A DNA stretch of 64,000 nt. Source: Marsupella aquatica (Eukaryota > Plantae > Marchantiophyta). The DNA lies in contig OZ316898.1 in NCBI GenBank assembly GCA_973895155.1, positions 13,670,330-13,734,329 of the forward strand, given 5' to 3'. The notes beneath the pieces are model-generated. The model had not been told where the DNA came from. It ran no database searches and saw nothing but the letters and a program-made list of their open reading frames with translations. Of the stretch, positions 1 to 64,000 are shown piece by piece (position 1 is the stretch's first letter; every line of letters starts with the position of its first letter). The position numbers and the translations under genes were made by a program.

Positions 1-166
1 TACGCATCAATAAGGGTCCTGGTCCCTCTATCAAACGTCCAATCAAACGTTCCAATCTATCAAGGTAGATATGCACTCCCTCATTCCTCCAAGAATGTAA
101 ATCGCATGCTCCTGTGTCATGGTTTTAGTGAGCTAATCGTGATTTTTGGGGTGTTTGATGATGCAG

Positions 167-252
167 GAAAGTATTATTATCTCCCAAATGCATCAGACTC
201 TGTGGTATCAGCAGCGACTAAGGAGGCACTCGGTCAATTGAAGAGTGAATAG
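167..252 (+). CDS. CHLD: Terminal coding exon of magnesium chelatase subunit D (rest of gene lies left of window)
   Basis: After acceptor ATGCAG(166) the exon reads (G)[27 protein letters not shown], matching the plant ChlD C-terminus ([16 protein letters not shown]...). Too short for the ORF track. Confidence 0.88.
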
Positions 253-1876
253 GTACAGGTAGCGTAGTTTAGAGCCGTGGCTTAAGCGGTATCAGCTGTT
301 CTGCTGACTCCTGGTTGTGATGTTTCAAAAGCACAGCTGCTACATTTTTCGCAGAACTCATCTTGCCATCCTGTCAATCCGAGTGTGCTCCGGTTGGCAA
401 ATAGGGCATGTAGTTTACAGGCGTTTGTAACCTTCCAACTACTCTAGAGCATGCAGGGTGCAGTAACTTAATGTCTCAGTTGCTCGACGTAGGAAGCTGC
501 CCAAGCATTGCAGTGGATGTAAGACTGCCCGATTAAATGATGTGGTCCCCTTATTTAGGGCTAGAGAGCTGCTGGTACCTCGTGCACTGGCACAATTTTC
601 TTTGCTGGGAAGGCAAGCATGTAAAGAAGATAAGATGCCAAGTGTCTTTGTTGCGCAGCCAAGATTGGCACGACGATAGATACCAGCCTTGATTTTCAAT
701 TGACTGACTGTTTTGTGTCTCACCATCCGTCCTTGTATAATAGAGACTACCACAAACTGGGTTGATCTGCCATGTCAATGTCAAGTTCGGCTCGATTGTC
801 AATAACTAGGGTATTCTCAACAGGCAAGCTGTGAGTTGCAAGTCTGCTCTATATCATGCGCTACTAAGAAGCCTGGATTGTTCTCAAATTGATAAGAATG
901 TCTTGGAACTTTTCCTTTATCGAAGGGAAAGGAAAGATGAGGGGTATGCAAGCTTGCACTATTTAGAGTCCTTTGAATGGTTTGTCAAACAGGTACGATA
1001 ATATTTCATAAACTGTCAAATTTTCCATTCCTCAACCGTCACTCTGATGATTTTACTTGTGTTGAGTTATAATTAAGACTTCCATGTTGCATTACCTTCA
1101 TGCACTGTCTGTTTCTCATGTCTCTAATTCCCTCTTAGGAGTAGTAAGTCTCTTCTGGTGGAATAATGGAAGCATGCATACCCCTCATCTTTCCTGAGAA
1201 CAAAGGTTTGACACTGCTACTCAGATGGACACAGTAACTTCATAGTGACATATAATACTCGCAGCAGGCTGAATTTACATTGTAACCAAAGGAACCAATC
1301 TTTTTAGTTGATTGAGAATCCACTGAAAACGCTCTATTCCTGGTCAAATACATGTTTACTTGTCATCAAACTGAAATGTAAAACATGCTATGGGAGTAGA
1401 TTTAATGTGTCATATGCGTCCATCAGGGTTTAGTGTGTCCATCTGAGCTTCAACTGGTTGTTTCCACTCAAATAGGGGATTTAAGTCCATGTCTTTTAGT
1501 GGCAAAACTTAGCCAAATTCCACCCGAGTGAAGCCTTTGCCACCTTTGGAGAACAATCATCAGACTTTTTGTGTTCATTTGCCAGTTTCCCACCTAGCTG
1601 CAGACCTTCTTGGCTACCTTATTGGCTGACTGTTATCCTTAAATCTAGAGATATCTAAAGGTCAGAAATAAGTCACTTAAAATTAATAAAGTAAATTCTC
1701 TTCCACCCCTGGCAATTGAACAAGAAAAATTACTTCTCAAACCCAATGATGAAATATGAGTTAGTGTCACTTTGAGCTCTAAACTTGAAACTTGTTTTCA
1801 GCACAGGCAACTCAACAATTTCAGATCTTGCAACATGATTTTTCGTGCATGGAGGTAACTGACAATCGGTTCCCAC

Positions 1877-2202
1877 TGTGGGGAGAAATCAGATCAGGAA
1901 AAACACTCCAAACATGCACGTGCTCAATAGTTACGTGGTTCGCCTCAAGGTTGGCTACGTCCACGGGAAGACCAAACTTTATTAGCGGTTATGTGTGTAC
2001 TCAAGCATCACCATAGCTCTCATCTCTTCAAGCTCTCATCTCTTGCTATATCCCTGTGTTCTCTCTTGAGAACTCTCTTGTGTGTGTTCTCACACCACAT
2101 ACAAGTTGAAGAGATAAGGATCAATCTCTTCAACTAGGGTTTACTCTAACCCTAGTTAACATCCTAACCATAGTTCAACCCAAGACTGAGTTAACCTCTA
2201 CA
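1877..2202 (-). repeat. 3' LTR of copia-1
   Basis: Direct repeat of 7597-7922; abuts the PPT. Confidence 0.97.
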
Positions 2203-2394
2203 AACTCCCCCTTGACTCACGTCTTGGGAGGGTTCATAATATTGTCTTTTCCTTACAAGTTCCTCTGCGGGAAGTTCAAGACAGTAAGGCCAAAAGGCCC
2301 TCCCCCTAATGCAAGGGTTAACTAGAACTAAGCCGTAACAGATAAGCCATCGGATGGAGTACTCATATAGAGACATTTTCTTGGTTAACTCTAT

Positions 2395-5300
2395 TTACAA
2401 TATTTGTAAATAATTACAATGCCTTGAAAAACTATTGGAGTCTAATACTTTGGTAAAAGCATCCGCTGGATTAAGCTTTCCATCAATCTTGACAAGCTCA
2501 AATTCATCATCCGATAATGCCTGTCGGATGAAATGATAGCGGACATCAATGTGCTTTACCCTGCCATCCATCACCTGATTCTTGGCAGTGTAAATTGCAC
2601 TTTGACTGTCACAATGAAGATACACAGAATCTTGTGATAAGCCCATCTCTTTGACAAGCTTTTTCAACCAAATGGTCTCTGATGCTGCTTCTGCTGCCGC
2701 TACATACTCGGCATCCATAGTAGACTTTGCAACACACTTTTGGAGAGTAGACTTCCAACTAATGCATCCACCAGCAAGTGTAAATACATATCCAGTTGTT
2801 GATCTCCTCTTATCCAGATCACCTGCGTAGTCTGCATCCACATAACCTTGAAGCACTTTCATATTGTTTGAACTTGCATCAAACAATAAACCCTTCTTAG
2901 TGGAACCTCTGATGTAGCGCAAAATCCATTTCACTGCTTCCCAATGGACTTTTCCTGGATTTGCCATGTATCTGCTTACCTTGCTAACGGCATAAGCTAT
3001 GTCTGGTCGGGTGCATACCATGAGATACATTAAACTGCCCACAGCACTTTCATAAGGAACTTTGGACATCAAACTTTTTTCTGTTGTATCCGATGGACAA
3101 AATGCTGCAGAAATATTGAAATGCCTTGCCAAAGGAACACTCACAGCCTTAGCATCTGCCATGTTGAATTTTGAGAGCACCTTCTCTGCATATCTTTTTT
3201 GCGTCAGCCAAAGTTTGGCTTTGTTCACATCCCTGACAATCTCCATGCCTAGGATCCTCTTGGCTGTGCCCAAGTCCTTCATCTTAAACTCAGAATTGAG
3301 TTGGGCCTTAAGCTTATTAACTTCGCCCCTATCCTTTGCTGCAATGAGCATGTCATCCACATAAAGTACAAGGATGACAAACTTAAAACCTATGTTGTTC
3401 ACACGCCTGATGTAAACACATGGATCGTACACGCTTCGCAAAAATCCAAGCGATTTCAAAAATTCATCAAAACGCTTGTTCCATTGCCTTGGGCTCTGCT
3501 TTAATCCATACAAGGATTTTAGCAATCTGCATACCAAATTTTCCTTGCCCTTTTGTACAAAACCCTCTGGTTGCCTCATGTAAATCACCTCATCCAACGA
3601 TCCATATAAGAATGTCGTGACAACATCCATTTGATCTAAAACTAGATCAAATAAAACTACAAGAGCACATAGCAAACGTATTGTTGAATACTTTGCTACG
3701 GGTGAAAAAACCTCATTGTAGTCTATACCTTTCTGTTGAGTAAAACCCTTGGCTACCAACCGAACCTTAAATATCTTCTCAGCATCCTCCGTGGGTCCAT
3801 CTTTCTTTCTATACACCCACTTGTTGTCAACAGCCTGCTTGTCACTAGGTAGACTTGTGAGTTCCTAAGTCTTGTTATCATGAAGTGATTTCATTTCCAT
3901 GCGCATCGCCGCCTGCCATTGTTGCTTCTCCATAGAAGCTAGGACCTCTCGAAATGAGGATGGATCTCCATCTTCTGTCACCAATGCATCAATAGATTTT
4001 TCATCCAAATCCACTTGATCAGAAGGAAGCCAAGTTCCATACCTTTCTCAGGCTTGACGTTTGCGAGTTCCTCTTCGCACTGAAGACTCTGGCTGATCTG
4101 ATTGTAGTGTGCTTTGCCTTACAGTGGTGTCAACATATTCTTCATCTGACACATCCTTTCCCCTTAAATCCTCTAGAGAAGGAGATTGCTCTTTGTTAGT
4201 AGTAGGGAATTGATCTATCTCCCCCTCCTTCAATGATTTTTCTTCATTGAAGGATACATCCCGACTAACAAGTAACTTGCAATCAATTGGATCCCACAAC
4301 CGATAACCTTTAATTTCACGCTGATAACCAAGAAAAATGCATTTCTGGGCTCTAGGATCTAGCTTAGTCCTATTGTTGCTAGGAACATGTGCATATGCTT
4401 CACAGCCAAAAACCCTAAGCTTTGAATAATTAGCAGGTCGATTGTGCCATAACTCAAAGGGGGTTTTGTAAGTAATTGCTTGACTAGGAGAGAGATTTAC
4501 TAGATAAGCAGCAATGTTCACAGCTTCCGCCCAAAAGATTTGTGGCAATTTAGAGTGGCTCAACATGCTCCTTGCTCGCTCCAACAATGTGCGGTTGAAT
4601 CGCTCAGCAACACCATTTTTCTCAGGAGTGTACACAGTTGTGAGATGGTGAGTAATTCCCTTATTTGCACAATACGTGTTGAACTCGCCAGAGGTGTATT
4701 CACCACCATTATCTGATCGTAGATATCTCACATTCTTTGCAATCTGTGTCTCAACTTGAGCTACCCATTGTTTGAAGATGGAAAGCACTTCAAACTTATG
4801 GGCAATGAAATAAATCCAAACAAACCTTGAGTAATCATCGATAAATGATACATAGTATTGTTTGCCTGAATGTGAGGAAACCGGAGCAGGACCCCACACA
4901 TCAGAATGAATATACTCAAGTACAACTTTAGAATGATGAATAGCAGTCGGAAATGGAGTTCTTGTTTTCTTGCCGACAATGCAATGATCACAAAAACTCA
5001 ACTTGCATGCTTGCAATCTTGGTAGGAGATGTCGCTTGTGTAAAATTTCCAAACTTTTTTCACTCATGTGACCAAGCCGAGCATGCCATAAATTGATTTT
5101 CTCCTCCTGAGATGTGACCAAATTGACTTCGGCAGGAAGGGTGGTGCCTTCCAAGACATAAATGTTTCTTTTCCTCTTGCCAATAAGAACTTCAATTTAT
5201 CCATGTGTGACTGTTAACACCCCATCAGTTGCACTCCATTGATAACCCTTCGCATCCAAGTAGCCAAGAGAAATCAAATTCTTACACATTTCTGGAATGT

Positions 5301-6423
5301 GTCTGACATTTGATAGAGTACAGTACTTGCCACCAGGTAATTGAATCTTTACGGATCCAATCCCTAAAACTTTGCAAGAATGATTATTTCCCATCAAAAC
5401 AGATCCGTTGATAGGAGTGTAGGATGAGAAAAATTCACGCATATAACACATGTGATACGAGCAAGCGGAATCCAAAATCCATTGACAATCCTCAACTTGG
5501 GAAGTGGTACACAATGCAAATCCTTCACTATCCTCTTCTCGAACAACTACTTGGGCTGAAGAACCGGCAACTTCCTTGAATGTGTCTTTGACGCAACAAT
5601 CCTTCTTCATGTGGCCCACTTTATCACACTTCCAACACTTTATTTCACGAGTAGACTTGGATGGTGATTTGGATCGAGATCTGGATCTAAACCTCCTCCT
5701 ACCAAAAGATCGGTTGTGGAACCTTCCTCGCTCCATGGGAAGTGGGTTAAACCTTTTGTTTTCATGAGATGGCTCCCTTGATTTGCCTCTTTCTACCAAC
5801 AGTGTTGTTGATGATGAGGTTGAGGTAGGATGAGCTGAAGAAACCAACTTAGACTGCATGTCATCGGTCAACAGGGCACTCACCACATCATTGTAGGATA
5901 TAGTTGTCTTATCACGGAATATAAGAACTCGAGACAAAGATTGGTACGAAGGTGGTAGTGAGCTCAAGAGTTGTAAGGCTTTCTTTTCTTCGCTCAAATG
6001 CTCCCCCAAATTCTCTAGGTCAACCACAAGATCATTGAACTGATCGATATGATCTTGAATCTTGACTCCATCAGCCATTTTGAATTGCATGAGCTTCAGG
6101 CTTGCATACATTCGGTTTGACATCTCCTTCTTGTAGTACTTGTTGCGCAATGCTTGAAACAAGTCCGTCACCGTTTGTGTTGATTTTTCCTCAAACTGCT
6201 TCTTCACATTGTTTTTCAGGTACATTCCAACAATGCTTATCGCTTGATCCTGAAGATCATGCCAATCATCATCTTCCATCTCCTTGGGTTGAGATCTTAG
6301 TACCTTGCCTAGGCCCATCGCCCTAAGTGCATCCCTCACGTTACGTTCCCACATTGTATAGTCCATCCGACCATCAAATTTTTCCACCTCAAACCTTTGA
6401 CCTCCAATCCTAGTAGTCGCCAT
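2395..6423 (-). pseudogene. copia-1 gag-pol polyprotein with three in-frame stops
   Basis: ORFs 5197-6423, 4048-5154 and 2395-3816 share one frame. Motifs: gag zinc knuckle CWKCDKVGHMKKDC, protease WILDSACS, GAG-pre-integrase LWHARLGHMS, integrase D..SDNGGE..E, RT YVDD, RNase H YVDADYAG. Stops: TAA 5199-5197, TGA 4050-4048, TAG 3867-3865 (Trp position). Confidence 0.95.
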
Positions 6424-7596
6424 CGCTAGAATGCCAAATGTAGTGTGGAGTTGCCTTCCAACAAGAAATAAACGTCGAATGCTTAGATGCGGGGTGTGAA
6501 AATAAGGCCAAAAATGAAAGTTGGTGAATTTTGAAACTGATCACTCCTGTGTGTAGCCCACAAGGTAACGCTCCAAATGCTGAAAACGGTTTGTCAAACG
6601 GACTCTCGAGTGCCGAGAATTTTTACTCTGACCGGAGGGGGGTAAAAAATGAAATAAATACCCCTCGAGGGAATCTTTTATGCCAAAGATTCCACTAATA
6701 TGCGTTTCCAAAATTGAGCACACCAATGCTTGCCTAGCTTCCCCCAGTACACCTCTCCAAAAGTTGAAGTTGATTCGATTTTGTTTGCCGCTCAGAATCT
6801 TTGACCTTCGGTAAAAATTTAAGCCTGTGGAAAAAGAATCTTTTCGGGAAATTCCGTCCGCCCTTGTACAGCCCATGTGGGGGAAATTCACAGGGGGCAC
6901 TTCCCCCTACCCGAGCCCTGTCGAGCCCTAAAAGGCCTCCTCGAAGTTTTCGACCTCCTCGCGCGTCCGCGGAAGTCGCGACTACTTGCGGCAGAAAGTA
7001 CCCCTCGGCGGATTCACTCAAATTCCCGTCTCAGTTTTTGACTAAATCTAATTATGATTTCAGATTCAGAAACTAGACTTCGAGGGCATCAAGATCGATA
7101 TAAAGAACTCGCAAAACGATGGAGTAATGAGGGAGAAACGATTCGTTGAAAGTGACTGATATTAAGTTATCCGCCATAGCCAAAATTTCGAGCTCAAAAA
7201 AACGAGAATTGAAATTAAGATTACTTCTCAACCGTTTGACGAAATCTAGCGATGTTGATATCAAAACATCTAGAAAGACGAGGCGCTCAAGCGTGTCTCA
7301 GTTTCAAGTCCCGATAGAACAATCAAAAAGACTGATCTGAGAAATTGACCTTATCTCTTGCCCGATAACGTAATTTGAAAACCGTCACTTACAATTGTTT
7401 CCGTTTTTGACCTCAGGCCTTCATTGCTTCACTGAAATGAGCCCCTGGTTGTGTGCTCCACACTTGTGAGAAGATTGAGTCCGATCTTCTTCCAATAGCT
7501 CCGCTTTGAAGAGGAAATCATCCGCTGTTCGCTTTGCTTGAAGCAAGTTCTATGGAGTTCCTAATCGACTGAAAAAATCTGAGCTCTGATACCAAT

Positions 7597-7922
7597 TGTG
7601 GGGAGAAATCAGATCAGGAAAAACACTCCAAACATACACGTGCTCAATAGTTACGTGGTTCGCCTCAAGGTTGGCTACGTCCACGGGAAGACCAAACTTT
7701 ATTAGCGGTTATGTGTGTACTCAAGCATCACCATAGCTCTCATCTCTTCAAGCTCTCATCTCTTGCTATATCCCTGTGTTCTCTCTTGAGAACTCTCTTG
7801 TGTGTGTTCTCACACCACATACAAGTTGAAGAGATAAGGATCAATCTCTTCAACTAGGGTTTACTCTAACCCTAGTTAACATCCTAACCATAGTTCAACC
7901 CAAGACTGAGTTAACCTCTACA
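7597..7922 (-). repeat. 5' LTR of copia-1
   Basis: Direct repeat of 1877-2202; followed on the minus strand by the PBS. Confidence 0.97.
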
Positions 7923-8836
7923 CCCACTGGGACTTCCCAGTCTCAATCAAAAGGAAGTTTGCCACATAAGGTGTCTTTCCTCTCTCAAGGAGTAAATATC
8001 GTGACCAAACCGAGGTTATGACTCCAGACAATTCTGTAATATGTAAATCATGCAACCAGCAAGAAGCAGCCTGCAGTGATGAAAAGAAATTCCCACACCT
8101 TATTTTAAAGAAACTTTAACACGCAAAAAAACTTAAGCTATTCCTCACGTTAAGGTCATCTGGATGATTCCTAGCTTTTTGGTGCTTTAGGCTGCTACCA
8201 CGTAAGCACTTTTAGCATGATTACATCTCATAATCTTAGAACTTATTTTGTACAGCCTGCATGCAGCACAGAGTTGTGTTCGAATTCTGCAGCCAGGCAT
8301 GTTGGACATCAATCAGTGGATACATCATTGTTTAAATCACCCAAACACCCTTAACGTGAGGTTAAAGGCGCCTGCTCATTTCATCATGAGGTATTTTGCC
8401 TCCATGTATGGTCTCCCCACTTACTCAGGTCGACAACATACCTCATAATGAAACATCAGTCATCAACTGTATACTTAGTGCCACTCTGAAATTTGACCCT
8501 TGTATTTTTGAGGGCATTCTGGGCCCACAATGCCCCGTCAAGTTTGGATCACCTCTTTAGGAAGATTCTAGTCTACTGTTACTAAAGCTAAAAAATAAAT
8601 ACTTTTCAGGCCTATAAGAGTAGTGCCCCCCAAAATGAGAGCTTCAAGGAGGACTTCACTGTATACATAAACAATGCTGTATTTATTTTCCCATGAAAGG
8701 CACCCTGCAGGTCGACTTTCATAGGGAGCCTCAATCAAGAATGTCCAGCGACAAGAAAGTCTCACTGCAAGCTGCAAGAAGCATCCAAGAAGGGAGAATG
8801 GCTTCTTCTTGGTTTCTTCAGTTCGTCCCGTTTAGG

Positions 8837-10348
8837 TAGGTGGACATGATATAAACCCAGCTGTCCTATTTCCTTTGTCATTTGTACCGTATTTAATCTG
8901 CACCATTGCATGCAGCTTTTTGAGCAAAGTTGGCTTTAGATGAGAGCAACAACACAGCATGGTTTGGACATTCCTAATCTTAGTTGTCTTCCAATGGAGC
9001 CTTGAGCAATATGCTGATGTGTCATGGTTGATGGTTCTCACAATTTGTTACTGTTCTGGTGATGTGGAAAAGCCATGCCACTAAGAGACACGCTGATGGA
9101 CTACCCTAAACACTTTCATGGCTAGACACATGTTGAAATGATATGACCCCACCTACTGTACTGAAGACGTCAGGGTGGTTATCTTCAGTACTAATATCTG
9201 TAGAATAACAAACTTGGTGCACCTTCGTTTGTCCAATATAGCATATCCCAGCAGTAGCAAACATGGCTAGGTGGACATGACACAAACCCAGCTGTCGTAT
9301 TTCCTTATCATTTGTACCGTATTTAATGTGCACCATTGGATGCGGCTTTTTGAGCAAAGTTGGCTTTAGATGAGAGCAACAACACAACATGGTGTGGAGT
9401 TTTGGACATTCCTATCTTAGTTGCCTTTCAATGGAGCCCTTGCCTCTGGTCCCGGTTTGAACTGACGGGCAACTTGCCGAGTTGCCGGGCACGTAAACTC
9501 GGCATTTGCCGGACTAAAAAGCCTCTATTTGACGCATATTCGCACTTATTCCCCGGCCCAGCCCGAACTCTTCCCGGCCTCCTCCCGGACGCTGCCGCCC
9601 TTCCCCTCTCAGCACCCGGCGCGTCCCCCCCCCCCTCACCCGGACCCGGCCTGCCCCGTCCCGGCCCGGCCTCCTCCCCTCCCTCCCTGCCCGGCCAGCC
9701 CGGCCCTCCTCCCCTCCTCCGTGCCTGCCCTGCCCGGCCCGCCCCCCCCCTCACCCGGACCCGGCCTGCCCCATCCCGGCCCGGCCCGGCCTCCTCCCCT
9801 CCCGAGCTCCCCCCCTCCTCCCCCTCCCGAACTCAGCCCCCCTCCCCTCCTCCTCCTCCCGCTCCCCTCCCCCTCCCCCCCTCCCGAACCCCATCCTCCT
9901 CCCCTCCTCCTCCCGCTCCCCTCCCCCTCCTCCCCTCCCGCTCCCCGTCCCCTCCTCCCGCCTCCTCCCCCTCCCCTCCTCCCGCCTCCTCCTCCCCCCG
10001 CTCCCCTCCGCTCCCCTCCCCTCCCCTCCCCTCCCGAACCCCCCTTCTTCCCCCCTTCTTCCCCCCTCCCTTCCCCTCCTCCCGAACCCCCCCCCCTTCT
10101 CCCCCCCCTCCTCCCGAACTCCCTCCTTCCCCTCCCAGGCTCCCCCTCCTCCCTGCCGGGCCGGGGCCTATTAATAGGGGAGACCGGGGGCCGGGGCCGG
10201 GACTGGGGGAGTGAAAGACGGGGGAGGCCGGGGCCGGGACCGGGACCGGGGGAGTGAAAGATGGGGGAGGCCGGGCCATCTGTAGAATAGCAAACTTGGT
10301 GCACCTTTGTTTGTCCAAACTAGCATATCCCGGAAGTAGCAAACATGG
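8837..10348. repeat. ~431-bp tandem duplication whose second copy is interrupted by a GC-rich insertion
   Basis: TAGGTGGACATGA at 8837 and 9268. Copy 2 stops at ~9442 and resumes at 10278 (ATCTGTAGAATA..., matching ~9196). Confidence 0.8.
9451..10277 (+). mobile_element. Truncated GC-rich DNA-transposon-like insertion with C/T low-complexity interior
   Basis: Begins CCCGGTTTGAACTGACGG...GCATATTC, the same terminus as the TSD-flanked element at 32299-32728 (reverse). Interior is almost entirely C/T runs. No second TIR seen. Confidence 0.55.
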
Positions 10349-10459
10349 TTTGTAGGCTGTTGTCATAATGTCAAATTTGTGAGGCAGCAATTTGGCCCAA
10401 ACATAAATGGTACTGTACCAATGCCCCATTGCACAAGAATAGTTTGACAATAAGAAACG

Positions 10460-10812
10460 TTTTGAGGCTATTCACTTCTTTACAAATGGAGCAGCAGGTT
10501 ACTGACACTTGACACCATGCCCCATTTCTGAGGGTATCCCTTCCTTACAAATGGGAGCAACAGCTCACTAACACTTGACCTCCATGCCCCCGTTTGAGGC
10601 TATTCCCTTCCTAAAAATGGGAGCAACAGCTCAATGGCACTTCGAGGACATGGATGTTCCAACGACCTCTCCCTTTCTGAGGGTATCCCTTCCTTACAAG
10701 TGGGAGCAACAGCTCACTAACACTTGACCTCCATGCCCCCTTTTGAGGCTATTCCCTTCCTACAAATGGGAGCAACAGCTCAATGGCACTTAGAGGACAT
10801 GCATGTTCCAAC
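10460..10812. repeat. Tandem repeat of ~65-85-bp units (GGGAGCAACAGCTCA... core)
   Basis: Core repeated at ~10488, 10553, 10619, 10702 and 10768; two reverse copies at ~33790-33895. Confidence 0.8.
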
Positions 10813-12992
10813 TAGCAGAGGTAGCTACTACTCTATATGCTGACCACTAGAGGATCACACTATTGGTCTATTTTCCATCCATAGTTTGTTCAGTTTTGGG
10901 TTTGCATTTGTCCTCTTCTTATTAGTTTCATGTTGTTCCTGGAGCAATTTTTCTTTTACTCTATTGTACTTTGTTTGGCCCTTCTAAATAAACTGGTCGT
11001 CTTGTTAAAGAAAAATTAAAATGGGAAGGGTCCAAGAAGGGGGATCCATTGAAAGCCCAAAAATGAGTTTCCCAGGATGACTTCCTTGCCCTTGTACTTA
11101 TTTGTGTATCTCAAACCTCCCTTTTTCCCTGCCATTGTGAGAAATCTACTGCCATGACCCTACCTGAAGCCTAATTTGGGCTTACTTGATCAAGTGGGTT
11201 ACCAGTTAGAGACAGGTTTTGTCATGCTCCCACGGGCCACCTGGGTGCTTACAATTTTAAAATGGCCACCTACAACTATTGAAAGGCCCCAAAACATATT
11301 GCATAGAGCATTTTTTGGTGCAATCTCAGGTGTGTTGGCTGCCTGAGTTGCAAATGGTTTAGGGTCCAAAATCTGCAGATATTTGTGCTTTGACCCATCC
11401 CATAACATTTTGGTCACAGGAAACCTCCACAAATGAGCTGGTTTACAAGGCCCTATGGAATCCCTAGCCCTCATAGTTATTAGGGCAAACTCGCAGGTGA
11501 AGTGTCTTTCAAAAAATGGCCTTTAACTTAGTCGTGTGAGGATGTGAACAAACAAGATTTCTGGCAGTTCCCCCTCAAGCACCAGGCCTGACAGCATATT
11601 TTGTGGGGTCCCAAGGGCAAGGACCTGAAAGTTTTCAGCCCTTGCAGGTCCCGACCTTTGCCTTGTGTGAAAAACAAAAACAAGTATAAACTAGCTACAA
11701 ACTCTTTGTCTTGTGGAAAAAACAAAACAACTATGCACTTGCTACAAACTCTCTCCTAGTTGAGAAGTACAGACCAAGATTTGTGTCCAACTGTCCATCA
11801 TAAAAGTGCTACATTTTCCCAAACATGTTGGGAGCACAAAGTGCAGCATGATCACATGTGAGTTGGCCCTTAAACCACCACTAGCCATATAAAAGGGGGG
11901 AAGTGTGCAAGATTTCTCCATTTTTCCATTTACTCTCATTCTTCTTCTCTCCCCTTCCAGATTGCTCCACAAATTAAAGAAATGATATTATTTATAGTGA
12001 AACCTACCATAACCAACTTACCATAATTCCTGTCAGAAGAAAGGTTACCGGTGTGTATCCTTTTTTACTAGGTGCCACCATTTCCATAACCCTGTGATAT
12101 CTTTTGCCCAAGCAGGTATTACATATGATAATGACTGATTGGGCTGGGTTATTGTCTGAAACCTGTTCCCACAAGCTTAGAAAAACTTCCCGGTTATCGC
12201 TGGTCATCATTTTCTCACTTTCTGGTCGCAGAGTTACAGACTAGTAACCCACAAACCAATCAGTCATTACCCTATAGGTAAGCCCACGAGGGTCTTCGTT
12301 TCTATTTCAACATAAAAAATGAGTGTACCATAACAGTGTTTAGGGTTCATGAATAAAAAAAATTAGACTTAAAGAATTATCCAGGAAACAAATTGGAGCT
12401 AGTGTTTTGTAATCCCACGAGGGAAGACCTTTTCTACAATGTACACTATGTACAGTAGGTAATTCTATGACGGTCCCTCCGAAGGAGTCCTTCGTTTGGG
12501 TCCGTCCAGACAGTTCCAGGTGTTGTTCCTCCGGCACGCCGTCATTCGGGTCTCGTCGGCCACTCCATGGAGTCATGGACCATGGTGCATCGTCCCCTTT
12601 TCTCCTCGTTGAACGGAACGTACCTTGCGTTACATTTAAGATTTACAGTGGTGCACTGTCATTTCCCTCCACTGAAGTACTGGACGACGGATTCTCTCCG
12701 GATGGGGAAGAGAAGCTGCTTACGTTTGCAACGGGACGGCACACAGTAAAATACCCGGATCGGTGGTGTACAAGAAAGCACGTTATTGCGCGTTGACGTG
12801 ACTCCACCGCTCCTCGTCCTCCTCGTCCTCCTCCAGTCCTCATCTTATCGAGATTAAAGGGGCTTCGACGCAATAGACGAGCCATTCAGAGTTCTCTCTC
12901 CTTCCTCTTTTCGAGTTAGGATTGCTGTGGAGAGCTTTGAATTGTGGAGACCGTGGTGGGTTTGAAATTCTGCGTAGATAGCAGGTCGGTGA

Positions 12993-14444
<1,452 letters not shown>

Positions 14445-16255
14445 GGAGTGCAGGTCCACCATTTAGAGCCTAAAGGAGAACTTCGGGTCATTATAGAGAT
14501 TTGAAGATTGAAGGATTCATATCTGAAGTGAGGCTCGTAGTCAGGACCTAGAGACTGTCTCGGCATACGTGCTCCACAAAGCTTTGTGGATACTTTCGGA
14601 CGGTTTCGTTGTACCACTATTCACACCCATGTATATATTCGGAAATAATCAGTTTGTTCATAGATACAGTGGACTGTTTCACTATTGCATGAAAAATTCG
14701 ATTTGGTTTACTTCTACTTCGTCACACTCCACCTCGTGCATGCTGAAATTATGGGCATAAATGAACCAAGTGGAGGCGGTTGGGTTGAGCATAGAAACTT
14801 GCAATATTATTCTTTCATTCGTAACTGTCCGTGGGTCTTAAAGATGGTGGGATGAGAGTTGAAATTTTCTCAATTTGAAGATGTTATTTCCGTCTGAATC
14901 ACCTCTTTTATGTAATTTGGAACATCAAACTGTGGGGGATCGTTAGCCAGAGGGATGTCCTTCAGTGTAGCTATGGTCATGTAAGCCTCAGAGGAGTATA
15001 TCTTTATTGTGCTTGAACACCCTGTTTGCTTCCTTTTTTATTTGTTGGTCAAATTCGCGGACATCGACTCATCTTGAGTAGAAGCAAACTCAAACGTGAC
15101 TACGGTCGCCACTGTGTATAGAATTGTCTTGAGTGCACAGTTAAAGTGAGATGAGACCATCGCTCTTACAATTCTTTCTGTGGTCCGAATAACAAATTGA
15201 AACATTCTGATCCACTGTGTATTCTGAGCCACTGTGTAGTGTCGACACCAGTGTAAGAATCAGGGAGTGCAACGTCTCTCTTTACAATCGTCACTGGTCC
15301 CACTCACAAATTAAAACATCGTCAACAAACTGAAAGGAAATGAACGGGAACCTTGTGGAGAGTAAAGGTAAGGTGGACTTTCACAAGAGAAACGTTAAAC
15401 TTCGAACAGTATACAGCACTGAGGCAATTGACGAACCTATCGTTTTCAAGCTTGTAGCATCACACTGTTATTGTGGTCTCATCAACCACAACTACTTTGA
15501 TATTCCGGTACAGGAGTTCCTCGCGCTGACGTAAATCTCTGATCCAACACCATGATGGGCTAGCAGGAGGCATTTGTACATCTTTCGTGCAGGTGAAGTT
15601 GGAGAGAGTGGGGATCGGTGAAAACCTGTTTACAATTCCAGATTTCGCAGATCTTGAAATCTCTTCAAATTAACACTAGATGGTGTTTCTCTTTCTTTGA
15701 CTCAAACCAGTGGCCCAACACCTTTATGTTTTCACCTACACCTTACCGAGAGACAACAAGTACAGCAGAATGGAACCAAGCCAGGAAGGCATGTCTATTT
15801 TGGAGACTTGTCTGCTGTAGTTTTCATGAGTCATGACCCTCTCATGCGATTAACTTTTGAGTTATGACATGGTTTTAGGGACTCTAAATAAATTACTCTG
15901 GTGACCCTCCTATGCTACTTAGTGACTCTCCTATGGGGTGTACTCTTGAATTGTACCATGGTTTTAGGGACTCTAGATAAATTGGGGTAGTGTACCTCCT
16001 ATGCCATTTACTAGTGAACTTTATCAGGCATTTTACATTACTCTTGAGTAGGGCTTTAATTCTTTGACCTTCCTAAGTAGGTATTTCCATGGTTTACTCC
16101 CCTTTATTAAGGAGTCTCAAACCAGCTGTTCCCGTTCTTTTTCATTCAGCTCTTGTAGGAAATATATGTTTGCTACCCTGACCAAAACCCAACTGTGGGG
16201 CAAATTTATTCCAGGAGATTTTTGGTGTGAGCGCCAGTATGGGGACTGTCCCAGT

Positions 16256-16468
16256 TAGTGACAATCATGTTTTGTGGGAACCATAGATTATTCCTCAGTG
16301 ACCCTGCCTACAACATTCTGATCATGGGAAATGGTCAAGGAAGGGTTTGAGATGCCCTAGTAGTGACAATCGTGTTTTGTGTGAACCACAGATTATTACT
16401 CAGTGACCCGGCCCATAACATTCTGATCATGGGAAATGGTCACGCAAGGGGTTTGAGATGCCCTAGTA
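16256..16468. repeat. 105-bp tandem duplication
   Basis: TAGTGACAATC...GAGATGCCCTAG starting at 16256 and 16361. Confidence 0.85.
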
Positions 16469-17171
16469 TAGAGTCTCCTATCTTTCAGATCCAGTCTCCA
16501 CTATCTTTCAGATCTAGTCTCCAGGTTTGGCACTTTTTAATTGTTTGGCAATGTGATATATAGTAATAAAATCGACCCAAAGAGGGCAGGTGCCTATCTG
16601 TAAGCAAACGAGCGAATAAATAGACTTGGAGTGAAAGCATGTGAAAGCATGCAAGAAGGAACTTTATAGTTGAAAAGGAGTGGAAAATTATTTCTATAGA
16701 AAGTGAATAGTAGACAAATGAGAAGGAAATGAGTGAAACCTTCACTAAGTGACAAAATAGAAAAGGACAATGACGAACTTTAGTCTGATTCTTAACTTTA
16801 CCTTCATGCAAGCTAAGTTGAAGAATCACAACATATCAAAGGAGAAGACAGTGACACCCTATCCTAGACTCAAGTAAAAATAAAGAGAAGAAGCATCTTC
16901 TTGTGCATAGATAGCGCCACCTTATCACCATGGGACATCTCAACTTTAGAGTACCAACGTATAATTTGGCTTTCTGGCCGCCTCCCTTGATTGGGTCTTT
17001 AGCTTGAGGGATTGGGCGCCTTTTGTTTTTTGGCAGCTTGTGAGTATAGATTCTCTTGCATAGGTAACACACCTTTTGAGGTATATGCTTGATGGGACCC
17101 TGCCAACAAAAGTTTACACCTTTTGTTACAAACTAGAACCACTAGGTAGGCTCCGTACATATGATTTTTGT

Positions 17172-17378
17172 GTGGTGCCTAACTGCATGGTCCACCGTGC
17201 GTGCACCATAGTCTATTGTGCACCTCATTATAGTCCACTGAGTGCTGAGCTTCACTGCATGGTCCAACACCATACTTTAGTCTATTGTGCACCTCATCAA
17301 AGTCCACTAAGTGTTGTGCTTAACTGCATGGTCCAACACCATAGTCTATTGTGCACCTCATCATAGTCCACTGAGTGC
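17172..17378. repeat. Three ~65-bp tandem repeats
   Basis: ACTGCATGGTCCA...TAGTCTATTGTGCACCTCAT...AGTCCACT present three times. Confidence 0.85.
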
Positions 17379-20300
17379 AAACCCCCATCTTTTGCAGTTT
17401 AATGTCTCAGAAAAGCTAATTGGTCAGACAATAGGCTTTCTCATCCAGAAAAGGGCTTTGTTGTAGTGGAAGAAGGCACCTAAGCTAGTAGCATTTGAAG
17501 TTGTCATTGCTGCAGGGAATCAATGGAAGCAAGAGTAGAAGTCCACCTCTTGCAAAGTCTACTGCAAATCTTAATATGCAGGAATACAACGTGAAGGGGC
17601 ATGAGATTGGCCCTACAAATTGGGGTCTGCTGTGTGAGGAGAGCAATGAGGAGAAAACTCACGGAGGACCAGGCAGGGGCCAGCAGAGGATGAACCAGAG
17701 GAAGTAGTGGAGAGCAGGGGGCAGCAGAGGAGCACCAAGATGAAGAAGTGGAGGGGGAGCATGAGCCACCAGAGGAGCAACCACAGGCTGGGGAGCAAGG
17801 GGCACCAGAGGAGCCACCAGAGGAGCCAGAGGGAGAAGTGGAGGGGTTTGAAGGGCTAAGAGCAAAGGACATTAATAGACTGAGCAGGAACTTGAAGATC
17901 AAGGAGCAGTTAGAGGATCCATTGAGGACCACATGGACTACTACAATGAACAGTCTTGGGACCAAGAGTCTAGGGTGGAACCCAAGGGGAAGAACAGAAG
18001 ATTATGCCCCCTATGCAAAGCTACGATGAAACATGCCATGGAGGTTCCACACCCTCTGCAGTTTGTCCCATCCTAAGTATTGTGTCTGCATGCTACAGAG
18101 ATGAAACCTTCAATTTTGTTGTTTATGCCTTACATATATAGGTGCATGCTGATTGATACTCCAGTTGCAGGTATACATACATGAGAAGACCATGCCCATT
18201 GTTCAAGTTCCAACATATTGCAAACCTAGTAGAGGAGGGACACCGTCTTGTTCCAGGTACTATGCAGCTAGAAGAACCATTTTGTTCTTACCTAAGTGCT
18301 AAAGGTTAGTTTGGTATCAAGCCTGCCAAACTATGTTTTGCTTTATTTTTTTGTGAGGCTTCTAATCATTGCTCCTGGCATCACAACTTGCTCCGGAAGA
18401 CCAAGAAAGGCCTCCAAGAAGGCCCATTCTAGGGTGAGCCATGCCTCCCAAGCATTGCAAATTGTGTCTCTCATGGCACTGCCGGTAGACAATGTTGACA
18501 TTTGCACCCTGAACATGTGGAGTAAACAGAAAGTATCAGAATGGAGGAAAACAATCAGCAAAAAAGAAGGTAGTGTTATGTTCAAGTTCATTATTGACAC
18601 TCAGTCTCTAATGTGTTTCAATCCATTCTTTTTTTACCATTTCACATGCCATGTATTCTATTATTAGTTTCCACCCAAAGAATCTATCAGGGAGTCACTG
18701 CCAATTACAGATGTAACCTTTTGAGGTCCAAAATGGGAGACAAAATGAGAGCTAAACAAGTTTGAAAACGTGGCAAAATTAACTAGACAGTGATGAGCTT
18801 GTGTGCATTAAGTATTACAAAAAAACACCCAGAGTATTATTCCACTCACACCAAGAGACTGTGAATGGAAATCAGAGGTGGAAAAGGAACCGAGCAACCA
18901 GAGAGAGGCGCCATGGTAGAGGGAGAGGACCAAGGACTATGCAGCTAGTAATGTGAATCCAATGCCTATATATGTTCACACTTTACCCCATTGACATGGA
19001 TAGATCACTAGACACCCTGAGAGCATCCCAAATTCTCTGGGGGGGAGCCTGAAGGGAGTACATATTTCTCAGGATCTATTCAATCACTTGATCGACCAAC
19101 TTCCACAACCTACTTCCCAGCTCCCCAAGTACTTCTTCACTACTACTTCTTGGGCTACTTCTGTGGAACGCAAGTGGTGGCTTTAATGATAGTAGCAGCG
19201 AAGACTACAATGGTAGCTCCAGTAGATAGCAAGAGTCCACCTTCAATGTTAACTTAACCAGACAATGTATTGTGCCCGGAAAAATTCAGAATCTTTTCCT
19301 CTCATCCTTGAATAAAGACTTACCCTTCAAGTATGTTAGTCAGATTGTGTAGTTATCATGTCCTTAATGATTTTCAGAATGTGTAATTTTTGTGTTCATA
19401 ATTGACTACTTCTGTTCCCATCAGAACGATGGTTGTCTCCAAAGTTTCCTTCAAATTAAGGGTAAAAGACTCAGACCCCATCCAACCAGGTCCATGTTTC
19501 CTAGTATTAAAAAACATTCATGTTGCCTAGCTTCCACACTGCAACAATTTGGGCATTCAATCAGGGGCAAAAGGTCAAATTAAAGTGGAGGTCCTATTCC
19601 TAAGACACGTAGACAGATTTTTTCTGTGCAGTAGGGGCTTAAGGGCAAAAGTAGAGTTTTTTTGGTTCACTCCACACTTTGGACAATTTCGAAGTGTTGC
19701 ACAGGGGGCAAACAGCCAAACGTAGAGGATCCCTTGTTCCCTACTTACACAATTATTTGTGTTTGCAAATCAAGTTGAAGACAATATTCATGTTGTTTGT
19801 TCCGCACTTTAACTATTATGGTTAGAAAAGGCCATGCAATTGCAGACAACGTTCAAGCAAGGCCAAAGGGCCAAAAGTACAGTAGACCTTAGCACAACTC
19901 GATTGGAATAAACTCCTTGGAAGACAACTGACAATGGTAGACAATTGCATGCATAGAGGAATTCACCTTTGTAAAACTGAATACACATTCACAAAGACCT
20001 CCATTACACGTGACAATTTTTCAAAATTGTTCAATGCAAAATTTGTGGAGTTTTATTACAACATTGCATAATTTCAAATTTGTAAATCTAGAATTACTCC
20101 TGTTGGTAGCCTAAGGTCCATTTGCAAAAAGCCCCAATAGGGCTTCTCAAAGCTTCAAAATTATGGATGATGGCATTTGGCCATAAAGGACTGCTCATGA
20201 CTTTTTCACAAGGTTATGTAAAAGTTTATTTTTTATTTTTTCTGTCACCAGCCTCTACAGTGACTAATGGTTATGGCATACGACCAATACTTATGGCAAA

Positions 20301-20999
20301 AAGTTATGGACTATGAATTTCATAGTCTTGTAACGATTTGTGTCCATACCCTGTAACTACAGAGTTAAGGTCCATTAAATTGTCAGCTTTGACACGCCCT
20401 AATAGCTGCTCAAGACAATTATCTTAACTTGTACCCACCAGCACCTAAGTCAAGTGTTTATTTCAAGATTGACAGGCTGGGGTTTCAGAGTTCACAGGCT
20501 GAATTGATAGGGGCGTCAACTTCCATCTCTTGGCACTATTCCTAACACTATGGTACCACAATGTTTATGAAAGTACATCAGGAAATTGGTACCCATACTA
20601 TATGGCAAGGTTTCATGATCTTTTTATCACAACAGGTAAAGAATGTTGTACGCACATAATAATTCATTGATGATTCACTAACTAAGTACTTGAATGGGGT
20701 ACTTTCATCACAGAGATTTTCCATGTTTAACATTGTAGTGTCATCATGGATGGATTCATGAAATCTCAGTTGATATGCATCATTGTCTATATAATGAATA
20801 TTTTGACAATGCTTAAAGGATACATTGTAAAATCAGTAATTATTTTTAGTAACTTGTCAGTGTATTATCAGTATGTCTTCAACTTGAAAACAATATCCAA
20901 TGATCTTGTGATGAATCATTACCAATTCCTGCAACTAAAATAGTTTTGGAGTTGGGACTGATTCGAAGTTGTTTCATCGTTGAATCAATATGACTGGCT

Positions 21000-21343
21000 T
21001 GTTAGATATTGCTCTAGTCTTGTGACTCATGAGCTAACTATAGTTAGTCTAACTCGGGTTAGGACTTAGCTAATGTTAGCGGTAGTGCTGTTGTGCATAA
21101 AGCCAGGGCTGAAGCCAGACCCTGGTGGAACTTAGGCTCATTGTTACGGAGCTAGTTTAGAGATAGGGAGAGCTTGTGTTGTGGATGTTTGGTATGGCCG
21201 GTCGGCCTAGAGTGCAATAAAGCTCTTGTGTGTTCCTGTGGACGTAGCCTCATGTGGAGGTAAACCACGTATCTCTCTGTGTCGACTCTTGTGCGTTGGA
21301 TGGTTCATGGGCTTGCCATTGTAAATGTCGTCTATGCTCAACA
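21000..21343 (+). repeat. 5' LTR of copia-2
   Basis: Followed by AG and the PBS; direct repeat of 26931-27273. Confidence 0.95.
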
Positions 21344-23222
21344 AGTGGTATCAGAGCATGCCTGGGAGGTGACGAGGTTTTTTCATGACAGGTTTTTCCA
21401 GCGTTCATTGTCGATGGGACATTCGGAGTTTCGTCGAATGAAACTCGAATGTGTGTGGCTAAGCGGATAGGTTAGAGAGAGGGCTTTCTAACGATGGTTG
21501 GAACTCGCTGATTGGTATCCGTGGTGCGGAGGAATTGAAGTTTGCGTCGTTCAGGTTTTATTCGTGTTCGACGGGATTTTCGGGGGAGAGACCAGAGTTT
21601 GCGTTGTTCAACGGTGTGAGCTGTGCGGTGCGGGAGGGATCGCACATTATAGCTTAAGTTGAAGGTTGAAGCGAGCTGGTCGTTTCGGTAGCTGGATTGC
21701 TACCGAGTTGTTACCGAGTGTGTCGTGATGAGTGAAGGAGGCGTTCAGGTTTTTTCACAAGCTATGGAGCTTGTTCCCATCTAAACCGGGTTTCTCTTCG
21801 TAACGTCCGACTCGGTGGAAGAAACGCAAAGTGCTACGGCTCAATGGTTTGATCGCAACAAGGCGGTCGTTTTGAGCCCGGGATTGGCACTTGACGCGGA
21901 GTGAAGGCGACGCGACAGAAAGTTTAGTCTCTGCTGGACCTGTAGACTGTGTCGGTGCAATTTGGAAACTTTTACTGTCGGCGGCGTTCACTTTGCTCGT
22001 TTAAAACAGCAGTTGTTAAGGTTTGTAACCAGCCTTTTTTCTTTGAAAACGGCAAAAAAAATTTGGTTACATTAGGGCCAATTTTTTCGTGTATACGTTT
22101 CCACCCCCTCCCCTCGTACTTCGCCTCCCGCTGTCCGCCTCCCCGCATCTACTTGTCACGACATGCCACGCAGCGCCGGCCGGCGCAGTTGTAGCCGCCC
22201 GGACCCTGTTCCCGGCTCGAACGTACACGGCTGCAAAGCAGCCGGGCGTTTTTGGGTGTTCATTTTTTTCGGGGGGACTCCCTACCTTATGCGCCCGCGC
22301 CCCGGCCCCCTTTAAACCTGACTCGCGACAGGGCTGTCGCCGGTCGCCCTGCCCTCGCCTCGGTTTTTTGTTCCCCGGAGGTACTCCCTGACACTCAGCG
22401 TACGCTGCTGCGTACGCAGCCGCCCGTGTACGCGCCCTCGCCTTCGCCCATCTCCCTCCCCGCAACGTATGCACACCCCGGCCAAATACAGGGCGTATTT
22501 TTGGCTGATAAGGGACTTAAGGGCCCCCTTTAGGGCCTATTTTAAACCTTTTTCCGCTTCCTTTTGTTCTCCTTGTGTCGGGACCTGTCGCCCTCCATTT
22601 CAACCGCTCCGATAGGGGGAACGGCCCCCTGTGAGGCCTGTCGGACTGTGCGGGAATATTCCCAAAAAAACAGAGAGCTGTTTTTCGGCCGTCCGACAAA
22701 GATTCCGTCAGCCAAACGGTAACTTTTTTGGTTCTTTTTCGGCAAGGACGTTGCCACTGGAGTTAGCAACGTGGCGCACCGATCACATCGCGATTTCGAC
22801 GACAGGTTGTACTTGGTATTTTGGTTATTCTCCGAGGTGGTCAAAACGGGGGAGTTTCCCAAGGTTTTACCCACCCCAACCAAAATTTGAATAACTTTTC
22901 CGTCGAATTTTGATTTTGATTTTGGATTTCAGTATTGGATTCCTAGCTTTGTGGGCTACGCGGCGGTGTTGAGTTTTGAGTTTTATGAGAAGTTTCGAAA
23001 AAAGACGTTTTTTCGTGATTGTTTCATATGAGTGACTCGGAGGATACTCGAATAATTGGCGTCGGTGGAGCTTCAGGATTGCGACAGTCAGACGGAGAGT
23101 CTGAGGAGGAGCTGCTACCGTTTGAGGAAGAACTAGTGACACCGGTATGATCACCGGTGCGGCGTGCAGTGGAGGAAGCTGTGTTACTACCAGAGCTGTC
23201 GGTAGTGGGAAAGAAGAGGGAG

Positions 23223-26200
23223 ATGGCTAGATTTGGAGGAGTGAAGTTTGAGGTGGAGAAGTACGATGATCGTACTGATTACTTGCTGTGGGAGAAGCAA
23301 GTGAAGGGTGTTCTACGGGCCATGGGCTTAGCTCATCTGCTCTCTTCGCGAGAGAGGTATGATGGAGAGGAGGAGATTTCTGTGAGACAGTGGAGACAGG
23401 AGCAGGTGATTGCTGTCAATGCAATGATGCTATATCTCAAGCCGCACATCGTCAAGCAACTGGATGATTATGCGGATTGCGCGTCACTATTCAAGGCTCT
23501 TAGAGAGAAGTATTACCGGGAAGATGCGTCAGACCGGCTGTACAAGAAGTCTCTCTTGATGAGCCTCAGGCTCAAGGAAGGGAGCAAGATGCAGGATCAC
23601 CTGGATGAATTTGACAGTCTAGCGGTGGATCTATCAAACCTGGGAAAAGGAGTTGAAGATGAGGATAAGGCCTTGCTTCTGCTAAGCTCCTTACCGCCGT
23701 CATATCAGGGCTTGGAACAGGTGCTCTTGTACAGAGATCTGAAGTCCATTTCGTATAATGAGGTGGTGAGCTCTTTACTGTCTGATGATGCTCAGAAGAA
23801 GCTGGGTCAATCACAGACAGCATCTTAATCTGGCACTGCGCTCAATGTGAACAGGGGAAGAGCAACGCAGCGCACGAATGGGCAGAACAGGTTTAGATCT
23901 ACATCACGGGGGAGATCTAAATGCAGAGGAAAATTGCAAGAGAGGAAGCCTCTTGCATGTTGGAATTGTGGCAAGCCAGGCCACATGAAAAGGGATTGTC
24001 GAGTAAAGGTCCCTACTGCCTTTGCTAATGCAGCATTGAGCTCGCATGAGGTAGATTTACTCGATGATGATGACATATTGTGATGTCAAGGTTATGCTCT
24101 CAACGTAGTGTCAAATCCAGGTAGTGATGACTGGATTCTAGATAGTGCATGTACTTTTCCCATTTGCTCTAGAAGAGATTGTTTCAGTTCTTACACGGTT
24201 TCCAACGGGTCAGTGTTGATGAGAAATGGAATCCCATGTCAAGTTGTTGGACTTGGATCTGTAAGATTTCAGATGTTTGATGGTGCTGTGAGAACATTGA
24301 GGAATGTGAGACATATTCCCAGCATGATGAAAAATCTCATTTCACTTGGAGTTTTAGAGGCAAATGGCCATCAGTGGAGTTATGCTAATGGTGTCCTTCA
24401 GGTTTCAACTGGTACTAAAGTTGTATTGAAGGGAAAGAGACATTGCAATCTATACATTTTGGAGGGCAGTGTAGTCTGTGATGAAGCCAATGTAACCTTA
24501 TCTCATGAGGAAACGGCCCGGCTGTGGCACTTCCGTTTGGGCCACATGAGTGAAAAAGGTTTGGTTATTCTTCAGGAGAAAGGATTACTTTCTAATTTGC
24601 AATCTTGTAAGTTGGAATTTTGTGAGCACTGTGTGCTAGGGAAGCAGCACAGGAAACCCTTTGGAGTTGGAACTCACACCAGCAAGGAGGTACTTGAGTA
24701 TGTACATAGTGATGTGTGGGGTCCCGCCCCTACTCCCTCATATTCTAGACGGTTATACTATGTCACGTTCATAGACGATTACTCAAGGTATGTGTGGATA
24801 TACTTTCTACACAATAAGTCTGATGTTTTTGCCACTTTTAAGGAGTGGAAAGCCCAAGTTGAGAATCAGACTGTTCATAAGGTGAGATATCTTCGATCGG
24901 ATAACGGCGGTAAATACAGTTCTGGGGAATTTGGAGCAGGGGATTACCCGCCATCTCACAACAAGTTATACTCCTCAGCAGAATGGTGTTTTTGAGAGAC
25001 TCAACCGAACACTATTGGATCGCTCGAGGAGTATGTTGAGTCAATCATGCTTACCACATGAGTTTTGGGCTGAAGCTGTCAACACTGCAGCTTATTTGGT
25101 AAATTTTTCTCTATCCAGTTCTATTGGATTCAAGACGCCGTTTGAAATGAGGTACAAGCGTCCAACAGATTACTCACATCTAAGGATTTTTGGATGTGAT
25201 GCTTATGTGCTTACACCTTCTCAGCTTCGATCCAAGCTGGAGTCCAAGTCAAAGAAGTGCATTTTCCTTGGATATCAGAAAGGTGTGAAGGGTTATAGGT
25301 TATGGGATCCAGTAACCTGTAAGCTAATTGCCAGTAGAGATGTGTCCTTTAATGAGTCCAGATCATCAAAGGAGGGGGAGAGTTCTCAGGACTCCCATAC
25401 TGACAAGGAGAAATATCCCATCCCGGATCGGGTCGAGGGGGAGTTTAGTCATGATGCAGTTCATGACAGGAGAGATGGAGAAGCTTCGGGCTTGGAGCTG
25501 GTTCCTGTGATGGAACAAGAGGAGCAGCAGCAACAGATCAGCCTGAGTCATCTACTAGAAGAACTTCCAGTCGTTCTACTAGAGCTCCTACCAAGTATGG
25601 TCAATGGGCAGACTCATTTAAGATAGATGATATTGACATTGCACCTGATGAAGATGACATGGCTTTGATCTTGGAAGAAGGAGAGCCTTCTTCGTATAGT
25701 GAGGCTTGTGCTTCATAACAGAAGCATGAGTGGAGTGCAACAATGCAAAGGGAGTTGCAATCTTTGAGTGACAACAAGACTTGGGAGCTGGTGGAGCTTC
25801 CAAGAAGTCAGTAAGTGGTGGACAGCAAGTGGATTTACAAGTTGAAGGACAGTCCTTTAGAGGGTGGAGATAAGATCTACAAGGCACGGCTTGTTGCCAA
25901 GGGATTCACTCAGGAGAAAGGAGTGGATTACAATGAGGTCTTTTCATCGGTGGCTAAGTATTCCACAATTTGGATCTTGTGTCAGTTTGTTGTGTTTTTT
26001 GGTCTGGTGATGGATCAGATGGATGTTGTTACTGCTTTTCTCTATGGCAACTTGGAAGAGTTGATCTTCATGAGACAGCCACTAGGCTTTATGAAGAAGG
26101 GCCAAGAGAACTTAGTTTGCAGATTGCTCAAGTCCTTGTATGGATTGAAGCAGTCTCCCAGACAGTGGAACAAGCGGTTTGATGATTTCATGCTTGCTCA

Positions 26201-26723
26201 AGGTTTTACAAGGATGGTGTATGATCCTTGTGTGTATACGAAATCAGTCAAGAATGATGTATTTGGTTTTATCATTCTGGTGATCTATGTGGATGACATG
26301 CTGATTGTGGCTAAAGATCAATCTGAGGTTGACATTCTCAAGGCAAAATTGAGTGCTGAATTCAGGATGAAGGATCTTGGTAAGGCCAAGAGGATCTTAG
26401 GGATGGAGATTTTTAGGAACTCTGATACTGGACAGTTGTGCTTGAGTCAAGGCCAGTATGCGAGGAAAGTACTTGCACGATTCAACATGGAGAACTGTAA
26501 GCTAGTGAGTATTCTTTTAGCTTCACATTTCAAGTTATCATTGGCTTTCTCTCCTACGGATGCTGTGGAGAAAGGTCTGATGGCTAAGATTCCTTATGAG
26601 AAGGTTGTAGGCAGTCTGATGTATTTGATGACCTGTACTAGGCCTGACTTGGCCTTTACCAAAGTGATTCCTTTGGAGAGTTTCTCAAGACATCGTGCTA
26701 CTTTGCAGGTTTTGCAGTTGTAG
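23223..26723 (+). pseudogene. copia-2 gag-pol, disrupted, RNase H deleted
   Basis: Starts MARFGGVKFEVEKYD. Motifs CWNCGKPGHMKRDC, WILDSAC, LWHFRLGHMSEKGL, YVDD. Stops at ~23826, 24081, 25717 and 25812; frameshifts near 24930 and ~25530-25620. Confidence 0.93.
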
Positions 26724-26930
26724 CGCAAGTAGAGTTATTTAGCAATGTGTGACTATTTATATATGGATTACTCATTCCTGTTTGGCTACGGCTTAGTTCT
26801 AGTTAACCCTTAGTTAACCCTTGTGGTTTTTAGGGGGAGACCTGGTTTGGTGATTGTCTAGAACTTCCCGCTAAGGATTCCATATGGTAGCATTTAGTCC
26901 AGTCCCCAAGACAAGAGTCAAGGGGGAGTT

Positions 26931-27273
26931 TGTTAGATATTGCTCTAGTCTTGTGACTCATGAGCTAACTACAGTTAGTCTAACTCGGGTTAGGACTTAG
27001 CTAATGTTAGCGGTAGTGCTGTTGTGCATAAAGCCAGGGCTGAAGCCAGACCCTGGTGGAACTTAGGCTCATTGTTACGGAGCTAGTTGAGAGATAGGGA
27101 GAGCTTGTGCTATGGATGCTTGGTATTGCCTTCGGCCTAGAGTGCAGTAAAGCTCTTGTGTGTTCCCGTGGATGTAGCCTCATGTGAAGGTGAACCACGT
27201 ATCTCTCTGTGTCGACTCTTGTGCGTTGGATGGTTCATAGGCTTGCCGTTGCGAATGTCGTCTATGCTCAACA
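26931..27273 (+). repeat. 3' LTR of copia-2
   Basis: Preceded by the PPT; direct repeat of 21000-21343. Confidence 0.95.
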
Positions 27274-27654
27274 TGTCTGAGTTGGATAACTTTGACATTA
27301 GTGACATTTCATTGTGATTGCATGGTCTATCCTTCAGTATTCCATAATGTGTCCGTTGTTATGCATTGAATAATCAAAGTTATTTTCACAATGAAAAATA
27401 CATATCATGAATCAACAATGATTAACATTGTCAATCATTGTAATATCATGATTGGCTTAACTTGGACTCTTAAACATATTTGCATTGTTTCATTGCACTT
27501 TCATGACCATTGCAACATCTAATCATTGTCATTTCATTCAACATATTTTCAGTGAAAGTTGTTCAATGTTTACAAAATTTTCTAGTGACAATGCTTACAA
27601 ATGTGTTTCCCATGACTTGGTGTTCATGGATTATTAGCCCCAGACCCATGCATT

Positions 27655-27800
27655 GTTTTCCTCCTCTCCTCTCCTCTCCTCTCCTCTCCTCTCCTCTTGG
27701 AAACATCTCTCTTCTCTCTCGACCCACTGCCTCCCCTCCCCTCCCCTCCCCTCCCCTCCCCTCCTGCTCCCCGGCTCTCCCTTCCCAACTGTTTGCCTCC
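27655..27800. repeat. CT-rich low-complexity tract (CTCCT/CTCCC)n
   Basis: Visible pentamer repeats. Confidence 0.8.
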
Positions 27801-29224
27801 CCCTCATGGGACCAGCCCTGCTTGCCCCAACACAGGTGCCAACTGTGTCAAACAACCTCGCCTCACTTGTTCATTGTTGCCCCTCTATGATGATTGATGT
27901 CAAGGCCATGTTGAGATTTCTTCCTTATAGTCTAAGCCTTGGGGCACTCTATACACTGTTTTAAACTTTGATTCTTAAGATGAGATTAAATAATGCAACT
28001 GTATTATTGTCTTTACAAATAGGGACTAAGACAGTGTACTGTACAGTAATTCCGTTTTTGCTTTCTCTGAAGTTAATTAGTATTAGATAATTGTACAGTC
28101 TCCAAAACTGGACAATTCCAACAAGCATTTGAGTTTTATAACGTTCTGAAACCAGGAATTGGAGCATTTGAGTCTTTTAACGTTTGGAAACCAGAAATGG
28201 GCAGTAAGTTGTCCACAGCGAGCCAGACAGGTTTTCTACAATCACTCAATCTTCGTCTAACTGGAAAATTCCCATAAGCTCTTAAGTTTTAGAAATGTCA
28301 AGAAAGTAGCATGTTCACGGACTTGCGCAAATCGTATTTATCTGTTGTACACAACTCTCTGACATATGGAATCATTGGACTTCTCTTTTGAGGCTAGAAA
28401 TTAAAAACAACGTAAAATTCTTTGGATTGCGCTAGTTTGAACAGTCTAGACTAGTTGTAATACAGAGCACACATTCCCAAAGATCCTCCAATTATCAATT
28501 TAAAATCTCATGTCGTGCAAAACAGTACTGTGAATTCTAATCGAGATTTCAGTGAGATACTGGGATTTGTCAAATTGTCCAGGGTCTCGTTACAGCAATT
28601 GGAAGTAATTCAAATTATTGGATTACATTGGACCCGGAAACCTCAATTCACATGCATTTTGCCCTTAGCAACTACCCAAGGCACTCTGAAGATCATAACT
28701 GGCTCTTGCTCCAACATCCGTTGCAAAACAAGTTGCCCACCTGACTTTCAGCCATTGGCCAGCTTTGCAATTCCCAATACATCAATTCCTGAAGGCGAGA
28801 AAGCTTTAGAAGATATTCCAATTCTACTTCACGGTCGCGTCCATGCGTTAAAGGGAATGCTATCACGCTCAACTGGACAACGGACAGCATTAACCTTCAA
28901 TTGAGCAAAAATAACCTGTCACAGATCAATCGCAGAAGCACGAACTCCTACAGTTCGTCTAGTAGATACCAAACTGGTCCTCCATGGTGACCTCTGGAAA
29001 GCTGCATGAGTTGGTGACACCAGTCGATAAGGATCAAAATTCCAACTTGATAATACAGAATTATTTTGTTGGCTCATACCGAAGACTTGAGCCTCAATAA
29101 TGTATAAGCAAAGCTGAGACGCATGCACCTGAGATATGCATCACGAGTCCCGAAAAAATTGTCTTAGGATCTTCCAAAAACGCTTTACGCTTCCCGTACT
29201 CTCCGTGCATCGTGACATGATGTC

Positions 29225-29344
29225 CCAAACAGCACAACGACCACTGTAGCATCCCTACTTTGCAGTTCTTTCGCTTCAGTCTTCGTCATAAATGTCGCTG
29301 CTGGCCGACCAGTCTCCTTTAGAACCCAGTTGACAAAGTCATCG
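29225..29344 (-). pseudogene. Orphan exon resembling protein disulfide isomerase a/b-domain junction
   Basis: After TTCAG acceptor: DDFVNWVLKETGRPAATFMTKTEAKELQSRDATVVVVLF, similar to PDI DDIVNWLKKRTGPAATTL..AE.L....VAVIGFF. No CGHC exon found nearby. Confidence 0.5.
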
Positions 29345-30061
29345 CTGAACAAATCGACGATGAACCCTGATTTAGCCCTTGATTGGTCCAATGTGACTTC
29401 CTTAAGATTTAACTGCAAACAAGAAAATATTGCCTCAACTCACCAAATCCACCCCTTCACCTCGAAAAAGGATGATTTTCGTGGACATCCAAAAACTTCA
29501 GGTATCAGTGGAGAAACACTCCTTCTGCCATTGTTTCTTACGACACTTTTTAAGGCAACTACTTGGGGAAGTGATGGTCGACGTCTGGGGCACTCTTGGG
29601 AGCCTTCCATTAACAAAGACTAAAATAAAAATTGACTGACTAGCTGACTCCGACCCGAGAAATGTATTCCATATTCAAATGCAGAATCAAAGTAAACAAA
29701 AAACAATTCCAATCCGAGAGCAGCCTTCCAGTCTTGCGCTGAGGACTCACACGCAACCCGGATTAAATTAAAGTTCCTGTTCAGCTTCTCAATTCATGTT
29801 GAAAAGCGAATCAAACGGGGGAAGACCCTCAAGAACGACGTTGCAAGTCAAAACATGATGTTAGTTTTTTCAAGGATGTCTGTAATTTGAAGTTATATTT
29901 GTCTATTGAAAAGTCCTTTCTGTCTCTACTATCCAGACACAATGGCCACCATTCTCACATTTTGAGACTGTTTCTAATTACAATCAGTCAGTACCCCCAA
30001 ATACGACAATAGAGAATGAAGAAGAATGCAATTGTATTAGAAATACTCCTGATGCTCATAT

Positions 30062-30306
30062 GACCATTGCTACACGACATCTGCCTAACGATCCCCATCA
30101 ATTTGATATTCAAACCCGCCTATCAGGCACGTAGAGGTAGTCCAAACGGAAGTAGCATCTTCGAAGCTACGAGAATTTCAAGACCATTGCTACACATAGG
30201 ACATCTGCCTAACGATCCCCATCAATTTGATATTCAAACCCGCCTATCAGGCACGTAGAGGTAGTCCAGACGGAAGTAGCATCTTCGAAGCTACGAGAAT
30301 TTCAAA
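30062..30306. repeat. ~120-bp tandem duplication at inner edge of right inverted arm
   Basis: GACCATTGCTACAC...GCTACGAGAATTTCAA present twice, near identical. Confidence 0.9.
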
Positions 30307-30720
30307 GTGCCCCACATAGCAATTACGAATCAAAGAACATTCTGCACGTTTCTATGCTGAACCCAACATTCGAGACCTTCGACCAACGCCAATCGGATTA
30401 GAGATGCATTCGAATTTTGTATCTAAGCCGTGGACTGCATGACGAATAAGCAGTAGACCAGATGGAATTCATCTCGTAATAGTGAAGTAGTCCATTGATT
30501 GTACTAGTGAACGAAACTGATTCATCCGAATATTTACATCCGATAGAAGAATGGTACAACGGAAACGTCTAAGTATCCACAAAGCTTAGAGCACATACGA
30601 GGAGATACTCTCCAGGTCCTAACTAAAGTACCAGCCTCGCTTTAAGTACTCATTCTTGAATCTCTGCGCTACAACCCAAAGTTTTCCTTTCGGCTCTACA
30701 GTTGTCGACCTGCAGTGTTC

Positions 30721-31692
<972 letters not shown>

Positions 31693-32298
31693 CTAGCGTT
31701 GCCGACCACCGCCTTCTCACCAACCTACTATTCTACGCAGAATTTCACACCCACCACGGCCTCCACAATTGAAAGCTCCAACCGCAAGCCCAACTCGTAA
31801 AGAAGAAGAAGAAAGAACACTGAATGACTCCTCTAGTACGTGAAAGCCCCTTTAAATCGATTAGATGAGGAGTTGGGGAGAGGACGAGGAGGAGCAGCGG
31901 TCGGTGTACTTTACTGTCTACCATCCCGTTGGAAGCGTAAGCAGCTTCTCTGCCGTGCGATCCTCGGGATCCGGGGAGCGCGGTGGACTGTGGTCCGTTG
32001 GATCCATTCCGCGTTGGAGGGATTTGACTCTGCAGGACTGTAATAATAAGCCTGTAATGTAACGCAAGGTACGTTCATTAGAACAGGAGAACCTACAGTA
32101 GAAAGCACCAATGGAGTTGCCGACAAGACCCGACAGACAGCGTGTCGGAGGACCAGCACCTGGAACTGTCTGGATGGACCCAAAAGAAGGACTTCTTCGG
32201 AGGGACCGTCGTGGAACCACCTAGTGTACCTTACATTGCAGGACAGGTCCTCGCTCCTGGGACTACAGTTAATTGTACAGTGAGATCTCGATATAAGG

Positions 32299-32728
32299 CC
32301 CACTTTGGACTTGTCCGACAAATGAGGTGGACCTCCACATCTGACATGTGTCACACCTGGTCGCCCTGGCCCCGACTGGCCCACACCCGGTCCCGACCCG
32401 GCCTCTCCCAGCCAACCCCGGCCTGTCCCAACCTGCCAGGGAATATAGGTGAATATGCAACATTTGACCCCTGTTGGAGTAAAAAAATGATAAGTTGTCA
32501 TGTTGGACAACACTATAATGTGTCCGTCAGTTCAAACCCGAGAGATATGCTCAGTAGACCCCCTTGTGGACAAAGTTTGCTTAATTAACCCCTCAATACT
32601 TTTCCCCAATCTGGACCGTTGATGGACCTTTCAATCTCAGATCTGGACCATTGATAGACCTCAGGGGGTAGATCAAGTAACAAGTTTCATTTTGGGGGTC
32701 GATCAAGCAAATACCTCTTCAAACCGGG
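32299..32728. mobile_element. Small non-autonomous DNA transposon with nested MITE
   Basis: Flanked by direct repeat ATATAAGG (32291-32298, 32729-32736). Imperfect TIR CCCACTTTGGACT / CCCGGTTTGAACT. Not seen at the matching position of the left arm. Confidence 0.65.
32540..32717. mobile_element. 178-bp Mutator-like MITE (copy 1)
   Basis: Imperfect TIRs GAGAGATATGC..GACCCC / GAGGTATTTGC..GACCCC. 9-bp TSD TTCAAACCC/TTCAAACCG. Homologous copy at 54708-54882. Confidence 0.78.
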
Positions 32729-35083
32729 ATATAAGGCTGTCTTGCATGGAGACTGTCCTTAAAAACACAACCCTTTATATAATGTCTGTCAGGCTATGCG
32801 TGAGCCAAGCTTTCCCCCTCACTAGGCAGTCCTCACAGCAGAAAACGAGGAGTTGAAGGGTAATGGCTGGAAAGTTTCTGGCCCTTCATCGTCTTGACCT
32901 TTCATATATGAGTAGGGCAACATATTCCCCCTAGAACGAACCCTAGAACGAAGGAAAGGAAGTGACAAAGAAGGCCATGCAGGTGAGTAGGCAGGGCACA
33001 TGTCTTGACGTAAGAGATTATGTGAGGATTTGAGATGACCTTTATGCTGACAATTCAGGAGTTGTAAGGGCCGCATTTCTGAGGGTGATGGCACATCCAA
33101 GACAGCCCTAAGGGCTAGGGATTCCATATGGCTTCTTACACCAGCTCATTGCCCAGAGTTTCCTGTGACCAAAGTGTTGCGGGCCTGGTTTGGTCAAAGA
33201 CCAGAGATCTGTGGTTCTCTCAAGATGTGTGTGTCCACAACTCAATCGGTCAGCACACCATGGACTACACCAAATTTTTTGTCTGTGCTTTGGCTCCTTC
33301 AAGAATCATTGGCACCCATTTATAAATTGTAGGCACCCAGGGGACCTGCAGAGAGCATTGTGAAACTCATTGCAAACCGAAAACCCACTTCATTAAGCTA
33401 GCCCAAATCAGGTTTCAGTTAGGTCCCACAGTGGCTGAAGGGAAATGGGAAACAGGAGGATTGAGACACCCTTATAAGCACAAGGGCAAGGAGTTCATGC
33501 TACTCTTTGTGGGAAACGTTTTATTGGGCTTCCATGAGATCCCACTTCTTGGACCTTCCCATTTCATTTTTTTATCCACAGGAGGACCAGTTTATTCATA
33601 AGGGCCAAAGGAAGTAGAATAGAGTAAAAAGCAAAAGAGCTGTAGGACAAACTAAACAAATAAGAAGACTAAATAATGCAAACTCAAAACTAAACAAACG
33701 ATGGGTGGAAAATAGGCCACTCCAACAGTATGATTTTCTCTCTAATGGTCAAGATATAGTGCAGTAGCTAAGTCTTCTAAGTGTCACTGAGCTGTTGCTC
33801 CCATTTGTAAGGAACTGAATAGCCCCCAAAAGGGGAGATGGATGTCGAGTGTCATTGAGCTGTTGCTCCCATTTGTAAGGAAAGGAATAGCCTCAAATAT
33901 TTAAGTCAAACTTAAAATTCAAAGTGTGAAACTATTCTTACTCAAACGGGCATCCATGATCCCACTTTGGAGTACCATTTATGTTTTGGTGAAACCTGCT
34001 GCCTCAGAGATTTGACCTTTCGACAACAACACACAAGCCATGCTTGCTACTGCCAGGATATGCTAGTTTGGACAAACAAAGGGTGCACCAAGATTGGTAT
34101 TCTACAGATAGGAAAACTGAACGCAACTACCCTCATGTCTTCCAGTTCTGCATTAGGCGGGCTCATGATCAGGGCAGCTGGCACTGGGACCCTTTCCCAA
34201 CCATTAATGCTGTTTTCAAGAACTCTATACCAGAATAAGAACCATTTCCTTCTTATCTCCAATTCAATCTTTATATCAGTCATGGCAAGGCAAGGTGAAT
34301 AGTGCACCCTTGTTTGTTCTTTATCATACAAAGCATATATCTTTTTCATTGAGTGTTTTGCTTCGTTTGCTTCACTGGGTTGATACCTGGTCATTTCCCC
34401 TGTCACCCTAATGTCTCATTGGGGCATTTAGGATGGGCTTGAGCTCCATAAAAGGTGTTGAGTGGTCCACCTTTTTTTACTGGCAAGTGCTCCACGAGAC
34501 AATGTTCACCAAAAGAGGTAGAGAGGGAGAGAATGGGACTTTTATATGGAAATGTGTGGTTTAAAAATGTACAGAACAGGATTTTGGTAAGTGCAAAGTC
34601 ATGCAAAGTTGCTAGATTGGATTTACCAATGCCTGCGATTTCTGAAGCCTTCTTCAACTAATTGCACTTATCAATTTCAATTTCAATTTTTTCATAAGTG
34701 CAAAAAGGAGGCTGTGACCGAATTCTTGCACTTATGGAGGTCTGACTGTACCGTATGGTAAAGCATTTTAAAGTTTCAGTCACGACATCGAACGCAGATT
34801 TTAAGAAGTTGTGAATTTCGTCATCGCTGAGTATGCAGAGTGCACTCACCAATTTCCGCTCCATGGATTGAGCTATGCACACTGGGAAGTAATCATGTGG
34901 CGGATGTCGATGAACCCGAGCACGACAACAATCAAAGGAATTCCTGCGTGATTGCTGTGCCAGTACTGAGAAGTGAATTGAGTCTCTGAATTGGACTGTG
35001 AAAGCAGAGGGGGCTGGAAAACTTGAATTGGCAATGGAGAAGGGCTTGATTAACAGGTAGAGGGTGTATCTTCGTCGAAAAAG

Positions 35084-38000
35084 ATGGCCACCGTGCCGTT
35101 GCGAGCATCTCCATCCTCTACGCTTTTCTGGGAACCAAAAACGTCAGACTCTCTTAGATGGAGAGGTGCGGGAATTGACAGACTGATGAATTCCGTTTCG
35201 GTGTCCGCATCTGGCGTTCGAATTGGAGGTAGAGGAGAAGCTAGGAGCTCGTCGGTTTTGAAGGATTTCGTCTCGACTGGATTAAGCAAACAAAAGTCCA
35301 GGGTTAGGGCCAAACGCTTGGAATGGGATGGAGGCAGGAGCTTGAGTAGTGGTGGTAGCACGCAGAGGGATGTAATAGTTAGGGCAGTGGATGGTGGTGA
35401 TTTTAGGAGCAGGGAGAATGCGAAGGATAGAAGCTTGGAAAAGTTCAGAGGGGAGGAAAGCTACCAAAGTTTTTTCAGAGATCAAGTTTACGATTATGAC
35501 AGAGGAAACGACCTCGATGTGGATTATTCTACCCACGACGAAGGATTAAACGGAGTAGGTAGTGAGGTTGGGACAGTCATTCAAAATGATGACTTGCAAG
35601 AGCCGTTCTATGCACAGGAGGACGCGGAAGAGCTTAGGCCTGGTTTTAGGACTCGAGAGTGGGCGCAGCTTGATGGCGAGGAAAGACGCCTGGAGTCATC
35701 TGTGAGCCAGACGAAAGGAGCTTACAACAGCAATTTGGATGATGCCGGTCAGACATCCAGTCGGGAACAGGGACTATATTACCCCCCCAATCCAGTTTCG
35801 GAGAGCATACCACTAGCTGAGGATAGAAATAAATCTAGGATAGTTCTTAGAAACGCTCGAGATTATGATCATGTATATGAGAGCAGAGGATCACCGCCCT
35901 ACGAATTGGGGGCTGTTGAGCAATACCGAGGCCGACCTGCTGAAAATTTGGACAACAGATATGACCTCCAGATTAATGGGAACGACGAGGTATCTGGGAT
36001 TGAAGATGATGAGCAACAGGACCCGTTTCTACCCGGCAGTGGGAGGATTCCAAGGGAGACTCCTTCTACCACAATGTATAGAAGTGAAGCTGACCAGGAA
36101 CCGTCAGCGCGAGGTGTTGTGTACGCGAAACAAGTCATCAGCGTAGCGACGGCTCAAAGTCTTGGATTTGTCACTCAACTATGGGTGGACTTAGATAACG
36201 TATGCATTACTCTCCCTTGCCTGTCTATTTCTTGGTATTTATCTCCATAGAAGTCTCCAAGTTCAGCAATGCGAAATGTCTCTCACATAGGCAGAAGATA
36301 CATTGGAAAACTGTTGCTGTTACATCCCCAGGAGTGAATGAGCTACCTGATAACAAAAATCCAATAAAGATTGATACATGCTCGTTGCTTTGCTTTCAAC
36401 TAGCCAACATTTTCTTCGTAAGGGCCAGTTTGGAAGCAATGTAACGGTGAAGGACATGAAGAGTGAATCTCCTCTCCGTCTGTCATCGTGTTTCTCGGAG
36501 TGCATCTGGTATTCAGTTTCTTGTGTAGGGTAAATGGACTCCATAATCGCGGGTACGGAATTGCTCCCACGATTGCAAATTCTAGGCCGTATGTGTCACA
36601 GTTAGCCGATATCCTCCCGAAAACTGAGAAGCTTTAGGTCAATGGGAAGAAATCTGCATGTTATAGTAGCTAATATACTGGAGTGAATGTCAACAGTTGA
36701 AAGTGGTGGCTCTGGAGGTACGACCAGGCTTGCTTTTTGGTGACTACTGCAGCTTTCCTCTGAATAGTATCAGCAAGGTGCAAGTAACTTCACCCACCGA
36801 CTTACATTGTTTTGAGGTTTTGCATCATTCCTATCTAGTTGTACCTGGCTGCGGGAATGAAAGAATTCTAATTTGGTGTTTAATAATCATAGAGTTTCAG
36901 CTGAACGAGGGCTTGTTTTGATAGGAGTAAAGCAATTGTCACGTAAATACTCTATGGCGGTGCAAGTTCCGTTTTGCTGACCGTCTTGTCAATTGCAAAA
37001 ATCCTGAAAGTCGTCCACTTTCCTGCAGGTGGGAGATGTTGTCCTGATTCAGGACGATGATACTATTCTGGGAGGACGTGACTTGTTTAATTGTTCTGAT
37101 TTGGTGAGCTTTGCCATCCCTTCACAACAATCTTCAAATTATCATTGTGGGAACGTTTGTTATCCTTGATCTCGAACGGAAACAGTTTAGTGGTTGTGAA
37201 TTAGCAGTCAGTGAGGTTCAAAATTGTGTTTATTATTATCCATATGCTCTTGACGATTTACTTGTTTTTTCTGCACGTGCCTGGCTTGTGTAGGTTGGCA
37301 TTGATTTATTCACAGAAGATGGCATGTCCCTTGGAAAGGTATGTACTGAACAGTGGAACGAAATGTAACTAATCATGGCTCATTCACAAATGTCAGTTTG
37401 TGGGATTGAATTGCTATTTTTTCGTTTTGCAAGTTTCCGTTCACTTTCAAGCAATTGTGGAGTGTTGCGTCCAACCGAATGCCACACTGAATCTTTCTTG
37501 ACTTAATTAATCCGATCTTCTTTCGGACTGGTTCAATTTTTCCAGGTGCGAGATTACAACTTCAGCCTTGAAGATGGAGCAGTTGTATCCATCGAGTTTG
37601 ATAACTTTGGAGTACCCCTTATTCCATCCAAGCTGGTAACTCTTGTGAACTCTATGCCCTAGCTTGACAGTACGCAGGAAACCTAAATTAGACGAAAAAA
37701 AACTCGTAGCCAAGCCAGTAATTCAAAATGTGACGATCATGTGTTCATGGTGATGTAATATTATGTGTCAAGGCATCATTCTATACTTTGTCCTTGCTCC
37801 TGCCAGGTAAAAACGTACTCCTTGGCCGTTGATGAGGTCATTGAAACCCAACAAGATGGCCTTCTTGTTCGAAGGGGGGCTGAGAAGCGTGTTCAGACAC
37901 TGTCCAAGGTGTGCGCCAAATCGTCCCTACCGTCCCCCTGTAGTTCTTCTGTTTTGAGTTGTTGGTCATTGTCCGACTAATCCAGAGTAGACAAAGATTC

Positions 38001-38581
38001 ATCTCCATGATGTGCATAAATATGTGGCTGATAGAATCTATAAACATAGAAGCCATTACGCAGCTGTGTTGTTCCAGACGTCAGCTCAAGGCCCCACACT
38101 CTTGCAGGGATTCCTCTCAAGATCAAAGAAATCTTCCGCGGGACGGCAATCTCGGTGGAGGCCGCAGAGGAACGAGGCACCTGAAATTCAATACTTAGGA
38201 CAACCTTCCGAACGGGTCCGTGGGATTGCGGAAAGGGACAACTATAACCCCGGAGACAGGACTCCTAGACCGCAACCAAAGAGGGGAAACATGTACTCCG
38301 TTGGAAGAAGACGATTAGTAAATGAGTCTGCTAGTAGATTTGAAAGCGACCAAACTACTGACGTTTATTCAAGCAGTAGTTTCTCTTCAAGAGGCAGGGA
38401 CGTCAATCCTGAAGAGTTTGAAGACTATCCAATCGTACCGGTAAGAGACAGTCCACAAATATCAGAAAAGGACCAGACGCAAAGCTCAGATTTTGGAATT
38501 TCTCCTCCTGAGATCAGTGGGAACGGTAGGGTTTTGCCAATGCCATATCGAACCTCTAGACGGCGGGTTGAAAATGATTAG
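35084..38581 (+). CDS. PRC-barrel-like domain protein, probably plastid-targeted (~670 aa, 7 exons)
   Basis: Exons 35084-36199, 36697-36777, 37029-37103, 37294-37338, 37546-37635, 37807-37908, 38078-38581, all phase-0 GT-AG. Spliced core KQVISVATAQSLGFVTQLWVD..VVALEVRP..VGDVVLIQD..LGKVRDYNF..FGVPLIPSKLVKTYSL matches the plant/cyanobacterial PRC-barrel family. S/R-rich N-terminus. Confidence 0.88.
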
Positions 38582-40593
38582 TTAACTTTAGAGAATTTCT
38601 CAGGCTTTCAAATGTCCGAAAGGTTTTGGCAATCAAGCTACCAGAATTCCTGCTGGAAACCTCTTCGAATGGCATTCTGAAAGTGACCAAACTAGTGCCC
38701 TCTGCCGTGTCCGAAGGTGTGTCTGCTGACCAGGCACGCACTTGTATACTAGCATACAGTGGTTTTATATAGAATATTTCTAAGAAGGCCGAGGTGGAGA
38801 TTGGCCCACTATTGTTCTCCTCAGAAATGGTTGCACATTGGCTTTACAGTCAACAAAATCTTGGAAGATCACGTCAGTCTTGCACTTCGCAAATGCATTA
38901 TTCTCGTCTCAAACTCTGTCCTACACAAGTTACAGAACCACAACATATCTTGAAGACGAAATATGAAATAAGGATTCGCACAAGTGACATTTCTATAGTG
39001 CATAGGTTCGCAACCTGCTGTATTTTCCGGCCATTGAAGACCACCTCTTTCCGTCGGTAGAGGCATCTCACCGCACCCATGTGTATGTCATGGCAGCTAA
39101 GGAATCTTGGAAACAATTGTGGGATCAGCGTGGGGCCTGCAAGATCAATAGAGAGATCCTCCGATGCTCGGAAACCTGAAGGTCAGTTAATTTCGACGGC
39201 AATTTCAAAATCTATCTATACACACCAAGACGATGTGCACTTTCAAGATTTCATTGATTAGTCAGGATAGCGATTGAGACGCGAATATAATCATGATGCT
39301 TTTTCTCACTTTTCGGTATATCAATATCTGAAAGACTGTAGTCCATACATTGCAATCCGTTCAGTGGGGAAACACTCCAGATGACTTGAGCAGTGGCCTT
39401 GATCGGTAAAGAGAAAGATCAATGGAAACAGAAAACAGAAAACAGTGAACATACGATCGCTTGACAGAATGTTGTATAGGACGTGTCTCTCTGAATGATC
39501 CCGATTCGGTTGGCTTGGATTCGGAGACTTTCCAGATATGCCTTACCAATAGATCCCTACATTTATGAAGCAAAATACACTCGTTCTAAGTATCTGTGAA
39601 GCAAAGTGTGATCTGGTACGCTCAAAGGCCAATCCGTCGCATGCCTCTGCTACGTTTCCCCGAAAGGAACAAGTACTATGATGCGAGCGAAAATAATACA
39701 ACAAATTTGGTCAATTTGCAGTCAGCATTCGACTTATCTAGCTTTCAAACAAATCTGTTGGAAGAATGTTATTTTGTCTTTTCTATCGAAAGGCGAGCCC
39801 TGTCCTCCCTGTTCAACATAAGTCTGTATGGAGCGTGCGACATATGAGCGCAAGCTAATGCGAACGATGGACCAACTGGACATCATTTTGGACCAAGCTC
39901 GGTCATCGTGGTGATTACTCTTGGAAAACTTTAGCAGGGAGATTCGATGAAGCTTCAGCAATCGAATCTGCCACCCTGTCTAGATTGCTGACGTAGGTAA
40001 ATAAGGTTTTTTAGTCGGCCTTGTTTGACCGTCTTTGTTTTCCTTGGCTCCGACAACGGTCATGGATGGATATTCACGGCACAGGATGACTTGTAGCTAT
40101 CCACTCATGTGGGGTGCCAGACCTCTCTGGAGAATTTGTAATTTGCGCAGTTCTCCGTGGAATTGAAGTTCCCCTTCCCACAATCGGAATCGTCTGAAAT
40201 AATCTATCGCTCCTGGGGCTTCAATTGCTGTACTCTGGGTCCTGTCTCTGGATCATAGAAGTTGATCGAGCAGCCCGACCCTAAAGCATCTCGCACAGAC
40301 AGTTTGTATGAGTGCAGTACTTAAGTCCTCACCAAACTCATGTAGCAACGGCGTCAAATACCGTCATCAGTCATTACAATGAAGCTTCTGGGGGCTGCGA
40401 TGGAAACGAATTCCATCATTTGAGGGACGGCAATTCTTTGCATGGAATGTTGAACGGCCATTGATAGATATACATTCCAACATCATTGTTCGCGAGTTCG
40501 CATCAGAGAAGAATTCAAAATTCATGATAGGATTCTGAATTCGCACCAACAACGCTCTGGATATCTCCATCGAGACACGACGAATTCTCAGCC

Positions 40594-43007
40594 ATGCCTG
40601 ACCTTCGAAAGATCTGGTGGGCGTTAGTATATCTTCTTGGAGTTGCCCATGGCGTCCAAGCGGCATGGCCCAACGGGCCCTTCTCTTCCTCCGGCCGCTG
40701 GATCGTCAACACGAATGGCGAACATGTGACCTACGCAGGTGTGAACTGGCCGGGAGCCGCAGACACCATGGTCCCGGAAGGACTACAGTACCAGTCCATT
40801 GCGGCGATCGTATCAAAAATCAATTCGCTTGGGATGAACGTCATCCGCCTGACATTCGCGATCGAGATGATTGACGACATTCTCGACAATGGGGGAGATG
40901 CGAAGGTTAGGGATAGCATGATCATGGCTTTGGGCACAACGAATGGAAACAAGGTGTTTGATCAGATTGTGGCGAATAATCCGCAGTTCAATGCTGAGAC
41001 TACGAGGCTGCAGGTAAGTTTCTTTTTTGTCGTTGATAGTGGAGTTATCGAATGGGAGACAAAATGGCAGTGGAGGAGTTCATCGATTGAGTGATGGCTG
41101 TTTGTGCTGATGTAGGTGTTCGACGCCATCGCAGCCGAATGCTTCCTCCAGCAAGTCTATGTGCACCTCGACAACCACGTCTCCAAAGCAGAATGGTGCT
41201 GCGGGTCAACCGATGGGAATGGCTGGTTCGGGGACCTGTACTTCGATGTCGAAAAATGGCAGCGGGGACTGAAGTTCATGGCTGTGCACGTGAGTCCGTC
41301 CTTTTCCCATCTCCTCCTCCTCCCCATGACATCTCTATCGAGAATTAGACAGTGAAAATCAGTTGTTTGATCCCGGCTTCATTGCTTTTCCAGTTGCGCC
41401 GTCTTCGCAGGGCAAGAGGACGTCATTTCGGCTTAGCAGTGCAATTAATTGTCGCTTCGCACAATATCACTACGGGGTAAAGCAATTTCGCCCGGAGTGA
41501 TGCTGTGCGAGTCCGATATGGATCCAATTGGTAGAAACTACTTCTCTACTGTAGTTAGCTCGAGTTAGCAAGTAACTTCTCCGTTGCCAATTACTTTGGT
41601 GCGTTTAGAATGTTTGGAGGTACGTGAACACGAAAATAGAGCTATGTGTCCGCAGGGTTCGAATCTTTTGAAGATTAAATTTGTACACAATTCACTCTCA
41701 AAAACTCGCAGAGCAATTAGGAGTTGTATCAATTAAAGCTTTTCAGCATCATTCTTAGTGTATTCAAATTACAACCAGAATATGACTCTCCGGTTCCAAA
41801 TAGCGCAATTCTGGCACTTTCGTGCAAATGAAAGTGCAATTTGAAGAAAAATATTTCAGTACATTACAAATCAGATCGATCAGAGAATGAAGAAAGATCA
41901 CTCGTTCCGAAATAGCTTCTAGTCTATGTGTTTTTAGCCTGCTACGCACATCAGAGGCCGGCATGGTGCGATCGCTTGGGAGATTGTCTTTAAAGGTTTC
42001 AGAAGTTAGAGTAACAATTGATGATAGACGTCAAGGTCGCGAAGAAATATGTTGTCACTCTATTGAGATACATCGCTGATAATTGTATCTATCACTCATA
42101 CCGAAATTGCTTGTAGAGTATGTTTTCTCAACCTATTCCGCAGATTGTTGGCCGGCAGGGTGCGATCGTTTGGAGATTGTCAGTAAAGGTTTTTACAATT
42201 TAGAGTATGAATTGATGATCGACTCCAGGTTCGGAAAGAAATATCTTGTCACTCATTCGACATACAGAGCTGATAATTATATATGTTTGTTCGAATCAGG
42301 GCGCAAACTGGGGGAACATGATGTCGATGGGAATGCGCAATGAGCTCCGCAGCTCCGGCTCGTCCACATACGGCTGGTCAACCTGGTACACAAACATGGT
42401 CGCAGCCGGCAACGCCATCTACTCCGTGAACCCGGACACACTGATCTTCTTCTCCGGTCTCAATTATGACTTGGACTTGTCCCCGATCCCTCATGCTGAT
42501 CCTCTGGGAGACAATGGCACAGCGTTCCTTAACACCGATTTCGATTTTCAGCACAAGACTGTGCTGGAGTTGCATGATTATGAATGGGACTCCAATGCCC
42601 CGAGCTGTGCGGGTGTGGTGTCCATCCTTGACCATGCTGGGTTTGATGCGCTGGGGGAAAATGCGACGAATCGGTTGCCGGTTGTGATGACAGAGTGGGG
42701 GCATTATCAAGATGGCAACGGCTATGGTAGTCTTTACTCGAGCTGCTTGAGGACGTATTTGCCGCAGATACAGGCGGGGTGGACAGTGTGGGTGCTTGCC
42801 GGGAGCTACTACATCCGATCTGGGACACAGGATCTTGATGAGACTTGGGGATTGCTAAACCACGACTGGTCGGATTGGCGATATGCCGAAGGGATAGATA
42901 ACGGGATCATCCCGATGGTGAAAGCTTCGCTAGGCCAAGTGGAGTCTGATCATGTGATTAAGTTACAGAATGAGGAAAAGGATAGGTTGAGGGAAGGCAC
43001 GGTCTGA
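40594..43007 (+). CDS. Secreted glycoside hydrolase family 5, fungal-like (possibly GH5_16 beta-1,6-galactanase type), 433 aa, 3 exons
   Basis: Exons 40594-41013, 41116-41289, 42300-43007 (phase 0, GTAAGT/GTGAGT donors). Signal peptide ..GVQA-AWPNGPF. Motifs GVNWPG, NVIRLT, HLDNH, acid/base RNELR, ELHDY, nucleophile MTEWG, GWTVW. Confidence 0.9.
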
Positions 43008-43704
43008 ACATGAAATGGAATGTGCAGGTGAAATCTCCATCGCAATTATCACTGTTCATTCAAAAGTAATGCAGGAAGCCACGATCATCTTGGGTTTAAG
43101 AGGAGCACAAGAACTTGAAATTCTTTCACGGCCATATCTCCAATTGCAGCCTATTCCTCTCGAAACTCCAAACTTGCGATTCTGTCACTGAGGTCTCAAG
43201 TTTTTGAGTATTTACAAGTCACAGAAAATGATTGAAATCCGTTCACTGTCAACAAATCGAAGCCTCGGTGATCCGAATAGTGCTTGAGTGTATCGTTGCA
43301 GCTACTCTAATAGGTATCGGTGAATCTGTATCTGAATCCCTTCTGTATAGAAATAATATCAATCCTGGTGCTACTATTCCTATTCCTATTCCTACTTCTG
43401 CATCTGTATCCAACTTTGGCAGCCGCTTCTGCAAAACAACGGTTATCATACACATCATAGCAGCTTCGATCGTGGTACTGAGACTGCCATTTAGGGCGCT
43501 TTAACGACGTACATTCCGAGAGAGGGAAACAAGAGAAAGGCAAAGCTACTGCACAGGAGCGACAAGCAGAAGAGAAGGCAGGATTTCTTTCTTGAAGGGA
43601 AGATATTAGGGGTCGGCGTGGGGAGGGCAAGACTATGTACACCGTTTTTTTTTTTTTTCCTCTTCTTGAAAGCTGAAAGTAGATCCATCTCATCCAAGAG
43701 AGAA

Positions 43705-44145
43705 TAGACAATCTATACTTTGGAGTATGCTATAGTGTAGGGTAGCGGATTCTCCATCTAACATCTCCATTTGGAATATGCACCAGTGTAGGGTAGTCCA
43801 CAAGGGGAACTCCATTCAACAGAGGTATGCACTAGTGAAGCATAGGCACTCTACTTTGGAGTATGCACTAGTGAAGGATAGGCACTCTACTTTGGAGTAT
43901 GCACTAGTGAAGGATAGACAATCTACTTTGGAGTGTGCACTAGTGAAGAGGATAGACAATCTACTTTGGACTATGCACTAGTGTAGGGTAGCCCATAAGG
44001 GTGACTCCATCCGATAGAGTATAGACAATCTACTTTGGAGGATGCACTAGTGTAGGGTAGCCCATAAAGGGGGACTCCATCAAACAGAGGATAGACAATC
44101 TACTTTTGAGTATGTACTATTGTAGGGTAGCTCACAAGGGGGGAC
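43705..44145. repeat. Minisatellite built on CTACTTTGGAGTATGCACTAGTG
   Basis: About 8-9 copies of the core in 33-65-bp units. Confidence 0.9.
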
Positions 44146-45399
44146 TATACCCAGGTATTGAGAGGGACCTGTACCAGCAAGGATAGAGAGTTAGACCAAG
44201 ACTGCAGCCAGCGAGAGGCCAAGGAGAAACCAGTACTCCCACCAGTACACCTCACCTACACAAACACACACATAGAGGCTATGGGTTAGAAAGTGCAACT
44301 CTCCACACCCTTTTCCCACATGAAAATTTGAAATTCAGAGAGGCTACCTGAGGAGCTATGTTAAACCCAGGCCTGCTCAAGCTTTGATGGAAGGATGGGG
44401 AAAGCTTCTCTCGGCACATAATTTTTGAAACATTTGAGGTTTTGTGTGACTTTCTTGAATGGGAGGAATGGAGTAGTGGGCTGTGCGATGGCCCACATGT
44501 TAGTTCTACTGCCAATCTAAGCTTTGACAAAATTTATCTGCATTCTTTATGTCCTGTTGTCAGTCACCTGAATTGCAGTTTTTCTCTCATCAGAGAGCAT
44601 AACGTGTACATTTTTGAAGGGTTGTACATGGCCCCATCACACATTTTTGGATTTGCAATCTTCAGCCTCCACACCAATTAGATCCTTTCAAAAGCATAGA
44701 AGGCACTTCTCACCCGTTTACTAATTTCATCATAGGCTCTCCATTAAAACTTAATTAGTTGTATCCATTCAGAAAAGAGAGAGGTGGGCTGTCTCTTTCA
44801 AGGCTACGTTCATGTGATAGGAGTCTCTGACTTTTGTCCATGGAAGGAAATTTCAGGTACGGTCAGGGACCAGTGCGTGGCCTGCAGTTCTGTCTAAAAC
44901 TGAAGGTGAAACATGATTTAAGTCTCCTGGCAATGTACACAGGTGAAACTAGAGGTCATGAAATGCGTCTCACATTCAGTTCTGCTCAACTCCAGCCGGA
45001 GGGCCGGGTGTCTCACATTGCTGTGGTGGGCTCATCTCACCATGAACTTTTCAGAATTCTCATTTTTTAGGGCTTTATGGTAACTGACCTTTTGGCCTGG
45101 AAAGTGGTTTCCTGGCACAGTTTGCCCCACCACTTTAGGGGAAAATTCTAGAAGGTCAACCATAACTGCACCTGTAAAGTTACGGGTCACCCGGAGCTCT
45201 CATTGTTCTTCATTAGGAATGGGAGTAAGCTCCACCTTTGCACTGTTCACCACAGGATAAAAATGGACAATAATAGGGAAGAAGGGAATGGAGCTTTTAT
45301 ACGAGCAGGTGTGGTTTAAGCTTTCAAACAGGTTTTCAACTTCTTGGGTCCTAGTGCACTCTAATGGGGGGTAACTTGGAAAAATGCTCCTCCTGTATG

Positions 45400-46041
45400 G
45401 GACATTCTACTCCAGTCCACCGAGTGGGTAGCAATGGCCAAATGGAGATGGGGTGACCCTACATGTATGGGCGAATCTACTCCCATCAGTCACCAGCGGA
45501 GATGGGCAGCAAGGGCCAAATTGAGATGTAATCTCTGTAGGGAATGAAGATGACCATTTTTGCAGCTGCCTGCTATTCCCATAATATCCTGCCGGGAAGT
45601 GACCTCTTTTTCCAGAGTGATTATTTCTTATAATGGAGGTTTGGGCAGGGATTCTAGCATGAACCGTGTTCCAAGAAAACTCAAAAAAGCTTCCCCTCTG
45701 GTCACTGGGTTACAAGCCACCTGACCAACATTATCCTACACAAATGGACTCTGCCTGTATAGGCCGTTCTACTCCAGTAAGTGACCAAAGGGAGATGGGC
45801 AGCAAGCCAAATGGAGATGGGCAGCAAGCCAAATGGAGATGAAGTCTATTGGCCATTTTACTCGAGTCAGTGACCAAACAGAGATGGGGAGCAAAGGGTT
45901 ATAATTATGGAGACGATGTGGATCTCTACCTGCGGAGATGGCAGCAAATGGTCATATAGAGATGGTGTGAATATATCTGTATGGGCCTTTGTACTCGAGT
46001 CAGTGACCAGACAGAGATGGGCAGCAAGGGCCAAATGGAGG
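45400..46041. repeat. Dispersed short repeats (GAGATGGGCAGCAAG(GG)CCAAATGGAG; TACTC..GTCAGTGACC), probable TE subterminal array
   Basis: Motif recurs about six times. Confidence 0.6.
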
Positions 46042-46318
46042 TGGCGTGCCTCTACTTCTATTTATGGGCCTTTCTTTTTCAGTCATCAGTCACCATTCGT
46101 CCGTCAGTTCTACACTAACTTGTCATCTACGTACTTTGTTTGTCAAATGTCCCGCATCTCTATCTCCAGTCGAGTCCTAATAACGATTGGTATTTAAGGT
46201 GATGTCATGTTGTGTCTGTCCATCATTCAGTCGGGTTGAGCTTCAGACTCTACACGGTGCGTGCGGGGTTTTGCGACTACTTGTGCGGACACTTTGGTGA
46301 TGATTGCTTCGAAGTGCT

Positions 46319-46595
46319 AGAGTCAAATTCGCAGTTCAAGCTCGTTAGGGAACTGGCTTTAATTCTGGCGATTAGAACTTGCTTCGGAGTATTTTGTACC
46401 TGTCCGAGCAAGAGTCAAAATTCGCAGTTCAAGCTCGTTAGGGGACTGGCTTTAATTCTGGCGATTAGAACTTGCTTCGGAGGATTTTGCACCTGTCCGA
46501 GCAAGAGTCAAATTCGCAGTTCAAGCTCGTTAGGGGACTGGCTTTAATTCTGGCGATTAGAACTTGCTTCGGAGGATTTTGCACCTGTCCGAGCA
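46319..46595. repeat. Three 92-93-bp tandem repeats
   Basis: AGAGTCAAA(A)TTCGCAGTTCAAGCTCG... units start at 46319, 46411 and 46504. Confidence 0.93.
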
Positions 46596-48559
46596 GCGAT
46601 ACTCGATTCCACCAACATCGATTTGTGGGTGAGGAAAGAATGGCTCGTACTAAGACGCAGGTCATGAATGCAGCAGGCAAGGCTGGGTTCAGCAACGTCC
46701 GTGACTATCTTACGTACCGAAAGAGCGTAGAGAGGAATAAGGTCACTCCGGGGCCCAAACGCGAGAGAACAACAGACGAGAGGAATCAATTTTCTCTCCC
46801 TTCTTTAAAGCAAGTCTCTCCTAGAGTTCCGAAGCTGTTGGCTCTGGACCTACGGGAAGGAAGCAAAGGTCGTAATGGGCGATGGCGACGCCTCGGTGCT
46901 AGATTCGCCTGGTCACCTGGATGGCGGACCTAGCTACACGACGGAGATACGGTGGAAAAACTGCATCCGGTCATTGCACCTGCTGGACTCAATGTAGATG
47001 TGTGCCCACAGCATCCACTAGCGAGGCAAACAGCGGGAGTCGTTGAAAACGGATGGAGTAGGAAATTGAGAGCTGTTGTGATAAGCGTTGTAAGGTTGGT
47101 CAAGAAACAATTCGACAAAATCAAAGCACCTGCTGAACTACACGTAGATGTGGACACCACATCGGAAGGCAAACAGCGGGAGTTATTGAAAGTCGGTGGA
47201 TTAGGAGATTGCATTGAGATCTGTAATGATCATCGTTGTAAGGTTGGTCAAGAACAATTGGACCGGAGGAATGATTTAACGAAGCTCAAAAGCATCGAGA
47301 GCCAGGGCAGTCTTCATCACTAGGCGTGCACCTTGATTTGCACCGCAGAAATCGAAAATGCACACGTTGGAACGGTGTAAATCTCGAAATAGACTCCTAG
47401 TCGTCGTTCCTATCTCAGTGGCTGTTACCTCGTAGCTAAATGCCTTTTCTCTCAAATCATCGGGCAAAGCCACAAGAGCTGGAAGGCACGCAATCACAGG
47501 CGAGAACAACAGGAACACAATTAGTTCGTGTGTTCAGCTTTTGAGAATTTTGATGCCTTTGATTGCTGGCAAATGTCTGGCCACATCAAATATATTGCAA
47601 ATTTTGGAAAAAACCCATATGTAAATTTGAAATTTAATGCCTGTTGTTTGAGGTACAGATTACTAAACGAGCTCCCAAACTAGGCCGCAGTGAAAAGTCT
47701 TACTAGCTGTCTTCAGTTGCTCCCAAAGTAAGCAGTGAAAAGTCTTACTAGCTGTCTTCGGTTTGTATTTTGAAGCGAGGGTCAGGGAACAGGACATAAT
47801 TGTGGAACATATGGAATCTGATTACTTAAGACTACTGCGGTGGTTCGCGATGGAAGAACCTATTGTGGTGGCTTGAACTCAATATTCGGAAATGCTTCTT
47901 CTACACTATCAACAAGAAAATACTAGTGTCAATATTAAGCGAAACCATGCGAGAGATACGTAAGGTGTGCACTGAGTAATATATATACAAACGGATAGGT
48001 ACAATCAAGGAGACCGCCAGGAGTAAATTTTTTCAACACAAGAGTTTCTTTTCAAGGCTCCAATCACACGAAGACGTGAGTCCGTACTCTGTCACAAAAA
48101 AGGTGAATGAGCAGGAAAATTTCCGGACCGCAACGAGCAGAAGCTTAAATTCTTGATCAAGTGGGAGAGCTGCAATGCGAGTATTTTCAATCCTCCACCA
48201 GTTTCGACAGTCCGTATCTGTTGCTCTTGCAAAGAGCAGACTCATCTTTGGAGCTGTCATTGTTGGATAACTCCCCGTTGCCGTGCGAGCTGGAACGGCA
48301 GTGTGTTCCTATAGCTGAGATTTTAAATCCTCCATCCTCGCTAACGGAATTGCAAACGGAGTTGTACATATAACCGGCTAAGGCAATCCTGAGCATCACA
48401 TGAGTGGAGTGTCACGTACTCTCCAGTACTGAACAGCTTGCTAGCGAATGGATGTCACAGCTCCAATTTAAACATCAAGCGCATGACTGTATATACAATT
48501 ACGTACAGTCTGAATTACAAAATTTGTGAGGGTAGAGGTGAAGAGGAGCTACTGTCATC

Positions 48560-51500
48560 CTACCCACTGCACGGATCAAAATTGAGCTCGCCCGTTGCAA
48601 GAGGGCCATCGACGACCGTCAATTCCGCAGGGAGGGAAGCAGGGTCGAGCTCGACAGATCCGGGAAGAAGTGAAATTCCATGACTATCCATCTTCTCAGC
48701 TGGTACCCTGTGTGAAAATTTCCGCAGGCCCTTAGGCATGTAGGTCTTGATACCGTGTGGCCCCTCCTGTGGATGGAAAACTGTCTTGAATCCTTTGGTC
48801 TTTACCAGCCTCACTGCATGCACACCAATTTCTGCAGAATAGTCATCAAGCATCTGCACGATGTGGTACTCGTAAGACTGGTTGAATGTCCCGTTTGGTG
48901 TGAGAATTGGCTTTGGCCCAAGCATGTGCAAGATATCCCAATTGCTGAAGATGGCCCAGACCTCGCTCTTTCTCGGATAAACTGCAATCCGTCCCCTGGC
49001 TGGTGCTGCTTTCTCGAGCACCAAGTGAGAAAACACACCGATTTGCCTCTCGATTTCAGAAACTTGGCTGATTTCATACTCACCACATGCAATGGACAAC
49101 CCCGTGGCATCCACCCACCACCTCTTCTTTTTGAGAGGCTCGAGCCATGAAAGTTCCACTTGGAAGGGTGAATGACCAACTCCAGTGATGAGGCCGTAAT
49201 ACCTCGGCATTCCATCGTGGTCATCGTATATTGCCCACACCTGGCCAGGAATGACGTCCTTCTCTGTGCGGAGACTGTCAAAATTGTGAAATTCTGGATC
49301 AGGCACCGTGACGTGGGATACGTCTCTCTCTGGAGCTGGTTCTGACGGACACGGATTGCAGATTGCCAAAGGCACTGGCTCCGGCGAGCTGCAATTCAGG
49401 TTTCTTTGGTTTGGAAAAGGCTCAGTGACTGTCAGCGCCAGGTTCTCGGCCAGAGAAATATCCCTGCTATGTTCTATCTCTATCCTGGATATCATCAGCG
49501 GAGAAATATCCTGATCCCTTCTATGTTCTATCTCTATCCTGGATATCATCAGCGGCTGGGTAGGCTCAGCCTGATCACATCCAGGGGCCTGGTTCTGGAG
49601 AACATCACCTTCGTTTACATATTTATCGTGATGAGCATCTGTCCCGTTTGGGTCGGGGGACATGGAGTTCGGCTTGGCCTGGCTCGATGTCGGAGTTATT
49701 TCCAAGTTTGAAGCACGTTTTCCAGCCGGACTGCCGTCGTCATGCTTAAGTCGTCGTTTCAAACGCCTAGTGCTGTCTAGAGCATCCTCGTGATGTTTCC
49801 AAGACTTACTGCTGTCAACATGCTCGAGTGCTAAATAATGGAGAATCGGATCATAGAAACCCAGAGAAAATTCCTGCATTCGGCTTGCCACGAAGTCATC
49901 CTCACCGAGATACTCCCGACGACCGCGTGACAGGAGAGCGTATTTACATTGGAGAAACTCTTCCTCCGGCATCTGCAGTTTGTCTCTCATTCGCTCCTTA
50001 ACCAGAGCCAAGGTCTCGTTTTGTCTCACCACCATGAGGAACGGCTCTCCAAAAAAGTCACACTTCCGAGAACTTTGAGGGCAACGGAAATGGCGAACAT
50101 GGATCAGTCGATCTTTGGGACCCATGTCTCTGTCTTCCTCTGGTATCTCCACAGCTCGGAGGCTGCTCCTGCAAGACCACTCTTGTGCACCACAGACGTA
50201 TCCGATTTTCTCATTCGGATGGTGGATTTTGGTTATTCTGTGGCAACGAACCTCAACGATTCTCATCTGTGCGTCAGCTGGATTGCGTAGTTCCTTCACG
50301 ATACCACGCAGTTTTTCAACGGCGTCCTTCACAGTACTCCGCCTGGGAAGTTCGAGCTCATGAACCGATAGCTCCTCACCTTTTCCACCATGGAAGGTAA
50401 TCGTTAGAGTCTTTGATCCATCGAGTTCCGGCGGATGACAGTCGAGAATTTTGAAGTAGAGAATTGACGTGGTATCCTTGTAAGCGTTACCGAGGAGTGT
50501 GCTGAAGGAGCTAGTGTCCATTGGAAGAGGCTTAGGCAGCTGAAGGAAGCAGTCGTTGAAGTACAACAATATTCTACTCTCATCTTCCAGACCGACTTGT
50601 TGAGCGACTTTCTCAATGGCATCACTGTACGTATCTTGATTTGACAATTCCAAGAGGAAGTCATCGACTGATGGATTTGAGACCCTACGCAAGCGTATCG
50701 TCTGTCTGTTTCTGAGATGTTCTCTAAACGTTGGCAAATCATGGCACCGATAGGTCGTTCTCTCCTTCCCTGTCAAGACTCTGTTATAGACTACAACACT
50801 GCCATCTTCAAGCTCGGTCTCTCCGTATGTTAAATTCGAATCGAGACACCTCAACGAATCCTCCATATACAGTCGTATCTCTGCACCTGGTGCTAGCCCA
50901 GCGATTTCTCGCAGCCACTCAAGAATCTCTATCGGTCGACTCATAATGTGAACAACCAATCCTCCAACGTACTGCAACCGCTCACTTTTTGGACAGTACA
51001 GCTTGAAGAGGAGAAACATATCTTCCTCTGATTTCGAGGGTAGTAGCAGTCGCTGCAGCGAAACTTGTGCCGAGGTTGTGATCTCTACCGACTCTCGCAC
51101 CTCTACCGACTCTCGCACCGCGGTTGCTGAACGCAAGGCTTGCAGGCAGCTGTAATTGTGGGGAGCGCAGTCTAATCGATTAGAATCCGTGGCTCCCGAC
51201 TGGCCTGATTCAAGACCTGGTACATCAGGCTCGACCGTATATGAGAAACTTCTGAGGGTCAGCACCGCGATTGGAAGCTGGTGATCTACACTTGCCACAG
51301 GGATTGCATTCAGAAGTCCAGCATTTCCCTTGAAAGTTTTTGGGACCACAATCAGAAAGAGAAGAAGAGAGTACGTTGGACTTTGCCAAGTTTTAGAATG
51401 GAGCTCGTAGTAATCTGTCGATAAGGCGAAGCATTCCTTGATCTGCCGGACTCCTTGGAGACCGGTCTCCATGATCTTTCCGACCTCAGCTGTCGGAGCT

Positions 51501-53849
51501 AAATAGAAGGCATGTTGAAAGATGGGTTCTGTCTCGCCTGATGCAGCGCAGTTTGAGAGGCTTTCCTCCGTGTCTGACTCTCGTGTATGTGCCCTCAGCC
51601 TCATCAGCTGACCTGTAATTTATCAGACGGCCGGTCCAGGAAGGAATGGATTAAAATGGCAGCTACACATGAAAGCAGAACACTAAGGTGCCTAGGGCGT
51701 GCTTTGTTCACACAAGACAGCTAAGTTTCACGTTGGGCATTTCTAACAGATCATTCTCAAAAACAAATTGTTTGCGTCAGAAATTATTTTGAAAAAAATA
51801 TCGGACACCTTCCATTGAACTCACCGCAGCAACCGGGCACATGTCTGGCCACAGTCTCGTAAGTAAGTCTAAACTTCCGGTAAAGGAGGTGCCGGTCGTC
51901 ATCCTTGAGGTGCTTGTTCGGTTCAATGGCCAGGATCTCGTGTGGTGCGAGGACCATTTTAGAAACTATTGAGTTTATCAATCCAACGCTCAGTAGTCTC
52001 TGAAAACTACCCCGCAATAGATCCTGTCAACCGAATTAACCGTAAGAATCCTTCGGCAGGTGCAGAAAGAGGCGCTCTGCAGGAGGACAAGCTATCAAGA
52101 AAATACGAAGGTGTTGAGCTCTCATGCAAGTTTCTCGTCTCTGCTAAATCACACCTTCGTCATTTCCGGTTCGTGAATTGGACACAGTAGGATCCACGTG
52201 AATCGTGATGCACTGGTGAAAAGAGTTGTGCCATGGAAAATTGTGGAAAGCGGAGACCCACAACCACTCACCGTGCCCAACGAGAAGATCGTCAAGTTAG
52301 AGCCTCCACCGGACGGCGCAACCTCCTGTGGCATACACGCATTCGAAATCTGTTCACAAGACAGTATGCGACTCTTAGAATGTACACCTCAAGTGTGGAG
52401 AATTTTGGTAAAAGCTACGTACGCCGCATTAATGGAAACTGCAAAAAGTACTGGTACATACAATTTTGATTGGCCGCTTCTTGCCCGATATCGGATTCAA
52501 TTGCTCCATCTCGATCAGATTGATGATGTACTTCACTCCGCGAGGGTATCTGCGGGTGACCAATTTTTTCAGAGTCACGAAATGCTCTCTTCTTCTCCAA
52601 GCTTTCCTAATCTCGAGTACAGCCTTGGCAGCATAGCAGTGCCACTTTCCGGAGTCAGCCTTCCACCATACTCCTGTCTCGATTGGTGCCTGACTGGGCT
52701 GCACAGAAATTTCGACCCGTTACGTCAATGTATTAATCAGTTCAAACATGCATGGCTGAGATTCAGTAGAATGTATGCTTCTCTTGATTCGCTATACTGA
52801 TGGTCGAATGTTTGTCAACGCACGCTACGGGCCTCTCAATTCCAGAAATGGGGAGAAATTGATTCGATATACCGATGTTCGAATGTTTGTCAACGCACGC
52901 TATGGGCCTCTCATTTCCAGAAACGGGGAGACATTGTCCTTAGAGCGAAGCCAATTGACTATCAATTGGAATGTGAGTAAGTGAGCAGAATGGGTACGTA
53001 GGTGCGATTCTTCCCCTCACCTCACCTTGCCGAACAAGATGAAGTTGGTGAATTGTTGGCATTGCTAATTTTTAACTCCTTTCTCCTCACTGGCAATTCA
53101 ATGAAGCTGTGAGAGACGCTCATTTTCTCTCACATCATGTGTATGATCGAAATCAATGCACATCAAAAGCTCTATGAGGCCTGCATGTCCTGTCTTCGTT
53201 TTTCTTTGGAAGAACTCTATTGCGTTACAGATTTTAATTACGAAGCATGTTCTGGCTGACACTGATTAGCATTCTCGCCGAACGACTGTAGCTTATTAAA
53301 TCAACGATCACACACCTTTAAGTTAGGATCCCAGATTTTCACTCCCTGCGAAAATTAAGCAGCAAAAGGTAACGACTAAATGGTCACCGTGTAGTTAATG
53401 GAGGAGATAGTGCCCTGGACGATCGAGATGTCTATTGCCACGCCGGTCGACAGCTCGACCTCCTTCATAGTCTCGAAATCCACCCGATGAGTACATCCTG
53501 TAATGAGCGAACCATACGTACAATCATCTGCCTCTCGTTTCCGCTTCCTGGCATAATTTGCTGTGCCATCGACCCACTCAGCGAAAATTCCGCCATCGCA
53601 GAACGCAGTGAAGATGGACTCCGCGACATCGAGAGGATACAATTCCCAGCAGCTATTGATCTCGTGCCCTGAACGCCGCCACACTCCTGGTGACGTCGGA
53701 GTGTCCACCACGAACTTCTCGACGTTCACTACGCCTGCAGTTTTATCCAAACACATTCTCACCAAATCATCCCGTAACTCTCGCTCTTCTCCATACGCTG
53801 CCAGCGCCATTTTCGTCTGGTCAATTCGTTCCACATTCCCCTCGATCAT
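48560..53849 (-). CDS. Chimeric WWE-WWE-PARP/ART-like-USP7-C(UBL2-5)-DUF3444 protein, ~1334 aa, 5 exons (predicted model)
   Basis: Exons 53849-53388, 52698-52462, 52325-52272, 52023 (or 51999)-51825, 51612-48560; GT-AG and frame-compatible (phases 0,0,0,1). Exon 2 VWWKADSGKWHCY..IRKAW..KYIINLIEMEQLNPISGKKRPI is a WWE. Exon 1 WELYPLDVAESI..HRVDFETMKEVELSTG is WWE-like. Exon 5 LLFKLYCP..LQYVG..FGEPFLMVV.QNETL..YLALEH matches the UBP12/13 C-terminus. PDPEFHNFD..GQVWAIYDDHDGMPRYY..YPRKSEVWA..ELDPASLP is DUF3444. Confidence 0.72.
52784..52931. repeat. 75-bp tandem duplication (within predicted intron 1)
   Basis: TTGATTCG.TATAC.GATG.TCGAATGTTTGTCAACGCACGC...GGGGAGA present twice. Confidence 0.88.
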
Positions 53850-54707
53850 ATCACCACTCGATTCTCTCTTTGCCTGTGTGCTCTACTGTACTCTGTACAT
53901 CAGATCGAGAACAACGATCACGAGTCAAGAGAAAACCCGGGAGAGCGCTTCTCTCAGAGACACAGAACGAATGATGCTACAATAATAATGCTTCAGATTC
54001 TCTCGAGCGAGTGCCAAACAGCGGAGGGGAACGGGTCGGAATACGCAAGGGCGGAACCCCGAGAAATCCTTCGCACGGGGAGCTCGCAGTGGCTGAGGCG
54101 ATGGCGGATCTGAGCTCCGCAAATCCCGCCTACTTAGCTAGCGCCTTCCCATAATAGAGTTCTCTCGCACACTTCGCCGCATTCTCATCCCCCGTGTGGC
54201 TTTACTTACACACAATCATGGTCTTCTCCCATAGGCGGCGCTCCCACTTACATAGTAAACAGTCTCAAACGATTTCAATCGGGCGGCCTCCGATCGTCCA
54301 ATCTTCTGCCTTGGATACCGTTACCATCAACCTACGGTCCACGCTCCTCCCCCCCTCCCTTTCGTTACAGTACTGTACTCGTTTGTTCTCCGAGCTGTCA
54401 GTGTGGAGCTCCGAGACGCTGGTCTTCTTGTCGATCCACGCGATATACAAAAGCTTGACGCAGCATAGAAGAGGAGGTATTCTATAATGTGAACCAACCT
54501 GAGTTTTGTCAGCGAGACACTTTGGTTTTCAATTTGTTTCGCTTATATTTTTTGTGTGTTTTTAATGACTCCCTATGGCTAGCGAGATAGCTAGCAAAAA
54601 GAGTAGTCCCCAAAATATATGTTATCAACAGGTTACTCTTAGCAAACTCTTTCCTCGCAAGCTACAATGACCCGAGCAAAAAACTTCAAGACCTTGAACA
54701 CAATTTG

Positions 54708-54882
54708 GAGGTATTTGTTTGATCCACCCCAAAATGAAATTTGTTATTTGATTGACCCCCTGAGGTCTATCAACGATCCAGATATGAGATCAAAAGAGCC
54801 ATCAATGGTCCAGATTGGGAAAAATATGGAGGAGCTTGATTAAGCAAACTTTTTCCAAAAAGGGGTCTAATAAGCATATACA
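54708..54882. mobile_element. Mutator-like MITE (copy 2)
   Basis: Reverse-orientation homologue of 32540-32717, flanked by (A)CACAATTTG on both sides. An adjacent duplicate at ~54975 shows the empty site. Confidence 0.82.
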
Positions 54883-56394
54883 CACAATTTGTATACACAG
54901 AAAATGTTGAATGAATAATTAATTTGCCTGAGAAGGCTGGAACTCAGTACATATGGGCGCGCCGGGGTGAACGTGAACACAATTTGTACACACAGAAATG
55001 GTCATAGAATAATTAATGCGCCTGAGGAGGCTGGAACTCAGTACATATGGACGCTCGACCCTCTGCACATAGTTGCCCCGCGGCTGCCAAGTGAACGGCA
55101 GACAGATTCAAAACGAGACAGGCAATGACATGTAAGACTGATGTTAAGTATGTCACTGACTAATTCACCGACACCTGGATCAGAACGCTGTTTGACGAGC
55201 ACAGAAGAAAGGGAAACTTTCACACTTCTTCAGCTCGGGGATGCAGCCCCTCTCCTCGTCGACGGAGTGTTTGAAGTCTTTGATGGTGATTCTGGTCTTC
55301 AGGACGGGACCACTACAAAATTCATGATCGATATATCCCAATTCTCGAGCAAAAAGTCAAATTCATTCATTCTTGTGGTGTTGCTCTGGATTGGTACTAG
55401 ATTCGTATCATTACATCGCGGAGTGTCGAGTTTTTGTTGCTGACGGTGGTCTTTTCAGGAAGGGACCACTACAGAACTCGAGATCCATATCCCGCGATTC
55501 AGAGAGAGAAGTTCATTCCATTCGTTTCTGGTTTATCGATCTTGTATATTGTATTGGTGGGACGTTTGACGTAATTGTTGCTGCAGTTTGCAGCCTGGTA
55601 AGATTCATGTCCATGCTCAAGGTTCCAGTCCCGTATGATGCAGAGGATGCTCGAGGACGCTATTTGGGACCCTGATCCCGTTCATTTCCTGGACAATGAA
55701 CCAAGTTATGTAAATGCCATCATCTTCTTTTTCGGGGGGGTTGCATTTTTGTTTCAAACGTTTCGATTAGATAGCAGTGAGCAGAAAACGTACTACCTGT
55801 TGGCATTGCATCATCTGGACTGGAAATGACATTTCTGCTCCTTCTGATGATGTCTTCGACGAGGTGTCTATTCGAGCAGATCTAACATTTGAAATCTTAA
55901 TGTGCCTTGCGCCGATTGGTGTCTTGAAGGTACGGGGAATCGTTAAACATCTAATTGTGCCTTGCGGTGATTATGTCTTCGAGGTATGGGGAATTTAGTG
56001 CAATCCTAGCGTTCATGTGGTTGATGGAAAGCAGCTGCAGATTGAAGCACCATATCCTATGCGAAAGTTCGAAATGAAAAATAATTAAAATCAACGATAC
56101 CGTACTGTCCCTAATTCCTTCCGATGGTTGGATCCATTTTAGACCTTCTTGTCCCTCGAGAATAAACAGCTAAGCTTGAATTCTCCACTGTTAGCTTAAC
56201 GGGCAGCAATCTAGGAACCGGAAGAACTTTTCGTCAGATGAGAATGAGTAAGAAAACGGAAACTAAGTAACCAACTTGATAAGTTTGGAATCATTTCTTT
56301 ACAGTCGAGTAACTTCTTCCATCCCCAACAAATATCTAGTCAAATCCAGAGTCAGTGTTGGGAGATATCAGTGCCATCAATGGGACAGTGAGGA

Positions 56395-58173
56395 CTATGG
56401 AAGAAGACACGCAGGATCAACCTCCAGAGCTCCAAAAGGGATCCCAAGTGTATCATCCTTATACATCTTCCTAGCTGGAATGCTATGCGAGAATTCAAAC
56501 AACATGTCTGGACGGACGTTCGTGGTGATTACAGGTTTTCCTTGTCTTTGGAAGAGACTTTTGAAGCCAGTTACTTTGACCAACCTGACTATGTCCAGAC
56601 TTCCCTCTCCTAGAAAGTCGGAGAGAATCTCAACTAAGTCGTAACCGTTGATGTGGGCTGTTCCCAAGGCTTGAGCTTTCCGTCGGACGCCATTCTCAAG
56701 GTTGCAGTTCTGATACATGGCCCACACTTCTCCCTTTCTTGGGTAGATCTTGACACAATTCTTGTCCCTGTCGGATACTAGGTGAGAGAAGTTTTCAAGC
56801 CCCATCACGTCGCGCTTGTCATTCTTGAAGCTACCACATGACATCGCCAGACGCGTGCGATCCATCCATGATTTCATCCTTTCTGAGCAAGGGTCAGATT
56901 GAAGCCGCCAGATGTCCACTAACTTAAAAGGTGACCCCAAGACTTGAACAACTCTCACATATATTCTCGGCATTTTATCCCTGATTGTGTCGTACGTTGC
57001 CCAAATTTGTCCTGCTTCAATGTCTGTCTCCGTCCTCAAGGAATTGAAGTCATAAAAGTCTACTTCAGATCCCATTTGTTGAGTTTGCAGTGCGCTCAAC
57101 TCTGAAGAGGATCGAAAAGTGGAATTGACTAGTGCAGGACTTTCTTGAAGTTTTGGTCTCAGGTCAATTTCTTCCAGCTCTATGACAACGTTATCAGTGT
57201 CTAGCTCAAGAGAGTTGGCATTACCTTGAGAGAGCGCCAATGTACTGATAATGATATCCATTGCTGGTTTTTGCAGTCTTTTATTCGATGGGCGTACAGA
57301 AGTGTGTTTGGCTTCTTTCAGTTCCTCCTCAGTGTCCTTGTATACTTCTTCAGCTGGCTGGGGCCCCATCTCCACGTCCCCGGACCCATCGTCCAGTTCA
57401 CTATCCAATTCACTATACTCGTGAGGAATAGCAGCGGGATCAAGCTCCAAAGCTTGTTTAGGAATACGCATGAGTTTGTTTTGCTGGATCTTGACTGCTG
57501 GCACGTTGTGAGAGAACTTCATCAAGTCCGAGGTACTCCAAACGTGGACGGCTTGAGGGCCATCTTGCCGACGGAAGACGGTTCTAAAACCCGGCACTCT
57601 TTCCAGCTTGACTGTCTTCACACCATTCTCCTTGGAATAGTCCCCAAGAATCTCCACCACATCAAATTTGCAAGTTACATTTGAAGGCGTGTCAGCGCTC
57701 AGTGGAATCTGATCCCAGTCTCTGTACATGGCCCAGACCTCCACCTTTCTGGGATAAATCTTCAATTTAGTGGATGCTGCTCCTGCAAACTTTTCCTTCA
57801 CATGCATCCTGTGAGAGAATATGTTAATGATCTTCGAAGTAGTGAAATCCCCGTTCTGGAACTCCCCAGTTGAGACATAATACCCGGAGCTAGTCGACCA
57901 CAAACTGCCAAGTGAAGATCGCTGATCAAAAACTAGCCACCAAAATTGTACCTTAAATGGAGATAGGGAAACGCTACTAATCCGGCCGTAATATCTTGGC
58001 ATTCCATCTTTATCATCGTAAATGGCCCAGATTTGACCTGGTTTTATATCTGTCTTAGTCCGTGCACAGTCGAAGTTATGGAAGTCTGGATCAGGAACTT
58101 CAATGACTTGCGGTCTCATTGCAGCTGACGAACACACAGCTGGAGATGCACGCTTTCTCGGGGTCACAGCCAT
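56395..58173 (-). CDS. Protein with two DUF3444 domains, no J-domain seen (592 aa)
   Basis: Two PDPDFHNFD/DFYDFN..GQIWA.YD..MPR.Y..YPRK.EVWAMY..FSH.(V/I)PA..E(L/V)DPA blocks. ATG at 58173 follows a TTCTTCAG acceptor; the track's 60-aa extension looks intronic. Confidence 0.88.
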   Translation of the reverse strand: MAVTPRKRASPAVCSSAAMRPQVIEVPDPDFHNFDCARTKTDIKPGQIWAIYDDKDGMPRYYGRISSVSLSPFKVQFWWLVFDQRSSLGSLWSTSSGYYVSTGEFQNGDFTTSKIINIFSHRMHVKEKFAGAASTKLKIYPRKVEVWAMYRDWDQIPLSADTPSNVTCKFDVVEILGDYSKENGVKTVKLERVPGFRTVFRRQDGPQAVHVWSTSDLMKFSHNVPAVKIQQNKLMRIPKQALELDPAAIPHEYSELDSELDDGSGDVEMGPQPAEEVYKDTEEELKEAKHTSVRPSNKRLQKPAMDIIISTLALSQGNANSLELDTDNVVIELEEIDLRPKLQESPALVNSTFRSSSELSALQTQQMGSEVDFYDFNSLRTETDIEAGQIWATYDTIRDKMPRIYVRVVQVLGSPFKLVDIWRLQSDPCSERMKSWMDRTRLAMSCGSFKNDKRDVMGLENFSHLVSDRDKNCVKIYPRKGEVWAMYQNCNLENGVRRKAQALGTAHINGYDLVEILSDFLGEGSLDIVRLVKVTGFKSLFQRQGKPVITTNVRPDMLFEFSHSIPARKMYKDDTLGIPFGALEVDPACLLP

Positions 58174-60001
58174 GATTAAGTCGAGCTGACGTTTGGGAGT
58201 CCTGAAGAAGACAGAGTGTAAAAAGAGAAGTTCCCTTCCCCACAGGCAACTCAAATCAGTCACATGATCGAGAAGCAAGTGCAGTACGTGAAAGGGAAAG
58301 AAACAAAGAATCAAATTCAGACGGGAATATTTCAATTGGCACGGATTCCTCACTCGAGCACTATTAAATAATTCTCAACCGGCTGAGCATGCAATTCATG
58401 TCTACCAGAATGCTCCTTTGGAACAACCAAAATTTTCTAAGAATTATATATTCAGTACATTTACAGAAGGCTATCTTCATGTTTAGCACAAGATTGATCC
58501 CTGCCTACACCTGGAATTTCACTACAGTGATTTTCTATTACCGACAAAAGTTTCGAACAACGACGTACGTAGTTTTCAACAAAGTGATTGCAACTGCGCA
58601 TTTGGATGTTGAGAAACAGGGCTAAGCACGTTGCGGAATGACGCAACTTTTCTTCTGGTACAGTAGTTAGCTGATCAAAAGAAAAGCTTCAGAAATCAAG
58701 ACTCCCTGTGAAGACTGTCTTTAGGAAAAAGATCTTGTGTTCACAATCAGCGGGGCTCGATCTGTTCTTCACGATCAGTTCTTTTCCTCAAGCCGAAGTG
58801 AGAGAAGGTATTTATTAATTAATACAGGGAAATAACTGGACATGCTCTTTGAAAATGCAGGGACTCGATCTTGCTTCTTGAAGGTATTCAAAGAAAGTAA
58901 GGCACAAACCGAACTAAGGTCTGTATGAAATGGAAGGCCGTCTTCTTCACCTGCTCAACACACTGTACGTACCAGTCACTGCGCCGGCTAGAACATCCGT
59001 GGTCTCCCGATCGGCATTTTCCACATGCCGAGCTGCTGACAATTGCATGTGGCCACCAGATTGTCCGTAGTCTTCTTAGAAAACAACTCCTCACGCACAG
59101 TCCTCCGGACCCCAAATGCCAACATGTCTCGTATAAAAGTGGCACGATCCTCGATCTCGGTGCATGGTGCAGAGCTAATTACTAGTCATTTCTTGCTCAA
59201 AGGCGCAAAAGCGCAAAAGCAACAACTATCTAGCTCACAGAACTCGCCAGCAAAGCTCGATCCCTTCACTTTGAGAATATTCATGTCTGGCTTCCAAAAT
59301 TCCTACAAGGACGTTACTGTGGACAGAGATCGTGTCAATGATCCAGCAGACTCGTACTGACAGCAGTTCTATGCGCAACCCAGATTAAACCCGATCCAGT
59401 ACTCGATAGCTGCTGCCTCGGTTCTATCCGTCTGAAAAAAACTAGTCTCCATGATTTGGAAATCGTCAGGACCTGAGCTGATCGCGCTGATCGACGAAGT
59501 GCGAATCAACTACGGTAGAATGATCGAGGAAACCCGTGATCCACACAGTCCTCAGTAGAATCCAGATTCTAGAATGGCTGAGAGTGTGTAAATACTGTAA
59601 TTAATCGAGTCCTTTCAACGGATCAGGAGTCACGAGTCAGGCGCATGACCTACATGAGGCCTAATTAATTCAAGAAAACCCTGGCAGCACCTTCTTTATT
59701 GCGGGAGTTTACGTTCGATGTGATCCACAGTAGCTACATGTACTCCATAGCTCTCAAGTACAGTGAGTTGTCCCCAATCGAACAGAATTTAATTGGCTGA
59801 GTGCATGCAGTGACACTCCATGTCATGATTGTATGTCAAAACGAAAATACGGAGGCACTCGAAGCAAATTAAAATAAAGACGTGGAGATATCGTACGTCT
59901 CATATACTTTTTTTAATTTATTCCAAGCGACAGTCCCGCGAAGGAATTTGAAGACCCATGGACCACAAGATTGGTCTGTTAAAACCCCATGTACAGTACC
60001 A

Positions 60002-60112
60002 CTCTAATAACTTGATAGTCATAAGTTCAAATCTGAGCTTACCTCTAATAACTTGATATTCATAAGTTCAAATCTGAGCTTAACTTTAATAACTTGATGT
60101 TCATAAGTTTAA
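60002..60112. repeat. Three ~41-bp tandem repeats
   Basis: TAATAACTTGAT..TCATAAGTT.AAAT present three times. Confidence 0.85.
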
Positions 60113-63100
60113 ATACTTTACAGTTTTGGGGATATCCGAGAGGAGTGGGTAGGCTACACTTCAGTCAAAGTGTGAGTAGATATTTTGGCCATTCTGGTTG
60201 GATTTTTCAGTAAAGATTGTGGAGGGGTTAATTCCATTAAATTAAGTTTTATTGTGTTAATATCACCAACCAAGGGTTACATCACCAAACATCTATTTAT
60301 TGGGATATGCCAAGTGACCAAGGGTTACATCATCAAACATCTCACAGGGACCCAAGATCACCAAAATACATCCTAAGGCCAAGAGTGGGTCAAGGTCAAT
60401 CACCAAAACACAAACACTAAATGAAACCAAAGCCTAATCCAAAGAAGGGGCAAACAATCTCATCCTCCCCACTCGAGAAACATTTCTTTACCACTTTTTG
60501 CAAAAGTTTGCTAGATTTTGTGTCATCTGTTAACCAATTTCCAACCGAGCCACCAACCCCACTAGCCAGAATCTAATGGTCACCCTTAAATCTAGTGATA
60601 TCTGATGGCAAAATCAAATCTGGAATACTCCTAGCATAATCTCTTCACAAGGTGGCAAATTACCATAAAACCCCTTATAAATTACGCAAATCTGGAAAAG
60701 TTGCCGCACAAATTAATTGGAAAGCAATTCATCAACACAAGGATGTTGAGGTCATCCATTGTATCAGGCATTGACTTGAAATATAACCGCGTGTCAAATG
60801 GCAGACAACTCTTGCCCAATTTATTTTCCCTTCACTGACATACTTTCACCTTCAGGCCAGTAGACGTACTGTTGCGAAGATTATATGACTTTAAGTCAGA
60901 ATTCAAAGTGTTTTAGTTTCTTATCGCGTGAAAGGACATCTCAATCTTTGACCAATATGGCCAACAGGTCCTGGTGATGACATGTGACCATAACTTCTTC
61001 TTTTTCATTATGTGAACTTTTTATTCTTGTTAATTACTTAATGCCCAGCCTATGAAGCTTCCATACAGCTTAAGTCTTATGAATGTCTATAAAGAACAAA
61101 AAGATACAGAACACCAATAACCAATTTCAAGTCCATAAGGATATTGTTGGTAATCCTGGGGTGTAACTGAAGTTAGGGGTGCAGGTGAAAAATGCGGATT
61201 GGGGGCAAGGTGAGTATTTGAATATGGGCACAACATTCTTGAATATATATTCTCATCTCTGTATATGTTCAAAGTATGGACACTGAAGCTAGTGACTATA
61301 GTCGTGACACTGAAGCTAGTGACTAGGAATTTAAAAGAGAACTCACAGATTGTCATTCCCTCATCGTCACGAAGAAATACCTTATTACATTAGTGGACAT
61401 TGACACCTTGTTTGTGAAACACTGTGATAAATGCAAGAATTAGTGTGTACAGTTATTGTATTTTGTGTCAATACCTGATTAGTGCAATAATCCCCCCCTA
61501 GGAAGACAAAAAGAATTTAGAATAAATTGGACTAATAAGTGCAATTTCTTGGTAAGCTAAAATTTTCAAAAATGTTGCACTTAAGTAGAATAGTGCTTAC
61601 AAATTGCAGTTGCCAGTTTGTGCGACCATTTGAGTGTCTATGTATGTATTGCACTAATTGAAATTGCATTATAAGTGCCAGCGTATGGCTGAATTGCACT
61701 TACCATGATTCTGATAAATGCAAAGTACTCATTTGGTTGGACTTATCAATTATAGCATGTTCATACATGCCCCTTTTTTTTATCTTGTAGCAATATGTAA
61801 TTCATCTAATTTATTTTATGATAAAGAGAAGGTAGATGTAAAGTATATGTCAAGAAATTAAGATTTGTTAAGTAAGAGTGAGTGACATAACACACAAAAC
61901 CATGAATACACATGCAAAGAAAAGCACACAATGACCAAGAAAGTGCAAAGGTAAGAGTTGTGCACTTCCAATATAGATTTTGCCTCTAGCTAATTACAGT
62001 CAAGTCAATTAAAACCATAAATTTTGTAAAGGAAACCATGAGGCCAACTTAGTGCATTAGATGTGCACATTGATCAAATTTATTTCTCTCTCTCTCATGA
62101 GAAAAGAGAGAATTCACTAACGAATGATTGAAAAGGAAAAATTAAACATTTATGAGGGGAGCCAAATACATTCAAAATACTGTCACTAAAATAGAAAGGG
62201 GTCCAAAAGTTAAATCAAACTCTAATTGATACAAATGATTCACCTTGTTAAGGTACATCAAAATCAAAATACCGAACACAAAATATGAGTAATAGAAAAC
62301 ATGAAAGTTGGATTCACCATATATAGCAACTTCAAAGTTGAAAAACACTCCTTGAAAGAGGCTGTATCTAAAATGAATGCACTCAAACATACAAAGAAAT
62401 AAATCATCAGTATCAAAAAATGCACTAAAAAATAAAGAGGAATAAATCACAGTTTTAAGTGTGTAAAAGTAATTCCCTGTAAAATACACTGAGAAAAATG
62501 ACAATTTAAGTCAGATTTACGTGTTGCTAAAGAGCAAACTGTAGTCACCGTCCAACCGTCAATTCCACTTCTCAAAAGACATGATGGATCGCGTCCTCCC
62601 GCAAAACCTTGAGCCCAAACACCTCTCTCTTTTGTGATGGATCATCAGGCACGCCTCAATTCAGGCGACTCCAGCCTCAGCCCGATCACCATCCCACCCA
62701 GGTTGACGATAATAGTGAAGCTCGCTCTCCGCTGGCCGTGAAAACTGAGGTTGATCCACACAAAATGATGTGCTGCAGACTGATGTTGATCGTCCTCACG
62801 ATTTGCGGAAATGGGTGAGTGGATGCATTTGTATTGGTGGGCCGGCTTTGGCGGATTTTAAAGGGTTGCTCATAGCCGTGCTTGACTCTGCTGCTGCTGC
62901 TGCTGCTGTTGAGAAAGGACAAGACAATAATGGTAGCCAGGGCATTGTAATAATAGATCCGGTCACAACGACAGATGCTATGCGGACACCATGCAGGATT
63001 CAGAAGGGGAGAGGGGCACATCACACCACCATCATGAAAGTATCGCTTGGAATCGGGCTCGGATTCCCTGATTGGGTTTCAGGATTTGAAATTTTTGCAC

Positions 63101-64000
63101 GCAATGAGGTGATAGGCGTTTGACGTCATGTTCATGCTTGGATGGTTATGGAGAGACTATCTCTGTAGAGTAGCCACTACTGCCATTGAGGCTATCATTC
63201 TATCCAGAAGGAAATAAGGAAACAAAGACAAGCAAGCAAGGAAATAGAAAGTGTTTTAAAAGGATACGGAAAGCTCTGACTGACTGTGCCATGTCAAGCT
63301 TTAGCAAAATGTTCACCAAGGCTCAGGATGTATCATTGGATCCGAAACGAGCAAAATCACTCCCAACACCCACAAAACAAGGGCAGGCTGGGTCCTCCAG
63401 TGACACACAGAGAAAGGTAGCCTGAATGTCCACCACCCTCATATGGGTTTTGTTTGAATGTGTCATGTGCACTGCCATGATCCAAAACTCGCTCCGACTA
63501 CGTCTGACTCTCGCCCAGGTGATTGATGCCCTACTTAGCTTTCAGTTCAGCAGAGTTCAGGGTATGCCCATGTCACCAAGCACCCACATCATAAGGGAAG
63601 GCAAACCAAAAGAATCTCAAGAGCAAGCCACTGACATTGGATGTCAACATTCCTGTCCAATTGTATTACTTGTGTCCCTTGTCATCAAATTCTTCCCAGC
63701 CTGCTCCCCCTCCCCCCCCCCCCAACCACACCATGACAACAACCTTCCCACCAATTTTCCCTACCAACAGGGTCTGAGGAGAATCCATCAATTAAATCCC
63801 ATTCTATCAATCATCATACATATTAAATTTCCTTGACGCCTGTATCCCTGCTTTGTTTCTTTGCCGTCTATAATTATCTCTTGTCAATGTGAGATTTTGG
63901 GAGTTTTTATTCTAGGGGGAAATGAAAAAGCAGCAAACAATAAGACATGATCCACTTACTATCACTCATTGATTTGGTCCACTCATGACTAATAATGCAT

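Follow-up and report, generated by a model that had tools for sequence, protein, structure and literature searches.

A conserved five-exon liverwort gene predicted to combine a WWE domain, an ART/PARP-like domain, USP7-type UBLs and DUF3444

The RST domain is the transcription-factor hub of the plant SRO proteins. UBP12 and UBP13, the plant deubiquitinases of USP7 type, are linked to Polycomb; in USP7, the UBL domains bind partner proteins and regulate the catalytic domain, and the C-terminal tail activates that domain. The plant WWE domain is said to be limited to RCD1 and SRO1 and to have no direct link to the ubiquitin machinery; the WWE of RCD1 binds poly(ADP-ribose) (PAR), the Kd being 28 nM, neither RCD1 nor SRO1 has PARP or MART activity, and human PARP11 and PARP14, both with WWE and PARP domains, act as MARTs (PMC10115779). 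DUF3444 of the PICKLE (PKL)-associated J-proteins binds to histone H3 at its N-terminal tail; the JDP DUF3444, with five H3-tail contact residues, stimulates the CHD3 remodeler PKL (bioRxiv 10.64898/2026.09.14.751381). Here we describe a gene in which relatives of several of these modules are found together. It lies in the window, a stretch of 64,000 nucleotides of the liverwort Marsupella aquatica (contig OZ316898.1); all positions given below are those of the window, and all features are on its minus strand.

Gene model and conservation

By reading of the DNA and tblastn search with P0001, the orthologous protein of Calypogeia fissa, five exons were joined through GT-AG sites into an open frame of 1342 codons (CDS of 4029 nt, 1342 aa), with AG at the 3' end of all four introns. 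The start ATG at 53849 is the earliest in-frame ATG past a stop, and the N-terminus that it gives agrees with that of P0153 (MFEGNVEG against MIEGNVER). Exon 1 (53388..53849; 154 codons, phase 0, donor GTGACC) corresponds to aa 1-148 of P0001 at 71% identity, and codes for a helix-rich conserved N-terminal segment and a WWE-like region. Exon 2 (52462..52698; 79 codons, donor GTATGT) corresponds one-to-one to the WWE domain, and exon 3 (52272..52349; 26 codons, donor GTGAGT) a Gly/Ser-rich linker. Exon 4 (51825..52023; 66 codons plus 1 nt, phase 1, donor GTGAGT) corresponds to aa 254-322 of P0001 at 83% identity, and is predicted to supply the first strand and helix of an ART-like domain. The remainder of this domain is encoded by exon 5 (48560..51612; 3053 nt including the TAG stop), which goes on through four UBLs and a basic linker to DUF3444; its uninterrupted frame, an ORF of 1014 aa, aligned with aa 320-1313 of P0001 at 71% identity. 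A GGT codon is split across the exon 4/5 junction, and the same split was found in all three genes compared.

The first-pass annotation had assembled the gene from five minus-strand ORF fragments. All five were recovered, and the donors were read in the DNA as claimed: GTATGT, GTGAGT and GTGAGT, with the weaker GTGACC at exon 1. Three of the four proposed junctions were exact, but the exon-3 acceptor at 52325 was rejected. Both 52349 and 52325 are in frame, and the true site, 24 nt upstream at 52349 (AG at 52351-52350), is supported by 8 additional residues retained in the orthologues (ISNAC/SMPQ/P); aa 228-252 of P0001 align with 52349-52275. The proposal of a single multi-exon gene thus holds, but its length, given as about 1334 aa, becomes 1342 aa with the corrected exon 3.

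In Calypogeia fissa, two homeologous genes on two chromosomes were found to have the same five exons and the same architecture, with junction positions and phases identical to those of the Marsupella gene. Even the weak exon-1 donor is kept in type (GTAACC in Calypogeia versus GTGACC here). Both Calypogeia genes are annotated merely as "unnamed protein product", so that the gene, described beforehand as hidden, is not hidden everywhere. Identity to the Calypogeia genes was 71-85% per exon, or 73-86% in the dN/dS comparison, and purifying selection was detected in all exons: dN/dS ranged from 0.12 to 0.40 in every exon and domain, with dS of 0.35-0.73. The values were 0.21 for exon 1, 0.12 for exon 2, 0.17-0.20 for exon 4, 0.31-0.35 for the ART-like domain, 0.25 for the UBL block and 0.15 for DUF3444. 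Linkers are looser, the UBL-DUF3444 linker as a whole giving 0.5-0.67.

The locus was present in four public runs, all of genomic contigs. Against a relative about 97-98% identical, known from such contigs, the exonic indels were of 18 nt and 3 nt, both multiples of three, the former being a copy of a VRESVE repeat; 1-nt indels and a 67-nt skip were confined to introns. The exonic substitutions listed for this relative comprise 16 synonymous and 20 non-synonymous changes.

The identical junctions and phases in both Calypogeia homeologues, taken with the per-exon identity and low dN/dS, place the gene model far beyond chance. Judged from sequence comparison, this conserved liverwort gene of five exons is real and under purifying selection, having been retained in two genera, one of which has it in both homeologues; it is presumably expressed and functional.

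Domains of the encoded protein

The WWE domain of exon 2 (PF02825) was detected by Pfam at E 4.4e-09 (37.0 bits, the cutoff being 21.1), and likewise in P0001. A profile of the three orthologues matched the WWE domains of HUWE1 (2.2e-4), DTX1 (2.8e-4) and TRIP12 (0.013) in the PDB, and the signature Y..(F/L)..M.Q.N..(S/T)G..RP is kept in alignment with these three. This assignment is firm. A tandem WWE had been claimed, but only the exon 2 copy could be established. In exon 1, a possible degenerate first WWE (53409..53687) shows motif-level resemblance only (GVWRR...CWELY...HRVDFETMKEVELSTG); it aligned with exon 2 in register by hhalign at E 0.065, and 19 of 2000 shuffles reached its similarity score. 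No match of any kind was given by Pfam for exon 1 of any of the three orthologues even at E<=10, the protein-language-model atlas gave no match, and neither Foldseek nor VIA retrieved a WWE or any coherent family with its AF2 model (pLDDT 42, too poor to use). An upstream degenerate WWE is therefore possible but unproven. Inserted in this region is the basic NLS-like motif ARKRKRE (53532..53552), of which residues A100-R105 are invariant in the three orthologues, and which may serve in nuclear import. The second such motif, RRLKRRLK (49745..49768), lies in the UBL-DUF3444 linker and is identical in P0001; both motifs had been pointed out in the first-pass annotation, and both are conserved in the orthologues.

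A probable ART/PARP-like domain, presumably non-catalytic, extends over 51236..52023 and is interrupted by intron 4 (51613-51824). By atlas features, the ten best named clusters for aa 235-500 of P0001 were all PARP catalytic (score 0.85). For the part in exon 5, a truncated domain, the AF2 model reached a pLDDT of only 47, with the order beta-alpha-beta-alpha-beta-beta-beta. When this model was compared with 48,161 chains by VIA-align, ranks 1-11 were all ADP-ribosyltransferase folds (Z 3.0-4.1), followed by further ART matches to PARP13 (Z 2.7), PARP16 (Z 2.3) and RCD1 (5ngo, Z 2.3). The best Foldseek matches were also rich in ART folds, yet at E>=0.29. The equally poor exon-1 model, used as an internal control, yielded no coherent fold family. 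No match to PARP (PF00644) or any ART family was obtained by Pfam at E<=1 in the gene exons or P0001, and sequence searches of the PDB gave no signal for the region. The pseudo-PARP proposed earlier is thus weakly supported, by atlas neighbours and fold retrieval but not by sequence matches in Pfam or the PDB. Three lines of evidence, each weak, converge on an ART/PARP-like fold and make it probable, not proven; the domain is likely to be catalytically dead. The domain spans the codon split between exons 4 and 5, and it can be whole only if a single transcription unit takes in both the WWE exons and exon 5.

The assignment of USP7-type UBL2-UBL5 is firm. USP7_ICP0_bdg, equivalent to UBL2-UBL3, was found at 50558..51148 (Pfam 8.4e-28), and USP7_C2, equivalent to UBL4-UBL5, at 49808..50461 (Pfam 2.9e-35); a PDB search with the array returned USP7 at 1.4e-23. 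By BLASTP, the array aligned for about 450 residues, at 40% identity, with residues 649-1102 of P0008 (E 9e-104), a UBP12/13-type protein with the order MATH-UCH-UBL. The alignment halts at 1102 of 1119 residues, the C-terminal tail of USP7/UBP12 being absent; P0008 ends with KPVKIYN, and at the same place the basic linker follows here. USP protease (UCH, PF00443) and MATH domains, both present in P0008, were found by Pfam in no exon and not in P0001. With MATH, the USP/UCH protease, UBL1 and the C-terminal tail all missing, the fusion protein cannot be a deubiquitinase. That it is linked to deubiquitinase partners we purely infer.

DUF3444 (48686..49315) was matched by Pfam at 3.7e-53 (180.7 bits, profile positions 4-208 of 211), again a firm assignment, and ranks among the most constrained parts of the protein (dN/dS 0.15). 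UBLs and DUF3444 do share one 3-kb exon as first noted. The J domain (DnaJ, PF00226) was absent by Pfam from the exons and P0001, and present in the references P0005, P0007, P0010 and P0012; for RST, neither exon 5 nor the full-length orthologue gave a match at E<=1. The expected non-catalytic composition, with catalytic USP, MATH, J and RST all missing in Pfam searches, was thereby borne out.

The architecture, unfamiliar to the first-pass annotation from any described protein, is described in no paper, and beyond Marsupella only the Calypogeia fissa genes were found to have it. A UBL array together with DUF3444 occurred in none of the 150 best matches from 1.84 billion representatives. The Calypogeia cluster itself was missing from the matches, so that liverworts are incompletely covered by this library, and the finding that the combination is so far restricted to one other liverwort is a weak negative.

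Possible roles of the fusion protein

We consider it probable that this lineage-restricted liverwort gene is functional and codes for a non-catalytic, probably nuclear, chromatin adaptor whose parts go back to three older families of plant proteins. The N-terminal module would be of type-A SRO-like nature, with an NLS-like motif, a WWE, possibly with a degenerate copy before it, and a domain of probable ART/PARP-like fold; the UBL2-UBL5 array would have been taken from a UBP12/13 (USP7) deubiquitinase without its MATH, protease, UBL1 and activating tail; and a single DUF3444 would have been contributed by the PICKLE-associated J-protein family. The lack of introns in the UBL-DUF3444 exon suggests capture of a putative retro-copied 3' part of UBP12/13. 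By analogy with the characterized relatives, the WWE would read poly(ADP-ribose), DUF3444 would anchor the molecule to the tails of histone H3, and the UBLs, orphaned from their enzyme, would offer a platform for binding other proteins, at which partners of UBP12/13 could be recruited or competed for. Together the modules might couple ADP-ribosylation signals to chromatin; identification of DUF3444 as an H3-tail binder, in a 2026 preprint, means that the domain now has an assigned function, and makes the chromatin part of the adaptor idea put forward in the first-pass annotation more concrete. More tentatively, this may be a leafy-liverwort WWE protein outside the SROs that couples PAR reading, H3-tail binding and the UBP12/13 partner network through exon-level fusion of three unrelated families.

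It is unlikely, though worth weighing, that the fusion protein acts mainly on the ubiquitin system, its UBL2-5 being a decoy or trans-regulator of UBP12/13 that titrates partners or substrates, or docks, at a place set by WWE and DUF3444. Loss of protease, MATH and tail is the expected appearance of a decoy, the UBLs, which share 40% of their residues with an enzyme of UBP12/13 type, are kept under purifying selection, and USP7 UBLs are established as partner-binding and regulatory. Absence of the USP7-activating tail, however, makes trans-activation unlikely, and dN/dS is lower for DUF3444 and WWE than for the UBLs; this proposal also overlaps the adaptor reading, differing in emphasis alone.

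Less credible still is an active, highly divergent ADP-ribosyltransferase, which would make the protein a chromatin-tethered writer and reader. The folds retrieved were mostly active toxin-type and SidE-type mARTs, not PARPs, the domain is under purifying selection, and human WWE-PARP proteins are active as MARTs. Against this stand the lack of a Pfam match, the failure to place an H-Y-E or R-S-E motif confidently on the low-confidence model, the compactness of the domain, a constraint weaker than that on WWE or DUF3444, and the inactivity of RCD1 and SRO1, the nearest analogues in plants (PMC10115779). About as improbable is an annotation artefact or decaying chimera, that is, a pseudogene or a WWE/ART gene not co-transcribed with a UBL-DUF3444 retrocopy: the genomic nature of all four runs, the weak donor of exon 1 and the presence of an in-frame ATG directly past the acceptor of exon 5 (MRLRAH) would fit it, but the 1342-codon frame is intact, the three genes share identical junctions and phases despite dS of about 0.5-0.7, that donor is itself conserved in type, no exon has a dN/dS anywhere near 1, exonic indels preserve the frame, and the phase-1 exon 4/5 junction splits the ART-like domain.

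If the more tentative reading, with coupling to the UBP12/13 partner network, is true, the gene would provide a lineage-specific bridge of ADP-ribosylation, ubiquitin signalling and chromatin state. The gene is a clean case of domain shuffling giving rise to a new gene that selection then maintained, its reach being limited by the narrow known distribution. DUF3444 without a J domain suggests a portable chromatin-docking module, and offers a natural separation-of-function construct for the study of DUF3444 alone.

Comparison with known protein families

The WWE domain is shared with animal HUWE1, Deltex/DTX1, TRIP12, RNF146 and PARP11/12/14, among which Deltex carries tandem WWE and PARP11/12/14 pair WWE with an ART domain; the liverwort protein has neither an E3 ligase nor an active PARP signature. 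Among the matches listed, WWE was never partnered with USP7 UBLs or DUF3444. With USP7, UBP12 and UBP13 it shares UBL2-UBL5, whereas their MATH, USP/UCH protease, UBL1 and C-terminal tail are missing. Full-length DUF3444 is held in common with the PICKLE-associated J-proteins (JDP1-4 / DILL1-3), which also have a PKL-binding PAD region, but their J domain and zinc ribbon are lacking, and one DUF3444 is present versus two to six in most matches.

Type-A SROs (Arabidopsis RCD1/SRO1) share the order of a basic NLS-like motif, WWE and, if the probable fold of the liverwort domain is right, an ART/PARP-like domain without recognisable catalytic signature, the liverwort protein possibly having an additional WWE-like region upstream. 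No sequence similarity to SROs was detectable, so that SRO descent of the N-terminal module is put forward only hypothetically. The SROs (RCD1/SRO1-5) end in a C-terminal RST, and the liverwort protein instead in four USP7-type UBLs and DUF3444. With WWE and a probable PARP-like domain fused, in the absence of RST, to deubiquitinase-derived UBLs, it is a liverwort counter-example to the view of plant WWE held in the RCD1 literature (PMC10115779).

Exon structure of the fusion gene

The fusion gene occupies 53849-48560 on the minus strand of the window and joins WWE, a probable ART/PARP-like region, USP7-type UBL domains and DUF3444. Exon limits were set by reading the DNA and by tblastn of P0001 onto the window. 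The protein collections contained a single full-length relative, P0001, a 1320-aa protein of the leafy liverwort Calypogeia fissa annotated as "unnamed protein product", and its alignment with the window was colinear in five blocks. Window exons were analysed singly, and P0001 served as stand-in for the full-length protein. All five minus-strand ORF fragments of the first-pass annotation were present: exon 1 at 53849-53388 (donor GTGACC), exon 2 at 52698-52462 (donor GTATGT), exon 3 at 52349-52272 (donor GTGAGT), exon 4 at 52023-51825 (donor GTGAGT, phase 1) and exon 5 at 51612-48560, a single exon of about 3 kb with a TAG stop. Three of the four proposed junctions were exact, and the fourth was corrected: the exon-3 acceptor lies at 52349, 24 nt upstream of 52325, adding eight residues that are kept in the orthologues. 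The coding sequence is 4029 nt long (1342 codons plus stop). The introns (689, 112, 248 and 212 nt) all terminate in AG, and the first contains a 75-nt unit twice in tandem (52784-52936; 91% identity). Parts of all four introns could be aligned to Calypogeia at 70-76% identity, which is unusually good given a dS of about 0.6.

Domains and proposed function

Pfam matched WWE in exon 2 (4.4e-09), and in exon 5 the search bore out both the USP7-type UBL domains and the DUF3444 that had been proposed (USP7_ICP0_bdg, 8.4e-28; USP7_C2, 2.9e-35; DUF3444, 3.7e-53). The same four families were found in P0001. A profile of the WWE from three orthologues matched the WWE domains of HUWE1, DTX1 and TRIP12, and in the exon-2 profile matches the WWE signature Y-x-I/V-x-L/F..M-x-Q-x-N..S/T-G-x-x-R-P was intact, making it plausible that the exon-2 WWE can bind ligand. 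Two basic motifs picked out in the first reading, ARKRKRE (53532-53552) and RRLKRRLK (49745-49768), are both conserved in the orthologues.

The UBL domains of USP7 are modules for partner binding and regulation. The UBL block of the fusion gene shared 40% identity (E 9e-104) with residues 649-1102 of P0008, a 1119-aa reference MATH-UCH-UBL protein of UBP12/13 type, and matched human USP7 structures in PDB at 1.4e-23. By the domain limits of USP7, the aligned ranges probably represent UBL2-UBL5. Neither Pfam nor alignment to P0008 detected a MATH domain, a protease domain or UBL1 in the fusion gene. The USP7-type C-terminal tail is also absent: P0008 ends in KPVKIYN, where the fusion protein continues as a basic linker.

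The WWE of RCD1 binds PAR at nanomolar affinity and sends RCD1 to nuclear bodies, and both RCD1 and SRO1 are without PARP or MART activity (PMC10115779; for an overview of the RCD1/SRO family, see PMC2848248). [quoted passage not shown] The most economical reading of the fusion protein is that of a non-catalytic nuclear adaptor, which DUF3444 would dock on H3 tails. Its WWE would serve as a PAR reader, and its orphan UBL array as a binding site for other proteins, among them possibly UBP12/13 partners. The same array, standing apart from MATH and protease domains, could also be read as that of a decoy or regulator of UBP12/13, a difference of emphasis from the adaptor reading.

ART-like region and exon 1

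For the pseudo-PARP of the first-pass annotation, no match was obtained at the sequence level, but an ART fold is indicated by three weak lines of evidence that agree. The region gave no Pfam match at E<=1 in the window exons or in P0001, phmmer of P0001 against PDB returned nothing there, and a three-sequence profile against PDB returned Fab light-chain noise only. When P0001 residues 235-500 were the query of a language-model feature search, the ten best named clusters, including PARP12-type WWE+PARP, were all PARP catalytic, with a score of 0.85 that counts as a lead by the calibration of the search itself. An AF2 model of the exon-5 N-terminus (three-row alignment, exon-4 elements left out, pLDDT 47) gave the element order β-α-β-α-β-β-β. 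When this model was compared with 48,161 chains by a Foldseek-independent aligner, ranks 1-11 were all ADP-ribosyltransferase folds (Z 3.0-4.1), with PARP13 (Z 2.7), PARP16 (2.3), the PARP-like domain of Arabidopsis RCD1 (5ngo, 2.3) and DarT at lower ranks; by our own count, ART folds made up about 30 of the 50 rows. Foldseek gave the same ART bias at E>=0.29, and at E<=0.001 it gave no match for this model or for that of exon 1. Each single structural score is under the trust level of the tool; taken together, as class enrichment, the scores are striking. The equally poor model of exon 1 retrieved a random mixture and thus provides an internal control. An ART-like fold in the fusion protein is quite likely. 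An active divergent ART would be a rival reading, but the domain is likely to be without catalytic activity, because it gave no PF00644 match and no H-Y-E triad could be placed.

The tandem WWE proposed at first reading was retained for exon 2, but the exon-1 copy gained support from no tool. Exon 1 does carry motifs in WWE order, W...W..Y followed by H-R-V-D-F..M...E..S-T-G, with the NLS-like insert between them. Pfam gave no WWE match at E<=10, alignment of exon 1 with exon 2 by hhalign gave E 0.065, and 19 of 2000 shuffles reached the observed score. No convincing WWE match was found with the exon-1 profile in PDB, nothing in the language-model feature atlas, and no WWE with the AF2 model (three-row alignment, pLDDT 42) by either Foldseek or the Foldseek-independent VIA search. 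For "tandem WWE" we substitute a single WWE and perhaps a degenerate second copy, the latter about as likely as not.

Conservation and selection

Calypogeia fissa carries two copies of the gene on separate chromosomes, and their products, P0001 and P0153, are 95% identical. Both copies have five exons with junction positions and phases identical to those of the window gene, and all three share a GGT codon that is split by the exon 4/5 junction. The exon-1 donor is weak yet kept, as GTGACC in the window and GTAACC in Calypogeia. The dN/dS comparison suggested at first reading gave 0.12-0.40 across every exon between window and Calypogeia (dS 0.35-0.73). By region, the ratio was 0.12 for the WWE exon, 0.15 for DUF3444, 0.25 for the UBL array, 0.31-0.35 for the ART-like part and 0.3-0.67 for two linkers.

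A search of public sequencing runs listed none of RNA, and all four runs with the locus were genomic, with contigs continuing across the introns. Two of them represent a close relative about 97-98% identical to the window gene (organism B). Its only exonic indels were of 18 nt and 3 nt, and the proposed introns contained every 1-nt indel (52146, 52862 and 53074) as well as a 67-nt skip at 53294-53362; 16 of its 36 listed exonic substitutions were synonymous. The 18-nt indel corresponds to a single copy of the in-frame VRESVE repeat, an exact 18-nt tandem duplication (51083-51119, minus strand) in the ART-UBL linker of exon 5; with one copy fewer in organism B, the repeat is an in-frame length polymorphism. 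In the UBL-DUF3444 linker of the same exon (49469-49552, minus strand), LMISRIEIEH occurs twice, 18 residues apart. This in-frame duplication is absent in Calypogeia and is specific to the window lineage, and the short-read contigs of X1, one of the public runs, break exactly there. The P0153 model has an extra 46-residue 3' exon (15364-15501 of its locus, L002) beyond the conserved ...CSG end, and a genomic TAG follows directly after ...CSG, as in the other two genes; the extra exon probably reflects either an error of annotation or alternative 3' splicing. Apart from the weak exon-1 donor, an artefactual gene model or a pseudogene agrees poorly with the common junctions, the dN/dS values and the indel pattern, and the fusion gene is very probably a functional protein-coding gene of five-exon structure.

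Distribution, origin and relation to known proteins

Exhaustive HMMER search of 1.84 billion cluster representatives with exon 5 gave 1416 relatives, and each of the best 150 matched one of the two parts, UBL or DUF3444, with none matching both. Seven top matches examined by Pfam comprised DnaJ-DUF3444 proteins, one DUF3444-only protein, one UBL-only protein and one full MATH-UCH-UBL enzyme. Word-indexed searches with exon 5 and P0001 residues 1-500 found the architecture only in the Calypogeia cluster, the latter query returning only P0001 itself, and the ART-like piece had no match in a metagenome scan. Since the representative library did not match the Calypogeia cluster itself, its coverage of liverworts is incomplete; absence of the architecture outside the two genera is a weak negative and is not established. 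In full-text searches, no paper was found that joins DUF3444 to WWE or that links a plant WWE to USP7 UBLs, in agreement with the earlier impression that the combination is absent from described proteins. Two liverwort genera are so far known to carry the fusion gene, which is already annotated, unnamed, in one of them and is undescribed in the literature.

A single intron-free exon, exon 5, encodes both the UBL and the DUF3444 parts, an arrangement compatible with capture of a retro-copied 3' part of UBP12/13 beside a DUF3444 sequence. In the next gene upstream (56395-58353, minus strand), a 652-aa ORF, Pfam matched DUF3444 in two stretches (2.5e-108). Its copies are only 37-39% identical to that of the fusion gene, tblastn with DnaJ-DUF3444 proteins detected no J domain in the window, and neither Calypogeia copy has this two-DUF3444 neighbour within 10 kb.

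The fusion gene, which is genuine and under selection, combines known modules in a new arrangement and is not a new kind of system. Its expression, localisation and all binding activities are putative. It places DUF3444 in a J-domain-free context, and it contradicts the generalisation that plant WWE domains occur only in RCD1 and SRO1 and are not directly connected with ubiquitin machinery (PMC10115779). Among known proteins, type-A SRO resembles the fusion protein in its N-terminal part, but differs from it in carrying an RST domain.
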